DNA from: a virus | Strand: one strand, 5' to 3' | Virus record (IMG/VR): IMGVR_UViG_3300047318_000482 | Location: 1 to 64,000 of that record | Length of the DNA: 64,000 nucleotides | Shown: one piece after another, positions 1 through 64,000 of the stretch | Layout of the letters: each line of letters starts with the position of its first letter | Numbering within the stretch: the first letter of the stretch is position 1 | Position numbers and translations under genes: made by a program | The notes under the pieces: model-generated | Told to the model about the DNA's origin: nothing | Databases searched by the model: none | What the model saw: only the letters and a program-made list of their open reading frames with translations

Positions 1-38
1 GGGGGGGGCCCCCGGGGGGGGGGGGGAGGCCCGAGGGT

Positions 39-527
39 CTAGAAGGGGGTGACCTGGACGTGGTAGCCGCGCCACGTGTAGCCGAACTGGCGGGCGTACT
101 CGGGTCCGTCCACGGTCATCAGTCGCGTCTTCGCACGGTCGAGGCGGGACGCGGGCAGGTTCGTGCGGACCGTGCCCGGGACGGTGTAGCCGTTCGAGTC
201 GATCAGGCGGACCTCGTACAGGGTTTCCAGGGGCAGGGCGGCCGGCCCGAACGCGACGTAGGCGATGAACCCGAGTTCGGCGTCCCCGACGAGCTGCACC
301 GCGTCGGCGAGGCGCTGGATTCGCTGGTCCTCCATGGCGGCCTCGCGCGCCAGGACCGTCTCCTGGTGGAGGAGGCCGTCGAGGCGGGCGCGGGTGTTCC
401 AGCCGGCCTCGTAGCTGTGGAAGGCGCCCTGGGTGACGAGGAGGGTGAGGGAGTCGATTTCCTTGCGGAGTGCGGCGAGTTCCGTGTGGAAGTCGGAGTC
501 GAGGTGGAAGCCGAGGTTGTCGATCAC
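39..527 (-). CDS. Hypothetical protein (162 aa)
   Basis: GC3-biased ORF, GTG start preceded by AGGGGGA RBS, directly downstream of operator/promoter cassette 1. Confidence 0.7.
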   Translation of the reverse strand: MIDNLGFHLDSDFHTELAALRKEIDSLTLLVTQGAFHSYEAGWNTRARLDGLLHQETVLAREAAMEDQRIQRLADAVQLVGDAELGFIAYVAFGPAALPLETLYEVRLIDSNGYTVPGTVRTNLPASRLDRAKTRLMTVDGPEYARQFGYTWRGYHVQVTPF

Positions 528-567
528 AGGTCCCCCTGGGCCGGGTGGTGGTGTGGTGCGGTGTGTC

Positions 568-599
568 CACCCTAGCGGTATCCCATTGCGTACGCAATA
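568..599 (-). promoter_or_regulatory. Promoter/operator cassette 1: palindrome ATTGCGTACGCAAT (585-598) overlapping -35 TTGCGT, N17, -10 TAGGGT
   Basis: Perfect 14-bp palindrome repeated at 6743 and 21848; sigma70/HrdB-like spacing on the minus strand. Confidence 0.75.
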
Positions 600-624
600 C
601 GTAGGACTGAGGGGCAGGCCACAG

Positions 625-654
625 AAAAGGGGCCCAACCCGAAGGCCAGACCCC
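625..654 (-). terminator. Intrinsic terminator (GGGGTCTGGCC-TTCG-GGTTGGGCCCC-TTTT)
   Basis: Hairpin with G-U pairs, UUCG loop and U-tract, just after the 674-1231 gene. Confidence 0.75.
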
Positions 655-673
655 TAACACCGCGCACGCGGCC

Positions 674-1231
674 TCACGCCGCGTCCACACCATCCCCTCG
701 CACAGGGACCGGATCCCCCGCCTTCCGAGCCCGCTCCTTCACCCGCTCCCACGTCCGAGACACCGCGTCCTCCGTCATCCCCAGCCTCTGAGCAATCGCA
801 GCCCGGGGCATGCCGCGCCGATGACCAACCTCGATCGCCATCCGTCGCTCGCTGACCGTCAGCGGCACCGGCTGCCCGGCACCAGCCAGCGCCCGGTGAA
901 CCGCCACCACGTCCACACCAGCCAACTGCCGGCGCAGCTTCGGAGAGACATCCCGCAACGGCTTCTCCACCCCGGACTGTTCCGACGGGCTGATCCGGTT
1001 GCCGTTCTCATCGAAGTTCACCCACGCCAGCGCCTCCCTCACCCCCCTCTCCGGGTCCGCGAGGGCCGCCAGAAGCACAGCCATACCCTCCAACTCATGC
1101 CGGGTCAGGCCGGACAGACGCTTCTTGACGTCGTCCGCTGACCCCTCGTGCACGTCCACGATCATGCCCGCGGCCTCGGGGAGCAGGGCCTGTGCCATGT
1201 CGCCGCGCTGCTCCAACGTCAACTCGCTCAT
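674..1231 (-). CDS. HTH DNA-binding protein (sigma region 4-like C-terminus), 185 aa
   Basis: Start MSELTLE overlaps the whiB stop (ATGA); C-terminal MPRAAIAQRLGMTEDAVSRTWERVK HTH. Confidence 0.65.
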   Translation of the reverse strand: MSELTLEQRGDMAQALLPEAAGMIVDVHEGSADDVKKRLSGLTRHELEGMAVLLAALADPERGVREALAWVNFDENGNRISPSEQSGVEKPLRDVSPKLRRQLAGVDVVAVHRALAGAGQPVPLTVSERRMAIEVGHRRGMPRAAIAQRLGMTEDAVSRTWERVKERARKAGDPVPVRGDGVDAA

Positions 1232-1683
1232 GCCGTCAGCTCCTGGCGCTCCGCCTTGAAGAAGTCCACGGCCCGGCGGACGATCTCGTACGAGACGCCC
1301 ATCTCCTCGGCCACCACCCGGCGCGGCACGCCGCGGTTCACCTCGGCCTCGATGTAATCCTGTTCCTCCAGGCAACGCAGGAACGCGGTCGGACCGTTGC
1401 GGATCATTCCGCGCCGCTCCGCCTCCGTCAGCCCGCCCCGAACACCCGTGTAGTCGCCGTCTTCCAGCGCGGCGTCCAAGCACTCCTCCCGCACCGGGCA
1501 GCGTCCGCAGACCTTCTTCGCCTGCCGCTCCATCTCCGCCACCTGGCCGCCCCTCCCGGACGGGAAGAAGATCTCCGGGTCGGTGGTCCGGCAGTTCGCG
1601 TCGTCTCGCCAGTCGTAGTCGCGGGTGAGCAGTCGCGCGGCACGATTCCTGGCGTGGCGGGTCGGCGTGTCCGTCGTGGTCAT
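1228..1683 (-). CDS. whiB: WhiB-family Fe-S transcription regulator with extra C-terminal HTH
   Basis: W..A.C..DPEIFFP...AKKVCGRCPVREECL...GVRGGLTEAERR four-Cys WhiB signature. Confidence 0.92.
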   Translation of the reverse strand: MTTTDTPTRHARNRAARLLTRDYDWRDDANCRTTDPEIFFPSGRGGQVAEMERQAKKVCGRCPVREECLDAALEDGDYTGVRGGLTEAERRGMIRNGPTAFLRCLEEQDYIEAEVNRGVPRRVVAEEMGVSYEIVRRAVDFFKAERQELTA

Positions 1684-2225
1684 GAGGTGGCTCCGGGAAG
1701 GGTGTAGAGGCGGATGATCGCGCCGGGCTCGGAGAGGGCTTGAGGGTGTTCGTCGGGGTAGACCTTGCGGATCGTCAGTTCGATGATCTGCGAGTCGTCC
1801 CTGATGACTCCGGACTCGGATAGGGAGTCGAGTACGGCGCGGGCGTGGTGGTCGATATCGGTGCTGGAGCGGGTGATGGGCCAGGTCTGACGGCGCTTGG
1901 GCGCGGTCGTGGGCTTGGAAACGGTGATGGTGATGTCGATGGCGGTAGGGATGTTGGCGTAGAGGCCGTGTTGGTTCTTGATCACGCCGCAGACGAAGCA
2001 GTTGCCGGCTCGGTCGGTGTAGCCGTGTGCTCCGGTGGCTCGGCGTGCGGCGAGGATGATGTCGCGGCGCCAGGGCTTGAGGACCTTCTCGTTCGTGTGT
2101 TTGGCTCCGCGTCCTTTGCCGAGGAAGCTGATCTGTCCCTGGCCGGCAGGGGTCCCGTAGGCGACGATTTCGGCGACCTGCTGCCAGGTGGCTTCGGTGG
2201 CCGTCTCGGGGGCGGTGGTGGTCAC
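1680..2225 (-). CDS. rusA: RusA-family Holliday junction resolvase
   Basis: GTPAGQG N-terminus and DIDHHARAVLDSL..GVIRDDSQI catalytic region; GTG start coupled to upstream stop. Confidence 0.8.
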   Translation of the reverse strand: MTTTAPETATEATWQQVAEIVAYGTPAGQGQISFLGKGRGAKHTNEKVLKPWRRDIILAARRATGAHGYTDRAGNCFVCGVIKNQHGLYANIPTAIDITITVSKPTTAPKRRQTWPITRSSTDIDHHARAVLDSLSESGVIRDDSQIIELTIRKVYPDEHPQALSEPGAIIRLYTLPGATS

Positions 2226-2431
2226 TGGGTGAGCTCCTGGAGGGGTGTGCCGCCTCGCATGTAGGTGGCGTGTCCGGGTCGGTGGCCTACGTGGTGGAGG
2301 CCGCAGTATCGGCAGGGGTACGGGCGGAAGGCGGGGCCTCCTTCGCGGCGTATCTGGTTTGCTCGTCGTTTGGCTGCTCGGCGGGTGAAGAAGCGGGTCT
2401 TGCCGAGGCAGGACACTTCTTCCTCGGTCAC
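2222..2431 (-). CDS. Small Zn-binding phage protein (69 aa)
   Basis: CLGKTRF..RRAAKR...RPYPCRYCGLHHVGH; GTGA overlaps on both sides. Confidence 0.65.
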   Translation of the reverse strand: MTEEEVSCLGKTRFFTRRAAKRRANQIRREGGPAFRPYPCRYCGLHHVGHRPGHATYMRGGTPLQELTQ

Positions 2432-3474
2432 CCGGTCTCCGTCGGGAAGGCGTCGTGGGTGCGGCCGTCGAGTTCGCGGCCGGCGTTCTTCTTGCCGACG
2501 CGCTGAACGCATGCCCAGCCTTCGGTGTGGTCGTTGTGGTCCCAGTCGCCGTGGCTTTGGGTGCGGCCGTCGGCGGGATGGACGTAGCGGACGCGCTTCT
2601 CGTCCCAGGTGGAGGCTGTCGCCTTGGCGTCGCTGGTGAGCTGCACGCGGTCGGCCCACTCTCCGTGCTGCTTGTAGAAGAACGGGACGTGGCTCTGCTT
2701 GCACTGGTCGCGAAGGGAGCGGGCCCAGTCGGGGTGCATGGGACGGGCTTTGCGGCCGGACTCCCCACCGACGATCACCCAGTCCAAGGCGCGGATGTGG
2801 CCGCTGTCGCAGTTGGCGTCGGCGCAGGGGGCGCAGGCTTCGTCGTGTCCCTCTCCCTCGCAGCAGGAGCAGGTCTGCCAGATGTGCTCGTCGATCCATA
2901 CGGGGCCGAGGAGCGGTTCGCAGGACAGGAAGCGGACTGCGGCCGGGGTCTGGGTGAGGGCGGGGATGCGAATGTCGGCCCATTGCTGGTTCTCGACGGA
3001 GACGCCGAGCCACAGGTTGGGCAGGGGCCAGGTGAAGTCGCTGATGGCGAGGCCCTTGCCTTGGGCGCGGTGGCGGACCTTGTGGACGAAGGCGGGGTCG
3101 TTGAGGAGGCTGCGCATGCGGCCGTGGCGCTTGGTGAGGAGCTGGAAGGTGTGCTTGCGGGCGGCGGCCATGACGCCGAAGATCTCGGCGATCCACTCCT
3201 TGTCGATCTCGTCGTGGAAGAGGTCGCTCATGGAGTTGACGAAGACGCGGGTGGGCTTGCGCCACTTCAGGGGGTCGTTGACCTTGTCGGCGCGGATCTG
3301 GACGTCGAAGCCCCTGGGGAACGCGGCGTGTCCGCGGAAGCGTTCGGCGATGGTCTCCGCATAGCAGTTGTCACAGCCCGCGCTGATCTTGGTGCAGCCG
3401 GTTGCAGGATTCCAGGTGCGGCCGGGGGTTCCGTCGTCGTTGCGGGTCCATTCGATGGTCGTGGTCTCAGCCAT
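2428..3474 (-). CDS. DUF5131 / phage Gp37-Gp68 family three-Cys (radical-SAM-like) protein
   Basis: TIEWT..TWNP.TGCTKISAGCDNCYAE, VFVNSMSDLFH, LLTKR, WLGVSVENQ, FLSCEPLLG, WVIVGGESG, FFYKQ.G motifs. Confidence 0.92.
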   Translation of the reverse strand: MAETTTIEWTRNDDGTPGRTWNPATGCTKISAGCDNCYAETIAERFRGHAAFPRGFDVQIRADKVNDPLKWRKPTRVFVNSMSDLFHDEIDKEWIAEIFGVMAAARKHTFQLLTKRHGRMRSLLNDPAFVHKVRHRAQGKGLAISDFTWPLPNLWLGVSVENQQWADIRIPALTQTPAAVRFLSCEPLLGPVWIDEHIWQTCSCCEGEGHDEACAPCADANCDSGHIRALDWVIVGGESGRKARPMHPDWARSLRDQCKQSHVPFFYKQHGEWADRVQLTSDAKATASTWDEKRVRYVHPADGRTQSHGDWDHNDHTEGWACVQRVGKKNAGRELDGRTHDAFPTETG

Positions 3475-3691
3475 GGGGCTTCTCCTGGGAAGGTTCGGGG
3501 AGTCCGAGAGTCTGGGCGAGGGAGCTGCACGCGTCCCGGTCGTTGGCGGGGTTGTTGATCCAGCGGGCGACGAGGGCGAGGCGTGCGCGGTAGATGGCGA
3601 GGTCGTTCTCTGCGCGTGCGAGGAGGTCGGGGTGCCTGGCCTGGAGTTGGCCGGCGAGAGTGGCGACGTAGGCGGGCGTGTGGTCAGCCAT
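3467..3691 (-). CDS. Hypothetical protein (74 aa)
   Basis: Overlap-coupled ORF within the operon. Confidence 0.6.
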   Translation of the reverse strand: MADHTPAYVATLAGQLQARHPDLLARAENDLAIYRARLALVARWINNPANDRDACSSLAQTLGLPEPSQEKPHG

Positions 3692-4019
3692 GGCGGCCCT
3701 CGGCGAGGACGTCGGCGACGGTTCGGCCGCGGTAGCTCATGCCCTGGGCGAGCTGCTTGGCCAGGCAGAGCGCGGTGTCGAGGTCGTAGAGGTGCTTGGT
3801 CCTCCAGTCGGCTTCGACTTCCTCGGCTTCTTCCCTGCCGAGGTCGTAGGACCAGGTGCCGTCGGTGGCGTAGTAGCGGAGGAGGTGCTTGATGCCGTAC
3901 TGGCCGTCTCCGCGGTAGTGGACGTTGATGGTGAAGGTGTGGCGGTCGTCGTGGCCTTCGGGGAGGCAGCTGACGACGTAGCGGGTTGGGAGGGCTACGG
4001 CTTCGGGGAGGGCGGTCAC
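3684..4019 (-). CDS. Hypothetical protein (111 aa)
   Basis: Overlap-coupled ORF, GC3 bias. Confidence 0.65.
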   Translation of the reverse strand: MTALPEAVALPTRYVVSCLPEGHDDRHTFTINVHYRGDGQYGIKHLLRYYATDGTWSYDLGREEAEEVEADWRTKHLYDLDTALCLAKQLAQGMSYRGRTVADVLAEGRHG

Positions 4020-4615
4020 GGCTGGGGGTGCTCTTTCGCGGTTTCGGCGTCGCTGGTGCGGGCGGCGAGGCCGTCGGCGATGGCGGCCAGGGGCAGGGGC
4101 TGGGTTGTGGTGGTGGTCTTCTTGGTGGCCTGGACGGCGTCGGCGGCGGTCTGTTTGGGGGTGTAGTGGCGGGTGTGGCAGTTGACGGCGTGGGCGGCGG
4201 CTGTGCGGAGGTCGTGGGGGGTGTGGATGGGGGTGCTGTGGTGGGCGCCTTGGGCGCAGGGGGTGAAGGCGTGGAAGGGGGCGGTGCTGTTGTCGTCGGG
4301 GGTGTAGGCGAGGAGGGCGCCGGAGGGGAAGGTGCGGGCGGCGGTGCCGTCGGGGCGCTGTCGCCAGTCGCGGATGAGGCCGTGGGGGAGGCCGTGGGTT
4401 TTGGCGGCGTGGTAGGCGGCGATCTGGAGTTCGGCGATGAACTCGGGGGTGTCGCGGGTGGGGAACGGGGCGGGGGTCTTGACGAGGGACAGGGCGGGCG
4501 GGGCCGTGGTGGTCTTGCGCGGGGGGCGGGGGGTGCGCTTGGTGGCCGGCTTCGCGGCGGGGGGCTTCTTCGCTGTGGTCTTGGCGGTGGTGTTGCGGGC
4601 CCTGGTGCTGGTCAT
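4016..4615 (-). CDS. Hypothetical protein with basic Lys/Thr/Pro-rich N-terminus (199 aa)
   Basis: Start MTSTRARNTTAK with GGAG RBS; coupled stops/starts. Confidence 0.6.
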   Translation of the reverse strand: MTSTRARNTTAKTTAKKPPAAKPATKRTPRPPRKTTTAPPALSLVKTPAPFPTRDTPEFIAELQIAAYHAAKTHGLPHGLIRDWRQRPDGTAARTFPSGALLAYTPDDNSTAPFHAFTPCAQGAHHSTPIHTPHDLRTAAAHAVNCHTRHYTPKQTAADAVQATKKTTTTTQPLPLAAIADGLAARTSDAETAKEHPQP

Positions 4616-4743
4616 GACTGTTCTCCGTCCTGCGGATGTTGGTGCTGTTCGGTGGTGCTCCGGTGTTTGTGCTGGTGGGGGGTGGTGAGGAGGAGTGCGG
4701 TGAGGATGCCGATGGCGGCGGCGATCCGGTCGGGCCAGGTCAC
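4612..4743 (-). CDS. Small single-TM peptide (43 aa)
   Basis: VTWPDRIAAAIGILTALLLTT; fills the gap with 4-bp overlaps on both sides. Confidence 0.45.
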   Translation of the reverse strand: MTWPDRIAAAIGILTALLLTTPHQHKHRSTTEQHQHPQDGEQS

Positions 4744-5441
4744 GGCTGGAGGGCGCCGTTGACGGTGGCGGTGACGGTGAGGGCCGGCAGCTTGGTCGCG
4801 TTGGCGCGCAGTGCCTTGAGGCCGTTGATGTCCTGGGCCGTGTACTGGGATGCCTTGGTGCTGGTCTTGTAGCCGCCCCAGACGTCGCCGCGCATGAGGG
4901 GGGTCGGGCTGGTGGTCCAGGTGGCGGGGTGTGCGAGGCCGACGGAGTGGCCGAGTTCGTGGCTGACGACCTCGCCCCGGTAGATCGCGTTGGAGCCGGC
5001 GAGGGTGACGGTCTTCCAGTTGGTGAGGGCGAAGGTGGCACGGGATCCGTCGGCGGCGCCGGTCGCGGTGTGGCATTGGCTGCCGGTGGAGCGGGTGACT
5101 GTGGAGGTGAGGCGCATGTTGATGACGCGTCCGGTGGGGCAGGCGGTGGCGCCCTTGGTGATGGTGGTGGTGACGGTGAAGACGACGCCGGTGTTCTTGC
5201 CCAGTTCGGCGGCGGTGCGCTTGGCGTAGGGGGTGAGGGCGGTGCGGGAGGCGGTGTCGTAGAAGACGATCTGCCAGGATCCGGTGCCGAGATACTGCAT
5301 GCCGTTGCCGGTGGCGATCTTCCAGCCGGTGCCCAAGTAGGTGCGGGTGAGGCTGGCACTGTGGGCGCGGCCGGGTGCGGCGATGACCGCTGCGGTGGCG
5401 AGGGTGAGGGCGAACGCGGCTCCGGTTATTCGGGTTCTCAT
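4740..5441 (-). CDS. Secreted metzincin (matrixin-like) zinc metalloprotease, 233 aa
   Basis: Signal peptide MRTRITGAAFALTLATAAVIAAPGRAHS; HELGHSVGLAH zinc motif; Met-turn PLMRG; YTAQDINGL C-terminal helix. Confidence 0.85.
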   Translation of the reverse strand: MRTRITGAAFALTLATAAVIAAPGRAHSASLTRTYLGTGWKIATGNGMQYLGTGSWQIVFYDTASRTALTPYAKRTAAELGKNTGVVFTVTTTITKGATACPTGRVINMRLTSTVTRSTGSQCHTATGAADGSRATFALTNWKTVTLAGSNAIYRGEVVSHELGHSVGLAHPATWTTSPTPLMRGDVWGGYKTSTKASQYTAQDINGLKALRANATKLPALTVTATVNGALQP

Positions 5442-5449
5442 GACGGGTG

Positions 5450-5788
5450 TTACCTCCGGGTGCGGCGGCGGGTGTGGAGGGTGGAGGTCTCGCGGCCCTG
5501 CTTGCGGGCGAGCCAGGTCTGCGCCTGCTCGATCTGGGTGGCCTTGGCCTCTTCCTCGGCGAGGTGGTGCTGCAGGTTCTCCAGGGCGGCGCGGGCGTAG
5601 CCGGCGGCGTACAGGTGCTGGGCGCGGCTGGATGTGGGGGTGATGAAGTCGAGGGCGTGGTGGGCGAAGTCCTGGAGGGTGGCGGGGTGGTGGCGCTGGG
5701 AGTCGTCGTAGGCGTCGGCGCGGCCGCGGGCGAAGTCGGGGTTGAGGGAGAACGGGGGCGGGTTGTGGGGGATCGTCGTCTGGGTCAT
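5450..5788 (-). CDS. Hypothetical protein (112 aa)
   Basis: Start MTQTTIPH, GC3 bias. Confidence 0.6.
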   Translation of the reverse strand: MTQTTIPHNPPPFSLNPDFARGRADAYDDSQRHHPATLQDFAHHALDFITPTSSRAQHLYAAGYARAALENLQHHLAEEEAKATQIEQAQTWLARKQGRETSTLHTRRRTRR

Positions 5789-5802
5789 GGCGTGAGGGCC
5801 TT

Positions 5803-6240
5803 TCAGGCGGCGGGGGTCTGGACGGCGTGGGTGTTCGCGGCGCGGAGGATGCGGCCGATGACCTCGGGCACGGTGGGCGGGCGGGTGTCGGTGGCGTATC
5901 CGAAGCGGGCCCAGTTGGAGACGTGGGCGATGTAGTTCGGGACGAACAGGCCGGGCGCGACTTCTTCTTCGTCGACGTGGGAGTCGAGGGCGTCGGACAG
6001 GACGCGGAGGGCGGCCATGGCGCCGGCGGAGGCCTCGATGAGGCGGATTCCGGCGAGTTCGTCGGTGAAGAACTCTTCCGGGGTGCTGAGGGGGCCGCGC
6101 CATTCGGCGATGGTGAAGGCGAGGGCGCAGATGTCGAGGCGGTCGATGTGGCCGCGGGCGCCGAGCTGTTCGCCGCGGTGGAGGCCGTCGATGCCGATGA
6201 CGGCGGCCATGTCCTGGAGGGTGGCCTGGGGGTTGCGCAT
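5803..6240 (-). CDS. Hypothetical protein, DUF6197-like (145 aa)
   Basis: GLHRGE..G...LDICALA and HVSNWA..PT..EVIGRILRAA pattern; AGGAG RBS. Confidence 0.55.
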   Translation of the reverse strand: MRNPQATLQDMAAVIGIDGLHRGEQLGARGHIDRLDICALAFTIAEWRGPLSTPEEFFTDELAGIRLIEASAGAMAALRVLSDALDSHVDEEEVAPGLFVPNYIAHVSNWARFGYATDTRPPTVPEVIGRILRAANTHAVQTPAA

Positions 6241-6315
6241 GGCGGTTCTCCTGGGTTCTTCACCCGGCCGCGTCGGGCGTCTGTGTCCCGTCACGGCCGG
6301 GGGGCTTGGGGTGGG

Positions 6316-6648
6316 TCAGTCCTGGGCGGGGGCGGGGTGCCGGTCGGCGCACAGGGGGCACTGACGGATCGGCAGGTTGAAGCCGCCGGACTCTTCGATG
6401 GTTCGGGCGTCGGGGTGGTCGTTGTCGAAGACGGCCGGGCAGACGCAGGTGCAGGAGCAGCGCAGGACTTCGCCGCCGTACTCGATGTGCAGGCCGGCGA
6501 GGGCGGCGGCGCCGAGCATGAGGGCGTTGTATTCGCCGGCGTCGCTGGTGTCGTCGGCCTGTTCGAGGAGCTGGTCGAGGCGGGTCTGCTGGGCGTGGGT
6601 GAGGTCGCGGTAGTCGACGCTGGTGGGCGTCTTTTGGGTGTGCGTCAT
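6316..6648 (-). CDS. Cys-rich hypothetical protein (110 aa)
   Basis: CSCTCVC and CPLC motifs; first gene after cassette 2. Confidence 0.65.
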   Translation of the reverse strand: MTHTQKTPTSVDYRDLTHAQQTRLDQLLEQADDTSDAGEYNALMLGAAALAGLHIEYGGEVLRCSCTCVCPAVFDNDHPDARTIEESGGFNLPIRQCPLCADRHPAPAQD

Positions 6649-6725
6649 CACGGCCACGGGTGCTCCTGGGGTGCGGGTGATGGGGCAACTGCCCTCAGTG
6701 GGGGTGCTGTTGCCTTGGTGTCTCC

Positions 6726-6757
6726 ACACTAACCCCTATTCCATTGCGTACGCAATA
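6726..6757 (-). promoter_or_regulatory. Promoter/operator cassette 2: ATTGCGTACGCAAT (6743-6756), -35 TTGCGT, N18, -10 TAGTGT
   Basis: Same palindrome and orientation relative to the downstream operon as cassette 1. Confidence 0.75.
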
Positions 6758-6776
6758 GGCGCGTTGTGAGGGCATG

Positions 6777-6810
6777 AAAAAGGCCCCGGCCCCCACAGGG
6801 GTCAGGGCTT
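6777..6810 (-). terminator. Intrinsic terminator
   Basis: AAGCCCTGACCCC-TGTG-GGGGCCGGGGCC-TTTTT on the minus strand. Confidence 0.7.
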
Positions 6811-6835
6811 CCTCAGGCCGGGATACGGCCGGCAG

Positions 6836-7081
6836 TCAGGAGATGGACCGGTCACCGGCCTCTCTCGCGTCGACCTCCTTCGCGTGAACGATCAGGAGAT
6901 CCGACCAGGAGGCGTAGTTGCTGCGGCCGCGGTGGATCACCTCCACGCCGTGCTTGTCGCACCAGCGCCTCAGCGTGCGGGTCCGCACCGGATGCCCGGT
7001 CCGCTCGAAGAGGGCGGACGCCTCGTCGAGGCTGACTTCGTCCAGGGACTCGGCGGAGGGGCTGAGGGTGCTGACGGCCAT
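6836..7081 (-). CDS. Small MerR/excisionase-like HTH protein (81 aa)
   Basis: VSLDEASALF....V.TRTLRRWC....V...RGRSNY winged-helix pattern; GGAGG RBS. Confidence 0.6.
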   Translation of the reverse strand: MAVSTLSPSAESLDEVSLDEASALFERTGHPVRTRTLRRWCDKHGVEVIHRGRSNYASWSDLLIVHAKEVDAREAGDRSIS

Positions 7082-7208
7082 GAGGCCTCCCATTGATCAG
7101 CGGCCACAGTTCGCAGCTCCGGCGGCCGATAACGGGTCGGACCAGTTCGGTCCGATTGTGGTGGTGAGGTGAAGAAGTGGTTGGTGTGTTGGACACGTGT
7201 ACCCAGGA

Positions 7209-7766
7209 TTAGGTTGCGTCAATGCTCCGGATTTTTTGCCGGGATGCGATGTGCTCGAAGGCGAGGCGGGCCAGGGTCCAGGTGGAGGACAGGCCGTCGT
7301 CCGTCAGGCAGCGCCGGTTGGTGCACAGGACCCGCCCGAGGGCCTGGCGGTAGAAGAGGCTGAAGGTGTTGCAGGACGGGCACCGGTGGGGTCTGACCAC
7401 GTCGAAGTCGCGGGTGCGGATCGCGTGCTCGAGGTACTGGCGGTAGATGACGGTGTCGCGGCGCTGCTGCTGGACGTCGTCGGCGTGCTGGGTGCGCTCG
7501 CGGCACCAGTCGTATACGGCGTCGGCGCGGGTGGGGGCGGGCCCGGCGGCGGGGTTGATGCTGCGGGTGTGCTGGACGACCTCGTCGACGGCGGCCTGGA
7601 TGTAGGGGCCGGTGCTGGTGTCGATGGGCAGCGGGGGGAAGACGCGGGTGGGCCGCGGTTCGGAGCTGATGTAGGAGTGGCCGGCCGGGCCGGTCACGGG
7701 GTTGTCGCGGAAGTAGCGGGCGACCTCGGCGAGGCGGTGTGCGGCGCTGTCCGTCTCCTGGCCCAT
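7209..7766 (-). CDS. Zn-ribbon protein (185 aa), possible transcription activator partner
   Basis: CPSCNT...VLCTNRRC motifs. Confidence 0.6.
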   Translation of the reverse strand: MGQETDSAAHRLAEVARYFRDNPVTGPAGHSYISSEPRPTRVFPPLPIDTSTGPYIQAAVDEVVQHTRSINPAAGPAPTRADAVYDWCRERTQHADDVQQQRRDTVIYRQYLEHAIRTRDFDVVRPHRCPSCNTFSLFYRQALGRVLCTNRRCLTDDGLSSTWTLARLAFEHIASRQKIRSIDAT

Positions 7767-8010
7767 GGGCGTCCCCGTCCCTTAGGCGGTCCCCGGGGGG
7801 CGCGGGACGTCCTCGCTCGTGCAGGGGCGCGCGCCCGGAGGCCGGATTCTGTCACTCCGGGTGATTCCGGACGCCCCATCATGGCATGCAAGTGGCGGTA
7901 GTTGAACGCTTCGTGAGAAAAGATCAACGCTCGGTATTGAATCGGCGCAGGCGCCCGCCGACCGCATGACATAAATCCCCGGCATATGCGGACAATGCTG
8001 TGGTGGGCCG

Positions 8011-8427
8011 TCAGATCAGGCCCGGGGCCTCCCGCATTCCGCCGACGACCGACTGGAGTTCCGTCAGTTGGTCCTGGTTGATGATGCCGGTCGCGTGACT
8101 GCCCTCGAGGACCCGGCCGACCACGTCGACGGTGTTCCGGAACACGGCCGCGACTTTCTCGTCGGACAGGCTGTAGCCGAGGAGGTTGAAGGATTCCTCG
8201 AGGTACTCGGCGAACTCGGCCTGTGCGGTCCGTATGGCCGGGGCCGGGGGTGGTCCCGGGTGGTGCGGTTCTGCTGCTGATCTCATTGTCGCCCACCTTC
8301 CCCGTGCGGCCGCGATGGCACCGTGCCGACGACGGCCGTGCCGGTTGATGTCGATTACGGCTGCGTCGTCGCCCCCGTTCACGCTCACGTACATGCGGGC
8401 GGGGTCGGCCGGCTCCACTGCGGGCAT
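8011..8427 (-). CDS. Hypothetical protein (start uncertain)
   Basis: Helical C-terminal ~90 aa with good codon bias. Confidence 0.5.
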   Translation of the reverse strand: MPAVEPADPARMYVSVNGGDDAAVIDINRHGRRRHGAIAAARGRWATMRSAAEPHHPGPPPAPAIRTAQAEFAEYLEESFNLLGYSLSDEKVAAVFRNTVDVVGRVLEGSHATGIINQDQLTELQSVVGGMREAPGLI

Positions 8428-9164
8428 ACGGGTCCGCCTCTCCGGCAGAGTGTCGGGAAGGGTCGTCCTGCTTGCGCCGGACGCTCCGCGGTACGGCTGC
8501 CAGTCCGAACCTTGGGATGTTCAGAGTCGCACCGATTCACACAAGTGGGTAATGACGGGGTCACTTTTCACCGTGTCGTGACCGGATTCTTTACTAGGGT
8601 GGCCCGTTCTCCCGTTACAGGTAAGGCCTGTTGGGCCGAAGACGCCTGAACTGATCACCGCGATGGTAAGAGGCGTGCTGTCCGACGGGCGATACCGGGG
8701 CGGCGGCCGCGTCCCGGGAGGGGGGTTCGGGGAGGGCATGCCGGTGTGATACACGGCAGTGTAGTCACCGACCTTGCCACGGGGTAGAGCCTTGCCCCAC
8801 CGCTTTCCGCACCCGCTCCGGTGGTGTCCGGGTGTCCGGTGGTGGCCGGGCCGCCATGACCGAGGACGGGGTTCTAGGGGGCTGCGAACGGGCTGGGGGC
8901 CCACCCCGGCGATACCGCGCCCCGGCTGGCGGCCGGCCACCCATCACCGTGGGGGGGCAGACCCGATCAACCCTGAGTGCATACCCGCACGTGAGGGAAG
9001 GGGGCGGGCCGGGGATCACTCGAACGGCTGACGCATAAACCCTGGCAACACCCCGCATATTCGACTGATCGTCAATAGCGTTTTGGTGTACACCCCACGG
9101 GCCCCGCCCCGCCATGGTCGAACAGGCGAAAGCGGGGCCCGTGGGGTCCTGCGGGATGGGCCGG

Positions 9165-10289
9165 TCAGCGGGCGGTGGCCGCGCGCTTCTCCCGGTGCGC
9201 GACCAACAGGTCCGTCAGCTCGTCCAGGACTCGCTTCGGCATCTTGTGGATCAGGTACTGGGCGGCGCCGTGACTGTCCTCGTAGGGGAAGCGGATCCCA
9301 GGCAGCGTCGGCGGTTCCTCCGGCTCGTCGGAGGCCGAGGCGCGGCGGGGTTCGGGGACTGCCTCACCCTGACTGGATTGCGCTGCCGGGGCGGTCGGCT
9401 CCGCGAGGACGGCCGGCCCGGACGACTGCGCGGGTGGGGTGTATACCGCGGTATACCCCTCAGGAGCCGGAGCCGGGGTTGTGGCCGGGGCCGGGGCGGG
9501 CGAGGGGGGCGGGGTGTATACCGCGGTATACCCTTCCGCCTCCTCCGCAGCAGCAGGCTCTGACCGGACGGGCTCGGGCGGGGTGGGCTCGGGCACCGCC
9601 GTAATGCGGGGCGCTGGAGGACGTTCCTGGTCGGCCTTCCATGCCGGGTACTGCTGATCGGGCAACATCGCCGCGTAGCGGCGCATCTCCCGGAAAGCGG
9701 TCAGCTTGCCGTCCAGAACGAGCTGCACCATCTCGTCCGTCAGCCGCAGCAGGCCGATCCTCTGGCCGAACCACTGCTTCGACTTGCCCATGGCCTTGGC
9801 CGCGGACGACTGGTTCCCGTCGTGGAGGTCCAGCATGGCGCGCAGGCCGTTGGCCTCTTCGATGGGGTTGAAGTTCTCGCGCTGCACGTTCTCCGACAGA
9901 ACCGCGGACAGGAAACGGATCCGGGACTCTGTCAGATCGTGCCGCAGCAGCACGTCCAGAGTGTCCAGACCGACCACGAGGGCGGCCCGCCAGCGTCGCT
10001 CACCGGCCGCCATGACGTAGCGGCAGCCGTCGGGGAGCTGGTCGGCGTGCTCCGGGTAGAGCTTGAGGTAGGCGGCTTTGGCGACGGCGACGCAGGGCTG
10101 GAGCTGCCCGGAGCGCATGTCTTCGCCGAGCTCGGTGAGTCCGGCCTGGTCGAAGTCGAGGCGCGGGTTGAGGGGGGTGGGGGCGACGGTGTCGGGATGG
10201 ACGTGGACCAGGTCGGGTCGGCCTGCTCCGGGAACTGTCTCGACTTTGGCGCCGGCCAGCGAGGCGAGGGAGACGCGCTTGCCCGCCAT
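9165..10289 (-). CDS. parB: ParB/RepB/Spo0J partition protein
   Basis: PLNPR, GQLQP, AGERRWRAA, ENVQRENFNPIEEA, HTH NQSSAAKAMGKSKQW; downstream of parA. Confidence 0.93.
   Translation of the reverse strand: MAGKRVSLASLAGAKVETVPGAGRPDLVHVHPDTVAPTPLNPRLDFDQAGLTELGEDMRSGQLQPCVAVAKAAYLKLYPEHADQLPDGCRYVMAAGERRWRAALVVGLDTLDVLLRHDLTESRIRFLSAVLSENVQRENFNPIEEANGLRAMLDLHDGNQSSAAKAMGKSKQWFGQRIGLLRLTDEMVQLVLDGKLTAFREMRRYAAMLPDQQYPAWKADQERPPAPRITAVPEPTPPEPVRSEPAAAEEAEGYTAVYTPPPSPAPAPATTPAPAPEGYTAVYTPPAQSSGPAVLAEPTAPAAQSSQGEAVPEPRRASASDEPEEPPTLPGIRFPYEDSHGAAQYLIHKMPKRVLDELTDLLVAHREKRAATAR
9441..9531. repeat. Two copies of palindrome GTATACCGCGGTATAC (9441-9456, 9516-9531) inside parB; candidate parS
   Basis: Perfect 16-bp palindromes identical to the three upstream of parA. 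Confidence 0.75.
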
Positions 10290-10951
10290 CAGCGGCGACC
10301 TCCGTAACCACGCTCCAGGGCCAGACGGAAGTAGTCCTCGCGGGCGCGCAGCGTGGTCCCGTTGTCGGCGTACTGGGTGACGACCTTGCCTTCGGACGCC
10401 GCACGCGTGTGGATCTTGTATCGGCGGATGACGGTCTTGGCCCGCGGCCAGCCCATGGCGTCGATGTACGCGACGGTGTCGTCGAGGTCAGCACGACCGT
10501 CGCGGGGGTCCCAGGCGTTGATGACGACCGTGTACGGCAGCCCGCGGGGAACAATGACGCGCTCGATGGTCCGGGCGGTGGGGTCGAACGCCAGCGGCTC
10601 GGGCGGCATCGGCACCAGGACGTCGTCGGCGATGTCGAGGGCCGCGGCCAGGATGTGCTCGTTCTCGAGACTGCCGGGGGTGTCGATGAAGATGTGCTGC
10701 CGCTGGTCGTTGTCGCCGAGGACGTCGTGGGTGACGGCGGCGAGGTTGACGGCGGTCGTGGTCTTGCCGACGCCGCCCTTCTGGTTCGCAATGACGTGGA
10801 TCTGCGCGCCGAGGTTCTTCAGGCCGGCGAGGCTGTCGGGGTCTTCGTGCGCGGCCGCGAAGTCGAAGGGCAGGTTGTCGCCGACTCGGTCTGCCCACCA
10901 GATGGTGGATCCCTGTGGGTCGGTGGAGACGACGAGGACTGAGGAAGGCAT
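10289..10951 (-). CDS. parA: ParA-family ATPase (220 aa) with permuted motif order
   Basis: NQKGGVGKTT deviant Walker A, IFIDTPG Walker B; the VLVVSTDPQGS motif sits N-terminal to Walker A. Confidence 0.9.
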   Translation of the reverse strand: MPSSVLVVSTDPQGSTIWWADRVGDNLPFDFAAAHEDPDSLAGLKNLGAQIHVIANQKGGVGKTTTAVNLAAVTHDVLGDNDQRQHIFIDTPGSLENEHILAAALDIADDVLVPMPPEPLAFDPTARTIERVIVPRGLPYTVVINAWDPRDGRADLDDTVAYIDAMGWPRAKTVIRRYKIHTRAASEGKVVTQYADNGTTLRAREDYFRLALERGYGGRR

Positions 10952-11074
10952 GGTGCTCCGTTCCGTGTGCTTCCCGAGCGGTGCTCGGTACTCGGACGGG
11001 CCATAGCTTCTCAGATGGTCGGGGCCGGAGAGTGGATTGGGTGGGTTTCTGACGGGGCGTCGACGCGCTGAGGG

Positions 11075-11230
11075 GTATACCGCGGTATACACCAGAGGCT
11101 GCCGGACGGGATGGTCTGAGCCGGCGTCGAGGGCGGGGCGGATGTATACCGCGGTATACCCTCCCCGTCCGCCGCTCCGCCGGGAGCGGAGAACCGCTGG
11201 ACCGGGAGGCGGGTGTATACCGCGGTATAC
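11075..11230. repeat. Three copies of GTATACCGCGGTATAC (11075-11090, 11144-11159, 11215-11230); candidate parS/centromere and parAB operator
   Basis: Perfect palindromes about 70 bp apart, immediately upstream of parA. Confidence 0.8.
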
Positions 11231-11438
11231 ACAGACGGCCGTTGGCGCCCGACGCATCCGGCCTCAGCCCGCGATTATCACGGCGTGATATTTCCCGGGG
11301 CTTCGTCGTCCTCGAGCACGTCGTCGCCTGCGTACGGCTGGCCGTCCGGGTAGGCGGGTTCGCGGAACAGGTCCTCGGGCCGGTGCGAGGTGCGGGGCCG
11401 CGGGTAGGCGGTCGACTGCTTCACGCTGGTCGCTGGCA

Positions 11439-11711
11439 TCATGTGCTCCCGGGTTGGTCGGGGGCGATGAGGGGGACCAGGTTGTCGAGCATCGCCCGCT
11501 CCACCTCCGCCAGGTAGAAGTCGCGGGCTTCGCGGTCGCCGAGGTGCTGGTGGCCGAAGTACCAGTCTGCGGTGGCCGCCCAGCAGGTCCCGTCCATGGG
11601 GTGGTAGTCGCCGTGGAGGAGGCACATGCCGTTGATGGTGATGGTGGGGCGTTCGGGTGCGGCAGGCATGGCCAACGCGGTCTCCGTTCGTGCGGGGTGA
11701 TCAGGGATCAC
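11439..11711 (-). CDS. Hypothetical protein (90 aa)
   Basis: ORF with plausible codon usage. Confidence 0.5.
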   Translation of the reverse strand: MIPDHPARTETALAMPAAPERPTITINGMCLLHGDYHPMDGTCWAATADWYFGHQHLGDREARDFYLAEVERAMLDNLVPLIAPDQPGST

Positions 11712-11744
11712 GGTGCCGCAGATTCGGGGAGGTGTTCCCTCCGC

Positions 11745-12131
11745 TCAGTCGGGGAGCAGGCCGGTGAAGGACTCGGTGGCGATGAGGTGCTGAACGCGGT
11801 CCGTGAACCGGGTGCCGAACTCGGGGCCGATGCGGTGGGCGAGGGCGAGGAGTTCGGTGACGAGGGCCGCGGCGCCGTCCTCGTTCATCAGGTACAGGTT
11901 GCGGGCCCGGTCGGTGGTCTTGGCGATGCGTCCCTCGAGGAGCATGGCCAGGACGGGGTTGCCGTTGTGGGTCTCCGCCAGGGAGACGGTCGTGGCGTCG
12001 AGGATGACGGCGTTGGTGGTGTCGATGATGACGGAGTTGCGGTCGTGGGGTCCGCCGGGGCCGGCGATGTTGCCGCCGGTCTTGCAGGGGTCTCCGCTGA
12101 TGCGGCGTCCGGTCTTCTTGCGGCTGCTCAT
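11745..12131 (-). CDS. Hypothetical protein (128 aa)
   Basis: Start MSSRKKT overlaps upstream stop (ATGA). Confidence 0.65.
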   Translation of the reverse strand: MSSRKKTGRRISGDPCKTGGNIAGPGGPHDRNSVIIDTTNAVILDATTVSLAETHNGNPVLAMLLEGRIAKTTDRARNLYLMNEDGAAALVTELLALAHRIGPEFGTRFTDRVQHLIATESFTGLLPD

Positions 12132-13183
12132 GCGTCTTCCTTGCTGGGGGCGCGGTATCCGTAGCGGGCGCGGTCGCGGGAACACTCTTCGGCGGCGGCC
12201 GCGGCAATGACGTGCGGCCAGCGCGGGTTGTCTGGGGTGATGCCCTTGATCTGCCACGAGCAGGAGTACGTGTTGTCGCCCTTCCATTCGTGGTTGCGGA
12301 CGGGGATGCCGGCCGTGCAGTCCCACTGCGCCATCCAGTACGTGCGTGCGCGGCCGCGGGTGCGTCGGGTCTCCCACTGCTCAAGTTGGACGGTGACGTC
12401 GTGGGTGTCGCCTTCGGGCATTCGCACGACGGCGGGCATCTTCTCCGTCTCGGACACCTTCCGGTTCCTGCTGGGGCCGAGCAGATGGTCGCGGGGGTCG
12501 ATGCTGAAGCTGCCGTGCATCCACTTCGGGTCGTCCCGGTGGCGGCTGTCCCGCTTGGCCCACAGATTCCAGGAGAGACGGCCGTGGTAGATGCTGAACC
12601 CGGTCTCACGGGATTCCCAGCCGACGGGGTTGAGGCGCCGCTGCACCCACGTCCCGAAGCGCTCGCTGTGCACGAACAGCGCGCCGAGCGGGCCGAGGCC
12701 GATGTGGCCGGCCAGGACGTGCTCGCTGCCGGGGTTGCCGACCTTGAGATCCATGCCGATGGTGTGGGAGCGGCCGATGACCAGTTCGGCGCCAAGGCAT
12801 CCTTCGGGGCGGGCTGGCCAAGGTCCGGGCTCGTTGCTGGCGCGCGGGGTGATGCCGTGGCGGGCGAGCTGCTTGACCACGACCGGTGAGAGTCGGCGGG
12901 CGGTCGACGTGGGCCCGGTGTAGGACTGGCCAAGGTTCCACTGCTCGGGGTCCAGGTGGCCTTGCGGTTCGGGCCGCACACCGCAGCGGTCGCACGCCAC
13001 CCAGCGGGCGCGCCGTTGTTCCTCGGGCCCGTGCCTGGAGTCGTAGCCGTCAACGACGGGCCGGTGGCCGAGTGCCCGGCAGGTGAGCATCAGGCGGGGC
13101 AGGCTGGAGAGGTGGAAGCTGCGGTGAAGGAGGACGCGAGGGTCGTGGCGGTCTTTTGCTCGGTCGATGGTGAACCAGTGCAT
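12128..13183 (-). CDS. Hypothetical protein (351 aa), N-terminal C/H Zn-binding motif
   Basis: CRALGH...CDRCG; AGGAG RBS. Confidence 0.7.
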   Translation of the reverse strand: MHWFTIDRAKDRHDPRVLLHRSFHLSSLPRLMLTCRALGHRPVVDGYDSRHGPEEQRRARWVACDRCGVRPEPQGHLDPEQWNLGQSYTGPTSTARRLSPVVVKQLARHGITPRASNEPGPWPARPEGCLGAELVIGRSHTIGMDLKVGNPGSEHVLAGHIGLGPLGALFVHSERFGTWVQRRLNPVGWESRETGFSIYHGRLSWNLWAKRDSRHRDDPKWMHGSFSIDPRDHLLGPSRNRKVSETEKMPAVVRMPEGDTHDVTVQLEQWETRRTRGRARTYWMAQWDCTAGIPVRNHEWKGDNTYSCSWQIKGITPDNPRWPHVIAAAAAEECSRDRARYGYRAPSKEDA

Positions 13184-13254
13184 GACGTCTCCTGCGCGGT
13201 GGGGGCTTTACCGCGGTAAAGCGTCTCCCGGATCCGTTGGGTCGTTCCCTGCGC

Positions 13255-14055
13255 TCAGACGCGGTCGAAGGAGCGGCGCGGCTGGCCGGTGCCGGCGGCT
13301 TCGGCGCGCTTGCGGGCGATGGCTGCACGACGGGATGCATCGGTGGGGTGCGCGGCCGGGCCGGCGACGCGTTCGGCTTCTGCCACGGCTTCCGCGAATG
13401 CTGCCTCCGGCTCCCGGTTGGCGGGGAGGGTGGCGGCCCGGATCTGTCGCTCGCATGCGGCAGCGATGTCCGGGTCTTTGCAGGACCGGTCGGGCCGGTG
13501 GGTGAGGAGCTGGTGCCGGGGGGTCTGGAAGCCGGCGGAGGCGGTCTCCCGGGTACGGACCGGGCCGGGCTCCTGCGGTCGGGCCGGCTGGTCCTCGAGC
13601 TGGGATGTGGTCCGGTCGGGGGTGGCACCGACGGGCAGGATTTTCAGGGCGCGCACCGACGCCCCGCCGGGTGCCTGCTGGACGGTGGCGAGGACCTGCG
13701 CCTGGTAGAGGCGGAGTTGGGTGGCGTACGCGCTGGAGTGGGGTCGCAGGTGGAGCGTGCCGGTGTTGTGCTCGAGGCGGACCGCGGTCACGGCGTGGGC
13801 AAGGTCGGGGGCGATCGATGCCCACTGGTCGAGGATGCTTCCGCCGGTGGCGGGTGTCTCCCAGCCGTGGTCGGTCATCATGCCGGTGATGGCGGCGCCG
13901 AGGCCCAGGGGGTCGCGGCCTCCCCGGCGGATGGTGGTGCGACGGGTGGTCTTGTTCGTCTGCTGGGTGGGCCGGGTGCGGGCGGCGGCTTTGGCGGCGG
14001 CGAGGGCCGCTCGGGCGAGGTCGACACCGGATGAGGTGGGCTGCGGGGCGTTCAT
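13255..14055 (-). CDS. DciA/DUF721-family protein (helicase operator-like), 266 aa
   Basis: SGVDLARAAL.AA, RDPLGLG.AI..M..GW, LDQWASI, L.LRP.SSAYATQLRL typical of actinobacterial DUF721; coupled to rep. Confidence 0.8.
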   Translation of the reverse strand: MNAPQPTSSGVDLARAALAAAKAAARTRPTQQTNKTTRRTTIRRGGRDPLGLGAAITGMMTDHGWETPATGGSILDQWASIAPDLAHAVTAVRLEHNTGTLHLRPHSSAYATQLRLYQAQVLATVQQAPGGASVRALKILPVGATPDRTTSQLEDQPARPQEPGPVRTRETASAGFQTPRHQLLTHRPDRSCKDPDIAAACERQIRAATLPANREPEAAFAEAVAEAERVAGPAAHPTDASRRAAIARKRAEAAGTGQPRRSFDRV

Positions 14056-15380
14056 GACCATGCTCCCTGGCGGTCGAGGCGCGCATTCTGGTCGATGGCG
14101 AAGTCGACGAGGCGCTTGCCGTACAGGTCGAGGGCGTCGAGTTCGTCTTCGTCGAAGTGGGCGATGACCTCGGGCCAGATACTCCAGTCCATGCGGGCGC
14201 GGCGCCGGTCGTCGTCGGTGCGCTCCGGCTCCGGGTCGGGAGCAACCGTCCCGAACAGCACGGCGAGGGAGGCCTGGTCCGCCATCTCCCGGGCGACGGT
14301 GCTGTCCTCCCAGGCGACGGCCTGCGCCAGTTCCTGCTGCTGCCGGCTGTCCATGGCGATCCGGGCGCGGATGAATGCGACCGGGTTCTTGGGCCGCCAC
14401 CGCATCCCGGAGCACATGCCGTTGAGTTCGTCGGCGATACGCAGACCGTCCCAGCCTCGGTCCGTCCACGGGCGCAGCACGAACTCGAGGCGGCGTAGCG
14501 GCACCGTCTGGGTCCAGTTGACGAGGGCCCGCACCAGCCGGACCGTCTGGCCGGCCTTTTTGACGTCGACCGCGGTGCGGCGGCGCCCGTCGATCTGGCT
14601 GCTCTGGCGGGGGATCGGGTTCTTCGGCGGCCGAGCCTGCGAGGTGTAGTTACAACCACCCACTAGATCAACCTGACTCTCTTCCTTAACCACCGTTAGG
14701 GAAGGGGGCGCAAGGCCCTCGGAGGCGGGGTTGTCCACAGGCGGGTTATCCACAGGGTCCGGCTGCTTCCGGAGGTCCACGATGATCCGCGCGGTGTACC
14801 CGGAGCCGACGATCCGGTGGCCCATGGCGTGGTCGTAGACCGCGGGGATGACCGCGGCGTACACGGTGGCGGTGGCGGCGTATCCGCGCAGGCCGAGCAT
14901 GGGGCGCACGTTGGTGCGGGTGCCGTGCTGGACCCAGGCGAGGGCGCCGAGCTCACGGAGGTAGGACACGTGCCGCTTCACGGTGGCCTTGTCGATGCCG
15001 AGCCGGGCGGCGGTCTCGAGCAGGCAGTAGCGGGCGTGTCCGGTGTCGTAGTCCATGCGGGTGGCGAGGTCTTCGGCGACCTTCAGCGTGGTGGCGTTCG
15101 CGCGGCCGTGCAGGCCGGCTGCGATCAGCCATGAGACTGCGCGAAGCCACCGACGCGGGCCGGTCGCGCGCGACTTGGTGTGGGACACCTCCTGGCAGAC
15201 GCCGCGCACGAGACCGACTTGATCAGCACTGTAATCGATCAGGTGTTCGGTTTCGATGGTGGAGGCGTGCGTGTTTCTGGTGGAGTCAGGGCACTGGGTG
15301 TCGCCCGCACGAGGGGAGATAAGCCGCGAATCGCCCTGCGAGGGGATGCCAAGCTGACAAGAGGGGGTGCGCTGGGGCAC
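14052..15380 (-). CDS. Plasmid replication initiator (winged-HTH Rep), 442 aa
   Basis: HTH LLETAARLGIDKATVKRHVSYLRELGAL; internal DnaA boxes; adjacent to DciA and parAB. Confidence 0.7.
   Translation of the reverse strand: MPQRTPSCQLGIPSQGDSRLISPRAGDTQCPDSTRNTHASTIETEHLIDYSADQVGLVRGVCQEVSHTKSRATGPRRWLRAVSWLIAAGLHGRANATTLKVAEDLATRMDYDTGHARYCLLETAARLGIDKATVKRHVSYLRELGALAWVQHGTRTNVRPMLGLRGYAATATVYAAVIPAVYDHAMGHRIVGSGYTARIIVDLRKQPDPVDNPPVDNPASEGLAPPSLTVVKEESQVDLVGGCNYTSQARPPKNPIPRQSSQIDGRRRTAVDVKKAGQTVRLVRALVNWTQTVPLRRLEFVLRPWTDRGWDGLRIADELNGMCSGMRWRPKNPVAFIRARIAMDSRQQQELAQAVAWEDSTVAREMADQASLAVLFGTVAPDPEPERTDDDRRRARMDWSIWPEVIAHFDEDELDALDLYGKRLVDFAIDQNARLDRQGAWS
14641..14754. promoter_or_regulatory. 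Candidate intragenic origin: DnaA boxes TTGTCCACA (14731-14739) and TTATCCACA (14746-14754) next to an AT-richer tract
   Basis: Two consensus DnaA boxes in tandem within rep. Confidence 0.6.
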
Positions 15381-15476
15381 TATGTACCTGCCGTCCTGCG
15401 GACATGAAAAAGCCCGCTCGGTGGTGAAAGTGGTTCGTGAGGAACCTGAAGGTCGCTCCGGGAAACCGGGGCCTTA

Positions 15477-15572
15477 GCTCTGAGCGCCAACTCGGAGCCG
15501 TTGCACGAGGCCGCGCACGGTGCGCCAACACCAGCGGCCAGCGGTAGAGGAAGAAGCCCCCGCCAAGGGGCT
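15477..15572. ncRNA. Three tandem stem-loops with identical CGCCAA (plus) / UUGGCG (minus) loops in the rep leader; candidate antisense RNA and target
   Basis: GCTCTGAG-CGCCAA-CTCGGAGC; GGCCGC..GGTG-CGCCAA-CACC.GCGGCC; AGCCCC-CGCCAA-GGGGCT. Confidence 0.65.
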
Positions 15573-15596
15573 CAGGGACCTCCCGCTAGAAACTCG

Positions 15597-16325
15597 CTAC
15601 GTCACTCGATCTCCCTCAATGGGTGGGGTCTGTCCCACACGAATAACGCGCGGGTGGTCGATGGAGGTGCGGCGCTTCAGTTCCTGCGCCCATGCCTCGT
15701 CTGTGGCTCGCCGTGCGACCTCCCGGTCGATGGCGGCCATTTGGATAGCGTCAGCGGCTGACTCGCGTCGCTTTTCTGCGGCGTCCTGCAGCGCGACCAT
15801 GCGGTCATGCGCCTTCAGCAGGCCGGCCGGGAGGGTGATCGCTGTGTAGTGTCCGCGGATCCGGCCCAACTCCCAGGAGACACGCGCCCAGTTCTGCTCA
15901 CGCGCGGCCCGCTGAACGTGGCGTCGCATCGCCTCGAGAGCGCCCAGGTTGGTCGCGTCCTCGAAGGTCTGGCCCTCCAGCGCGATGTACCACAGGTTGC
16001 GGGCGCGGGTCTTGTCAGGCCGGTCGGGGCACAGAGCACGGAGCCGGTCGATCTCCGGAGTGAGGAGAGCCCGGATCTCCTTGGCCGTCGGGGCGGCAAG
16101 GTCTTCGAACTCCTGGTCTTCTGCAAGGGAGTACCAGTGTGTGTCGGGCTGGGCCCGGTCCAACCGCTCGTACTTTGTGCAAGCGGTGCGCACCGCGTAC
16201 TCGGCCTTGGCCTGCCACTCCTCACGGGAGGGCCAGGCGCGGTCGGTCACGCGACTGAGGGGGTAGTGGTGACAGGGCCCGTGTGCATCGGCGGTGTGAT
16301 GTTCACGCCGGAAATACGGGTCCAC
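15597..16325 (-). CDS. Hypothetical helical protein (start may be the GTG at 16250)
   Basis: Long ORF with weaker GC3 than its neighbours. Confidence 0.55.
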   Translation of the reverse strand: MDPYFRREHHTADAHGPCHHYPLSRVTDRAWPSREEWQAKAEYAVRTACTKYERLDRAQPDTHWYSLAEDQEFEDLAAPTAKEIRALLTPEIDRLRALCPDRPDKTRARNLWYIALEGQTFEDATNLGALEAMRRHVQRAAREQNWARVSWELGRIRGHYTAITLPAGLLKAHDRMVALQDAAEKRRESAADAIQMAAIDREVARRATDEAWAQELKRRTSIDHPRVIRVGQTPPIEGDRVT

Positions 16326-16601
16326 CTGTCTACGGGGTCGGGACCCCGGGTACTCTCTGCCATGTCAGCACCTTCGTAGCCGTTGAGTGTTGGCCTGCTG
16401 CAGAAGTCCTCGCAGACTGTCTGCCGCACCGGTCCCGCATCGATCCTGGTTACCAGCCAGGGGAGCGGGGCCGTTTTAATGCCCTGCCGCACTATCAGAC
16501 CTGAGTGGTCGTCTGGCGCTAGGCGCAGCCTACTCGTTGACGCTGCCATCTGTCCCCCCTCCCTGAACTTGTGTCGCACGTACGACAAATCACACCAACG
16601 G

Positions 16602-17021
16602 TCAGTGCTCGCGGCCGTCCTCACCGTCCGCCGGATGCCACTCCGGGAAGCGCTCCGCCACCGCCTGCGACCGCGCCACCAAAGGACCCATCGCGAGATG
16701 CCCCATCTCCGACAAGACCTTTTGCGCCGAGCGAAGTTCAGCACCCCGCAGCTTCGGCGCCTGATACAGCTCGTGGCCCATCCACCCCGTCGCGCACCCC
16801 CGGTCGAAGATCTCCTGGACGATCGCGGGATCTACGTCCGGCCACAGGTCCTTCGCCAGAGAGTGCGGCGTCGCCGCGGACCGGACCAGGCCGGCGGCCA
16901 GCAGTCCCGCGATGTACGCGCCGGTGCACATGACGCGACCGGTCAGCACCAGGTCCACGGTGGCCGTGTCGGTCCTGGCGCCTTCGTCGGACGAGGCAGG
17001 GGTGGCGGGAACGGTGGTCAT
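16602..17021 (-). CDS. Hypothetical protein (139 aa)
   Basis: ATGA-coupled to the second whiB. Confidence 0.6.
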   Translation of the reverse strand: MTTVPATPASSDEGARTDTATVDLVLTGRVMCTGAYIAGLLAAGLVRSAATPHSLAKDLWPDVDPAIVQEIFDRGCATGWMGHELYQAPKLRGAELRSAQKVLSEMGHLAMGPLVARSQAVAERFPEWHPADGEDGREH

Positions 17022-17815
17022 GCGGCAGCCTCCAACGGCGCAGACGGGAACAGCGGGCGTACATCAGCGATCCCGGCACACACCGCCGGAACCCCGGCAG
17101 GACCACTTCGGGGGCCGGACAGCTCGGCCTCCCACAAGGCGAGCTGGCCCGCCACATCGGTGAAGCGGTCCCGGCGCAGCCCCGGCACCCGACACCGAGC
17201 CTCCGGCTTCGGCGCCTCCAGCAGCCCCCGGGCCACCGCCGCCTCCAACAGCGCCTCCCGCGATGCACCCGCCGGCAGACCGAGCTGGGTCGTCAGACGC
17301 GAGCGCTGCCAGTTCGCCGTCCGCACATCCATCCCCGCCGCGGCCGCCACCGCCTCCGGCGTCCGGTGCGCCGCCAGTGCCCGCAACACCGCCAACTTCT
17401 GCGGCGTCCGCACCTGCCGGTCCTCCGCAGCCGCCACCACCTCATGACGATGCCTGACGAACGCGTTCAGCCGCTCCAAAGACCGCTGCCCGCCCAGGAC
17501 CCCGAACTCCTCCACCAGCCGGCCCTCCGCCGACACCGAGTTCGCATACGCCCGGCACTTTTCCAGTACCGGACACGCCTTACACACCCGCACCGCGGCG
17601 GCCTCCCGCTCCCGGCGTACCGTCTGGTCCTCACCGCCGTCCAGATCCGGCGGACACCACGCATCCACCGACAGCTCCGGGTCCCCGGCCGCCTTCGTCG
17701 GATCGTCGACGTCCGGCGCGCAGCCCCGGTACTTGTAGAAGCGGTGCTCGGTCCACGCCTGCCGCAGGCCGATCACATCGGTGCCCGTCATGGTGCTTGT
17801 CACGGTGCCCGTCAT
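17018..17815 (-). CDS. Divergent WhiB-like protein fused to a LuxR-like HTH
   Basis: YRGC...AAVRVCKACPVLEKC...GVLGG; then TPQKLAVLRALA...PEAVAAAAGMDVRTANWQRSRL..LG. Confidence 0.75.
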   Translation of the reverse strand: MTGTVTSTMTGTDVIGLRQAWTEHRFYKYRGCAPDVDDPTKAAGDPELSVDAWCPPDLDGGEDQTVRREREAAAVRVCKACPVLEKCRAYANSVSAEGRLVEEFGVLGGQRSLERLNAFVRHRHEVVAAAEDRQVRTPQKLAVLRALAAHRTPEAVAAAAGMDVRTANWQRSRLTTQLGLPAGASREALLEAAVARGLLEAPKPEARCRVPGLRRDRFTDVAGQLALWEAELSGPRSGPAGVPAVCAGIADVRPLFPSAPLEAAA

Positions 17816-18090
17816 GCCGGACCCCCTTCCGTGTAGTCACTCCGTACGGCCGGCACCGCCGCCAGCCCACCCGACCCGCCCGCCGCCGCATCGGCGGCCA
17901 GCAGGCCCTCCATCCGCTCCCGAAACGCGGCCAGGTCGTGATGCAGACGCGCATCCACCAGCCGACCCGCGGCCTCCTCACGCGCCAACCGGCGCCGCAA
18001 CCGCACATCCCGGCGCACCAGCCCACAAACAACAACCGCCGCGGCAAGCACCGCGGCGGCACAAACACATCGAACGGATCGGCCAGTCAC
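17812..18090 (-). CDS. Small membrane protein (92 aa)
   Basis: N-terminal hydrophobic stretch, GGAGG RBS, ATGA overlap. Confidence 0.5.
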   Translation of the reverse strand: MTGRSVRCVCAAAVLAAAVVVCGLVRRDVRLRRRLAREEAAGRLVDARLHHDLAAFRERMEGLLAADAAAGGSGGLAAVPAVRSDYTEGGPA

Positions 18091-18410
18091 GGCACTCACC
18101 TCCAGCTCTCGAAAACAGGGGGACAGATCAGGGACGAGCCCGCCGAACGGCAGAACCCGGCCCGCGCGTGAACGACGACGGCCTGCGCCGCTCCCACCAC
18201 AACGCAACCGGCACCCCGCCCAGCGAGACCAGCAGCACCACCGGAACCCCCCACCGCACCGAGTGAGCAGCGAGCTGTAAGACGAATGCGGGCATGACGG
18301 AACTCCGATCGGCGACAGCCGGGATGAGGAACGGAGGATCGAACTGATGGGACGGACAAGGGGCGGGGCGTTCAGATGACCCCGCCCGACGGACTACAGG
18401 CGGGCGGCAG

Positions 18411-20186
18411 TCACGCGGCGGCCTGAGCCGCGTGGAGGACGGCCCGCAGGCGTGTCCCGATCCACTCGCCGACCTGCGGACTCACGGCGTTGCCGAAGCC
18501 GTCGACCTGGTTACGGGCGCTGCCCCAGACGATGAACTTGCCTTCGTAGTTGGGGAAGTCGACGTCGAAGCCGCATCCGCGGCCGACCTCGTGCGCGGCC
18601 ATCATCCGGAAGTAGCAGTCTTCGAGAGGGAGATCCTTGAGGGCGGCTCGCCATTCGGCCATCAGGAGCGCCGTTGTGTCATGGGCGGTGACCGTTCCCA
18701 CCGGGTCGGTCACCGGGTGGGGTGCGGTCTTCCCGTTCTCCTTGTACCAACCGGAGAAGAGGAGGGACTGGGAAGCGGAGGAGCCGACGAGCGTCCCGAG
18801 CGGGTTGGTGACGGGGTAGGCGCGGTAGCGGGCCTCGTCGATGGACCCGTTGTTCTTGATGGTTCCGGCGGCGGTGAGGAGGCCGGGGATTTGGTCGGAG
18901 GTGACCGTTGGCATTGCCTCGGCGTGCACGGTGGGCAAGGTGTTCTGGCGGAATGGGACGACGCCGGACGATACGACGGCGATGGTCTCCGACCCGACCT
19001 GGGTGGGTAGCGCTTCGGCAGCGCCCCGCGGGCTGCCCTGGTAGTTGTCCACGGCGAGCGCGACGGGGCGACCGGCCGAGAGGATCGATGTCTCCTGCTG
19101 GCTGGTCTGCGTGGACATCGGCTGCCACGGGGTCCGCTCGGTTCCGTGCACGCCCTTCGCCGGCATGAGGACCGCGGGGAACTCAGCGAACCGCTGACGG
19201 CAGCGTTCCGCGCGCGCCATCGTCGACGCGGCGAGGGGGCCGGTCGACCCGTCCTTGTGCTTACGGACCGGCTTGTCACCGATCCGGGTTCCGAGGTCGG
19301 TGAGGTCGAGGGCGGCGAGTGACGGGGTCATCGGCGGGACGACCGGGAACCGGCACGACGGGCACCGGTACTCGTACTGCTTGCCGTAGCGCACCGACCC
19401 GCTTGCCGGAACGCCGGTCTTCCACGCCCACACCGCCTCGACGTCCTTGTCGCAGTGGTGGCACCGGGACACCGGCCGGTGGTCGAGGTCGGGGGCAGGC
19501 AGGGACCTGTCCCAGAACGCGATGTACAGGCGATCGCGTGACTGCGGTACGCCGAAGAACATCGAGTTCAGGTACAGCACCTTGTGCCGGTAGTTGAGAA
19601 GGTCGAACTGCTTGAGCCACCACCGGTAGGTGCTGCCGTCCCCGACCTTCGTCCGGCCGAGCACGGCCGGCCCCCACGACGTGAGTTCGGTGGTGCACTC
19701 GACGAGGATGAGTCGCGGGTGGTGCTGGGCTGCGTAGTGGAGGACGCAGTTCGCCGTGGCGCGGTCACGTTCCGACTTCGTGACCCGGGCCTCGAAGTCG
19801 GGGTCTTCCATGCCGAACAGGGTCAGGCCCTGTTCGTACGCCCGGACCGTGTTGGCCTGCGAGTGGTTGACGCAGCTCACGCCTGCGACTAGGAGGTCGG
19901 CGGCGGGGAGGTCACGGGCCGAGTGGTAGTCGGCTGCGGTGGGGTCGACCAGGTCGGCGATCCAGTGCTCGGTGTCGGGGTGGTTCGCCTCATGGACCTC
20001 GATCTTATAGGCGTTGTGGTTCGCAGCCATGATCGTCGTGAACCCTGCCCGCCGGATGCCGTCCGTGAGGCCGCCGAACCCGGAGAACAGGTCGACTGCG
20101 ACCAAGTCGTCGTGGCGGAATCGGCGGCGTCTGGTGGCCGGCCGGTACGTGGCGGTCCGGATCTTCTTCTTGGACGCGACGGCCAT
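18411..20186 (-). CDS. Orphan DNA (cytosine-5) methyltransferase, 591 aa
   Basis: Motif I DLFSGFGG, IV AGVSC, VIII PQSRDRLY, IX/X RMMAAHEVGRGCGF...GNAVSP. Confidence 0.9.
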   Translation of the reverse strand: MAVASKKKIRTATYRPATRRRRFRHDDLVAVDLFSGFGGLTDGIRRAGFTTIMAANHNAYKIEVHEANHPDTEHWIADLVDPTAADYHSARDLPAADLLVAGVSCVNHSQANTVRAYEQGLTLFGMEDPDFEARVTKSERDRATANCVLHYAAQHHPRLILVECTTELTSWGPAVLGRTKVGDGSTYRWWLKQFDLLNYRHKVLYLNSMFFGVPQSRDRLYIAFWDRSLPAPDLDHRPVSRCHHCDKDVEAVWAWKTGVPASGSVRYGKQYEYRCPSCRFPVVPPMTPSLAALDLTDLGTRIGDKPVRKHKDGSTGPLAASTMARAERCRQRFAEFPAVLMPAKGVHGTERTPWQPMSTQTSQQETSILSAGRPVALAVDNYQGSPRGAAEALPTQVGSETIAVVSSGVVPFRQNTLPTVHAEAMPTVTSDQIPGLLTAAGTIKNNGSIDEARYRAYPVTNPLGTLVGSSASQSLLFSGWYKENGKTAPHPVTDPVGTVTAHDTTALLMAEWRAALKDLPLEDCYFRMMAAHEVGRGCGFDVDFPNYEGKFIVWGSARNQVDGFGNAVSPQVGEWIGTRLRAVLHAAQAAA

Positions 20187-21067
20187 CAGGCGGCGCTCCT
20201 TTCCGTGTCGCCGCTCTGCGCGGCCGCCTTGAGTTCCTGGATGCGTCCGTCCACCAGCTCGTCGAACGTCGTCCACGCGTGCTCGGGGGGCGGCCCCTGG
20301 ACCCGGTGGTCCGACAGCCCCTTCTGCTTGCCCTCGATCTGGATCTGAACCAGCGCCAGGCGGTTGTCCCAGCAGTCCGCGATCTGCTTCATCAGCCGCG
20401 GCAGCGGGCCAGGGCCGCTCTCGGGGTCCGTGTCCTGCTCCGGTGCGGGCCGGTTGTGCTCCTCGGAGGGAGACGGCCGAGCGGCCGACAAGATGCCGTC
20501 GTCCTCAGCGCTCTTCGCGTGCTCGGTCTGTGCCTCCCGCAGATCCGACTTGGCCCACAGGTCCAGAGCGGCACCGAAGCGCATGGCCGCGTTCCGAAGG
20601 GCATCACCGATGGCTTCCTTCACGGCGTTGGGGCCCTTCTTGCCCTGGGCGTCGCCGTACCCCAGCCGGGTCTTCCCGCAGACCGTCAGACGGATCCACA
20701 GGCCACCGTCGGCGTCGAACAGGGGCAGACCCCGATCGTCCGAGGCGACCGGCTCCCAGTCCCACAGCGGGTCGGCGTCCAGCAGCCGGTTCGTCAGTTC
20801 GGCGTGCCCGACGTAGTCCAGGTGCAGATGCCAGACGCTGACGTAGTTCCCGCACTCCTTGCACTCCTGCTTCGCGTGGCGCGGGTTCTCGCACACGCCA
20901 GTACGGGAGTTGCGGCAGGCACCGCACTTGAGCCGGGGAAGGTGCTGGATCTGCTCGATCGGGAAGTCCTCGCGCAGCTTCGCGAGTCCAGCGGCCTGAT
21001 TTGGGGTGTGCGAGGTGGGGCCCTCCGCCGTCGTGCCGGTGGCGGGGGCCTCAATGCCCTGCGGCAT
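20186..21067 (-). CDS. Rad52/Rad22 (Sak)-like ssDNA-annealing recombinase with N-terminal Zn finger
   Basis: LDYVGHAELTNRLLDADP.W.W, RLTVCG.TR.GYG, KEAIGDALRNAAMRFG.ALDLW. Confidence 0.82.
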   Translation of the reverse strand: MPQGIEAPATGTTAEGPTSHTPNQAAGLAKLREDFPIEQIQHLPRLKCGACRNSRTGVCENPRHAKQECKECGNYVSVWHLHLDYVGHAELTNRLLDADPLWDWEPVASDDRGLPLFDADGGLWIRLTVCGKTRLGYGDAQGKKGPNAVKEAIGDALRNAAMRFGAALDLWAKSDLREAQTEHAKSAEDDGILSAARPSPSEEHNRPAPEQDTDPESGPGPLPRLMKQIADCWDNRLALVQIQIEGKQKGLSDHRVQGPPPEHAWTTFDELVDGRIQELKAAAQSGDTERSAA

Positions 21068-21148
21068 GAGGTCTCCTAGAGAGATCGTTCCAAAGGATCG
21101 GGGCGGCCGACCCAGGCGGTGGAGACCGGGCCGGCCACACCCGGGCCG

Positions 21149-21751
21149 CTACTCGGCGGCCTTCGTCTTACCCGCTGCCGTGAACCGGTCCACCAGCCAG
21201 GCCCCGATGACGTGCGACGCACGCGGCGCCCACCCGAACTCCGCCGCGTGATCCGCGCCGAAGTCCTCGGCACGCTCCCGCAGGGAGGCGTCCACACGGA
21301 CGTTCAGGTTGGCCTTCTCCCCGCCCGTGCCGCGGGCGGCGCGCTTGGGCTGGTCCGGGACGAACGTGCCGTCCAGGAACGCCTCCAGCGCCTTCCTCGC
21401 CTCGGTGGGGACGCTGATGTCCTGGCCCGGGTTCGCGGCGGCCGCCTCAGCGACGGCCGCATGGATCTCTTCGCGGGTGGCCTTCAGCATCTGGATCGGC
21501 AGGTTCGGCGACAGAGTGTCCGCGCTACCGCCCGCCTCGGGTGCGGACCGGCGCAGCCGGCCCCATCCGTTCGGGGCCAGGACCAGGTCCACCGCGTCCG
21601 CCAGCTCCGGCGAGTCGACCTCGCGGAGGCGTGCTGCGGCGGCATTGAGTTGGCTGCGCAAGCTGGTGTCCCTGCTCGGCATGCGGTGTCCTCTCGGCGT
21701 GCGCCGTTCGGACCTGGGACGGTTCGGCGGGCGCGTGGGGGCGTTTGCCAC
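21149..21751 (-). CDS. Candidate repressor with two ribbon-helix-helix-like units
   Basis: PNLPIQMLKATREEI and ANLNVRVDASLRERA; divergent from WYL gene across the operator palindrome. Confidence 0.55.
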   Translation of the reverse strand: MANAPTRPPNRPRSERRTPRGHRMPSRDTSLRSQLNAAAARLREVDSPELADAVDLVLAPNGWGRLRRSAPEAGGSADTLSPNLPIQMLKATREEIHAAVAEAAAANPGQDISVPTEARKALEAFLDGTFVPDQPKRAARGTGGEKANLNVRVDASLRERAEDFGADHAAEFGWAPRASHVIGAWLVDRFTAAGKTKAAE

Positions 21752-21772
21752 GCCAGTCTCCCCTTTCTTCTA

Positions 21773-21877
21773 TGCGTACGCCATGGGCTATGGCGTCGGT
21801 CGCCGGTACGGAACCGTCCCGGTGACCTCAACAATACCCACATTTCTATTGCGTACGCAATGGGCAACGTCTATCGT
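21773..21877 (+). promoter_or_regulatory. Promoter/operator cassette 3: ATTGCGTACGCAAT (21848-21861), -35 TTGCGT, N17, -10 TATCGT; degenerate copy at 21773-21787
   Basis: Same palindrome, inverted orientation, driving the WYL gene. Confidence 0.75.
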
Positions 21878-21909
21878 GGACACCACACCGCACCAACCAG
21901 GGGGACCCG

Positions 21910-22344
21910 ATGAAGCTCACCAACCGGCAGCCGCAGACCAAGACCCTCGCCGACCTCTACCGAGCCATCGACCGCCACCACGCCGTCACCATCACCTACA
22001 CCGACCGCGACGGCGTCACCACCATCCGCACGATCGAGCCCTTCGAGTTCAGCACCACCAAGGACGGCAGCATCCGCGTCCACGCCATGTGCCGCCTCGC
22101 CGCCACCGAAACCCCCGACGACGCCGAGCGCACCTTCACCGTGACCCGCATCTCCGCCTACACCCTCCACCGCATCGCCTTCGTCCTCACCCGCCCCGCC
22201 CCCACCACCTACGAGCGCCCCGCGCTGGCCCCCACCGACGACGAGACCGCGCTGATCTGGTTCGAGCTGGAGCGCGACCCCGACGACGCCGACTACCGCC
22301 CCCGCGTCCGCCTCACCCAGACCGACACCAGCCTCGCCGCCTGA
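21910..22344 (+). CDS. Stand-alone WYL-domain protein
   Basis: LYRAID....VTITYTDRDG.TT.RTIEP ... HAMCRL ... ERTFTVTRI. Confidence 0.85.
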   Translation: MKLTNRQPQTKTLADLYRAIDRHHAVTITYTDRDGVTTIRTIEPFEFSTTKDGSIRVHAMCRLAATETPDDAERTFTVTRISAYTLHRIAFVLTRPAPTTYERPALAPTDDETALIWFELERDPDDADYRPRVRLTQTDTSLAA

Positions 22345-22357
22345 CCCCGGACATGAC

Positions 22358-22394
22358 GAAGGCCACCGCCCCGTACGGGGGTTGGTGGCCTTTC
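22358..22394 (+). terminator. Intrinsic terminator
   Basis: GAAGGCCACCGCCCC-GTAC-GGGGGTTGGTGGCCTTTC. Confidence 0.7.
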
Positions 22395-22470
22395 ATACCG
22401 GTCGCGCACTGCGCAGCATAGCTTTTGACGTTGCCACGCCGCCACCCCCCGGTTTTGCAGAGAGGATCCC

Positions 22471-22761
22471 GTGATGATCGGCGTCATTGACGTGGTCGAG
22501 GTGCTGGTCATGCTGTCCCCGGACACGGAGGCCGGCGAGGGCATGGACGTCGCCGACGTTCTGCCGCGCAAGCGGCAATCCCCGCACTACGCGCGCCTGA
22601 TGGAGGAGATCCGCCGGGAGGGGATCACGGTCCCGGTCGTCATCGACTTCTCCGGAGCGTTCCCCGAGCTCCTCGAGGGCCACCACCGTGTCGCGGCCGC
22701 TGTCGACCTGGGCCTGCCGGCCGTCCCCTGGTCCAGCGTGCCCCTGCGCATCGACGACTGA
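22471..22761 (+). CDS. Stand-alone ParB/sulfiredoxin N-terminal domain protein (96 aa)
   Basis: L.EEIRREGITVPVVI...LLEGHHRVAAAVDLGL..VP. Confidence 0.75.
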   Translation: MMIGVIDVVEVLVMLSPDTEAGEGMDVADVLPRKRQSPHYARLMEEIRREGITVPVVIDFSGAFPELLEGHHRVAAAVDLGLPAVPWSSVPLRIDD

Positions 22762-23015
22762 CACGCCGGGGGAAGGCGCCTCGGACAAGGTCCGGCATCC
22801 GGCATAGCGTGCTTGCAAGGTGCCGTGCGGGCCCCATCCTCGTGCCGCACCCCCTCTGACGTGGACGGTTGTAAAACTTCGGCCACCCCCCACCAGGAGA
22901 GGCTTCGCGCGCGGCGCCCCCGCACTTTCCCCGCGCACCGCCACCACCGGCCTCCTGGGTGGACGTGCCTCCGAAGTTTTGAAAGAAGATCCCCGATTCG
23001 GGCACACTAAGAACC

Positions 23016-23876
23016 ATGGATGCCGAGGAACTCCTGCACGCATGGCTCGACGGCTCCGCCCTGCGCCACTCCACCCGCGCCGAATACCAGCGCGAGATCA
23101 CCGGATTCCTCACCTGGACCGCACGCCAGACACCCCCCGTCGACCCCGTCACCGCCCGCCCCGCCGACATCGCCGCCTGGGCCGCCGCCACCCACCTCGC
23201 CCCCTACCTCGAGGGCCGGCCCTTCGACGGACCCGACGCGCTGGCCCAGCTCGCCGCCCGCCACCCCGAAGCAGCCCGCTCCCACGACCGCCGCATCACC
23301 GCCCTCACCCAGTACTACGAAGCAGCCGTGAACCGCGGCCTGATCACCCTGCCCCCCAACCTCACCGTCCTGCGCAGCGGCGTCCCCCGCCCCGCCGGCG
23401 CCAAAAACCGCCTCACCCGCATGGAACGCGCCGTCCTGTTCACCGTCATCGGCGGCTGGGGCCCCGCCCGCTCCCGCCACTACCAGCGCGACCGCCTCGC
23501 CGTGTACCTCCTCCTCGAAGGCCTGCGCCCCTCCGAAGTCATCCGCGTCGACACCCGCCACCTCTACCCCCACCCCGACGGCACCTGGGACGTCCGCGCC
23601 CCCGACGACCACGAGAACACCGGAAAGAAGTTCACCCTCGAACCGTTGACCGGCGCCGCCCTGAAGGACTACCTGAAAGTCCGGCCCGAGCCCGCCGACC
23701 CCGACACCCACAACCTGCTCCTCAACCAGTCCCGCCGCGCCCTGCAATACCAGTGGGTCAACCAGGTCGTCGGACAGATGGCCGCCACCCACCCCCTCCT
23801 CGCCGAACGCGACCCCGGCGTCACCGCCGACACCATCGCCCACACCGGCTACTGGGACACCCCGGCACCTCAGTAA
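23016..23876 (+). CDS. Tyrosine-recombinase-like protein, apparently catalytically inactive
   Basis: SAM-like core-binding domain, RDRL...GLRPSE; box II reads TADTIAHT and the protein ends before the nucleophile helix. Confidence 0.75.
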   Translation: MDAEELLHAWLDGSALRHSTRAEYQREITGFLTWTARQTPPVDPVTARPADIAAWAAATHLAPYLEGRPFDGPDALAQLAARHPEAARSHDRRITALTQYYEAAVNRGLITLPPNLTVLRSGVPRPAGAKNRLTRMERAVLFTVIGGWGPARSRHYQRDRLAVYLLLEGLRPSEVIRVDTRHLYPHPDGTWDVRAPDDHENTGKKFTLEPLTGAALKDYLKVRPEPADPDTHNLLLNQSRRALQYQWVNQVVGQMAATHPLLAERDPGVTADTIAHTGYWDTPAPQ

Positions 23877-23909
23877 GATCGCAGCCACCACGCACGTTGA
23901 GAGGCAGCG

Positions 23910-24131
23910 ATGACACTGACGCCCGGCGAGTACGAGTTCACCTGCAGCGAGTGCCACGGCGACGGGTCTTTGCAGGCCGTCACCGGGGACGAGGACGACC
24001 AGCCCATCCAGGTGTGGATCCAGTGCGAGGACTGCCACGGGGACGGCACCGTGACCGTGGACGAGACGGACGCAGCCGAGCGGATCCTTGAACTCGGGCA
24101 CACGCCGCTCCGCACGCCTGCAGCTCCGTAG
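23910..24131 (+). CDS. Small DnaJ-type Zn-finger protein (73 aa)
   Basis: CSECHGDG and CEDCHGDG. Confidence 0.7.
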   Translation: MTLTPGEYEFTCSECHGDGSLQAVTGDEDDQPIQVWIQCEDCHGDGTVTVDETDAAERILELGHTPLRTPAAP

Positions 24132-24132
24132 G

Positions 24133-25233
24133 TCAGGCAGGGTCGGTGAAGCGGTCGACGAGGTGGTCGTACACGGCGACTGCGGCCGCGGCGTGCTTCC
24201 GCCGACGCTCGCCGGAGTCCCGGCGCCGGATGTAGCGCAGCGTCGTTTCGATCGCGGCGTGGTCGGCGTACTCCTGGATCTCCTCGACGGGCGTGTGCGC
24301 GTCGTGCATGTGGGTCAGCTTGGAGGCGCGCAGCACGTGCGGGGTGAGGTCTCTGCCCGGTAGGACGCCGGCCTGCTTGCCGAGGCGGGTGAGGAGCCGG
24401 TCGATGGCGTGCCGGTCCATGGGCTTGTCGTCGTCGTCCAGGAGGAGCGCGCCGGTGGTGCGGTCGGCGGTGGCGACGTCGATGAGGTCGCACAGCCGCT
24501 CGGGCAGGGGCCACACGCGGCCCTTGCCGCCTTTCCTGCGCAGGTCCAGGGTGCGCTGGTCGTTCGCCTCTTTCAGGTGGTGCAACTGGGCGACGACGGC
24601 TTCGGAGACGCGGCCGGCGAGCGTGTAGAGCAGGACGGGGACGAGGGCCTGGCGGGCGGTGCCGGCGGCGTTCACCAGGGCCTGGAACTCGGGGACTTCG
24701 AGGATCGGCGTGGCGGTGGTCTCGTCGCGTGGGTCGACCTTGGGCCGGTCGTGCTTGGTGACCGGGGAGAAGAGGGACTGGTTCTTGGTCTTCCAGCGGG
24801 CGTACTCGGACAGTGCGGTGAGGACGGACAGGCGCCGGTTGATGGTGCGGGGCGCCTTCCCTTGTGCCTTCTGCGTCTTGGTCCAGGTCTCGATGATGCC
24901 GGGGGTGATGGCGCCGACGAACAGCCGCTCGTGACCGCCGAGTTCGCGGGCGACTTGGGCCCAGAGGCGGAGGTCGTCGGCGTAGGCCTGCTTGGAGGTG
25001 ACGGCGGGGACGGCTTCCGAGCCGAGCCAGGAGGTAACGAGGAGGAACGTGTCACGGTCGAGGACTTCAGCGAGGATCTCGAGGCGGTAGCGGCGCTCCC
25101 CGAGACGTCGGGTGACGGGGTCGCGGGGGGCGACGGTGCCGAGCGTGTCGCGGAGCCAGTACAGGGCCTCTTGCGCGGCGCCCGGACGTTCCAGTTCCGC
25201 GCGCGGTCGCGCGGTGACGGTCCGGTCGGTCAC
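24133..25233 (-). CDS. Tyrosine recombinase/integrase (XerC/D-like), 366 aa
   Basis: AGRVSE, RKGGK, TPHVLRAS, ADHAAIETTLRY: full R-K-H-R-H-Y set. Confidence 0.92.
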   Translation of the reverse strand: MTDRTVTARPRAELERPGAAQEALYWLRDTLGTVAPRDPVTRRLGERRYRLEILAEVLDRDTFLLVTSWLGSEAVPAVTSKQAYADDLRLWAQVARELGGHERLFVGAITPGIIETWTKTQKAQGKAPRTINRRLSVLTALSEYARWKTKNQSLFSPVTKHDRPKVDPRDETTATPILEVPEFQALVNAAGTARQALVPVLLYTLAGRVSEAVVAQLHHLKEANDQRTLDLRRKGGKGRVWPLPERLCDLIDVATADRTTGALLLDDDDKPMDRHAIDRLLTRLGKQAGVLPGRDLTPHVLRASKLTHMHDAHTPVEEIQEYADHAAIETTLRYIRRRDSGERRRKHAAAAVAVYDHLVDRFTDPA

Positions 25234-25496
25234 CGGTCTTCCTCGGGCGAGTGCTCGGCGTGGAGCTTGGCGGCCTGATCCCATGTCAAGGCGCGCCGCC
25301 CGTAGACCTCTTGGGACCCGAGGGTGTCGAGCTTCTCCAGGAGTCGCTGGGTTCGCTCCCGCGCGTCGCGAGCGGCTTCCTCGGCGTACCAGTCGACGAG
25401 TTCCTGTTGCGTGGCGTCCAGGACGACGAAGGCATCGACCACGCTGGAGAAGACTGCGAGGCGTCCGTCTGGCTGCTTGATGATCTGGTGGCCCAT
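25230..25496 (-). CDS. Hypothetical protein (88 aa)
   Basis: GTGA-coupled to the recombinase. Confidence 0.65.
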   Translation of the reverse strand: MGHQIIKQPDGRLAVFSSVVDAFVVLDATQQELVDWYAEEAARDARERTQRLLEKLDTLGSQEVYGRRALTWDQAAKLHAEHSPEEDR

Positions 25497-25566
25497 GATC
25501 CGAGGCTACCCCGTTCGTTCTTAACACACGTTATGCGCATCCCCCAGGGCGATCCTGCCGCGAGCG

Positions 25567-25938
25567 TCAGTCCACAGACGGGAACTCGTGCACCCGGCTC
25601 CAGAGCTGCCAGCCCCCGTCGCTGCGCTCATGCCACCCGTCGAACTCCGGTCCGTGCTCGATGAAGTGCTCCAGGACCTGGAGAGCCCACGAGGTGAAGC
25701 CGGCGCGCAATTCCTCGCGCAGTCCTGGCCTGACGACCACCCGCGCAGCTATGCCCTTGCCAACGTCCTTTACGAGCACGCAGCCGTGTACGTCCGGTTC
25801 GTCTTCACGGCCGAAGTCGACCTCTTCCACGGGCCAGCCGTAGGTGTCGTTCAGCTTGCGTTCTGCGTCCGATGCCACGATCCCAGCATGCCTGACCGTT
25901 GATCGTCGCTCGGCCAAATATCCATTATCCGGAGCCAA
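25567..25938 (-). CDS. Hypothetical protein (up to 123 aa)
   Basis: ORF with plausible composition; start uncertain. Confidence 0.45.
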   Translation of the reverse strand: MAPDNGYLAERRSTVRHAGIVASDAERKLNDTYGWPVEEVDFGREDEPDVHGCVLVKDVGKGIAARVVVRPGLREELRAGFTSWALQVLEHFIEHGPEFDGWHERSDGGWQLWSRVHEFPSVD

Positions 25939-26286
25939 GCGCGCCGTTGCCCCTACTTCCGCGCCGCCTCCGGCTCATCACGCAACAGTCCGGCCTCGCA
26001 AAGCATGGCGACTTGATGCCTGGGGTGGGACTTTCCCAGCTCGGCCCACCCGCACAAACAGCTGCTGATGTTGCGACGCTGATGCTTGACGAGAATCAGC
26101 TCGGCCGCCGTCAGAGAGTCCATACCGACAGTCTGGCTTCGCTGCCGTCGACCGTTCCCCCTGCTGCCGAGCCGTAGGGCAGCTTATCGCTGATCAGAAA
26201 TCGTGATCCCTCGGCGACGACACAAGACGACGGTGCGTCAGTTTCCTCGGCAGGAGCGATCCCCCGGTCGTGCGGCTCTTCATGTC

Positions 26287-26496
26287 CTACGACTCTTCGC
26301 GCGCGGCTTTCACGAGTAGACGGATCTGCTCACGCGTCCACCCGGTGACGCGTGCCGCCTGGGCCTGGGCGCCGCGCTCTTCGGTACTGCTCAGTGCAGA
26401 GATGACCTCGGCGCGCAGGTCGGCCCGTGCGGCATCGAGGGCCTCTTCGGCGTCGCGGTAGCGCTGGGCTGCAAGTTCGAGCTTGGCGGTGTCCAT
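26287..26496 (-). CDS. Small HTH regulator (69 aa)
   Basis: Coiled coil then GAQAQAARVTGWTREQIRLL HTH. Confidence 0.7.
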   Translation of the reverse strand: MDTAKLELAAQRYRDAEEALDAARADLRAEVISALSSTEERGAQAQAARVTGWTREQIRLLVKAAREES

Positions 26497-26520
26497 GCTG
26501 CACATCATGCCATCGGATTG

Positions 26521-26579
26521 GCCAAGTCGCTAGGCCGAATCGCTTGACAAAGCCAAGTCCCTAGGCCAAGCTCTAGGGC
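26521..26579 (+). promoter_or_regulatory. Divergent promoter with operator repeats GCCAAGTC(G/C)CTAGGCC (26521-26536, 26552-26567) flanking TTGACA (26544-26549)
   Basis: Two near-identical 16-mers plus a third partial copy between divergent genes. Confidence 0.65.
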
Positions 26580-26608
26580 ATAAGGGAATGGCGAGCAGGG
26601 GAGACGCA

Positions 26609-27031
26609 ATGAACACCACCACCAGGAAGACCAACCGCAAGTGCTGGAACTGCAACCAGCCCGCCTCGCACGTCATGACCCGCGAGGGCTCCAACACCCT
26701 GCACGCCTGCGACAACTGCACCCGCATCGACCGCGCGGAGGCTGAGCGTCTGGGGTGGACCATCGAGACGATCATCAGACACCGCGCCAACCAGTCCGAG
26801 ACGACAGTGCAAAAGATGGCCGCCAAGCTGAGCGACGAGGCCCTGTGCCTCGCGTGGATGGCCACGGAGGGACAGCCCGTCACCCAGGAACTCGCCATCG
26901 TGCGCGGCTGGATCATGGACGAGCTGAACCAGCGCCTCGGCGACGGCCTGTTCGACGAGTGGCTGATCGCCACCGACGACAACGGCAACGGCGTCAACCC
27001 GATTGCCTTCCTCGCAACCAAAGGAAAGTGA
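26609..27031 (+). CDS. Hypothetical protein with N-terminal CxxC...CxxC (140 aa)
   Basis: CWNC, CDNC; AGGGGAG RBS. Confidence 0.65.
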   Translation: MNTTTRKTNRKCWNCNQPASHVMTREGSNTLHACDNCTRIDRAEAERLGWTIETIIRHRANQSETTVQKMAAKLSDEALCLAWMATEGQPVTQELAIVRGWIMDELNQRLGDGLFDEWLIATDDNGNGVNPIAFLATKGK

Positions 27032-27110
27032 CCGCCAGGCATGATGTGGTGCCCCGGCTGAAGCAAGCAGCCGGGGCACCACCCAGACGGTACCGAAGCA
27101 GGAGGCAATC

Positions 27111-27578
27111 ATGACGACTCAACCGCAGCCCTCTGAGCAGGAGGCAGCAGCCACTTTCGCCCGCGAGTGCACCGATCTCGCGGAAGTCGTCCTTTGGTGC
27201 GCCGACCGAGTGCGGTGGGTTGATGAGAGCCCGGCCGTACAGGACGCGGCCGACTACCTACACGACCTCTCCGTCAGGGCGCGGGCTGACATGACACCAA
27301 TTACAGGCTGGCACGGGCCTGACAGGCCGAACATCATTCGTTGGTGCGCGCAGGAGATCCACTCCATGGGCGGCGACCACAACGTAGAGAGGGCCGCCGA
27401 GTACCTGGACGACCTTGCCGTTGAAGCACAGGAGGCACGGGACGAGGTGGAGGCTCAGGCGCACCTGGACGCTCTCGTGCCGCTTGCCGAGAGCCTGACC
27501 GCTTGCGGGTGCACCACGGGTTCGCCAGGCATGTACGAAGGCCCGGCCCGGGATTGCCACCTCCACGGCGAGAAGTGA
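27111..27578 (+). CDS. Hypothetical protein with internal duplication (155 aa)
   Basis: AGGAGG RBS; WCA..V/I.......V..AA(D/E)YL.DL.V.A occurs twice. Confidence 0.65.
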   Translation: MTTQPQPSEQEAAATFARECTDLAEVVLWCADRVRWVDESPAVQDAADYLHDLSVRARADMTPITGWHGPDRPNIIRWCAQEIHSMGGDHNVERAAEYLDDLAVEAQEARDEVEAQAHLDALVPLAESLTACGCTTGSPGMYEGPARDCHLHGEK

Positions 27579-27589
27579 GGACACCGACC

Positions 27590-27988
27590 ATGGCAGACGC
27601 TGGAACCGACCTCTGGAACGTGCAGAAGTTCGACCAGATCCTGCGTGTGTACACCACCCTTGAAGCGGCCAAAGACCATGGCGAACACATCATCCGCCAC
27701 CACTACCAAGACGCCATGGACCGCCGCCGCGTGCCCGAGTCCCACCGTGCCATCGACTGGCGCATCTACTGCTGCGGCCACCTCTACGGCCCCGGCCAGT
27801 TCAACCACACCGCCTACCCCGAGACGCATGCGGAAGGATGCTGGCGGACAGAGCCCACGACGCTCTGCCTGCGCCCGTTCTGGGTCGTCAGCGGTAAGTC
27901 GGCAGGCACTGGACACACGAGTACCGACTGGGAGATCTGGCAGGGCGTGGCTTACGACCGGTTCGACCCGAGCTCAGTACTCGTATAG
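27590..27988 (+). CDS. Hypothetical protein (132 aa)
   Basis: GAGGA RBS, start MADAGT. Confidence 0.6.
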   Translation: MADAGTDLWNVQKFDQILRVYTTLEAAKDHGEHIIRHHYQDAMDRRRVPESHRAIDWRIYCCGHLYGPGQFNHTAYPETHAEGCWRTEPTTLCLRPFWVVSGKSAGTGHTSTDWEIWQGVAYDRFDPSSVLV

Positions 27989-27997
27989 ATCCGCCAC

Positions 27998-28040
27998 CGA
28001 CGGCGCCCGGCCAGGGAATTGGCCGGGCGCCGTCGTTTCT
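27998..28040 (+). terminator. Strong (probably bidirectional) terminator between convergent units
   Basis: CGACGGCGCCCGGCCA-GGGAAT-TGGCCGGGCGCCGTCG-TTTCT, 16-bp perfect stem. Confidence 0.8.
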
Positions 28041-28045
28041 GCACC

Positions 28046-28204
28046 CTACTTCTTGGCCTGTAGCGCGAGGACGGGGGCGTGGCAGACGACGCAGAGCGGG
28101 CAGCCGCCGTACCCGTACCGGTGCGTGGGATGCCCGCAGCCCGCGCACGGGCCGACCTGCGCTGGCGCGCAGACGGGGGCGGGTGGCTTCACGGGTGTGG
28201 TCAT
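28046..28204 (-). CDS. Small Cys-rich protein (52 aa, not in ORF track)
   Basis: MTTPVKPPAPVCAPAQVGPCAGCGHPTHRYGYGGCPLCVVCHAPVLALQAKK; CxxC...CxxCxxC. Confidence 0.55.
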   Translation of the reverse strand: MTTPVKPPAPVCAPAQVGPCAGCGHPTHRYGYGGCPLCVVCHAPVLALQAKK

Positions 28205-28263
28205 GGGGCCATCGTACGTTCCACTTGGGAAACCCTGTCCGTGTCACTCCAGCCCATATGCCT

Positions 28264-28554
28264 TCAGCGATCCTGAATCTGCAGGTAGATCGTCCGCTCG
28301 TCGATCAGGCCGCTGACCGTGGTGATCTGGCAGGCGAGCATGCCCAGGTCGCCAACGGTTCCACCTTCCGCTCGTTGGGTCACGAAGGCGCCGTTCACGA
28401 CTGGCTCCCCGACGACAGTGACTCCCGTAGGGGTGATCACGACCGAATCGATGGTGTCGCCCACCTGCGTCAGCCAGTCGGTCCAGTCCCAGGTGTAGTC
28501 GAGCCGTGCGGCAGGGTCCTTGATGAGGGTGAAGGAGGTGGTCGTGGCGGCCAT
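28264..28554 (-). CDS. Phage fibre-attachment/adaptor protein (96 aa)
   Basis: KDPAARLDYTWDW.DWL...DTI.S...GGT.G....C.ITT.SG.IDERT. Confidence 0.7.
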   Translation of the reverse strand: MAATTTSFTLIKDPAARLDYTWDWTDWLTQVGDTIDSVVITPTGVTVVGEPVVNGAFVTQRAEGGTVGDLGMLACQITTVSGLIDERTIYLQIQDR

Positions 28555-28558
28555 GGGT

Positions 28559-29794
28559 CTACCTCACTGTCAGGGTGCGGTTCTCGGCGGCTACGACGAG
28601 AACCCGCTGTTCGGCGGCGACCACGTGGCGCCGGTTCTCGGCGGGGATCTTGAAGGTTCGTTCCGGGCTGGGTACGACGGTGGACGCCTCGGTGAGCGGG
28701 CGCGCTGCGTCGATCTCCAGGGCGGGGATCAGCGTTGCGGTCTTGGCCCCGGTGAGCGGGAGTGCCGTCTCCGAACTGGCGGCGGTGGGCAGCGTGGTGG
28801 CCGCGTTCAGTTGCTGGGCCTCCTCGCCAGCACCGGCGGCGAGGAGGGTGGCCGTCTTCATGCCGGTGAGGGCCTGCGCTGTGTCCTGCGCGATGGCCGG
28901 CGTGAGAGTGGCGGTCTTGGCCCCGGTGAGCGGCAGTGCCGATTCCGTCGCGCCCGCGGATGCAATGGCGGCGGACTTCGCTCCGGACAGGGCCTGCGCC
29001 CCATCCTGTTGAGCAGCCGGGGTAAGCACTCCCGCCTTGGCTCCGGTGATGGCCTGTGCTGCGTCGGCTGCGCCGGCCGGGGTGAGCGTCGCCGTCTTGC
29101 CGCCGATGAGAGTCTGGGCGGTGCCCTGCTGTGCGGCCAGAACGAGTGTCGCGGCCTTCGTCCCGGCAAGGGTCTGTGCGGTGCCTGCTTCTGTGGCGGG
29201 GGTGAGCGTGGCCGCCTTCGTTCCCGTGAGCGGCTGTGCGGTCTCGGCGCTGCTGGAGGTACTGAGGGTGGCGCCAGCGGTGATATCGGCGGCGGTGAAG
29301 TCGTCGAACCTCAGCGCGGACACGGACTCGGCGCGCAGGCCGACGCTCGTGCCCGTGGGCACGTTGGTGTCGGTGACCGAGATCCGTTCGACCCCGTTGA
29401 CGAATGCTTTGATGGTGCTGCCGACGGCTTGGACCTTGGCGACGTCTCCGGCGACGGCGGCGACGGCGTAGGTGCCGATGACGGTGAAAGAGCCGCCGAC
29501 GACATGGAAGAGGTTCCAGGAAGATCCGTCGTTCCTGAACAGGTAGCCCGAGGTGATGTTGCTGTTGCCGCGGATCCACAGCCCGTGGCTGGCCGCCGTG
29601 GTGGCGGCCATGGTGACCTGCGCGTAGTGATCGTTGGACGCCATCGCCCCGGCGGCACGCAGGATGATCGTGCCGCCTGCGCTGCCCGATGAGAGCCGGT
29701 TGGAGATGATCGACCAGTCGCCGGACACCTCGACCCAGCCGACCCCCAAGGAGGTGGAGTCGGCGCGATCAAAGTTGTCGCTGAAGCTGGTCAC
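28559..29794 (-). CDS. Fibre/whisker protein: N-terminal lectin-like beta-sandwich plus ~22-aa Ala/Thr-rich repeats
   Basis: FSDNFDRAD...FDDFTA domain; repeats of AQ.LTGAKTATL.PA. Confidence 0.7.
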   Translation of the reverse strand: MTSFSDNFDRADSTSLGVGWVEVSGDWSIISNRLSSGSAGGTIILRAAGAMASNDHYAQVTMAATTAASHGLWIRGNSNITSGYLFRNDGSSWNLFHVVGGSFTVIGTYAVAAVAGDVAKVQAVGSTIKAFVNGVERISVTDTNVPTGTSVGLRAESVSALRFDDFTAADITAGATLSTSSSAETAQPLTGTKAATLTPATEAGTAQTLAGTKAATLVLAAQQGTAQTLIGGKTATLTPAGAADAAQAITGAKAGVLTPAAQQDGAQALSGAKSAAIASAGATESALPLTGAKTATLTPAIAQDTAQALTGMKTATLLAAGAGEEAQQLNAATTLPTAASSETALPLTGAKTATLIPALEIDAARPLTEASTVVPSPERTFKIPAENRRHVVAAEQRVLVVAAENRTLTVR

Positions 29795-29796
29795 GG

Positions 29797-30243
29797 CTAC
29801 GCGGTGGAGCTGGCCCGGAAGAAGTCGGCGCCTGACAGGGTGAAGGCGTTCCCGTCGGGCGACCAGGTCAGGTCGTGCTTGGTGAGCGGGATCAGGTCGG
29901 AGTCGGTGCCCGTGGTGGTGTCCGGGTCGTAGCAGATGACGACCGCGCCGATGGCGTTCCCGGTCGGCGAGGACCAGACGACGCTTGCCATGGCCAGGGC
30001 GACGCGGTCGTTGGTGTCATCGACCGTGACGGTGACACCGGTCAAGGGCTTGCGGCCGACGGTGGACTGTTCGTTCGTGGTTCCGGCGACGACGGCGGCG
30101 AAGTCGTCCTTGTCGCGCAGGACGGCATCGCTCTCCAGACCGCTGGATTCCAGGGGGATCAGGACGAGGCCGTCGTTCGCGGCGGGGAGCCCTGCGTAGT
30201 AGGCGAGCTTGGCGAGGGCGGTGTTGAAGACGATGCTGGCCAT
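29797..30243 (-). CDS. Fibre-module structural protein (148 aa)
   Basis: Beta-rich; precedes the fibre gene; GGAG RBS. Confidence 0.65.
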   Translation of the reverse strand: MASIVFNTALAKLAYYAGLPAANDGLVLIPLESSGLESDAVLRDKDDFAAVVAGTTNEQSTVGRKPLTGVTVTVDDTNDRVALAMASVVWSSPTGNAIGAVVICYDPDTTTGTDSDLIPLTKHDLTWSPDGNAFTLSGADFFRASSTA

Positions 30244-30274
30244 GGTCACTCCAGTTCTTGCGGTCGATGCGGCG

Positions 30275-30589
30275 TTACGGGGTCGAGGAGGGGGACGGGG
30301 TGGGGGTGGGCACGGTGGAGCAGATCTTGTCGGCGGCCGTACGGACGGCGTCGGACACCTTCGCCGCAGCGTCGGCGCGGAGGATTGCCCACAAGGCGCA
30401 GGTGAGTTGCTGCTGGTCGGTGCGCTGGGCCAGGCCGGTGGTCTGCCCGGAGCGGAGGGTGGCGAGACGGTCTTGGGCCTTGGTGTTCTGCCAGACGAGC
30501 AGGCCGGCCAGGCACAGCATCACGACCACCACGACAGCGATGACGGGGGTGGTGTCATGCCGGGGGCGGCGCAGGGAGGGGATGGCCAT
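30275..30589 (-). CDS. Single-TM membrane protein in the lysis cassette
   Basis: VIAVVVVVMLCLAGLLVW helix; AGGAGG RBS; two C-terminal Cys. Confidence 0.65.
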   Translation of the reverse strand: MAIPSLRRPRHDTTPVIAVVVVVMLCLAGLLVWQNTKAQDRLATLRSGQTTGLAQRTDQQQLTCALWAILRADAAAKVSDAVRTAADKICSTVPTPTPSPSSTP

Positions 30590-30604
30590 GGTGGCCTCCT
30601 TTCG

Positions 30605-31234
30605 TCAGTGGGCTACCAGGCGCAGAAGGCCGCCTAGCAGGGAGGTGTCGGAGGGGGACGGGGATGCGGTCGGGGTGGGGCTGGTCGTGGTGGTGCGGCG
30701 GCAGACGAGGGTTTCGGGATCGTCCGGGGAGGGTTGGAGGGTGTAGCCGTCGGGGCAGGTCTGGCCGTCCTTGCCGTCGGCGCCGTCCGTCCCGTCCTGT
30801 CCACTGGTGCCGTCGCTGCCGTTCACGCCGTCCTGTCCTGCCGCTCCGGACGGGCCGGCGGCGCCAGGCTGACCGGTCGGGCCGGGTGAGCCGTCCGGTC
30901 CCGGGGCCCCAGCGGGTCCAGGCGGGCCGGGCACGGTGGACGTCGGCCCGGGTGAACCGGTGTCGCCCTGCTCGCCCTTCTCCCCCGGACTGCCCGGGGA
31001 TCCGGTGGCGTTCTGACCGGGCTTCCCGGCCGGGCCGGTAACGGGGGTGCCGCCGAGGCGGCGGACCTGTGCGGCCAGAGCGTCGCGGGCCTCGAGTGCG
31101 TCGTGGAGGGATGCGGACAGGTCCCGCATCGTGACGACGATCCACCCCAGTACGGAGATCAGTAAGGCGACGCCGACCACCCAGACCACGTCGATGCGCC
31201 GTCTGCGCCGCCGGGACGCCGGACTCTCCCTCAC
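30605..31234 (-). CDS. Membrane-anchored collagen-like protein
   Basis: TM helix, short coiled coil, long Gly-X-Y tract, CPDGY...C cap. Confidence 0.8.
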   Translation of the reverse strand: MRESPASRRRRRRIDVVWVVGVALLISVLGWIVVTMRDLSASLHDALEARDALAAQVRRLGGTPVTGPAGKPGQNATGSPGSPGEKGEQGDTGSPGPTSTVPGPPGPAGAPGPDGSPGPTGQPGAAGPSGAAGQDGVNGSDGTSGQDGTDGADGKDGQTCPDGYTLQPSPDDPETLVCRRTTTTSPTPTASPSPSDTSLLGGLLRLVAH

Positions 31235-31244
31235 GATCTCTCCC

Positions 31245-31589
31245 TCACGATGACCCCTTACTGGCCAGGTAGACCTGCAGCAGCAAGAGCAGGAGGGGGG
31301 CGACGAGAGCGGTCAGCATCAGCCGTTTGTCGCCTGCTCTGCGGTTCTCCATTTCGCGCTGGTCCTGCTGCCGCTGCTGCGTTTCGCGTTCTCGGGCCTT
31401 CTCGATCTCGGTGATCCGGTTGACGGCTGCGGCATGCCGGTCGTCCTGGGCCTGCTGCTGCAGGGCCAGAAGGCTGGCGTCGACCTTGGTGTCCAGGCGC
31501 CCCGCGAGGGTGCGCATGTCGTCCTTGAGGTCCTCGAATCCGGCGTCGAGGCGACGAGCCAGCTCCCCGTTGGTCGGCTCGTCGCCCAC
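31245..31589 (-). CDS. Coiled-coil protein with C-terminal TM (lysis accessory), 114 aa
   Basis: EPTNGELARRL start; LMLTALVAPLLLLLLQVYL. Confidence 0.7.
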   Translation of the reverse strand: MGDEPTNGELARRLDAGFEDLKDDMRTLAGRLDTKVDASLLALQQQAQDDRHAAAVNRITEIEKARERETQQRQQDQREMENRRAGDKRLMLTALVAPLLLLLLQVYLASKGSS

Positions 31590-31603
31590 AGCGGCTCCTA
31601 AGT

Positions 31604-31966
31604 TCAGGCCTGCACCGACCGCACGGCGGCGGCCGGGACGGGGGCGGTGACCTGGGTCCGGTCCCACATGCCGACGACGATGGTGACCGCGGTCAGGACC
31701 ACGGCCTGCCGCTCCGAGGACCAGTCCAGGCCCAGGCCGACGGCCAGAGCGAGAGCGGCCTGCGCGAAGCCGACCACCGCGGCGCCGACCGCGTCGTGGG
31801 CAATGATGGCGACGAGGACGCCGACGGCGGCCGCGGCCGCACCGTTGACCCAGGCCTGGGTGTCGGCGGAGGCGTTCCAGCCGAACGCGGCCGTCAGCTT
31901 CACGCAGATCGCGATGAGCGCGAGGACCGTGGCGGGCTCACGCCCGAGAATCTTTACCGGGGACAC
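31604..31966 (-). CDS. Holin (multi-TM), 120 aa
   Basis: ILGREP...RTQVTAP ends, 3-4 hydrophobic helices, directly after the endolysin; AAGGAG RBS. Confidence 0.78.
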   Translation of the reverse strand: MSPVKILGREPATVLALIAICVKLTAAFGWNASADTQAWVNGAAAAAVGVLVAIIAHDAVGAAVVGFAQAALALAVGLGLDWSSERQAVVLTAVTIVVGMWDRTQVTAPVPAAAVRSVQA

Positions 31967-32001
31967 TGCGGTCTCCTTCTGAGGGATGGGGCGGGGGGTG
32001 G

Positions 32002-33291
32002 TCAAACCTTGGGAATCTTCAGGAGTGCCCAGGTCTTGGGGCCCGGGTAGCCGTCGGCGTCGTCGCCGGTCCAGCCCTGCGCCTGCTGGAACGCCTGGAC
32101 GCAGCGGCGGTCCGCGTTGGTCCAGTCAGGGCCGGGTCCGGTCGTGTAGTACCGGCCGAAGCCGAGGGCGACCAGGCGCCGTCCCAGCGCGGTGATGATC
32201 GGGCTGTGGCGGCCGCCGTGAAAGAAGGCCTTGCCGGGGAACGGCTCGTACACGGGGGCGGGCTTCGGGGCGGGCTTGGGTGCGGGCTTCTTGGGCAGGG
32301 AGCCGAGGAGTTTGACGAGGCTGGTCGCGCCGGGGACGCCGTCTGCGTCCTGGCCTGCGTTGGTGCCCTTGTAGCCGAGGGACTTCTGGAAGTCGGAGAA
32401 GTTCTTGGTGTCGGCGTCCGCCCATGCCTCGCCCTCGCCGGCCGTGGCGTTCTTCGCGAACCCGGCCTTCGACAGGGCCTTGCGAACCGCGGTGACCTGG
32501 GTGCCCTTGGCGCCGTATCCGTACTCCAGGCCGTTGATGGTGACCTTGTATCGGGCCGGGGTGGAGGCGGTGACGCCGGTGACGGCCGGGTACTTGGGGC
32601 GTCCGTAGCCGGCGATGTCGTGGACGACGCGCACGCGGCGTGCGCAGACGTTCGCGGAGTTGCCCTCGATCGTGTACACGTACTTGCCGTCGCTGGAGAC
32701 GCTGGTGACGACACCGACGTGGTCGATCGCGCCGATCTCGGAGGAGGCGTCCCAGTCGAAGAAGATGATGTCGCCGCGGCGGATCCCGGACTTGAGGATG
32801 CCGTCGGTCATCGGCGTCCACTGCTTGGCCGCGTTGAACGCGGCGGCGTGGGCGACGGTGTACGCGTAGTCCTTGCCGAGGCAGACCGCCCCGTAGTTGT
32901 CGGAGGCGTACGCGCTGACGGTGACGGTGGCGTCGCACCAGGCGAAGTTCCCGGCATACGCGGGGCCGTTGCGTTCGCGGTACCAGTCCTGGATGGCGTT
33001 GGGCTCGCCGGTGCCGAGCCAGGCTTCCATCGCCCGGATCATCTTCTCCAGGCCGCCCGTGTTGCCGCCGAGACTGCGCGGGCTGTCACTGTCCGCGGAA
33101 TCGGGCGACTGGCGCTGGCCGATCGCCTCGAGCCACGGGGCGCCGTAGACGCCGCGGTCGTCGGCGGGGCCGAACTCGGCCGCCAGGAGTTCTTCTTCGG
33201 TCGAGACGGTCGGGCCGTTGCCGGACTGCGTGAGCAGCGCGGCCTGCCGGTCCTGACTGATGTCGTCCTCGAGGGGGCGGGTTTCGCCCAT
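32002..33291 (-). CDS. Endolysin: acidic N-terminal extension, CHAP amidase domain, two peptidoglycan-binding domains
   Basis: AWCDATV, GDIIFFDW, DHVGVV, TIEGNS; FQKSLG...ADGVPG and FQQAQGW.G.DADGYPGPKTW. Confidence 0.9.
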   Translation of the reverse strand: MGETRPLEDDISQDRQAALLTQSGNGPTVSTEEELLAAEFGPADDRGVYGAPWLEAIGQRQSPDSADSDSPRSLGGNTGGLEKMIRAMEAWLGTGEPNAIQDWYRERNGPAYAGNFAWCDATVTVSAYASDNYGAVCLGKDYAYTVAHAAAFNAAKQWTPMTDGILKSGIRRGDIIFFDWDASSEIGAIDHVGVVTSVSSDGKYVYTIEGNSANVCARRVRVVHDIAGYGRPKYPAVTGVTASTPARYKVTINGLEYGYGAKGTQVTAVRKALSKAGFAKNATAGEGEAWADADTKNFSDFQKSLGYKGTNAGQDADGVPGATSLVKLLGSLPKKPAPKPAPKPAPVYEPFPGKAFFHGGRHSPIITALGRRLVALGFGRYYTTGPGPDWTNADRRCVQAFQQAQGWTGDDADGYPGPKTWALLKIPKV

Positions 33292-33325
33292 GGCCGGTTC
33301 TCCTTTTCAGGGGGCGGGGAGGGGG

Positions 33326-34153
33326 TTATCGGGAGGCGTCGAGCCTGGGTTGGACCAAGTCGGTCTGGTCGCGGAGAGCCCGGTAGACGTCCAGGGACAT
33401 GCGGAAGCAGCCCTGGTCCGCCCAAGTCGCTGACCAGGAGTTTTGGACGCGGAGGATGGTGCGGGCGTAGTCGAGGCCGGTGCCGGTGTCGTCGCGGACG
33501 ACGTCCTCGAGGGCGGTGATGCAGACTTCGTGGCCGCCGGCGACGGGCGAGTCCTGCCAGCCGTCGCAGTCGTCGAGCAGGGCGTTCGGGCCGGACGGCT
33601 CGAAGAACGCTTCGTGCCAGGGCAGGCCCATGAGGACCGGGCCGGTCTGCAGGAGCTGGCAGAGCTCCTCGGCGGTGGTGGCGTGCCCGTACTGGTCAAT
33701 CAGGGTGCGGGAGCGCAGTGCTTTGGCGACGCCGAGGCCGGAGGAGCCGCAGTCGTCGTTGGGCCACTGCTGGTCGTGCCACTGGTCGGCGCGGGTGGCT
33801 TCCGCGTACAGGCCGATCGCCCAGCGTTCGGCGGCCGCGCCGTCGTTGACGTCCAGGCCGGCCGCGGCGAGGGTGTCGGCGTCGTGGAGGACGGAGACCA
33901 GCGCGGTCGCCGCGTTGGCGGTGCACGATCCGAGCGCGTCGACGTCGTCGACCCCGTCGGACAGGGTGCTGGTGCGGATGCCCTGGGCGATCAGGTCCTG
34001 CTGGTCCAGGACCGGAATCTTGGGCTGCCAGGCGGTGGGGCGCAGCGAGCCGCCGTCGTAGCGGCGCCGGTAGGCGAGGCTGCGCGGGTCGAGCACGAGG
34101 TGCCGGCCGAGCTGGCCGGTGACGTCGTACTGCTTGATGTCGAGGTCGGGCAC
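33326..34153 (-). CDS. Papain-like (C1) cysteine peptidase, 275 aa
   Basis: LDQ...GSCTANA, GPV..G.PW..F, GGHEVCI, QNSW...W.DQG. Confidence 0.85.
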   Translation of the reverse strand: MPDLDIKQYDVTGQLGRHLVLDPRSLAYRRRYDGGSLRPTAWQPKIPVLDQQDLIAQGIRTSTLSDGVDDVDALGSCTANAATALVSVLHDADTLAAAGLDVNDGAAAERWAIGLYAEATRADQWHDQQWPNDDCGSSGLGVAKALRSRTLIDQYGHATTAEELCQLLQTGPVLMGLPWHEAFFEPSGPNALLDDCDGWQDSPVAGGHEVCITALEDVVRDDTGTGLDYARTILRVQNSWSATWADQGCFRMSLDVYRALRDQTDLVQPRLDASR

Positions 34154-34310
34154 CCGCCCGTGCTCCTGCACTCCCCGCGCCTGAGCTGATGTTCGTGGCG
34201 GACCGCTGTGGTGCGATCGTCCCTCGGGGGGCGGTGCGGTGGCGGGCGGAGGGTCGCCCGGTGATCTCAGGCTACGGCCTGACGGGGCGTGTATTGCCCC
34301 CGCTGCTCGT

Positions 34311-34529
34311 TCAGGGCAGGGGGATCGGGGTGATGGGGAAGATCTGCTCGTGCCGCTCGGCGATGATGGACGCAAAGTCCGGCCCGTTGTCGATGAGCCA
34401 CTGCTGGATGACGTGGGCCAGGGCGGTCTCGTCCACGCGGCCGTTGTCGGACTGCACGTGCACGCTGACGATGGTCGGGTTCTCGTCGTGCACGCTGGGG
34501 CAGGTGAACACGTTGCTCGGGAATTCCAT
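34311..34529 (-). CDS. Small protein after the tail fibre (72 aa), possible fibre chaperone
   Basis: Start 2 nt after the fibre stop. Confidence 0.55.
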   Translation of the reverse strand: MEFPSNVFTCPSVHDENPTIVSVHVQSDNGRVDETALAHVIQQWLIDNGPDFASIIAERHEQIFPITPIPLP

Positions 34530-34531
34530 GA

Positions 34532-37500
34532 TCAGGCCACTTTCTCGATGCGGATGTGGGAGTCGGTGTAGAGGGTGGTCACGGTGGCGCCGGAGGTCCC
34601 TTGTGCCCACTGGAGGGCGAGCGTTCCGGCGGTGGATCCGATGCTGATGAGCCCGCGGACCTGGATGCCGAACGGGGTGGTGCTGATGCCGCCGTAGGTG
34701 CGTGTGTTGGCGATGTCGGTCGACTCGGTGCGGACGGTGTAGCCCCAGACCGATGAGACGTCTTGCTGGGTGGCGTTGGTATTGGTGCCGGAGACCACGG
34801 TGGTTCCGTTGCCGAGACCTTGCCATTCCCCGAGGCTGCCGGTGGGGAAGGTCCACCCCATGAGGAAGTCGTTGGTGCCGGAGTACTTGATGTAGCCGTC
34901 GATCACGTAGACAGCGTTGGCGTCGACAGCGAAAGTGATCTGGGTGTCGGTGGTGGGGGTGACGCTGCTGGCCCGGGTGGCGTCGGTAGTTCGGCGTTTG
35001 GTTTGCCGGTTGCCGACGCCGGTGACGGCAAGGTCGCCGGTGATGGTGGCGCTGCCTGCGATGGTTGCTCCGCCGGCGGCCGTGATGTTGCCGGTCGTGT
35101 CGACCTTGAATTTGTCGACCGCGTTGAGCTGGGCGCGCAGGAGGCTGCCGGTGTGGCCCGTGTCGGCGTTGACGTACAGGGCGGTGCTCGAGGACGCGGG
35201 GGCGGATACTTCGAGGCGTGCTTTGGTGAGCTGTCCGATGCCTTGCTGGAGGTAGAGGTAGGCGTCCTGGGTGGGGTCGGCGGAGTTGCGGAACCCGATG
35301 CTTGCGTGGGCGCTGTCCAGGAAGGTGCGTCCGCCGAGGTAGACGGTGGTATCCGAGTCGCGGACCCGTTCCGCGCACCAGAAGTCGGTGCCGGACTCGT
35401 ATCCGAGGATGGTCCGCCACTTCATGTCGGTGAAGGATCCGGCGGTGAACTGGCCGGAGTTCATGCCGAGGACGGCGGCGGCGCCGCTGACGTTGATGAC
35501 GGCGCTGTTGGTGCCGCCCACGTTGGTCAGTTTCAGATTCGGGAACGCGTTGCTCGGGTCCAGTTGGAGTACGGAGCCGTTGGTGCCTTTGACGGTCAGG
35601 CCCGATGCGGACAGTTCACCGATCACGGTGCCGGAGGAGTTGTAGACAAGGATCTTGTTGGCGGAGGACTCGTTCAGGGTGATGCGCTGCCCGCTGCTCG
35701 CGGTCTGGACGAGGGCGCCGGTGACGGTTCCGCCGGTGATGGTCTTTCCGGTGATGGCGGTTGCGGACAGTGCGGTCGCGTCGACGGCCCCGGCCGTGAT
35801 CTTCGCGGCGGTGATCGCACCGTCGGCGATGTTGACGGTGTTGACCACGCCGGTCGGCAGGGTCTCCACGGTGACCTGGTCGACCTGCATGGTGCCGCCG
35901 GTGGCACTGGTCAGGAGGCGGACCGCGGGACGGACGTAGCGGACGTTGGTGTGGAGGCTGCCCGGGGCTTTGGGGTCGGGGCAGGCGGTCGTGGTGCCGG
36001 TGGCGGCGGTGCCCTGGACATATCCGGTAAACGTCGTCCACGTCGTCCCCACGCTGACGGTGACGGCGTTCGCGGCGATGAAGTGCTGCCCGGTGGTGAC
36101 GGCATTCGCGCCGGTGGAGGACACCCGGGTGGTGCCGTCGGCGGCGACACCGATCAGGCCCATGGACACGTTCGCGGTGCCCGCGGAGGGCGCCACGGTG
36201 GTCCGGACGCGGGCGGTGACCCGGTACATCGTGTCTGGGTCGTAGGGCGTGTTGACGTTGCGTTCGATGGTGACCGGGCCGGCGGCCTGGGCGACGGTTC
36301 CGCCGGCGGCGGCGTCGCTCACGCCGGTGAGCCAGGTGAGGGTGCCGGAGTCCGCGGTCTGCGTCCACAGGGTGGAGTCCCCCATGGCGTCGACCATTTT
36401 CGAGGCGATGGCCTGGGAGAGGCCGACGGTCAGCGCGGTCGCGGTGACCGCACCTGCGTCGATCTTGCCTGCGATGACGGAGTTCGCGGCCAGTTCGGCA
36501 GAGGTCACGGCCAGGGCGACGATCTCGCGTGCCGTCACCGCGTCCGCCGCGATCTTCCCGGCCGCCACTGCGTCCGCGGCGATCGAAGCGGCCAGGACGG
36601 AGTTCGCGGCGAGGTGGGTTGCTGTGACCTGTGATGCGGCGATCTTCCCGGCCGTGACGGCGTTCGCCGCGATCTCCGTTGCCGTGACCGCACCTGCGGC
36701 GAGCTCCGCGGTGTTGACCGACCCGGCCGTGATCTCCCGTGCCGTGACCGCATCCGCGGCGATCTTCCCGGCCGTGACAGCGTCCGTCGCGATGGCGCCG
36801 GCCGTGACGGATCCGGTGATCAGGTTGGTGGAGCCGACCACCCCGGTGCGGATGGCTTCCACCGTGACGGCCTCGACCTCCATCACCGCGGAAGTGGCCT
36901 TGCCGAAGTTCAGCCAGATCATGGGGCGCAGGTAGCGGACGTCGGCGTGCGTGACCTCGGGGACGCGTGGGTCGGTCGCCGGACCGGCCGGGGCCGTCAC
37001 CCCCGTCCCGGAGTGGCCCTGGATCCAGCCGACGTACGTCGTCCAGCCGCTCGCGGTGCCCAGCGTCGATCCGGCGGCGCAGCAGTAGTGCTGGGTGGTG
37101 TTGGAGGCGGCGCCGGCCCGGTTGACGAGGGTGGTGCCGTCCTGGGCGACACCGACCGCACCGATGTAGACGGTCGCCGCTCCCGAGGGGTCTTGCGCAG
37201 TCGCGCGGACGCGGACCATGACCCGGTACAGGGTGTCCGAGTCCTGCGGGATCAAAGCCGTGGAGGCGACCTGGACGTCTCCGGTGGCGATCAGGCGGCC
37301 GCCGCCGGACGGGGTCCCGGCGGGGGTGGTGTTGACGGTGAAGGATCCGCCGGATGAGGAGGACAGTTGCTGCCAGGCGGTCGCGTCACGGAACAGGTCG
37401 GCGTAGCGCTGGCTGGCGGTGTCGGCGAGGGGCCCGGTGAGGGTGTTCAGGTCGACGGCACCGGAGGCGATCTTTCCCAGGACGACAGCGTTCGCGCCGA

Positions 37501-38128
37501 TCTTCGCTGCGGTGACGGCGGCCGCCGCAATGGCGTCCGATTCGATGGCCCCTGTCGCGACTTTCGCTGCGGTGACCGCGTCGTCGGCCAGTTTCAGCGT
37601 GGTGACGGCGCCGTCGATGATGTCGTCCGCGACGACCGGCGCCGGCCCGTACGGGCCGACCGTCCCGGAGGCCGGGGAGGCGCTGCCGGAGGTGTTGCGG
37701 GCCACCAGGCGGACGTAGACGGGGGTGTCGCAGGCGTGGACGACGGTGGCGCCCTGCGCGGTCTCGATGGTGGTGACCAGCGTGGCGGGGACCGGGGTGT
37801 AGACGGGGGTGATGGAGGCGTGGACCTCGACGCGCTGCCAGTCCATCGGGATGACCGCCCCGCCCGCGAACAGGCCGTTCCAGGAGACGGTGACGCCGCC
37901 GATGACGGACGCGACGATCGGATCCGACGGCGCCGGCGGGGGCGGTCCGTTGACCGCTTGGACGCCGACGGTGCCGTCGCCCTGAACGCCGAGAACGGCG
38001 CGGACCGTGCCGGCGCTGTCGTTGACGGTGAGCGCGGTGCCTTCCAGTGAGGAGTGGTTGAGGCGTGGGGCGCGCTCCACCACCTCCAGGCGCTTTTGGA
38101 GGTGGTGGAGTTCGCGGCCGATGTCCAT
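34532..38128 (-). CDS. Tail fibre/receptor-binding protein, 1198 aa
   Basis: FnIII-like N-terminal part, 10-aa AVTA.KIAA repeats, two homologous CBM-like domains; start MDIGREL. Confidence 0.85.
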   Translation of the reverse strand: MDIGRELHHLQKRLEVVERAPRLNHSSLEGTALTVNDSAGTVRAVLGVQGDGTVGVQAVNGPPPPAPSDPIVASVIGGVTVSWNGLFAGGAVIPMDWQRVEVHASITPVYTPVPATLVTTIETAQGATVVHACDTPVYVRLVARNTSGSASPASGTVGPYGPAPVVADDIIDGAVTTLKLADDAVTAAKVATGAIESDAIAAAAVTAAKIGANAVVLGKIASGAVDLNTLTGPLADTASQRYADLFRDATAWQQLSSSSGGSFTVNTTPAGTPSGGGRLIATGDVQVASTALIPQDSDTLYRVMVRVRATAQDPSGAATVYIGAVGVAQDGTTLVNRAGAASNTTQHYCCAAGSTLGTASGWTTYVGWIQGHSGTGVTAPAGPATDPRVPEVTHADVRYLRPMIWLNFGKATSAVMEVEAVTVEAIRTGVVGSTNLITGSVTAGAIATDAVTAGKIAADAVTAREITAGSVNTAELAAGAVTATEIAANAVTAGKIAASQVTATHLAANSVLAASIAADAVAAGKIAADAVTAREIVALAVTSAELAANSVIAGKIDAGAVTATALTVGLSQAIASKMVDAMGDSTLWTQTADSGTLTWLTGVSDAAAGGTVAQAAGPVTIERNVNTPYDPDTMYRVTARVRTTVAPSAGTANVSMGLIGVAADGTTRVSSTGANAVTTGQHFIAANAVTVSVGTTWTTFTGYVQGTAATGTTTACPDPKAPGSLHTNVRYVRPAVRLLTSATGGTMQVDQVTVETLPTGVVNTVNIADGAITAAKITAGAVDATALSATAITGKTITGGTVTGALVQTASSGQRITLNESSANKILVYNSSGTVIGELSASGLTVKGTNGSVLQLDPSNAFPNLKLTNVGGTNSAVINVSGAAAVLGMNSGQFTAGSFTDMKWRTILGYESGTDFWCAERVRDSDTTVYLGGRTFLDSAHASIGFRNSADPTQDAYLYLQQGIGQLTKARLEVSAPASSSTALYVNADTGHTGSLLRAQLNAVDKFKVDTTGNITAAGGATIAGSATITGDLAVTGVGNRQTKRRTTDATRASSVTPTTDTQITFAVDANAVYVIDGYIKYSGTNDFLMGWTFPTGSLGEWQGLGNGTTVVSGTNTNATQQDVSSVWGYTVRTESTDIANTRTYGGISTTPFGIQVRGLISIGSTAGTLALQWAQGTSGATVTTLYTDSHIRIEKVA

Positions 38129-39231
38129 CACACGCCCCCGTACTGGTAGCTGTCGGCGGGCTTGAGGCCGATGACGGTCTGGGGGCCGCCCTGGGCCTGC
38201 GGTTTGCGGGTCCAGCCGGTGATCCGGCACCAGCCCGCGTATGCGGTCCACGGGTTGTTCACGCGGACGAAGACGTCGTCGCCGGCTTGGTAGGAGCCGA
38301 ACGGGGCGGCCGCCGTGTCGCGGACGATGACCTGGTCGACGCTGCCGCGCACAGTGGTCTGCCGCCAGGTCCGTTCCTCGCTGGCACGGGTCTTGAGGAT
38401 GTCGTTGCCGTTGACGTCCGGGAGGTCCAGGACGTGCTCGTGGCGCAGCCGCCCGTTGCGGACGGCGGAGAACTGACGAAGGCGGGAGCGGCCCTCTCCG
38501 GCACCGGCCGCACCGACGACCTGGGCATATTCGTCGCCGGACAGGCCGTCCTCGGGCTCGTCGACGATGTTCACGCCGGAGGAGAAACTGATGTCCGTAC
38601 GGCGTGCGCCAAGGCGCGGCCAGCCGAGCCGGATGCGTTTGACGACGTCGGTCTTTGCGGTGTTCCAGGAGGTGGCGCACGTGTAGTCGGGGGTGGCGTC
38701 GCCCGAGACGAGGTCGTCGACCTGGTCGCCGAGGCGGGGCATCTCCCACCAATTGGAGTGGTAGACGTCCTCGGGGGTGCCGATCGTGGCCGTGGAGGTG
38801 GTGGAGTCGACGACGACGCCGAGGTCGCCGTCGTCGATGGACTGCGCGTAGGTCCAGATGTTCCGCAGGACCTGGCAGCGGTCCGCGTACGTGTAGGGGC
38901 CGCGGCCCCCGTGCTCCCCGTCGAAGTCGTAGCGTTTTTGCAGGTAGGACGACCACGACGCGGCTTCGATGGCGTAGTCGTTGCCCTGGGCGCGGACGTC
39001 CCAGATCAGGCCGCCCCATTGGAGCTGTCCGCCGGATTCGACGTAGATGAGGGTGTTGCCGGGGTCGACGACCGCCGGGTCGGAGGCAACCAGGCGGGGC
39101 GACAGGCGCCCGCTGAACGATCCGGGTCCGTTGAGTTCGTCGCCGTACTCGAGATCGACGACGGGCAGCGCGGTGGCCAGCCACGTCCCGGTGAGCGCGT
39201 TCTGGGTAAGGATCCGGTCTGGAACGGTCAT
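38128..39231 (-). CDS. Minor tail protein (Tal/hub-like)
   Basis: ELNGPGS.SG, WGGLIW, GEG motifs; position after Dit. Confidence 0.8.
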   Translation of the reverse strand: MTVPDRILTQNALTGTWLATALPVVDLEYGDELNGPGSFSGRLSPRLVASDPAVVDPGNTLIYVESGGQLQWGGLIWDVRAQGNDYAIEAASWSSYLQKRYDFDGEHGGRGPYTYADRCQVLRNIWTYAQSIDDGDLGVVVDSTTSTATIGTPEDVYHSNWWEMPRLGDQVDDLVSGDATPDYTCATSWNTAKTDVVKRIRLGWPRLGARRTDISFSSGVNIVDEPEDGLSGDEYAQVVGAAGAGEGRSRLRQFSAVRNGRLRHEHVLDLPDVNGNDILKTRASEERTWRQTTVRGSVDQVIVRDTAAAPFGSYQAGDDVFVRVNNPWTAYAGWCRITGWTRKPQAQGGPQTVIGLKPADSYQYGGV

Positions 39232-40163
39232 CGTGGCGCCTCAACGAACTCGATGTCCGCGATCAGGGTGGTGGATCCGTCGACGCCCACCTTGCCCGCG
39301 TTGCCGGCGAATCCGGCTGCCTGGAAGCGCAGGGTCTGGGTGGAGCCGCGGTAGCCGATCGGCAGGGTGATGGTGTCACCGAGGACAACGGTGCCGCGCC
39401 GGGTGCCGGAGGCGTTGTCGTCGAGGTTGACGGCCTGAATGGTGGCCAGCAGTCCGAAGGTGGCGCGCAGGCCGCCGAAGAAGGCGGCGGTGTTGTAGCG
39501 GATCTGTCCGACGGCCAGAGAGAGGACGGCGGTGGTCGCCCAGTCGGGGATGTCGATGGGCCAGCCTGCGGCGGTGGAGAAGGTCGTCCAGGTGCTGCTG
39601 GTGCCGCTGATGTCGGTGGACAGGGAGGACGGGGACTGGATTTTCAGGGCGCGTTCGCGGCGCGGGTTGGCCACCTTCCGCAGGTCCGTGATCATCCCGC
39701 TGGTGATCGTGGACGTGCTCGAGGGGATGTCGATCCGGGCCAGCGGGATGCCGGTGCGTCCGTCCGGGATCGTCGTCGCGGATGAGGACACGCCGGAGAT
39801 GACCTGGAAGTAGGCCACGTTCCCGGTGACCGGGTTCACGCTGCCCTCGTACTCGGGGTCCTCGATCCGCAGGATGACCATGTCGGACCGGGCGCTGCCG
39901 CCGGTGGCGCTGATGGGCACGTCGGTGGTGCCGATGTTGCAGGCCGAGTAGTGGCCCTGGAAGGTGTTGACGCGGCCGCGGATCACGCCGGAGCCGTCCC
40001 CGACGGTGACGCCGGCACCCGGGGTGGTCCGCTGAAGGACTTTCAGGTCGTCGCCCTGGGTGATGCCTTCGGCGCCGGAGGCCAGGTCGCGTACGAGCAT
40101 GCGGAACTGCTGGGCGGGGTGGGTGGCCCCGTTGGTGAGGATGGGCCGGGCGAACAGGGTCAT
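39228..40163 (-). CDS. Minor tail protein (311 aa)
   Basis: GDDLKV, RSDMVILRIEDP, IPLARI..P...ITDLR. Confidence 0.8.
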   Translation of the reverse strand: MTLFARPILTNGATHPAQQFRMLVRDLASGAEGITQGDDLKVLQRTTPGAGVTVGDGSGVIRGRVNTFQGHYSACNIGTTDVPISATGGSARSDMVILRIEDPEYEGSVNPVTGNVAYFQVISGVSSSATTIPDGRTGIPLARIDIPSSTSTITSGMITDLRKVANPRRERALKIQSPSSLSTDISGTSSTWTTFSTAAGWPIDIPDWATTAVLSLAVGQIRYNTAAFFGGLRATFGLLATIQAVNLDDNASGTRRGTVVLGDTITLPIGYRGSTQTLRFQAAGFAGNAGKVGVDGSTTLIADIEFVEAPR

Positions 40164-40174
40164 GTCGGCTCTCC

Positions 40175-41077
40175 TCAGAGGGCGATGTAGGCGGCGCGCC
40201 AGGTCACGCGCATGTGAGAGGTGTTCGTGTTGTCGAACGCGGTGAACCGGAGCTCGGACTGGCCGGGGGGCAGGGAGAACAAGTCGATGCGGGAGGCCGG
40301 GGAAAGGGTGGAGGAGGCGTTGCCGCCGTTCTCCCGGGTGACGGTGCGGTAACCGGGCCGGGTGTCGATCTCCACCCACTGGCCGGCCGCGAGAGAGAGG
40401 GTGGGCATGGCCAGGGAGCGCCCGGACTCGGCGTGGATGACGGTGACGGTCGCGCACGGCCCGTAGATCCGCAGGATGGGCCAGGCGTCGGCGTCGCCGT
40501 CGTTGACGGCCCAGCCGGGCCGGTCCGCGGCCACCGTGCCGTCCTGCACGTAGATCGGGGCGACCACGGGAGCGGCGAATCCTCCGCCGGTGAGCCAGCC
40601 GATCGGCACGTCGGTGACGCTGTCGCTGTCCGCGTAAAAGACCGGGTCGTGAGCCAGGAACTCCATGTCCAGGGGCACGTAGCCGTGGACGACCTGCTTG
40701 TACTCGGGGTCGAGCTTGCGGGCGCGGACCGTGAGCTGCTTGACCGCCCGGCCGGGCCGCTTCATCCGCAGCGTCAGGCCCTGCCCGCCGACCAGACGGA
40801 CCGCGGCCGGGTCGGTAGCAGCCTGGAGCGCTGCGACCAGGTCGTGGCAGGCTTCCGGATTGCCCGGGACACGGATCGCGGCATCGAACTGGATCTGCCT
40901 CGCTGCCCAGTAGTCGGGGCCGGCGAACGAGCCGTCCATGGACGGCTGGTCGATGTCGTTGTCCCGAACCGGGGGTCGGCCCAGGCCGGTGGTCTCGATG
41001 ACCTGCACGTTGGTGCCGGCGCCGATGACGACGCCTCCGATGTCGTACTGCCAGTCAGACAGCTCAGCCAGCGGCAC
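40175..41077 (-). CDS. Distal tail protein (Dit)
   Basis: DGSFAGPDY..R.I, F.A.DPVFY, NDGDA.AWP...IYGP, LPPG; directly after tape measure. Confidence 0.82.
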   Translation of the reverse strand: MPLAELSDWQYDIGGVVIGAGTNVQVIETTGLGRPPVRDNDIDQPSMDGSFAGPDYWAARQIQFDAAIRVPGNPEACHDLVAALQAATDPAAVRLVGGQGLTLRMKRPGRAVKQLTVRARKLDPEYKQVVHGYVPLDMEFLAHDPVFYADSDSVTDVPIGWLTGGGFAAPVVAPIYVQDGTVAADRPGWAVNDGDADAWPILRIYGPCATVTVIHAESGRSLAMPTLSLAAGQWVEIDTRPGYRTVTRENGGNASSTLSPASRIDLFSLPPGQSELRFTAFDNTNTSHMRVTWRAAYIAL

Positions 41078-44000
41078 GGGCGGCCACCCCTCCCCTGCGG
41101 GCGCGGCGGACGCTGCGTCCGACCTGCGCTCCGATGTCCGATGCGGTGGCGCCGGTGCGGACCGCGGTCACGTTGACGTGGGTGTCGCCGCCCTGGCGGA
41201 TGATGACGACGGCCCGGGACGCGGCGACGTCGGTGATGCCCAGGCCGAAGCGGTGCGCGATGTCGGCGAGCACAGGCAGGGCGGTGCGCCGCTTGGACGG
41301 GCTGAGGGGTACGTAGCCCTCCCCGTGCGTCTCCGGCTCCGCAAAACGCACGACGCCGCCCTGGGTGGCGTAGATCCCGGCCCGAATGCCGCCGTCGGCG
41401 TAGGAGAGGTGCTTGTTCGCGCGGCCCAGGTCGGCCAGGAACTGGGTGGCCCGGGTTCCGAGGCTCTTGCCGATCTGCCCCTTGGCTTTGTTGGCCACGG
41501 CAATGATCTCGTCCTCGCCGAGCGCGGTGGTGGCGGCGACGTCGTGGATGCCGGTCTTACTCGTCTTGATCGCGGCGATGATGGAGACGAGTTCGGACAC
41601 CTCGTCGGCGGTGAGCGCGTTGTTCGCGGTCTTCGCCGCAGCGTTCGCCTTGGACGCCTTCGATTTGTCCTTGACCGCGGCGGCCGCGAGGTCCTGGGCG
41701 GCCTGGTCGTTCTCCGCGGCAAGCTGGGAGGCCAGATCCCCGAAACCTTCGGCGGCCAGCTTGGCCAGGTTGTCGGAGAACGTCTTGTTCAGGGTGTTGG
41801 CCTTGCCGAGCTGGCGGGTGTAGTCCTCGAGCGTGGCCTTGGCGGTCTTCTGGAGGTCGCGGAGGGCCTTGGACATGTCGTTGATGTACTTGGTGGAGCC
41901 GGTGGCCATCTTGTGGGCCAGCTTCATGCCGTCCTCGCCCATCGCGGCGAGTGCGTCGGCGACGTCCCCGCCGGCGCGCCGGGCGACGGCCTCCAGGTCC
42001 TTGTTCCAGGCGGTGGTGGCCTTCGCGGCGGACCTCAGCTTCTTCTCGACCGCGGTGATGTCGAAATACTCGACTTCCTTGGTCGTCCACTTGCCCTTGC
42101 CCTTGGTCTTGACCTTCTTCGTCTTGTGACCGGACTGCCCTGCGTCGGAGGCGGAGTACAGGGAGCCGGTGGTGGGGTCGTAGCGCCAGTCGGTGACGGA
42201 GCCGTCGGCGTTCCACTCGATGCTGTTCGCGTCACCGCCGAGGCGGCGCACGATCTCCTCGGTGATGGCGCGGGAGCGAGGCCGCTTGGAGGGGGCGAAG
42301 GGGACGTAGCCCTCGCCCTGCGTCTCCGGCTCCCCCCACACGCGCCACGATCCGCCGGGGGCGATCTGCGCGACGTGGTTCTCGGACCCGCCCGCGAATC
42401 GGCGTACGCCACCGCGCTGAATGCCGCCGCGCGCGTAGTAGTCGACGACGCCGCCGTCCGCGTAGTCCCGCTTGGCGACCGCGATGCCGCCGCTGCCGGG
42501 GGCGCCGACGGTGGAGAACTTGGTGACCTTGTTGGTCGTGATCGTGATGGCTCGGTCCCGCAGCGAGGCGATGGCGCGGGCCAGGGCGGCCACGTTGGCC
42601 TGCTGGCTGCCGGTGGGGACGGATACAACGACCTTCTTGCCCTTGGTGCTCTTGATCTTGAATCCGAGGGCTTCCAACTGGGCGCGGGCCTGCGCGGTCG
42701 GGGCGTTGACGGTGATGGTCTTGCCCTTGGTGGACGCGACCTTCTTCTTCACACCCTCAAGTTCGACGATGGCCGCGGCCGTCCTGGCATCGACCGTGAT
42801 GTCCTTGTCGTCCGGCGTCTCGGCCATCTTCCCGATCAGCAGGTTGAGCTGTTCCCGGGCTGCCGCAGTCGGAGCGGTGATCTTGTATTCGCGGGTGCCG
42901 GGAATCAGCTCGATCTTGTAGCCGAGATCTTCCAGTTCCCGCTTCGCGTCCTCGCCCAGCGCGTCGACCTTGATGGTCTTCGCATTCGGCACCGCCTTGA
43001 ACTCCGCCTGCACCGCCATCAGCTCGGCGAGGGTGGAGTCGACGCCGTGAGCGGACAGCAGGATGGACACCTGGCCGGGGATCAGGCCCATCGAGTCGGC
43101 GACCGTGGCCGCCTGCTCCGCGGTCAGCCCGTAGCTGCCCATCAGGTCGATCGCGGCCTTGCGGGACTTCTCCATCTCGCCGCTGGCTGCGGCCATCGAC
43201 TCCTTGAGGCCCTTGCCCTGCGAGTCGGCGAATTCGTAGGCGGCCACCGCGGCGTTCGCGGAGCCGTCGGCGACGGTGTTGAGGGTGTTGAAGAGGTTCT
43301 GGCCGTTCTTGCTGGCGGTGTCGAGCTGGCCGTTCTGCTTCAGCAGCGCCTTGCCGTAGCCGTCGGCGTGGTCGACGCCGTTGGCCAGTGACTCGTTGGC
43401 GTTGGTGAGCGCTTCGTTCACCCGGGCCTGTGCGGCCTGGAGAGAGACGCTGCCGCCGGACAGCAAATCAAGGGCCTCGCGCAGGGCCCGGGTGCGGGAG
43501 TCAGCGTCCGCGGTCTTGTCGGCGAGCGCGCCGACAGCACCCTTGAGCCGGTCGTAGGCGCTGACCCCGTCGCTGGCGCCCTTGACGCCCTCGTTGTAGT
43601 CGCGGGCGTCGGCGGCCGCCTTCTTGAAGTCGCCGGACAGACCGGACAGCCCCTTGCGCAGGTCGTCGGCGGCCTGGCCCTGTTTGTTCAGGGCGTCGCC
43701 CCCGACACCGGACTCGGGGTCAAGGACCCAGTCATGGTTGGCTGCGGCGACGTCCTCGAGGTGCTTTTGCAGCTTGCCGAGGCTGGTGCCCTGGTTGGTG
43801 TAGGCGTCGACGAGTTCCGACATCGGGACCTTCGCGGTCCGCGCGAGGTCGACGAGACGCTTCTGCCCGTCCAGCGTCGTCTTGATCTTCTGCTGCATCA
43901 GGTTCTCGGTGGCGATGGAGCGCACCGAATCGTCCACGGCGCCGTTGGAGTCGCGCAGTGCCTGGGAGAGGCTGCTGATCTGCTGCTGGTGCTCGGCGGC

Positions 44001-46334
44001 GGCTTGGGCGGCCTGCTGTTGCTTGGTGGCGAGGAAGCCGAGCCCGATGGTGGCTGCGGTGATGGCCAGGCCCCAGGGGCCGCCGAGGGCGCCCATGAGG
44101 CCGGATCCGAGTCCGCGGGCGGCGGTCCCGGCTGCGGCGCCGATTCCGCGGAGGGTTCCGGTGAAGCCGGTGCCTGTGGTGGAGGCGGTGCGGAACGCGG
44201 CACCCATCCGGCCGATGATCGGGACTCGGGTCTGGAGAACGGCGAACGCTGCGCCGTACCGGGTCAGGGATACGCCGGCCGCGGCGGCCAGTGACCGCTG
44301 TACGGCCATCTGCCCGCTCAACGATCGGAAGGCGCCGGTGACGCTGCCGCGGACGGTGGTGGCGAGCGATGTCAGACGCGGCTGGATCCGGGAGGTCAGC
44401 ATCGCGGCGAGGACGAACTGCTGGATCGGGCCGGGCAGCGCCCCGAACGCGGAGACGAGTGTGCCGACGAGGTGGCCGATCGGGCCGAGGACGACGGAGA
44501 CCGCGGATACGGCGGTCATGAGGAGGTCGAGGGCTCCGACGACGATGTCCAGGCTGGAGGCCACGGTGCTGCCCTCGCCGGTGAGGTCGCCGAAGGCGGA
44601 CACGACGGGCTGGACGCCGTCGGCCAGGTTGCCGAGGACGTCCATGACCATCTGACCGGCGTTGATGATGAGGTGGAAGAAGTCGGCGATGCCTTCGCTT
44701 GCGAGGTCCTTGAACGGTTCGGCCAGGCCCTTGGCTTCGGACTTGATGCCGGCGAACTCGGCGCGGGCGGCGGAGAGCAGGTCCGGTCCGAAGACCGAGC
44801 CCAAGTCGTTCATGTGCTGGAAGAACTGTTCGATCTTCGGGGTGGCGGTGGAGAGGCCCTTGGTGATGCCGCGGGTCAGGAACTCCAGGCCGGGCGCCAT
44901 GCCCTGGTAGATCGTCAGGCCGGTCTGTTTGGCCTGGGTCTTGAGCTGGAGCATGGCGCCGGCGAGGCCCTTGCCCTTGGCGGCGGCGATCTCGGCGGCG
45001 GCGCCGGTGTCGGACACGGCGGCCATGAGGTTGTCGAAGGAGTCGACGCCCTGGTGGGCGAGGGCGATGGCGCCGGACATGGCGGGCTTGCCCATGGACT
45101 GCTTGACGGCGGCCGCGAAGTCCTTCTGCGACATCTTGTGCTGGGCTTTGGACAGGCCGTCGATGACGTAGCGCAGGCCCTTGAAGCCGCCCTGGGCGTC
45201 CCACGCTTCGATGCCCATGGCCTTCAGGCCCTTGATCATCTGGGGGGTGGGGGCGGCCAGGTTGGCCATCATGCCGCGCAACGTCGTACCGGCGGTCTGG
45301 CCGAGGATGCCCGCCTTGCCGAGCATGCCGACCGCGGCGGCGGTCTCGCGCATGCTGACGCCGAGCCCGTGGGCGACCGGACCCGCATATTTCATTGCGA
45401 AATAAATGTCAATAATGTCACCACTTGCGGCATTTGCCGTAGCGGCGAGGGTGTCGGCGGCCTGTCCTGCCTGGTCGGCGCCCATCCCGAACTGGTCCAT
45501 CATGTCGCCGAGATACTTCGCGCTGTCGGCCGCGTTCACCTGGGCTGCGGAGGCGAGGATCAGGCTGGCCCGGGTGGAGGAGATGGCCTGGTCGGTACGG
45601 AAGCCGGCCTTGGCGAGCTCCACCATGGCCTCGGCGGCATCCGCTGCGGTGGCGCCAGGGATGGAGAGGTCGTTGCCGAGCTGGTTCGCGGTCGCCGACG
45701 CGCGCTTCATCTGCATGGCGGTCGCGCCGGTCGTCGCCCCGAACGCGTTCATCGACTGCTGGAGCTCGCCGCCCATCTTCAGCAGCTCGGCGCCGCCGAT
45801 GACGAACGCCCCGCCGGTAAGGAGGGTGGCCAGGGACATGAGCTGGCGCCGGGCGCGCCCGGACTCGTCGCCGATGCGGCGCAGGCCGCGGACGCTTCCG
45901 CCGCCGACCCGGGTCAGGCGGGAGTCGGCGCGGCGGGCCGCGTCGGCCAGGCGCAGCAGGTCCCGGACGGCGGTGTTGATCTGCCCGGACATGCTGGCGA
46001 GTTGCCGGGCGGTGGTGCGGGAGTGGTCGCCGAGGGTGTTGACGTGCCGCTGGGCGCGCTGCGCCGCGTCCCCGTAGCGGCCGAGATGGCGGGCCGCGGT
46101 CTGGGCGCCTGCTCCCAGCCGGGTCAGGTTGCGGCCTGCCGTACGGGCTTCGCGGCCCAGGGTCCGCAGGTGCCGGGTGGCCGACTCGGACGCCTGCCCG
46201 AGCTCCTTGACCTCGGTCTTGGCGGTACGGGCGGCGTTTGCGAGGGTCCGGGCGTGCTTCGCCGAGGACTTCAGGGACTGGGCGAGGTCGTTGCCGTGCC
46301 CGCGGATGTCCACGGACAGGTTCCAGTTGGCCAC
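41064..46334 (-). CDS. Tail tape measure protein (1756 aa)
   Basis: TP901-type core (LAKAG, KYAGPVA..LGVS..ETAAA.G.L..AGI.G..AGT.LR), GGPWG, C-terminal ADGG and EPET.GEGYVP repeats. Confidence 0.95.
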   Translation of the reverse strand: MANWNLSVDIRGHGNDLAQSLKSSAKHARTLANAARTAKTEVKELGQASESATRHLRTLGREARTAGRNLTRLGAGAQTAARHLGRYGDAAQRAQRHVNTLGDHSRTTARQLASMSGQINTAVRDLLRLADAARRADSRLTRVGGGSVRGLRRIGDESGRARRQLMSLATLLTGGAFVIGGAELLKMGGELQQSMNAFGATTGATAMQMKRASATANQLGNDLSIPGATAADAAEAMVELAKAGFRTDQAISSTRASLILASAAQVNAADSAKYLGDMMDQFGMGADQAGQAADTLAATANAASGDIIDIYFAMKYAGPVAHGLGVSMRETAAAVGMLGKAGILGQTAGTTLRGMMANLAAPTPQMIKGLKAMGIEAWDAQGGFKGLRYVIDGLSKAQHKMSQKDFAAAVKQSMGKPAMSGAIALAHQGVDSFDNLMAAVSDTGAAAEIAAAKGKGLAGAMLQLKTQAKQTGLTIYQGMAPGLEFLTRGITKGLSTATPKIEQFFQHMNDLGSVFGPDLLSAARAEFAGIKSEAKGLAEPFKDLASEGIADFFHLIINAGQMVMDVLGNLADGVQPVVSAFGDLTGEGSTVASSLDIVVGALDLLMTAVSAVSVVLGPIGHLVGTLVSAFGALPGPIQQFVLAAMLTSRIQPRLTSLATTVRGSVTGAFRSLSGQMAVQRSLAAAAGVSLTRYGAAFAVLQTRVPIIGRMGAAFRTASTTGTGFTGTLRGIGAAAGTAARGLGSGLMGALGGPWGLAITAATIGLGFLATKQQQAAQAAAEHQQQISSLSQALRDSNGAVDDSVRSIATENLMQQKIKTTLDGQKRLVDLARTAKVPMSELVDAYTNQGTSLGKLQKHLEDVAAANHDWVLDPESGVGGDALNKQGQAADDLRKGLSGLSGDFKKAAADARDYNEGVKGASDGVSAYDRLKGAVGALADKTADADSRTRALREALDLLSGGSVSLQAAQARVNEALTNANESLANGVDHADGYGKALLKQNGQLDTASKNGQNLFNTLNTVADGSANAAVAAYEFADSQGKGLKESMAAASGEMEKSRKAAIDLMGSYGLTAEQAATVADSMGLIPGQVSILLSAHGVDSTLAELMAVQAEFKAVPNAKTIKVDALGEDAKRELEDLGYKIELIPGTREYKITAPTAAAREQLNLLIGKMAETPDDKDITVDARTAAAIVELEGVKKKVASTKGKTITVNAPTAQARAQLEALGFKIKSTKGKKVVVSVPTGSQQANVAALARAIASLRDRAITITTNKVTKFSTVGAPGSGGIAVAKRDYADGGVVDYYARGGIQRGGVRRFAGGSENHVAQIAPGGSWRVWGEPETQGEGYVPFAPSKRPRSRAITEEIVRRLGGDANSIEWNADGSVTDWRYDPTTGSLYSASDAGQSGHKTKKVKTKGKGKWTTKEVEYFDITAVEKKLRSAAKATTAWNKDLEAVARRAGGDVADALAAMGEDGMKLAHKMATGSTKYINDMSKALRDLQKTAKATLEDYTRQLGKANTLNKTFSDNLAKLAAEGFGDLASQLAAENDQAAQDLAAAAVKDKSKASKANAAAKTANNALTADEVSELVSIIAAIKTSKTGIHDVAATTALGEDEIIAVANKAKGQIGKSLGTRATQFLADLGRANKHLSYADGGIRAGIYATQGGVVRFAEPETHGEGYVPLSPSKRRTALPVLADIAHRFGLGITDVAASRAVVIIRQGGDTHVNVTAVRTGATASDIGAQVGRSVRRARRGGVAARAAG

Positions 46335-46376
46335 CGGTACGCTCCTCCCTCGCTGCTCGACTCGTGCGGTGTGCGG

Positions 46377-46750
46377 TTACTGGGCGCCGAGTTCGGCGGC
46401 CAGTTGCTGCGCGGCGTGGATGTACGCCGGCAGCAGCAAGACCTTCAGGCCGGCCCCGGCCTGCCCCTCGGGGATCTCCTTCTGCTTCATGGCGAGCTCC
46501 TCGCAGCCGAAGCAGTTGTGCGTGATCGCGACGTAGGCGTCCACGTATTCGCCCTGCTCGTCGACCCACTCCGACTCGCGGGTGCCGCACTGCGGGCAGG
46601 TCCCGCGCAGGTAGTCGGAGTAGGCGAGGGCCTTGGCCCGGTCGCCGGCCGACCAGGTGCCGTCGCCAAGGCCCCGGAAAAGCGAGTACGGGATGCGGTA
46701 CTCGTGGCACAGGGCCATCTCGGCGCGGAACCGTGGGTCATCGGTCAGCC
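46377..46750 (-). CDS. Tail assembly chaperone, -1 frameshift extension (gpGT-like)
   Basis: Frame is open from the GGGAAAA slip site: RLTDDPRFRAEMALC...CPQCG...CFGC. Confidence 0.75.
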
Positions 46751-47311
46751 TTTTCCCAGGTCGGCCCGGGTGGTGTGCTGCACCCCGAGGGCGGCGTTGA
46801 ACATGGCGTTCGCCTCGGCGAGGGACCAGGAGTCCAGGAGTTCACGCGCCTCGGCTTCGGTCATGCCGTCCACGGACGATGCGGCGATCAGCGCGGCCGG
46901 GTAGCCCTCGCCCCACTCCTTGCCCTCTTCGGTCTCCGCCTCGGACGCCGGGTGCGCCTTGAACAGGACTTCGAAGGCTGGGCGGGGCAGCGCGCGGAAC
47001 CGGATGGCGATAGACGTCTCGTCGTAGGCGGCCTTGGCCGCGTCTCGCTCTGCGGTTGCGGTGGCCAGGTCGGCGGCTGCCTCGGCGTCCTCGGGGTGGG
47101 CCTTGGCGTACGCCTCGGCCATGTCGAAGGCCCGGCTGGCCCGGTTGTGGCGGTCGCGGACGGCCTGGTCGTCGCAGATGACGAACGTCGTCTCGGCGAG
47201 TGCCCGGTTGCGGAGCCGGTTCATCTTGTCGGACCAGTGCGCGTCGGCGGCCACAGCCTGCGCGGGCGGAGGCTGGGGGGTGGTGGTCTGGCGGGTCCGG
47301 GTGGTGGTCAT
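46745..47311 (-). CDS. Tail assembly chaperone (gpG-like)
   Basis: Between tail tube and TMP; ends ...DLGKG over the slippery heptamer. Confidence 0.85.
   Translation of the reverse strand: MTTTRTRQTTTPQPPPAQAVAADAHWSDKMNRLRNRALAETTFVICDDQAVRDRHNRASRAFDMAEAYAKAHPEDAEAAADLATATAERDAAKAAYDETSIAIRFRALPRPAFEVLFKAHPASEAETEEGKEWGEGYPAALIAASSVDGMTEAEARELLDSWSLAEANAMFNAALGVQHTTRADLGKG
46751..46757 (-). other. Programmed -1 frameshift site G GGA AAA
   Basis: XXXYYYZ heptamer; the -1 frame joins the downstream ORF. Confidence 0.8.
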
Positions 47312-47423
47312 GACGGGTGGGTCCTCCGGTTCGGGAAGGGGACCCGGCCGGGCGCCACAGGCGCCCCTTCCCGAACGTCGGGGCCCGGCCGGGCGTAGAG
47401 GGGGTGTTGCGGTCCGGCTGGGG

Positions 47424-48227
47424 TCAGCCGCCCGGCGTGGTCGTGGTCACCGTGACGGCGGGGCTGGTGCCGCCGGTCAGGGTCGCGGTCGCGGTCATCT
47501 GCGGGACGTCGGCGCCGTCGTAGGCTCCGCCGAACGTGACCGTGATCGGGGTCCCCGGGTGCGGGCCGCCCGCGCAGACGACGTCGCCGGACGCGAGGTT
47601 CGACAGCGCCTCGAGCGCGGACTGCACCGCGGCCGCGGCAGCGTTGTACGGGATGGCCGAAGTGGTCTGCCCGGACCAGGTGAGCGTGTACGTACCGCCG
47701 GTGGGGGTGCCGGTGATGGTGATGGTCTGGACTTCGTCCGTGCCGGCCGCGGGCACCGGTGCGCCCTGGAGCGGGCGGGAGGTGATGGAGCAGGTGGCCA
47801 TGAACTTCGCGGCCTCATTGTCGGCGGTGTACTGCGGCGACTGGGAGGCGACCCGGATCGGAAAGACGTCCATCGAGTTGTTCGCGGGGACGTCGCCCTT
47901 ACGCATGATCACGATGTGGGCGTTGGTGCCCTTCGCGAACAGCTGCTCCAGGTCGGCGTCTTCCTCGTCCTCGTAGAACGTGAAGCTGCTGGAGTCGGCC
48001 TTGTCGCTGCCGGGGATGGTGGAGTCGTAGGTGTCCGCCATGTCCGGCGTGTCGATCTCCTGGTTGGCGACCGTCCACCCGTCCATCGCGGCGATGTACG
48101 CGGAGAACTCGGTGCCGGCAGAGATCTCGCTGCGCGTGGGCAGCATGTCGTCGGCGACGACGTTCGGCACGAAGAAAAACTTCGACGTGCCGCGCCTCAT
48201 GTATTTCTTCGGCTTCGGAAGCAGCAT
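47424..48227 (-). CDS. Major tail (tube) protein with C-terminal accessory domain
   Basis: PTRSEISAGT, GW, IDTPD, IPG...DSS.TFYED, DVFPI; C-terminal EVQT..TGTPTGGTYTL domain. Confidence 0.88.
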   Translation of the reverse strand: MLLPKPKKYMRRGTSKFFFVPNVVADDMLPTRSEISAGTEFSAYIAAMDGWTVANQEIDTPDMADTYDSTIPGSDKADSSSFTFYEDEEDADLEQLFAKGTNAHIVIMRKGDVPANNSMDVFPIRVASQSPQYTADNEAAKFMATCSITSRPLQGAPVPAAGTDEVQTITITGTPTGGTYTLTWSGQTTSAIPYNAAAAAVQSALEALSNLASGDVVCAGGPHPGTPITVTFGGAYDGADVPQMTATATLTGGTSPAVTVTTTTPGG

Positions 48228-48367
48228 TTCGTGGGCCCCTTGGTCCCGGGGCCTTCGCGGTCGCTGGGACCCGGCCCCTTACACGGTGTGTATGGGTGGC
48301 GGCCACCTGTGGTGGTGGCGTCCGCGTGGGGTCCCGCCGCGGTGCGGTTGTACGTGCCTGAATCGGG

Positions 48368-48817
48368 TCAGGCGCTGGTCAGGTCGAACCTGTACCGGCT
48401 TGCACTGCTCATGATTCCATCGGCGGCGTCGGGTGTTCCCCCCGCTTCCGCGTCGGGAGCGCGGGCGATGACGCGGGCGTCGGGCACGGTCAGGTCGTGG
48501 AGCCAGCGCCGGGTGCCCGGGTCGCGGCCGATGAGGACTTCGCGGGCCTTGTCGCCGAGCCACTCCATCTGGTCCTGGGTGCCGTAGGAGTCGGGGTCGG
48601 TCAGGTCGCGGGCGGAGATGCAGTCGACCTGGTAGACGATGCTGCAGTCCTCGTGCAGATCGGAGAACGGGGCTCCGGAGGTCTGCCGGTCGATGAAGTG
48701 CAGGATGTAGTACTCGGTCGGGTCGCCGTCCGGGACCTTCCCCTCTCCCACCGGCTTTCCCGATGCCTGAGCCAGGAGCTCCTTGATGGCGTTGGTGACC
48801 AGCCTGGTTTTGATCAT
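48368..48817 (-). CDS. Tail terminator-like protein (149 aa)
   Basis: Position; YYILH, YQVDCI motifs. Confidence 0.7.
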   Translation of the reverse strand: MIKTRLVTNAIKELLAQASGKPVGEGKVPDGDPTEYYILHFIDRQTSGAPFSDLHEDCSIVYQVDCISARDLTDPDSYGTQDQMEWLGDKAREVLIGRDPGTRRWLHDLTVPDARVIARAPDAEAGGTPDAADGIMSSASRYRFDLTSA

Positions 48818-48990
48818 GCTGGTTCCTCGTGCTTCTCCCGGCCGTCCAGCGAGTGGTGGGTGATGACCCAGCCGACGGATCCGTCGTCGCACTTCACCGG
48901 CCGCATGCCGGGCCCGCAGACGCAGTCGTCGGACTCCGTGTCGTGCTCGATCAGATCGTTGACCGGGTAGGCGTGGACGCGGTTGCTCAC
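48814..48990 (-). CDS. Small His/Cys protein (58 aa)
   Basis: HAYPVNDLIEH...CVCGP...HHSLDGRE; coupled on both sides. Confidence 0.6.
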   Translation of the reverse strand: MSNRVHAYPVNDLIEHDTESDDCVCGPGMRPVKCDDGSVGWVITHHSLDGREKHEEPA

Positions 48991-49373
48991 AGCAGGACCT
49001 CCGCGAGGGCGAGCCGCATCGACGCCATCAGTGTCGCCTCGATGAACGGGAGCGCCGGCTGGACGTGCGGGAACGGCGGCTGGTTGTAGGAGCGGCCGAT
49101 ACTGTCCGTGCCGGTGAACCCCCACTCCAGGCGCCGCCCCTGCGGCCGGTCGGTGCCCAGAGTGCAGATCGCGCCGTACGGCAGGCGCCGGGTCTCGGTC
49201 CGCCAGGAGCCGCGGTAGTCACCGGTGATGACGTTCGGGCCGGGCCGGCCGGACGCGTTTCCGGCGATGCGGGCCTTGCCGAGGGTGCCGGTGTGCTCGA
49301 CACCGTGCGCGATGGCCGGGCCGATCTTCTTCGCCGCCAGTTCCAGCTTCTCGGCGAGCTCGTCCGGGGTCAC
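48987..49373 (-). CDS. HK97 gp10-like tail completion protein
   Basis: PNVITGDYRGSW, RLEWG, PFPHVQPA. Confidence 0.8.
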   Translation of the reverse strand: MTPDELAEKLELAAKKIGPAIAHGVEHTGTLGKARIAGNASGRPGPNVITGDYRGSWRTETRRLPYGAICTLGTDRPQGRRLEWGFTGTDSIGRSYNQPPFPHVQPALPFIEATLMASMRLALAEVLL

Positions 49374-49819
49374 GACGTGGCTCCCGGTGCCTGGTTCTGA
49401 TCGAGGGGGGTGATCCGTACGACTTCGGTGGTCGCGGCCCGGGAGGGGTCCTGGCACACCCAGGACCGGCCGATCAGCGCGGTGTTGGACGGGTCGTGGA
49501 CCTGGACGACGGTGACGATGGCATCCTTCGGCACGATCGGCGCGGTCAGCGGAGTCATCATCCGGTAGCGGGACTTCGTCTCCTGCACCCACGGCTGCAG
49601 GACGGCCGGGGTGGCGGAGATCTCCGACTGGGCGGTGCCGCCCTGCACGGCGCCCGGCCCCTCGTAGAGGACCACACGCTCCGGCCGGGTGAGCTTGCCG
49701 GTGGTCTCGTCGAGGACGGGCTTGCCGGTGGCGGGCAGTTCGACCCGCACCACGTCAAGGAGAAGGTTCTTCTCCACCCATCCGCGTACGCCGGCGAGCG
49801 CCGCATCCAGTCCGGGCAT
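49370..49819 (-). CDS. Head closure/stopper (DUF6093-like)
   Basis: DETTG.....VLYEGPG.VQ; synteny. Confidence 0.7.
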   Translation of the reverse strand: MPGLDAALAGVRGWVEKNLLLDVVRVELPATGKPVLDETTGKLTRPERVVLYEGPGAVQGGTAQSEISATPAVLQPWVQETKSRYRMMTPLTAPIVPKDAIVTVVQVHDPSNTALIGRSWVCQDPSRAATTEVVRITPLDQNQAPGATS

Positions 49820-50199
49820 CAGTCCCTCCCCTGCGCCCACTCGGCAAGCTGCCGAAGGATTGCTTCGGTGACGCCCGTCTTCCCGTCGTCCAGGTCGGTG
49901 CGGTCCAGCGCGGCCCGCTCCACGGCGGCCGGGTCGAGACCGAGGACGAAGTCGGCGATGGCTTTCCCGACGTCCTGCTGGCTGGCGACGGCGACCCGGG
50001 CCAGGCCCTCGAAGGCGACGCTGTCGGCCTGCCGGGTGTGCAGGATCAGCATGGGCAGCGCGTCCGCGATGGAGTGCTCGAGCTGGTAGCCGACGACCTG
50101 CCCGGCCGGCAGGGCAGTGCCGTCGAGGCGGATGGTGGCGCTGCCGGGCTGCGCGTCGATCCGGACGCCGTGCGCGGTGGGCTCGGCTTCTGTGGTCAT
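49819..50199 (-). CDS. Hypothetical protein (126 aa)
   Basis: Coupled ORF in the head-tail region. Confidence 0.6.
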   Translation of the reverse strand: MTTEAEPTAHGVRIDAQPGSATIRLDGTALPAGQVVGYQLEHSIADALPMLILHTRQADSVAFEGLARVAVASQQDVGKAIADFVLGLDPAAVERAALDRTDLDDGKTGVTEAILRQLAEWAQGRD

Positions 50200-51041
50200 G
50201 CGGGGTCTCCTGAGACGAGTCCGCGGCGGCCGTTGAGGTCGGGTCGGGGCACCCATTCCCTTATGCACCCATGGTGAGCGGCAGGGAACTCGGTGGCGTC
50301 GTCTGCGGAGCGGATCGTGCCGTCGGCGTGGTCAGTGTCCGGATGATCACGAAATCCACACTCGGGCCCGTCCACGCATTCGAACCAGACTGCGTCCAAC
50401 TCCTGCCGGCCGGTGTTGATGGCACCGTGGTTGGCGGTGACGACGGCCTGCCAGGTCAGAGCGGAGTGGGCCCACGACTGGACGGGATGCTTGGAGTTGT
50501 TGGAGTAGACGATCGTCGACAGGGGGTGGTCGGCGACGAGTTGGGCGGAGTCGATGCCGGAGTGGTTGCGGCGCAGGGTGACCTCGCGGGTGGCTGCCTG
50601 TGCGGCGCGGGCGAAGGCTTGGGCGCGGCGGACGGTCTCCTGGATGCGCTGGATCAGGTCGACGTAGAAGGTGCCGGTCAGTCCGGTGAGCGCGGCCTGG
50701 TGGTCGGCGGTCCACTGGAAGAGGGTGATGTCCCGGCCGGCTTTGCGCAGGGCGCGCAGGGCGCCGTCGCGGTAGGCGATGGGCAGGTCGGTGGCGGCCC
50801 ATCGGGTGGCGAGCGCGCGGGCAAGGCGGTCGAACTCGCCGACCTCGTCGTTGAAGCCGCTGATGATGCTGCGGATGCGGGTGGTGGCGCCGAGGGTGGG
50901 CTGGAGGCGTTCCAGGACGCGCAGCAGGTTGTCCTGGGCCGTGGTCAGGCGCTGCCAGCGTCGTACGAGTTGGGCGGTCATCAGGGCGATGAGGAGGGTC
51001 AGTTCGGTGCGGTCGTCGGTCTCCTGCACCGGGGTGGTCAT
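50196..51041 (-). CDS. Minor capsid / MuF-like protein
   Basis: C-terminal DGPECG...H...HHGCIR resembles the MuF HPxCR motif. Confidence 0.6.
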   Translation of the reverse strand: MTTPVQETDDRTELTLLIALMTAQLVRRWQRLTTAQDNLLRVLERLQPTLGATTRIRSIISGFNDEVGEFDRLARALATRWAATDLPIAYRDGALRALRKAGRDITLFQWTADHQAALTGLTGTFYVDLIQRIQETVRRAQAFARAAQAATREVTLRRNHSGIDSAQLVADHPLSTIVYSNNSKHPVQSWAHSALTWQAVVTANHGAINTGRQELDAVWFECVDGPECGFRDHPDTDHADGTIRSADDATEFPAAHHGCIREWVPRPDLNGRRGLVSGDPA

Positions 51042-51376
51042 CGGCGGGGCCGTTCACGCAGGAAGAACACGCCGAGGGTGTCGCTGTCGGCGCTGTCAGC
51101 GGGGTTGGCCGGATCGTCGGGTGCGGGGGGCTGGCCGCTCTCGAGGTAGGTGATCTGGCGTTCGTAGGCCTTGATGTTCTCGGTGTAGGAGACGCCGACG
51201 ACGGAGGTGACGGTGACGGTGGCCGGCTGGGAGCGCAGGGCGGACAGGCGCTCGCGGACGACTTCGAGGGCGACGGCGCGGCCGGTGCGAAGGCGGGTGT
51301 AGCGGGTGATGAGGTCGGCGAGGTCGGTGTCGGTGCCGAGTTCGGCGAACAGCCAGGCGCGTACGGCGGCATCCAT
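51038..51376 (-). CDS. Head-tail adaptor-like protein (112 aa)
   Basis: Helical, GGAGG RBS, synteny. Confidence 0.65.
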   Translation of the reverse strand: MDAAVRAWLFAELGTDTDLADLITRYTRLRTGRAVALEVVRERLSALRSQPATVTVTSVVGVSYTENIKAYERQITYLESGQPPAPDDPANPADSADSDTLGVFFLRERPRR

Positions 51377-51470
51377 GGCAGCTACCTCCAGGCGGATGGG
51401 TGGGGTGGGAAGGGTGCGGGTGCGGGCCCGCCGGTGGCGCCCCCACCACGGGGGCGGGCCCGCACGCGCT

Positions 51471-51770
51471 TCAGTCGCCGCTGGTGCCCTCGTCAGCGGC
51501 GGCCCGGCCCCGAGACCGGCTGGACGCCGCGGTCTTCTTCGCGGCCGTCTTCTTGGCCGCAGATGCGGCCGGCTTGGTGTCGCTCTTGTCGTCCCCGTCG
51601 TAGGCGCCGTCGGTCTTGGCGTCGGTGTCGGGGAGTTCACCGTCCTCCCAGGCGTCCGGGTTGGTGACCAGGGCCGCAAGGCGCGGCTCGGGCTCCTCTC
51701 CGGGCAGCAGGAGGACGGTGCGGTGGCGTTCGGGATCCCTTACGTGCACGGCCTTGCGGAGCTTGGCCAT
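51471..51770 (-). CDS. Small head-associated protein (99 aa)
   Basis: L.PG...P...A.LVTNP.AW then Lys/Ala-rich tail; directly after capsid gene. Confidence 0.65.
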   Translation of the reverse strand: MAKLRKAVHVRDPERHRTVLLLPGEEPEPRLAALVTNPDAWEDGELPDTDAKTDGAYDGDDKSDTKPAASAAKKTAAKKTAASSRSRGRAAADEGTSGD

Positions 51771-51775
51771 GGCGA

Positions 51776-52825
51776 TCAGGCCCCGAGGACGGTCGCCGAG
51801 ATGTGGATGTCCGGTACGTAGAGCACCGGCATGCCGATCGCGGCGCCGCGGGTGTAGATCTGGACGGGGTTGTCGTCGACGTGGGTGACGACGACGATTC
51901 CGGGGGCCTCTTCGCGGGTGAGGGCCGGGTTGGTGCCGGAGGTGAACTGGGCTGCCTCGCGGGTGACTCCGAACTGGGTCTGCGCCCATTCGGAGGCGGG
52001 AACGTCCGGGATCATGATCCACTTGTTGTCGGGGATGACCCGCTGGTAGACGTCGTCGTTCCAGACTTGGACGTCGTAGATGACGATCGGCGGGAGGCCG
52101 TAGCGGGCGCGGACGGCGTCGACCTCGAGCGGGGACAGCGTGGTGCCCGGGTTGTTCGCGGCGTTCTGCCCGTAGAACGCGATCTGGTACTCCGCGTTCG
52201 CCGCGAGCATCGAGCGGGCGCGGCGGGAGGTGACGACCTCGCGCGGCGCGGGGGCGCCGGAGTCGATGAGGTAGTCGATCCAGGCCCGCTCGTCCGACAG
52301 GGGGGTGGCGGTGGGCTGGTCCCACAGAACGGCCGCGGTCGGCATGTTCAGGGCGGGGACGTTCCAGTTGACGTCCAGGCCCAGGCCCGGCAGGGTCACG
52401 CTGCCGGTGGCCAGGAGCTGGCCGGCGGCGAGTTCCTGCGCGGTCTGGATGGACTCCACGTGCCGCTCGACGTCCGAGTACAGGAGGTCGATGTAGGCCT
52501 GGGTGTCGGCGCCGCGGCCGACGTCGAGGAGGATCTGGTCCATTTCGGAGACGGCGAGGGTCTGGCCGAGGGCGGGCAGCATGCCCTCGTTGACGACGCG
52601 CTCGGCCTGGCGCTTGGCCATGGCGGTCGGCGCGTCGTAGGCCCGGAACTTGGCGGCGTTGACGCGGCGCTTCGCGGACGTGGTGCGGAACTTGACGCCC
52701 TGGATCTGCGTCTCGGGCAGGACCTCGCGGGTCAGGCGGTAGTTCGCCGGGGTGTCCATCTGCCGGGCGAAGACCGTCAGGTCGGCGGCGTTGGTGTCGC
52801 GCAGAAGGAGCTCAAGGGCTTCCAT
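51776..52825 (-). CDS. Major capsid protein (lambda gpE-like)
   Basis: AKFRAYDAP, E...GQLLATG, W.....TPLSD..AW, DNP....T......MPV. Confidence 0.88.
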   Translation of the reverse strand: MEALELLLRDTNAADLTVFARQMDTPANYRLTREVLPETQIQGVKFRTTSAKRRVNAAKFRAYDAPTAMAKRQAERVVNEGMLPALGQTLAVSEMDQILLDVGRGADTQAYIDLLYSDVERHVESIQTAQELAAGQLLATGSVTLPGLGLDVNWNVPALNMPTAAVLWDQPTATPLSDERAWIDYLIDSGAPAPREVVTSRRARSMLAANAEYQIAFYGQNAANNPGTTLSPLEVDAVRARYGLPPIVIYDVQVWNDDVYQRVIPDNKWIMIPDVPASEWAQTQFGVTREAAQFTSGTNPALTREEAPGIVVVTHVDDNPVQIYTRGAAIGMPVLYVPDIHISATVLGA

Positions 52826-52840
52826 CGTCTGCTCCTCCTA

Positions 52841-53590
52841 CTAGCGGTAGTGGATGTTGACGCCGGGCGCGGTGGCGGCGACGTCGGTGGGGTCGAACGG
52901 GACCGGGCACTGGTCGGCGAAGACCTCGCCGTGCCAGAGCAGTGCGCCGCCGGCCTTGGTGCTGCCGGGGTTGAAGCTGATCTCGGAGACGAGGAACCCG
53001 GCGAGGGTCTCGGTGCCGTCGGTCGCGGATGCTCCGCCGCCCGCGGTGGTGGTGGCGATGGCCACGGCGGGGCTGGATCCGCCGGTCAGGGAGGCGGTGC
53101 CGGTCATCGCGGGCTGGTCGTCGCCCAGGTACTGGCCGCCGAACGTGACCACGATCGCCGTGCCGGGGTGCGGGCCGCCGGAGACGGCGACGTCACCGAC
53201 GTTGATGTTGGACAGCGCCTCGAGGGCTGCCTTCACCTGCGCCGCTGTCGCGTTGTAGGGGATCGCGGCGGTGGTCTGACCGGACCAGGTCAGCGTGTAG
53301 GTGCCGCCGGTGGGGGTGCCGGTGACGGTGACGGTCTGCACCTCGGACCGGGGACCCGAGTACGGGGCGTACAGCCCGGACGCGGTGACCTTGCCCAGCG
53401 GGATGCCGGACTTCATGACGTTGCGGCCCTGAAGGACCGGGTTCGCGGAGACCGCGTAGTGCGTGCCCTGCGTGAACTTGCTCAGGTCGAGCGCGATGGT
53501 GTTGGTGTCCTGGACTCCTACCAGGGACGCGAGCCACGGCCGGTCGGCGGTGACGCTGTCCGTGTAGGAGTAGGGCTGGAAGTCGTTCAC
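52841..53590 (-). CDS. Head decoration protein (gpD-like) with inserted accessory domain
   Basis: SGIPLGKVTASGLYAPY [insert] DGTETLAGFL...GALLWHGEV. Confidence 0.8.
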   Translation of the reverse strand: MNDFQPYSYTDSVTADRPWLASLVGVQDTNTIALDLSKFTQGTHYAVSANPVLQGRNVMKSGIPLGKVTASGLYAPYSGPRSEVQTVTVTGTPTGGTYTLTWSGQTTAAIPYNATAAQVKAALEALSNINVGDVAVSGGPHPGTAIVVTFGGQYLGDDQPAMTGTASLTGGSSPAVAIATTTAGGGASATDGTETLAGFLVSEISFNPGSTKAGGALLWHGEVFADQCPVPFDPTDVAATAPGVNIHYR

Positions 53591-53703
53591 GGCCTTCTCC
53601 TGGTGTAAAGCGGCGTGCGGTGACAGCAGCACCGTGCGGTGCGCGTCCACGAGGAGAGGGCGTGGTCCCGTTGTCCCGGCCCCCGGTGAAGGGGGCCGGC
53701 GGT

Positions 53704-54450
53704 CTATGCGGTGGCGCGTTGGTGGCCGCGCAGGCGGGCCATTTCGCGTCCTCGGTCGCCGGGCTTGCCGGTGGCCGTCTGTCGGGAGGGCGGGCCGCCC
53801 GCGGGTGCGCCGCCGGGCGCCGGGGGAAGCTGGGTGGCGGGCGGGACGTTGGTGGGTGCGACGCCGAACAGTTCGGGGCGGCGTTCCCTCAGCTTCGTGG
53901 CCGCCTCAGTGACGGCGGCGTCGTCCGCGTCGTCGGGGACCCGCAGGAGGGCTGCGGCGTCCTCGAGGTCGTCGCCGGTGGCGCCGAGCCCGACGAGGGT
54001 GGCGCGCCGGTTGGCGTTCCGCTCCCGGGCGATGGCCGCCTTCTCGCGGGCGTCGGCTGCCGCTTCGCGGTCGGCAAGCGCCTTCTCCCGCTTCTGCTGC
54101 TCGGAGAGCTGGGCTTCCTCCGCCTTGCGGGCGGCGACGATGAACGCCTCGGCGTCCTCGATGCTGCTGAAGCCGTACTTCTCGGCGAACTCCCGGGCGG
54201 CCGCGCGCTTGCCCTGGGACTTCTCGCGGGCGGCGAGCGCATCGACTTCGGCCTGGGTGAAGGTGCGGGAGGCGGGCGGGCCCGGCTTGGGAGGATCGGC
54301 GGCCGGCGGTTCTGTGGCGGGCGGTTCGCCGCCGCCGTCGTTGTAGAAGACGGCGAGGCCAGCAACGCCGGTGTACGGGTGGGCCCAGCCGGTGCGGGCG
54401 CGAGGTCCGCGGGCGACCGGTCCGAAGCTGTTCTGCGCGGGGCGACGCAT
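53704..54450 (-). CDS. Capsid scaffolding protein (248 aa)
   Basis: TFTQAEVD.L, coiled coil, LSEQQK, RPELF; GGAGG RBS. Confidence 0.82.
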   Translation of the reverse strand: MRRPAQNSFGPVARGPRARTGWAHPYTGVAGLAVFYNDGGGEPPATEPPAADPPKPGPPASRTFTQAEVDALAAREKSQGKRAAAREFAEKYGFSSIEDAEAFIVAARKAEEAQLSEQQKREKALADREAAADAREKAAIARERNANRRATLVGLGATGDDLEDAAALLRVPDDADDAAVTEAATKLRERRPELFGVAPTNVPPATQLPPAPGGAPAGGPPSRQTATGKPGDRGREMARLRGHQRATA

Positions 54451-54478
54451 GTGTACAAGTCCTCCCAGACTCGTTCCA

Positions 54479-54497
54479 GGCCCCGCGCCTGAGATCA
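54479..54497 (-). promoter_or_regulatory. Late-gene leader motif copy 1 (GGCCCCGCGCCTGAGATCA on plus strand)
   Basis: Repeated upstream of scaffold, portal and small terminase. Confidence 0.55.
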
Positions 54498-54512
54498 AGG
54501 ACACCACAGATG

Positions 54513-56408
54513 TCACTCGGTGTTCCCCCCGCTCCCCTGCTGCCCCTGCGGGTCCTCCTCCAGGGCCGGGTCCGTGTCGTCCGCGGGGAGGCCGGGCAGG
54601 GTGGGTGCGGGCGGTGTCGGGTCGGGGTTCAGGTCGATGCCGAGGAAGTCCCCGACCGCACCGGTGTCCCCGGTGGCGTCGGCCAGCGCGCGGGCTTTCT
54701 CGAACTGCCGGGACTGGATCCGCTCGATTTCCTCGCCCACGTCTTCGATGGGGAACCCTGCCTCGACCAGCATCTTCATCGCGGTCTCCAGGGAGATGAC
54801 CTTGTCGACGCTGTTGGTGACCTGCTCGAGGATGGCGGCCTTGTCGGTGGGCGTGTACGGGCCGAACACCAGCTTCGCGGGCAGCACCTGGACGCCTGCC
54901 CAGTCGGGGTGCTGCCCGGCCAGGTTCAGGCGCTGCACCATCTTCAGGAGCAGCGCGTACTTGTGGTCGCGGGCCAGGCGCATCCCGCCGATGAGGGAGT
55001 CGAGTGGGCCGAGGCTGACCTGCATCGCGAATCCGGAGGGGACCTTGGACGGGTCGAGGGTGCCCAGGGCGACGGCGGGAAGGCGGGCGACGTTCGCGGC
55101 GCGGTCGGCGAGGTCGTGGCGGTGGTCGCGGAGTTCGCGCAGGGCGGGGCTGGTGTCGACGGTGAACAGCTTGCCGTCCTGGCCGAGTTTGAGGACGGCG
55201 CCGGGGCCGATCTGGTACTCGCTGCGGTCGGTGCCCGCGCCGGCGATGCCGACCATGGGCAGGCCGGTGGTGGCCGATGCGCGCGCGGAGTCGGTGTCCG
55301 AGCCCTGGAGTTCGTCGAAGACCTGCAAGACCTTCGCCAGGGACGACTGGCCCCAGTGCTCCTCGGCCGGCGGCACCGTGTTGGGGACGTGGAGGACCGG
55401 AATGAAGTCGAGCATCAGGTCGAGGTGGTCGAGGACCTCGCCGTCGCCGCGGGTCGCGAACGTTGCCGACCCGAGCGGCAGGGTGTCGACGTCGATGTCG
55501 CCCTTGAGGTCGCCGATGTTCCAGGTGGCGTCGGTGAGGTAGCAGGTGATGCCGGACGGGGCGTCGTTCCACGCGTACTGGCGGGTGATGCCGCCGGTGG
55601 CGGGGTCGATGACGTCGCCGCGGCCGATTGCTGGCACCAGTTCCCCGTCCGGGCCCTCCGCGGTGACAGGAGCGCGGACGGCCCTCTTTCCGGATTCGTC
55701 GATGCCGGTGGCGGTGGCCGGGCCGATCGGTCCGAGCTCGTAGGTGATGCGCCGCAGCCGGGGCTTCAGGCCGCGCTTGGTGTCCTCGGGTAGCTCCCAC
55801 GCGAAGTGGATCCGGTCGGGGTACTCGCCGCCGTCGTCGTCCTCCCCGATGATCGGGAAATAGAAGCCGGGGTCGGTGACCCGGAGGGTGACGCGCTGCT
55901 TGCCCGGGTCCCAGGCCAGCCGGTACACGCCGTCGCCGAGGGAGACGGCCTTGCGTTCGGCCTGCTGCATCCGCATCGGCAGGAGTTCGGCCTCTGCCCA
56001 CTCACGCAGCAGGTCCTGGACCTTTTCGGCGGCCGCAGTCTCCGGATCGGGTTCGCCGTCGCCGTCGCCGTCGTGTTCGGCGCCGGGGACGGCGATGTGC
56101 TGCTCGCGGCCCAGGACGTGGGCCAGGAGCGTGTCGATGAACATGGACGGGTCGCCGAACTCGCGCCGGTCCGCGGCCTCGGGTCCGTCGACAACGGAGG
56201 CGATCTCGGCGGCCTGGTTGTTGTCGTAGGCCGCGAGGAGTTTGTAGGCGGCGAGGCGGCGGGCGTCCTGGTCCGGGACCCACATGGCCTGGGCTTCGGG
56301 GAACACGCGCCGGTTCGGCATCCCCTGGGGGTCGCTGAAGACGGGCTTGTAGTTCAGCCACGACCAGCCGTCAATGATGAGCGCCCTGGTGGTCGCGATG
56401 AGGCCCAC
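54513..56408 (-). CDS. Portal protein (631 aa)
   Basis: Position after terminase; AVSLGDGVY.L.WD, DPG.YFP, IPVLHVPN...WGQS.L, SG.A.....GPL. Confidence 0.85.
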   Translation of the reverse strand: MGLIATTRALIIDGWSWLNYKPVFSDPQGMPNRRVFPEAQAMWVPDQDARRLAAYKLLAAYDNNQAAEIASVVDGPEAADRREFGDPSMFIDTLLAHVLGREQHIAVPGAEHDGDGDGEPDPETAAAEKVQDLLREWAEAELLPMRMQQAERKAVSLGDGVYRLAWDPGKQRVTLRVTDPGFYFPIIGEDDDGGEYPDRIHFAWELPEDTKRGLKPRLRRITYELGPIGPATATGIDESGKRAVRAPVTAEGPDGELVPAIGRGDVIDPATGGITRQYAWNDAPSGITCYLTDATWNIGDLKGDIDVDTLPLGSATFATRGDGEVLDHLDLMLDFIPVLHVPNTVPPAEEHWGQSSLAKVLQVFDELQGSDTDSARASATTGLPMVGIAGAGTDRSEYQIGPGAVLKLGQDGKLFTVDTSPALRELRDHRHDLADRAANVARLPAVALGTLDPSKVPSGFAMQVSLGPLDSLIGGMRLARDHKYALLLKMVQRLNLAGQHPDWAGVQVLPAKLVFGPYTPTDKAAILEQVTNSVDKVISLETAMKMLVEAGFPIEDVGEEIERIQSRQFEKARALADATGDTGAVGDFLGIDLNPDPTPPAPTLPGLPADDTDPALEEDPQGQQGSGGNTE

Positions 56409-56429
56409 GAAGAGTTCCCTCCGTCTTCA

Positions 56430-56448
56430 GGCCCCGCGCCTGTGATCA
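56430..56448 (-). promoter_or_regulatory. Late-gene leader motif copy 2 (GGCCCCGCGCCTGTGATCA), preceded on the minus strand by TACGCT -10-like hexamer
   Basis: 18/19 identity to copy 1. Confidence 0.55.
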
Positions 56449-56832
56449 GCGTACGGGCAGGGTGGAGTCGGGTTCCCCCGGCTGTTCGGGCAGCGGCACC
56501 GTGCGGCGGCCGCCGTCGTAGCCGACGGCGTGCCCTGCGGTGACGAGGTCGCTGTTGAGGACGTGGGAGTCGGCGACGATCGTGGCGAGCAGCCGACCGA
56601 ATTTCTCGCGCCGGTCCTTGACCGTGCGGATCAGCAGGTCGGGGCCGTGCTCGGCGATCCATGCGGTGGTGTAGGCGGTGGCGTCGGTTCCACCGACAGT
56701 TCCGTGCTCGGGGCAGTTGATGCCGAGGAGACGGATCCGCTGCCGAGTGTGGATATCGAAGCCGACGTCCACGAGAACGTCCAGGGTGTCGCCGTCCACG
56801 ATCTTCACGAGGCGGGCGGTGTATTCGTACAC
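56446..56832 (-). CDS. Thermonuclease (SNase) family nuclease
   Basis: IVDGDTLDV..D.GF....RIRLLGINCPE...EKFGRLLA...LN..LV..GHA..YDGG. Confidence 0.9.
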   Translation of the reverse strand: MYEYTARLVKIVDGDTLDVLVDVGFDIHTRQRIRLLGINCPEHGTVGGTDATAYTTAWIAEHGPDLLIRTVKDRREKFGRLLATIVADSHVLNSDLVTAGHAVGYDGGRRTVPLPEQPGEPDSTLPVR

Positions 56833-56850
56833 GGGGTGTCTCCCAGGGGG

Positions 56851-58467
56851 TTAGCGGCGGCCGCGGAGGCGCTGGTCGGTGTAGTGCCGGGTGCCGAGGC
56901 CTTCCTGGGCGGGGTCGGCGAGCTCGGTCATCGCATGGACGGCGGCGTCCATGCGGTCGGGTGAGTCCATGCCGGGGATCCAGGTGACCATCTGGCCCTC
57001 CAGGCGGGGGAACTCGCCGAGGTGGTGGACGAGGCCTTGGGCGTAGAGCTGGGCAATCGGCTCGGCGCGCAGGCGTTTGCCCTGCTTGGCGTGCACCTCG
57101 ATGATCGACGGCATGAGCAGGCCCTTGGTCTCCCCCTGCTGGGCAAGGGTCTTCCACGCCTGCCGGATGATCTGCTGGGCCATGTCGCCGCCGAAGTTGG
57201 CCTCGACGACGATGGCATCGGCCTGGTACTCGATGGCCAGGCGGCAGGCTTCGATGCCCCAGGTGTCAGCGCCCATGCGGCCGGATGCATCGGCCAGCAG
57301 GTACAGGTGTCCTTCGCTGTTGCGTCCTGCCGCGCACAGGCCGGCTTCGTCGTTGCCGTCGCCTTCACCGCCGGCGTGGTCCACGGCCACGATGGTCCGG
57401 GTGAGGTCGATGCCGCGGAATGCCATGGGGGTGATGCGGTTATCGGTGATCCACGGCCATTTCCACACGCCGCCCTCAAGCGGGCGCGGTTTCTGCATGT
57501 AGAGGGACCACCAGACGCGTTCCCCAACCGCGCGGCGGATCTTCTCGAGGGCTTTGCTGCCGTAGCGGATGGGCCACAGGGGGCGGCCGATCTCGCGTCC
57601 CAGGGCGTCGTCGTCGCTGTCGGCGATGGCGGGCAGGTCGAGGATGGTCCAGTCGTCGGCGTCCTCGCCCGCGAGGATGCGTCCGGCGAGGTCCTGTTCG
57701 TGCCAGCGGGTCTGGATGACCAGGATGCTGCCGCCGGGTTCGATGCGGGTGTTGAGGACGGACGTCCACCAGTCCCACAGGCGGCGCCGCATGGTCGGGG
57801 ACTCGGCGTCCGCGGCGTCCTTAATTGGATCATCGACAACTGCCAGGTGGGCGCCCTTGCCGGTGAGGCCTCCGCCGACGCCGGCGGTGACGAGGCCACC
57901 TTCGAGGCGTTCCCCGGTGTCGGGGTCGGCGAGGTCGAACCGGTTCGCAGCCTTGGAGCCGGAGTGCAGGGCGAGGCCGAGCTGGGGGCCGTAGGAGACG
58001 ATCGCGTCGCGGATCCACCGGCCGTGGTCGTCGGCCAGGTCCGCAGAGTATGAGGCGATCATGACGCGGTGGTCGGGGTGTTTCGACAGGTACCACAGGG
58101 GCGCCCACCGGGCGGCACGCCGGCTCTTCCCGTGCCGTGGGGGCATGGTGATGAGGACCTTGCGGGGCCGGCCGCGGGCGATGTCGCGGAACACCTGGTC
58201 GATCAGGTCCAGGTGGCGGGCCTGCTTCTCCTTGCCGTCGGTGAGGATCGCCGACATGGAGCCCGGGGACCGCTTCAGCGCCATGTCCCGTTCGACTCCG
58301 GCCAGGACGGTGCGGAGTTCGGGGCTGGCGTACAGGGCGATGCGGCGGCGCTGGGCACGGTTCAAGCGCCGGTACTGGGCGACGGTCTGGAGGAGTTCCT
58401 CCGCCTCGCGGACGATGTCGCTGTCGTCCTGCCGCGGGTGAGACTCAGGTGTCGCCGCGGTCGTCAT
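56851..58467 (-). CDS. terL: Terminase large subunit
   Basis: MPPRHGKS Walker A, VVDDP Walker B, QTRWH..DL.G, VAVD, VEANFGG, SPDRMDA. Confidence 0.95.
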   Translation of the reverse strand: MTTAATPESHPRQDDSDIVREAEELLQTVAQYRRLNRAQRRRIALYASPELRTVLAGVERDMALKRSPGSMSAILTDGKEKQARHLDLIDQVFRDIARGRPRKVLITMPPRHGKSRRAARWAPLWYLSKHPDHRVMIASYSADLADDHGRWIRDAIVSYGPQLGLALHSGSKAANRFDLADPDTGERLEGGLVTAGVGGGLTGKGAHLAVVDDPIKDAADAESPTMRRRLWDWWTSVLNTRIEPGGSILVIQTRWHEQDLAGRILAGEDADDWTILDLPAIADSDDDALGREIGRPLWPIRYGSKALEKIRRAVGERVWWSLYMQKPRPLEGGVWKWPWITDNRITPMAFRGIDLTRTIVAVDHAGGEGDGNDEAGLCAAGRNSEGHLYLLADASGRMGADTWGIEACRLAIEYQADAIVVEANFGGDMAQQIIRQAWKTLAQQGETKGLLMPSIIEVHAKQGKRLRAEPIAQLYAQGLVHHLGEFPRLEGQMVTWIPGMDSPDRMDAAVHAMTELADPAQEGLGTRHYTDQRLRGRR

Positions 58468-58996
58468 CCGGGTCGTCTTCGTCGGCGTCGGTGTCTTCCC
58501 CTGCGTCGTCGGGGTCGTCGTCTCCCACCGTGTTGATGAGTCTGCGGAGTTCGGCGGCGCTGACGTCCGTGATCGCTACGGGGCCGCCGCCGGGCCCGGC
58601 GAGCTCGTTCTTCACTGGCATGTCCAGGCCGTTGAGCTTGGCGCGCCGGTCCAGGAGCCGCAGCACGGTGTCGACGGCCCGAACGTCCAGGACGTGGTCG
58701 ACGACGTCGCCGTCCTTGTCAAAGACCGGGCTGGGTTTAGTGGCGCGCGGCCATGCGGCCTCGAGGAGGGCGTCCAAGCGTTCGTTCTCCTGCTGCCGGT
58801 AGATGCTGGCCTCGGCTGCTTCCTCGTCTCGGTGGACCTGGAGGGCGCGTACGAGGTCTTTGCGGGCGGCGCTGTCGCTGGCGTAGCCGAGGGAGAGGAT
58901 GCGTTCGTCGTCGTAGCGAACGCCTTCTCGGCGGAGCTTGAGGAGCTTGGTGCGGCGGACGGTGGTCTCGTCTTGTTTCAGCTTGGACGCTGCCAT
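58445..58996 (-). CDS. terS: Terminase small subunit (183 aa)
   Basis: N-terminal HTH, RLDAL...W, RRAKLNGLD.P.K.EL.G.GGGP; upstream of terL. Confidence 0.75.
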   Translation of the reverse strand: MAASKLKQDETTVRRTKLLKLRREGVRYDDERILSLGYASDSAARKDLVRALQVHRDEEAAEASIYRQQENERLDALLEAAWPRATKPSPVFDKDGDVVDHVLDVRAVDTVLRLLDRRAKLNGLDMPVKNELAGPGGGPVAITDVSAAELRRLINTVGDDDPDDAGEDTDADEDDPDDDRGDT

Positions 58997-59039
58997 GGCG
59001 GTGGGGCTCCCGCTCGGTCGCTCGGTTGTGTGATTGTTC

Positions 59040-59054
59040 GGCCCCGCGCCTGTG
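59040..59054 (-). promoter_or_regulatory. Late-gene leader motif copy 3 (GGCCCCGCGCCTGTG)
   Basis: 15-bp identity to copy 2, upstream of terS. Confidence 0.55.
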
Positions 59055-59119
59055 TCGAATGATCGCCGATTTTGGGGATTGTGTTCCCCCGGGGGTGGGT
59101 TGGCGGGATGCTGCCCGGC

Positions 59120-59818
59120 ATGAGTGAGATGCGCAGGGGGTGGGCGGCTGCTGCTGGTGCGGTGGCCGTGGTGGTGTTGGCGGGTTGCGGGGGCGGCTCG
59201 GGTTCGGATGTGAAGGCGAGTTCGCCGACGCCGTCGGTGACGGTGTCGGAGGATCCGGCGACGGAGGTGCCGGAGGAGACGGAGCCGGAGTATCCGCCGG
59301 GGCCGGAGGGGGAGATCGACAAGAAGGCGGATGAGGAAGGCTGGACGTACGACGAGATCTATGACTCGGCGTCGGCGTTCGTGTCGGACATCTGTGAGTC
59401 GCTGCCGGATCAGTCGAAGGACTATTCGGGGGCGCAGTGGCTGGCTGAGGGCGGCTACCTGAAGGATGACGGCGCATCGATCCTGGATGTGGGGGTGCCG
59501 AAGCTGTGCCCGAAGTGGTCGAAGACGTTGAAGTCGGCGGAGGCTGGCACGTACGTCCGGTACATCGGGTCTGGAGAGTACGAGGTGAAGGCGCATCCGA
59601 AGCCGTACGACCCGGAGTCGGATTCTGATGTGCAGGAGATCAAGCCCGGTACGTATGTGGCGCGGGGTGAGATCTCGGACTGCTACTGGGAGCGGACGGC
59701 GCCGGACGGGACGATCCTCGCGAACAATTTTGTGACGCAGGCGCGGGTGATCACGGTGACGCTGCGGGTGGGCGAGTTGTTCAAGAACGACTGCGGGATG
59801 TTCAAGCCGGTGGGCTGA
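59120..59818 (+). CDS. Lipoprotein (moron, opposite strand)
   Basis: MRRG...VVVLAGC lipobox; Pro/Glu linker; C-terminal PGTY...CYWER domain. Confidence 0.8.
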   Translation: MSEMRRGWAAAAGAVAVVVLAGCGGGSGSDVKASSPTPSVTVSEDPATEVPEETEPEYPPGPEGEIDKKADEEGWTYDEIYDSASAFVSDICESLPDQSKDYSGAQWLAEGGYLKDDGASILDVGVPKLCPKWSKTLKSAEAGTYVRYIGSGEYEVKAHPKPYDPESDSDVQEIKPGTYVARGEISDCYWERTAPDGTILANNFVTQARVITVTLRVGELFKNDCGMFKPVG

Positions 59819-59841
59819 CGTAGCGCCCCGGGATGTGGGAA

Positions 59842-59885
59842 GGCCCCGCTCCGCTCTCCGGGGGACTGGAGTGCGGAGCGGGGCC
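59842..59885. terminator. Bidirectional hairpin between the lipoprotein gene and traB
   Basis: GGCCCCGCTCCGC...GCGGAGCGGGGCC, 13-bp perfect stem. Confidence 0.65.
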
Positions 59886-60045
59886 GGGTGCTCGTGGCTG
59901 CCGGGGGGGGGGTGGCCTCGAGCGGTGGGGGTGTGGGGTTCACGGCCGGCCTCGCCTTGGCGCGGGGACACTAAGACGAGGCCGGCTGTGCACTTCTGAT
60001 GGTGGTACAGGATCGCGGGTTTGTCCGAGGCGCCTTCCCCCTCGG

Positions 60046-62313
60046 CTACTCCCCCGTGAGTACGGTGCCCAGCCCGTACTTGCCGCGGACGGCCTGGCCG
60101 CTGCCGGGCATGCGGTGGATGCGCTGGTCCTTGACGAGGCGCGAGAGCCGGTTCTCCAGGGTGGAGTCGGTGAGCTTGGTGAGGGCCTGGATGTCGTCCT
60201 TGTGGAGGTAGGTGGTCTCCTCGCCGAGGGGGTCGGCTGCGTCCTGGAGGGCGGTGAGGATCTTTTCGTCCGCGGTGGGTTCCTTCGGCGGGGCGGGCAG
60301 GGCCGTGCCTCCGCCGCCACTCTGGCCGGCTTCGTCTTCGTCGTCGGGGAGGATCGACGTGCGGCCGATCTCGTGGCGGTTCTCCCATCCGGGCCAGTCC
60401 GCCGGGTGCTGGACGGCGTCTTCGTCGATGTAGGGGGCGGCGGACTCGAGGATGAAGTCGCGCATCATTTCCGCTGCTCCCCCGGGTCCGAGGGTGTAGC
60501 CGAGTCCGTAGGTGGATTCGGGGTCCTGGAGGGCGACGGTCTCGTTGTAGATGAGGGGCCGGCTGACGTCCCAGGCCGGGGGGATCTGGCCGGGGTCGAC
60601 GCCTTCGAAGCCGGTGGTGACGAGGTTGGACTGGTCGGAGTCGGTGCGGAGCATGACCAGGGAGCCACCCTGGATGACGTTGGTGCGCAGGGCGGTGGAT
60701 CCGCCGAGCTTGTCGGCGTTCACGGCCTGGTTGACGACGGTGAGGATGATGCCGAGAGAGCGGGCCTTCGCGGCCAGCGCCTCCACAATGATCTTTGCTT
60801 CCTTGCGGTGCTCGACGAGCTCGGACAGGGGGACGTGGGCTTCGTCGAGGATTACGCGCACCCACGGCCGGCCCGGGGTGGGGGTGAAGTTCTTCATCTT
60901 CAGCCGGGCGGACTCCTCGATCCGCCACTGCAGGAGGGCGTAGGCGACGCGCAGGGCGCGCATGCAGCCGTCTTCTCCGAGGCCGGAGTAGCAGGCCATG
61001 GTCTCGACGTCGGGGTTGGAGGAGCCCTTGGGGTCGGCGTAGATGATGGCGTGGCCGTTGACGTGGTCGGCTAGGGCGACGATCTGGATGAGTCCGCCCT
61101 TGCCGGATCCGGTGACGCCGGCAATGAAGAGGTGCTTGGCGCCCAGCTTGGGGTCGACGAACTGGATGCGGGCGGGGAAGCCGGAGACGTGCTGGCCGAT
61201 CTGGACGTAGCCGCCGTCGGAGATTTTCAGGACGTGGGTGCCGGGGAAGGGCACGCCTTGCTTGAGGGGGTTGTGCTTCATGAGGCGGACGGTGCCGCGG
61301 CGGGGGTCTCCGGGGACGGGGCTGTAGGAGCAGAGGAGGGTGTTGGTGCGCAGCGCGCCGGCGAGGGCGGCGCGGTCGGGGACGGGGAGTTTGTCGAGGT
61401 TCTCGCCGGCGACGACGTAGGCGACTTCGCCTCCGGTGTTGGGGTCGGTCTGGGCGTCTTCGAGGTGGGTGCCGGCCATGACGCCGCCGCTGCGGGCGGC
61501 CCACTTGCGCCAGGCGCCCTGGAGGGTGCTGGTGTCGAGTTCGAGAGGCGGGACCAGGTTGACCGTGAGGTGGCATTCCCCGGCGTGGGCACCGGTTTTG
61601 AGGGTGATCCAGTCGGCGGGGATGCCGTAGAGGCTGGAAATGTTGTCGCGGTTGACGGAGACGGACGCTCCGGTGGGGGCGGTGATGGTGCCTTTCCAGA
61701 GGTGGCTTCCGTATCCGGTGACCTGGAGTTCTTGGCCCTTGTGGCTGCCGGTGTCGCGGTTGGAGACGTACGTGTACCAGCGGTGGGCGATCTGGTCGGC
61801 GGGGGTGAGGGGTTCGGGCACGGTCGGGGCGGCTGCGGGGGCGGTGGGCGCGGTGTGCTTGGGGGCGCGGACCCGGCCGAGGACCTTGCGGAGTTTGATG
61901 GGGACGAATCCGACGGCGGCAAACCAGCCGAGGGAGACGATGCCGGGGATCGGCTTGGCGGCGATGTCGGCCCAGCCGAGCATCAGCGCGTCGGATCCCT
62001 CGCCGCCCAGGAGGGCGCCCATGGCGAGGGCGACGCCGCTGGTGAGGGTGGAGATGGCGAGGGGCACGCTGTGTGCGCGGAGGATGTCCCCGGGCAGGTG
62101 CCGCTGTAGGCCCGGTGGGAGCCGGTTCATGTAGTTCGCGGTGGTGAGGGCGGCGGCGCCGCCGTAGGCGATGGTGGCGAGGAAGGTGGCGCTGGCGTCG
62201 AGGAAGGGGATTCCGGCGCCCATGGCGAGGGGGGCGACGCTGGTGGCGATGGCGATGCCGCGTTCGGTGCTGTGGGCGGCCAGCCGGCTGGTGGTGTTGG
62301 TGTTGCTGGTCAT
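60046..62313 (-). CDS. traB: TraB-like FtsK/SpoIIIE conjugative DNA translocase (755 aa)
   Basis: N-terminal TM helices, HLFIAGVTGSGKG, YADPKG, VILDEAH, KARSLGI, C-terminal winged helix. Confidence 0.85.
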   Translation of the reverse strand: MTSNTNTTSRLAAHSTERGIAIATSVAPLAMGAGIPFLDASATFLATIAYGGAAALTTANYMNRLPPGLQRHLPGDILRAHSVPLAISTLTSGVALAMGALLGGEGSDALMLGWADIAAKPIPGIVSLGWFAAVGFVPIKLRKVLGRVRAPKHTAPTAPAAAPTVPEPLTPADQIAHRWYTYVSNRDTGSHKGQELQVTGYGSHLWKGTITAPTGASVSVNRDNISSLYGIPADWITLKTGAHAGECHLTVNLVPPLELDTSTLQGAWRKWAARSGGVMAGTHLEDAQTDPNTGGEVAYVVAGENLDKLPVPDRAALAGALRTNTLLCSYSPVPGDPRRGTVRLMKHNPLKQGVPFPGTHVLKISDGGYVQIGQHVSGFPARIQFVDPKLGAKHLFIAGVTGSGKGGLIQIVALADHVNGHAIIYADPKGSSNPDVETMACYSGLGEDGCMRALRVAYALLQWRIEESARLKMKNFTPTPGRPWVRVILDEAHVPLSELVEHRKEAKIIVEALAAKARSLGIILTVVNQAVNADKLGGSTALRTNVIQGGSLVMLRTDSDQSNLVTTGFEGVDPGQIPPAWDVSRPLIYNETVALQDPESTYGLGYTLGPGGAAEMMRDFILESAAPYIDEDAVQHPADWPGWENRHEIGRTSILPDDEDEAGQSGGGGTALPAPPKEPTADEKILTALQDAADPLGEETTYLHKDDIQALTKLTDSTLENRLSRLVKDQRIHRMPGSGQAVRGKYGLGTVLTGE

Positions 62314-62359
62314 GGCGATCTCCTTCGCGGGAAAGCAGGTACGGGCGGGCCGGGGTGGG

Positions 62360-62749
62360 TTATTCCTGGGTGAGCCAGTCGTTGTCGACGTCGTGGATGC
62401 CGGAGGCCGGGGAGGCGTTCACCTGTTCGTGGATGCCCTGGTGGGTGGCGACGGTCTCGTCGTGGCCGGCGCGGGCGAGGCGGGTGGTGGTGTCCCCGGC
62501 GGACGCGTACTTGATGGCTTGCTCGGACACCCCGGTCATCAGCTTGGCGAGGTGCTGGCATTCGGCGACGGTCTCGGGGTCGACGCGCTTTGCGCCGATC
62601 CCGTCGGCGACCCGGGCGGTGTCGGTGGCCTCCTGGTCGATGAACTGGGACCAGCCGCGGAGGTTTTCGGCGTCGGAGCCGATCTCCTTGGCGAAGTCGG
62701 TGACGTCGCGGACGAACTGCTCGTAGCGGAGGTCGGCCACCGCAATCAC
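62360..62749 (-). CDS. Helical-hairpin transfer-region protein (129 aa)
   Basis: Two long amphipathic helices; upstream of traB. Confidence 0.7.
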   Translation of the reverse strand: MIAVADLRYEQFVRDVTDFAKEIGSDAENLRGWSQFIDQEATDTARVADGIGAKRVDPETVAECQHLAKLMTGVSEQAIKYASAGDTTTRLARAGHDETVATHQGIHEQVNASPASGIHDVDNDWLTQE

Positions 62750-64000
62750 TTCCTGTACCAGTTGAGTTCGGCGGGCTTGGTCAGGGGGCTGTCGCAGACG
62801 GCTTTGTAGATGCCGTCGTAGCGGATGCTCACGTTGGTGAGGACGACCTGGGTGCCTTCGGCGGCGCGGACGACCCGCTTGTGGAGTTCCTGCGCTTCGC
62901 GGATCTGGATGGTCGCGGCCTCGTGGAGGCGGGTGAGGACGCCGATGAAGCGGTCGCCGCCTTCGGTCTTGAGGCTCTTGGCCATCTCGACGAACGTGAG
63001 GGCCTTCGCGGCCTGCTCCTCGGCGTGGGCCTGGAGCTGGCGGGTGCCTTCGGCGGCCTTGCCCATGCTGACGGCTTTCTCGCCCATGCGGCGCTCGTAC
63101 TGCTTGAGGTTGCGGACCTCGCCGCGGGAGTACATCTGGCCGCCGTCAAGGACCACGTCCTTGTCGGTGACCTCCTTGACGTCGATGGGATGCGGGCCGG
63201 ACGTCTGCTGGTCGTCGCTGGAGGCGGTCACGGGCTGGTCCTCCGGGTCTTGGGCGCGCTGCTGCTTGCGGGTGGCGTGGGCCTGGTCGAGGCGGGCCTT
63301 TTCACGGTCGGCGGCGTCGTTGATGTCGCGGTGGCCGTCTTTGAATCCGTCGCGGTAGGCGCGGACGTGGGCGGTGACGTGGGCGGTGCGGGCGCCGTCG
63401 CGGTAACCGGCTTCGCGGGAGGGCTGGGTGCGGATCGGGGTGCCGTCCGCCTTCTTGGGTGCGGTCTTGTCCGGGGTGGTCTTGTCCGGGGTGGTCTTGC
63501 CGAGCTTGCCGGGTCCGGTGCTGCCCTTGGGGGTCTTCTTCAGGCTGGCCTTCGTCCCGCCCACGTTCTCCTTGGGGGCGGTGGCGCTCGCCTGGCCGCC
63601 GCCGGTGCTCTTGGCATCGGGCTTCCGGGGGGTGTCCTTGCCTGCGGGCGCGGCCGCAGCGTCGGTCTTCGCTGCCGGTGCCGGCGTCTTCTTCAGGGAG
63701 TGCTTCGGCGTGGCCCCGCTGCCATGGGTCTTGCTCTTCTTGTCCTTGGTGAGGCTGATGCCGGAGGAGTCGCCGCAGGTGGCCGTCTCCGTACGCGCGC
63801 CCGCGCCGGTTCCGGAGTTGTGCTTGGCGGGCGTCTTCCCGCCCTTGCCGCTGCCGGAACTGTCGGTACGACCACTCTTGTCCTTCCTCAGCGTCTTCGA
63901 GTCGGACTGGTGTCCTCCCGCTCCGTGACCGGACGTGCCGCTGCCTCCGCGGCCGCCACCGGAGCCGCCAGATCCCGTACCACCGCTTCCCGTTCCGGCC
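62746..64000 (-). CDS. Transfer-region protein, 5-prime truncated by the window: Gly/Lys/Thr low-complexity region plus C-terminal helical hairpin
   Basis: The frame of ORF 62746-63564 stays open to the window end. Confidence 0.7.
   Translation of the reverse strand, partial: AGTGSGGTGSGGSGGGRGGSGTSGHGAGGHQSDSKTLRKDKSGRTDSSGSGKGGKTPAKHNSGTGAGARTETATCGDSSGISLTKDKKSKTHGSGATPKHSLKKTPAPAAKTDAAAAPAGKDTPRKPDAKSTGGGQASATAPKENVGGTKASLKKTPKGSTGPGKLGKTTPDKTTPDKTAPKKADGTPIRTQPSREAGYRDGARTAHVTAHVRAYRDGFKDGHRDINDAADREKARLDQAHATRKQQRAQDPEDQPVTASSDDQQTSGPHPIDVKEVTDKDVVLDGGQMYSRGEVRNLKQYERRMGEKAVSMGKAAEGTRQLQAHAEEQAAKALTFVEMAKSLKTEGGDRFIGVLTRLHEAATIQIREAQELHKRVVRAAEGTQVVLTNVSIRYDGIYKAVCDSPLTKPAELNWYRK

Follow-up and report, generated by a model that had tools for sequence, protein, structure and literature searches.

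The window analysed here is the 64,000-nucleotide stretch from position 1 of IMG/VR virus record IMGVR_UViG_3300047318_000482, which has a total length of 90,525 bp. The element, a Streptomyces phage-plasmid, carries genes for ParA-like, ParB-like and WhiB-like proteins and for a cytosine methylase; no tRNA-like gene was found within the 64-kb window. Its rep region resembles the one found in pZL12/phiZL12, a plasmid-phage from Streptomyces (77% identity over one third of 2.3 kb) and also the corresponding regions of 85 Streptomyces plasmids. Two ORFs of the minus strand, one at 15597-16325, upstream of the rep leader, the other at 14052-15380, flank an array of hairpins, which is the subject of this article.

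The ORF at 14052-15380 starts with a GTG at 15380 on the minus strand and encodes 442 amino acids. It is a homologue of pZL12.20c, and the next gene, at 13255-14055, is DUF721/DciA-like (E = 2e-16). By position and annotation it is a putative replication initiator gene (rep). The 442-aa product had no match in Pfam, PHROGs, NCBIfam or the PDB sequences, and the labels given to such proteins in GenBank/RefSeq range from HTH-domain protein over ‘cell wall protein’ to hypothetical. The repA locus of pZL12 was reportedly mapped in the paper on that plasmid. In some 45 of 50 homologues, the ORF from the GTG or TTG start stays open across indel-rich sequence and shares the frame of the conserved domain, and 15380 was therefore kept as the start of rep. 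For the same reason an internal rep promoter (‘TACAGT’) giving rise to a shorter Rep was ruled out. Another ORF, at 15286-15531, overlaps rep and is out of frame with it.

Architecture of the hairpin array

On the plus strand the hexamer CGCCAA starts at 15485, 15523 and 15561, that is, with a spacing of exactly 38 + 38 nt. Every copy forms the hexaloop of a different stem, and the stems are unrelated to each other, as a sequence-only reading of this DNA had already pointed out. Across the entire 90.5-kb element, the three array hairpins are the only ones of at least 5 bp with a CGCCAA or TTGGCG loop. Permuted hexamers yield a mean of 0.48 such hairpins per whole element. A chance origin of the three same-loop hairpins is thereby excluded.

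Read along the plus strand, the order of the parts is a promoter-like box, a 5' hairpin region, a GGUUC-loop-GAACC hairpin, the stem-loops SL1 to SL4, an unpaired box (CUACGUCA) and SL5. The GGTTC-GTGAG-GAACC hairpin lies at 15432-15446; its stem is nearly invariant, its loop variable, and in two loci (L004, L029) it is replaced by a CTGC../..GCAG hairpin at the same position. SL1 (15455-15472) is present in a short form, GCTCCGG-GAAA-CCGGGGC, with a GAAA cap. In most relatives it is longer and capped by CGCCAA, which explains why the window shows three CGCCAA loops only. Of 52 sequences, 42 retain a basal U.G pair in SL1. SL2 (15477-15498) is built from GCTCTGAG and CTCGGAGC, which form 8 bp including one T.G, and presents its CGCCAA loop at 15485-15490. 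SL3 (15509-15539) has an outer stem, GGCCGC/GCGGCC, an inner one, GGTG/CACC, and its loop at 15523-15528. In SL4 (15541-15586) a lower stem, GCGG-GAGG/CCTC-CCGC, is topped by an apical one, AGCCCC/GGGGCT, with the loop at 15561-15566. The relatives have SL1 to SL4 about 38 nt apart, each capped by a hexaloop, and SL1, SL3 and SL4 with extra lower stems.

The unpaired box CTACGTCA (15597-15604) is conserved in nearly all homologues. Its complement provides the TAG stop codon of the upstream ORF, and the upstream ORFs, though of varied length and annotation, all end there. SL5 (GATCTCCC-TCAAT-GGG(T)GGGGTC, 15608-15630, plus strand) is predicted in most homologues. One of its pairs is T-A, T.G or C-G, depending on the element, a path via G.U on the plus strand. 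In most relatives a variable GC-rich hairpin follows after SL5.

A further hairpin belongs to the opposite strand. P0', GCGGGC-UUUUUCAU-GUCCGC, occupies 15398-15417 of the rep leader, 18-37 nt upstream of the GTG start, and has a conserved U tract in its loop. The sequence-only reading had placed such a fourth hairpin near the rep ribosome-binding site; it is indeed there, and it is predicted in most homologues with other stems (GGGGC/GCCCU, GGGCGC/GUGCCC, GAGAGC/GUUCUC). A G.U pair of P0' on the minus strand corresponds to an A.C mismatch on the plus strand. At the position of P0', the plus strand of relatives instead forms an overlapping CCCGC-UUCG-GUGGG hairpin.

Conservation, selected structure and the question of the strand

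The cassette is widespread. A stretch of 301 nt has matches in 58 Streptomyces plasmids; many of them have a diverged left half but retain 80-85% identity over the right half (SL2-SL5). The loci compared were 30 plasmid or phage regions with annotation, plus 21 genome and 13 viral loci found through the Rep protein. A profile search detected the cassette in 51 of 58 loci obtained via rep or leader similarity. A covariance model found it in 53 of 60 sources, always upstream of a rep homologue and antisense to it, which agrees with the earlier placement of the array in the leader of the putative rep gene. The family spans pZL12, pSLE1, pSAM1, pCQ3/pCQ4, about 60 plasmids in PLSDB and many viral contigs. 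No second copy of the cassette was found in the plasmid of locus L018.

The cassette resides, among others, on a conjugative plasmid of 239 kb, on linear plasmids of 158, 210 and 429 kb and on a circular one of 59 kb. In the few-kb regions around the cassette on these plasmids of 59 to 429 kb no phage gene was seen. The cassette therefore belongs to a replicon type and not to the phage part of the element, and the proposal that it might switch between plasmid maintenance and lytic replication finds no support.

The evidence for structure is comparative and not thermodynamic, since the folding energy of single sequences is unremarkable (z = -0.8 and -1.0). In 27 class-I sequences (the classes are described below), aligned by MAFFT and tested against a hand-given structure of 43 pairs, 98.2% of the cells are paired and 11 pairs show compensatory changes; none of 500 shuffles scored as high, and slid controls reached 31-53%. 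With 52 distinct sequences of all classes, the figures are 98.4% of cells paired and compensatory changes at 26 of 43 pairs, again with 0 of 500 shuffles as high and slid controls at 37-51%, in an alignment that was fitted to a covariance model (R1) and thus leans towards the structure. RNAalifold on plain MAFFT alignments recovered the structure only in part, owing to indels in loops and stems, and the structure was specified by hand and later via the covariance model.

The compensatory changes are distributed over the array. They affect 7 of the 8 pairs of SL2, all four inner and three of the six outer pairs of SL3 and 4 of 5 apical pairs of SL4, the lower stem of which is 100% paired and almost invariant. 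At pair 3 of SL2, 33 sequences have U-A and 17 have U.G. This covariation in homologous leaders bears out the earlier suspicion of selection on structure, and it shows that the array hairpins are under selection as single-stranded structure. In Rfam 15 no relevant match was found up to E 10; the best one (E = 1.7, 16 bits versus a gathering score of 37) was an unrelated human element.

Which of the strands is the selected one can be judged from wobble pairs, because an A.C on the plus strand would read G.U on the opposite strand. Within the helices, G.U outnumbers A.C on the plus strand by 44:6 when an MFE-derived structure is mapped on the MAFFT class-I alignment, by 36:8 in class IIc and by 111:15 in the model alignment of 52 sequences. 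A naive census of hairpins that allows both G.T and A.C gave 105:105, a result of spurious hairpins, and the counts inside conserved helices were used instead. The accessory hairpins have GAAA, GCAA, GUGA, GGAA and UUCG loops on the plus strand only. The MFE of the two strands differed in 52 sequences by a mean of 0.06 kcal/mol, and the plus strand was more stable in 20 of the 52, so that energy speaks for neither strand.

These observations bear on the possibility that only the leader of the rep mRNA is functional, i.e., that the minus strand acts in cis with its UUGGCG loops, by sensing a protein or by alternative folds, and that there is no antisense RNA. P0' would fit: this co-varying hairpin lies beside the ribosome-binding site, and its G.U is found on the mRNA strand. 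A long-range pairing predicted to cover the rep start codon in the leader and the equal folding of both strands count in its favour as well. The four main stem-loops, however, favour G.U over A.C by about 7 to 1 on the plus strand, including the conserved U.G of SL1, and the alternation of U-A and U.G in SL2 would be an alternation of pair and mismatch on the mRNA. GNRA or UUCG tetraloops are likewise confined to the plus strand. Finally, the mRNA strand of pZL12 and pSAM1 presents a loop complementary to that in the window, which a sense/antisense pair would tolerate, but not a protein that reads the loop. We consider a leader acting in cis alone the least probable of the explanations. Because wobble pairs and tetraloops of the main stem-loops favour the plus strand, yet the wobble of P0' favours the mRNA strand, we read the data as indicating that both strands are in use and that the four main stem-loops are selected on plus-strand RNA.

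A start for such an RNA can be predicted. The promoter-like box on the plus strand (15354-15383) consists of a -35 element CTGACA (15354-15359), an 18-nt spacer and a -10 element CACTAT (15378-15383); the predicted RNA would start near 15390. The box overlaps codons 1-10 of rep on the other strand. In 45 of 47 homologues AGCTGACAAG is unchanged, whatever the sequence of the spacer, which is fixed in length only. The -10 element is CACTAT or CAAGAT, which keeps A2 and T6. Beneath the box, rep reads TGT-CAG-CTT (Cys-Gln-Leu), although TGT accounts for 13% of the Cys codons and CTT for 3.4% of the Leu codons in the element. That these codons do not vary synonymously suggests that the DNA itself is constrained there. 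Since a strict sigma-70 scan did not flag the box, the -10 of which is weak, the plus-strand promoter at 15354-15383 is a presumed one. For the rep mRNA no promoter was found upstream of the array; a TTGACG-like -35 lies in the CUACGUCA box, without a -10 and at variable spacing. The sequencing runs listed in a search for this stretch were DNA metagenomes from rhizosphere and soil, with no RNA run among them.

Loop words, Rep lineages and co-resident plasmids

The general loop word of the family is YGNCR, present in 184 of 202 loops. Its central base differs between elements, and C, U, G and A all occur. Within an element, in contrast, the central base agrees in 96.6% of loop pairs versus 40.7% after shuffling (0 of 2000 shuffles as high, relatedness uncorrected). 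Class I, with CGCCAA on the plus strand, comprises the window and the majority of elements. Class I' has CGUCAA on three or all four hairpins (L023, L038, L059-L061, L063). Class IIb has UUGGCG on three hairpins of the plus strand and is found in pZL12, pSAM1 (NZ_CP012383, cassette at 47.55-47.90 kb; from S. ambofaciens ATCC 23877, a strain with published RNA-seq, Jaffal et al. 2024, PMC11302927, and Lioy et al. 2021, PMC8410849) and others; it looks like a flipped class I, because YGNCR is closed under reverse complement. Class IIc, with UGGCA or CGGCAA, is made up of 13 elements including L064. A distant class presents UGACA or UGACU on five hairpins (L054, L058, two distant Rep relatives).

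UUGGCG, in which UUGG corresponds to YUNR and is of the U-turn type, is thus on the mRNA strand in the window and on the plus strand in pZL12 and pSAM1. The earlier assignment of UUGGCG to the rep mRNA strand holds for the window, but the strand whose helices are kept paired carries CGCCAA there, and the arrangement is reversed in the two plasmids.

Loop class does not follow Rep. On a Rep tree of 43 sequences it changes 18 times, compared to 17.0 times for shuffled labels, and no column of the Rep alignment was associated with it (64 of 200 permutations do as well). The nearest Rep relatives of the window, 76-79% identical, belong to classes IIb and IIc. Given this independence, the cassette behaves as a self-contained module, as would be expected of an antisense/target pair, and moves freely by recombination between Rep lineages, two of which are very deep.

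This is of relevance to the idea that the array is a replication origin, corresponding to the ‘iteron’ region of Streptomyces theta plasmids, with extruded DNA hairpins and a hexamer bound by Rep or a host protein. Streptomyces theta replicons are indeed described as rep with an adjacent non-coding ‘iteron’ with direct and inverted repeats, and the RepA of pWTY27 has been proposed to recognise a folded-back structure (PMC3583192). The origins of pWTY27, pFP1, pFP11 and SCP2 share with the array the position beside rep, the genus and the repeats. A regular spacing of 37-38 nt, a concerted change of the word and different words in co-resident replicons are iteron traits as well, and DNA hairpins tolerate G.T pairs. 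The words of these origins, however, are of 7-8 bp and bound by their own Rep, whereas the word of the cassette sits in the loops of co-varying stems and is independent of Rep. Only 5-6 nt are common to the repeats; the arms are unrelated and nevertheless co-vary, which is not required of duplex binding sites. Iterons and Rep normally co-evolve, but here loop class is unrelated to Rep, be it to the tree or to any residue, and the cassette accordingly lacks the profile of an iteron-type origin as far as sequence comparison can tell. GNRA and UUCG tetraloops and the long-range helices that enclose the SL1, SL3 and SL4 hairpins are typical of RNA, and the promoter-like box points into the array. 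An origin made of DNA hairpins is quite unlikely in our opinion.

CGCCAA also occurs elsewhere in the element. An element-wide regulon of this word was ruled out: the excess of 58 copies versus 41 reflects codon usage, and 27 of 30 copies inside ORFs read xxC-GCC-AAx (Ala-Lys/Asn codons). Outside the window, at 81146-81187, CGCCAA forms another triplet, which is a coding repeat for Ala-Asn/Lys.

Some strains hold two plasmids with such a cassette. NBC_00873, NBC_01240, NBC_01369 and NBC_00842 each contain one CGCCAA and one CGUCAA cassette, the former on a large plasmid, the latter on an 88-92 kb phage-plasmid; apart from that, the cassettes are 84-89% identical. NBC_01238 combines a IIc (YGGCR) cassette with a plasmid that is presumed to be class I (CGCCAA). 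About 62% of random pairs would differ in loop type, and five out of five would occur by chance with a probability of about 0.09, before allowing for relatedness; the set comes from one strain collection, the phage-plasmids are relatives of one another, and a pair of the large plasmids has the same sequence in this stretch. That loop class goes with co-residence is suggested by these strains.

Known systems and a proposed countertranscript for rep

The loop word has a history. UUGGCG is the loop word that Asano et al. 1998 name in their title for ColIb-P9, in agreement with the sequence-only reading. ColIb-P9 (Inc RNA/repZ) and IncB (RNAI/repA) have an antisense RNA opposite the rep leader and a UUGGCG/CGCCAA nucleation site. 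They use one stem-loop, whereas the family of the window has three to five with the same loop. In ColIb-P9 and IncB, a leader peptide is required for rep to be translated, as is a pseudoknot that the loop forms with a site close to the ribosome-binding site. By eye, neither a CGCC or CGCCAA between the array and the GTG start nor a leader ORF coupled to rep was seen in our sequence. There is also no relationship in sequence or Rfam, the host belongs to another phylum and the putative Rep is without a family match in the libraries searched. Membership of the cassette in the ColIb-P9/IncB (Inc RNA-repZ) type is not supported.

In ColE1, single changes of loop bases create new incompatibility types. 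For IncK1/K2, too, the bases of the top loop decide on incompatibility, and loop bases have this role in R1 and the I-complex plasmids as well (PMC10724649). RNA I of ColE1 resembles the proposed countertranscript in being a multi-hairpin antisense RNA that kisses several target loops at once. Its target RNA II, however, is a primer RNA, there is no Rep and the three loops differ, while here the loops are identical and would meet their target in the rep leader. R1 (CopA/CopT) and the pT181/pIP501 attenuation systems have, as proposed for the cassette, a countertranscript promoter in or next to the rep start that reads across the leader, and their structured regulators control Rep translation or cause premature termination. 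These regulators measure 60-150 nt and have one or two target loops, and no convincing terminator is formed by the cassette.

What the cassette has in common with established antisense control is stable stem-loops with short complementary loops, of which one partner is of the YUNR/U-turn type. Our preferred reading, with a probability of about 0.55, is a countertranscript with multivalent kissing loops by which rep and incompatibility would be controlled. A structured RNA of about 200-270 nt would be made from the plus strand, start some 10 nt from the rep start codon and head away from rep. The putative initiator gene would have its entire 5' leader covered by this antisense RNA, as far as the Shine-Dalgarno region, and the leader would carry the complementary UUGGCG loops. 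Kissing between the loops of countertranscript and leader would lower the synthesis of Rep and thereby set the copy number, either by a block of translation or by refolding of the leader close to P0', with its U tract. No clean terminator was found in the rep leader, where the U tract lies inside a hairpin loop. Since all loops are alike, any loop of the regulator could start pairing with any loop of the target, hence multivalent, and identical loops would avoid self-pairing within one RNA. The central loop base would be the letter of specificity that allows related replicons to coexist. The formation of both RNAs, their pairing and the consequent decrease of Rep are what we infer.

Several observations converge on an antisense RNA with its own target. 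The opposite strand is the sole complementary partner, as there is no other hairpin with such a loop in the 90.5-kb element; the loops are uniform within each element, co-resident elements differ, and Rep does not co-evolve. The antisense system postulated from the sequence alone is plausible as far as a plus-strand countertranscript is concerned, in view of the orientation of the promoter-like box, the G.U bias and the tetraloops; the loop, in addition, behaves like a specificity determinant.

The uniformity of the loops also invites another explanation. Complementarity of sense and antisense is automatic, so it leaves unexplained why all loops of an element are the same, and a shared trans factor would account for this more directly. 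The plus-strand RNA might therefore be made without being a simple countertranscript: it might be a platform read by a dedicated trans factor, for instance a multimeric RNA-binding protein or another RNA, or it might act as a primer or as an RNA of the origin. Hairpins that share a loop word but not their stems are the architecture of protein-sponge RNAs such as CsrB and RsmZ, which present GGA loops to CsrA; a concerted change of the word within elements calls for a common partner; and 200-270 nt is long for a countertranscript. As for an origin RNA, cluster A mycobacteriophages are a precedent of actinobacterial phage-plasmids that require, for their replication, a non-coding RNA beside parABS (Wetzel et al. 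2020, PMC7157519). These phages, however, lack a Rep, no repeated-loop architecture is reported for them, and the putative Rep together with the DciA-like gene renders an RNA-only origin unnecessary here. Nor does any partner co-vary: Rep does not, and the upstream neighbours differ in length and annotation. A complementary loop or motif is missing from the rest of the element, the other CGCCAA copies being in-frame Ala-Lys/Asn codons. A platform or primer RNA thus appears unlikely.

A more far-reaching reading is a ‘loop code’ for the coexistence of plasmids. The central base of YGNCR on three to five hairpins would define mutually orthogonal groups of copy control, and Streptomyces plasmids and phage-plasmids would exchange the cassette across unrelated Rep lineages so that they can share a host; the loops would be any-to-any kissing sites or be read by a trans factor. 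We regard this as possible, albeit tentative.

If the countertranscript is real, it would be a first candidate for control of copy number by antisense RNA in the large theta replicons of Streptomyces, of which no description was found in the literature searched. It would add an unannotated RNA gene to these plasmid and phage records. It would also mean that the UUGGCG/CGCCAA kissing pair of enterobacterial plasmids has come into use twice, independently, here in the form of a multivalent array in which a single central base seems to switch specificity. Incompatibility would then be predictable from sequence via the loop word, and the cassette would offer a handle for the tuning of copy number or for pairs of compatible vectors in antibiotic-producing strains.

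Mosaic make-up of the cassette

The cassette, a row of plus-strand stem-loops that repeat one loop word (CGCCAA on three of them in the window) and lie antisense to the putative rep leader, is a mosaic. Its left part (15348-15458) and its right part (15469-15636) are matched by different plasmids: the former alone by pSAM1 and the S. pseudovenezuelae and NBC_01483 plasmids, at 91-94% identity, the latter alone by about 20 other plasmids, at 80-85% identity. These left-only and right-only matches suggest that recombination has joined the two parts, at a point between the GGTTC hairpin (15432-15446) and the hairpins SL1 and SL2 (15455-15472 and 15477-15498).

Three further CGCCAA copies, 18 nt apart, are found in plus-strand coding sequence of the element outside the window (G000:C1:81146-81187). 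They do not form loops of hairpins but are Ala-Asn/Ala-Lys codons within ..IANAIKAAKQIEDANK...

Reading frames that share the conserved sequence

The N-terminal extension of the putative Rep (residues 1-50; 15230-15380, minus strand) consists of short conserved motifs between indel-rich stretches. SCQL, GDSR, SP and a second Cys are kept. About 45 of 50 homologues keep an open frame across the extension, despite which its GC3 reaches only 0.6-0.75. Part of the conservation in these residues is probably due to the predicted antisense promoter (15354-15383), which overlaps rep codons 1-10, and not to the protein.

Upstream, the ORFs all end at a common TAG within the conserved box CUACGUCA, at 15597-15604 in the window and at the homologous loci. 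They range from 47 to 242 aa, and their annotations differ (DUF6221, methyltransferase, hypothetical). Owing to the shared stop, their final 10-13 codons overlie the conserved sequence of the hairpin SL5 (15608-15630). In the window's own upstream ORF, GC3 drops from about 0.9 to about 0.65 across the final 60 codons.

Cassettes in relatives and the gene after rep

Two IMG/VR contigs, L054 and L058, encode distant Rep relatives (38-46% identity). In each contig, the same promoter box and five consecutive hairpins are found about 400 nt upstream of the rep homologue. The loops read CUGACAA, GUGACA or UUGACUA; their central base is A, and they make up an additional class.

pSAM1 (L066), a plasmid of the well-studied S. 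ambofaciens ATCC 23877, has the cassette at 47.55-47.90 kb of its record, with three UUGGCG loops and the window's promoter box. As published transcriptomes include pSAM1, the predicted cassette RNA could be checked without fresh experiments.

The next gene after the putative rep (13255-14055, minus strand) is DUF721/DciA-like; it matches NCBIfam NF002871 with E = 2e-16, under the curated cut-off, and the same neighbour is annotated 'DciA family' or 'DUF721' in relatives. The putative initiator is thereby coupled to a candidate helicase loader carried on the plasmid.
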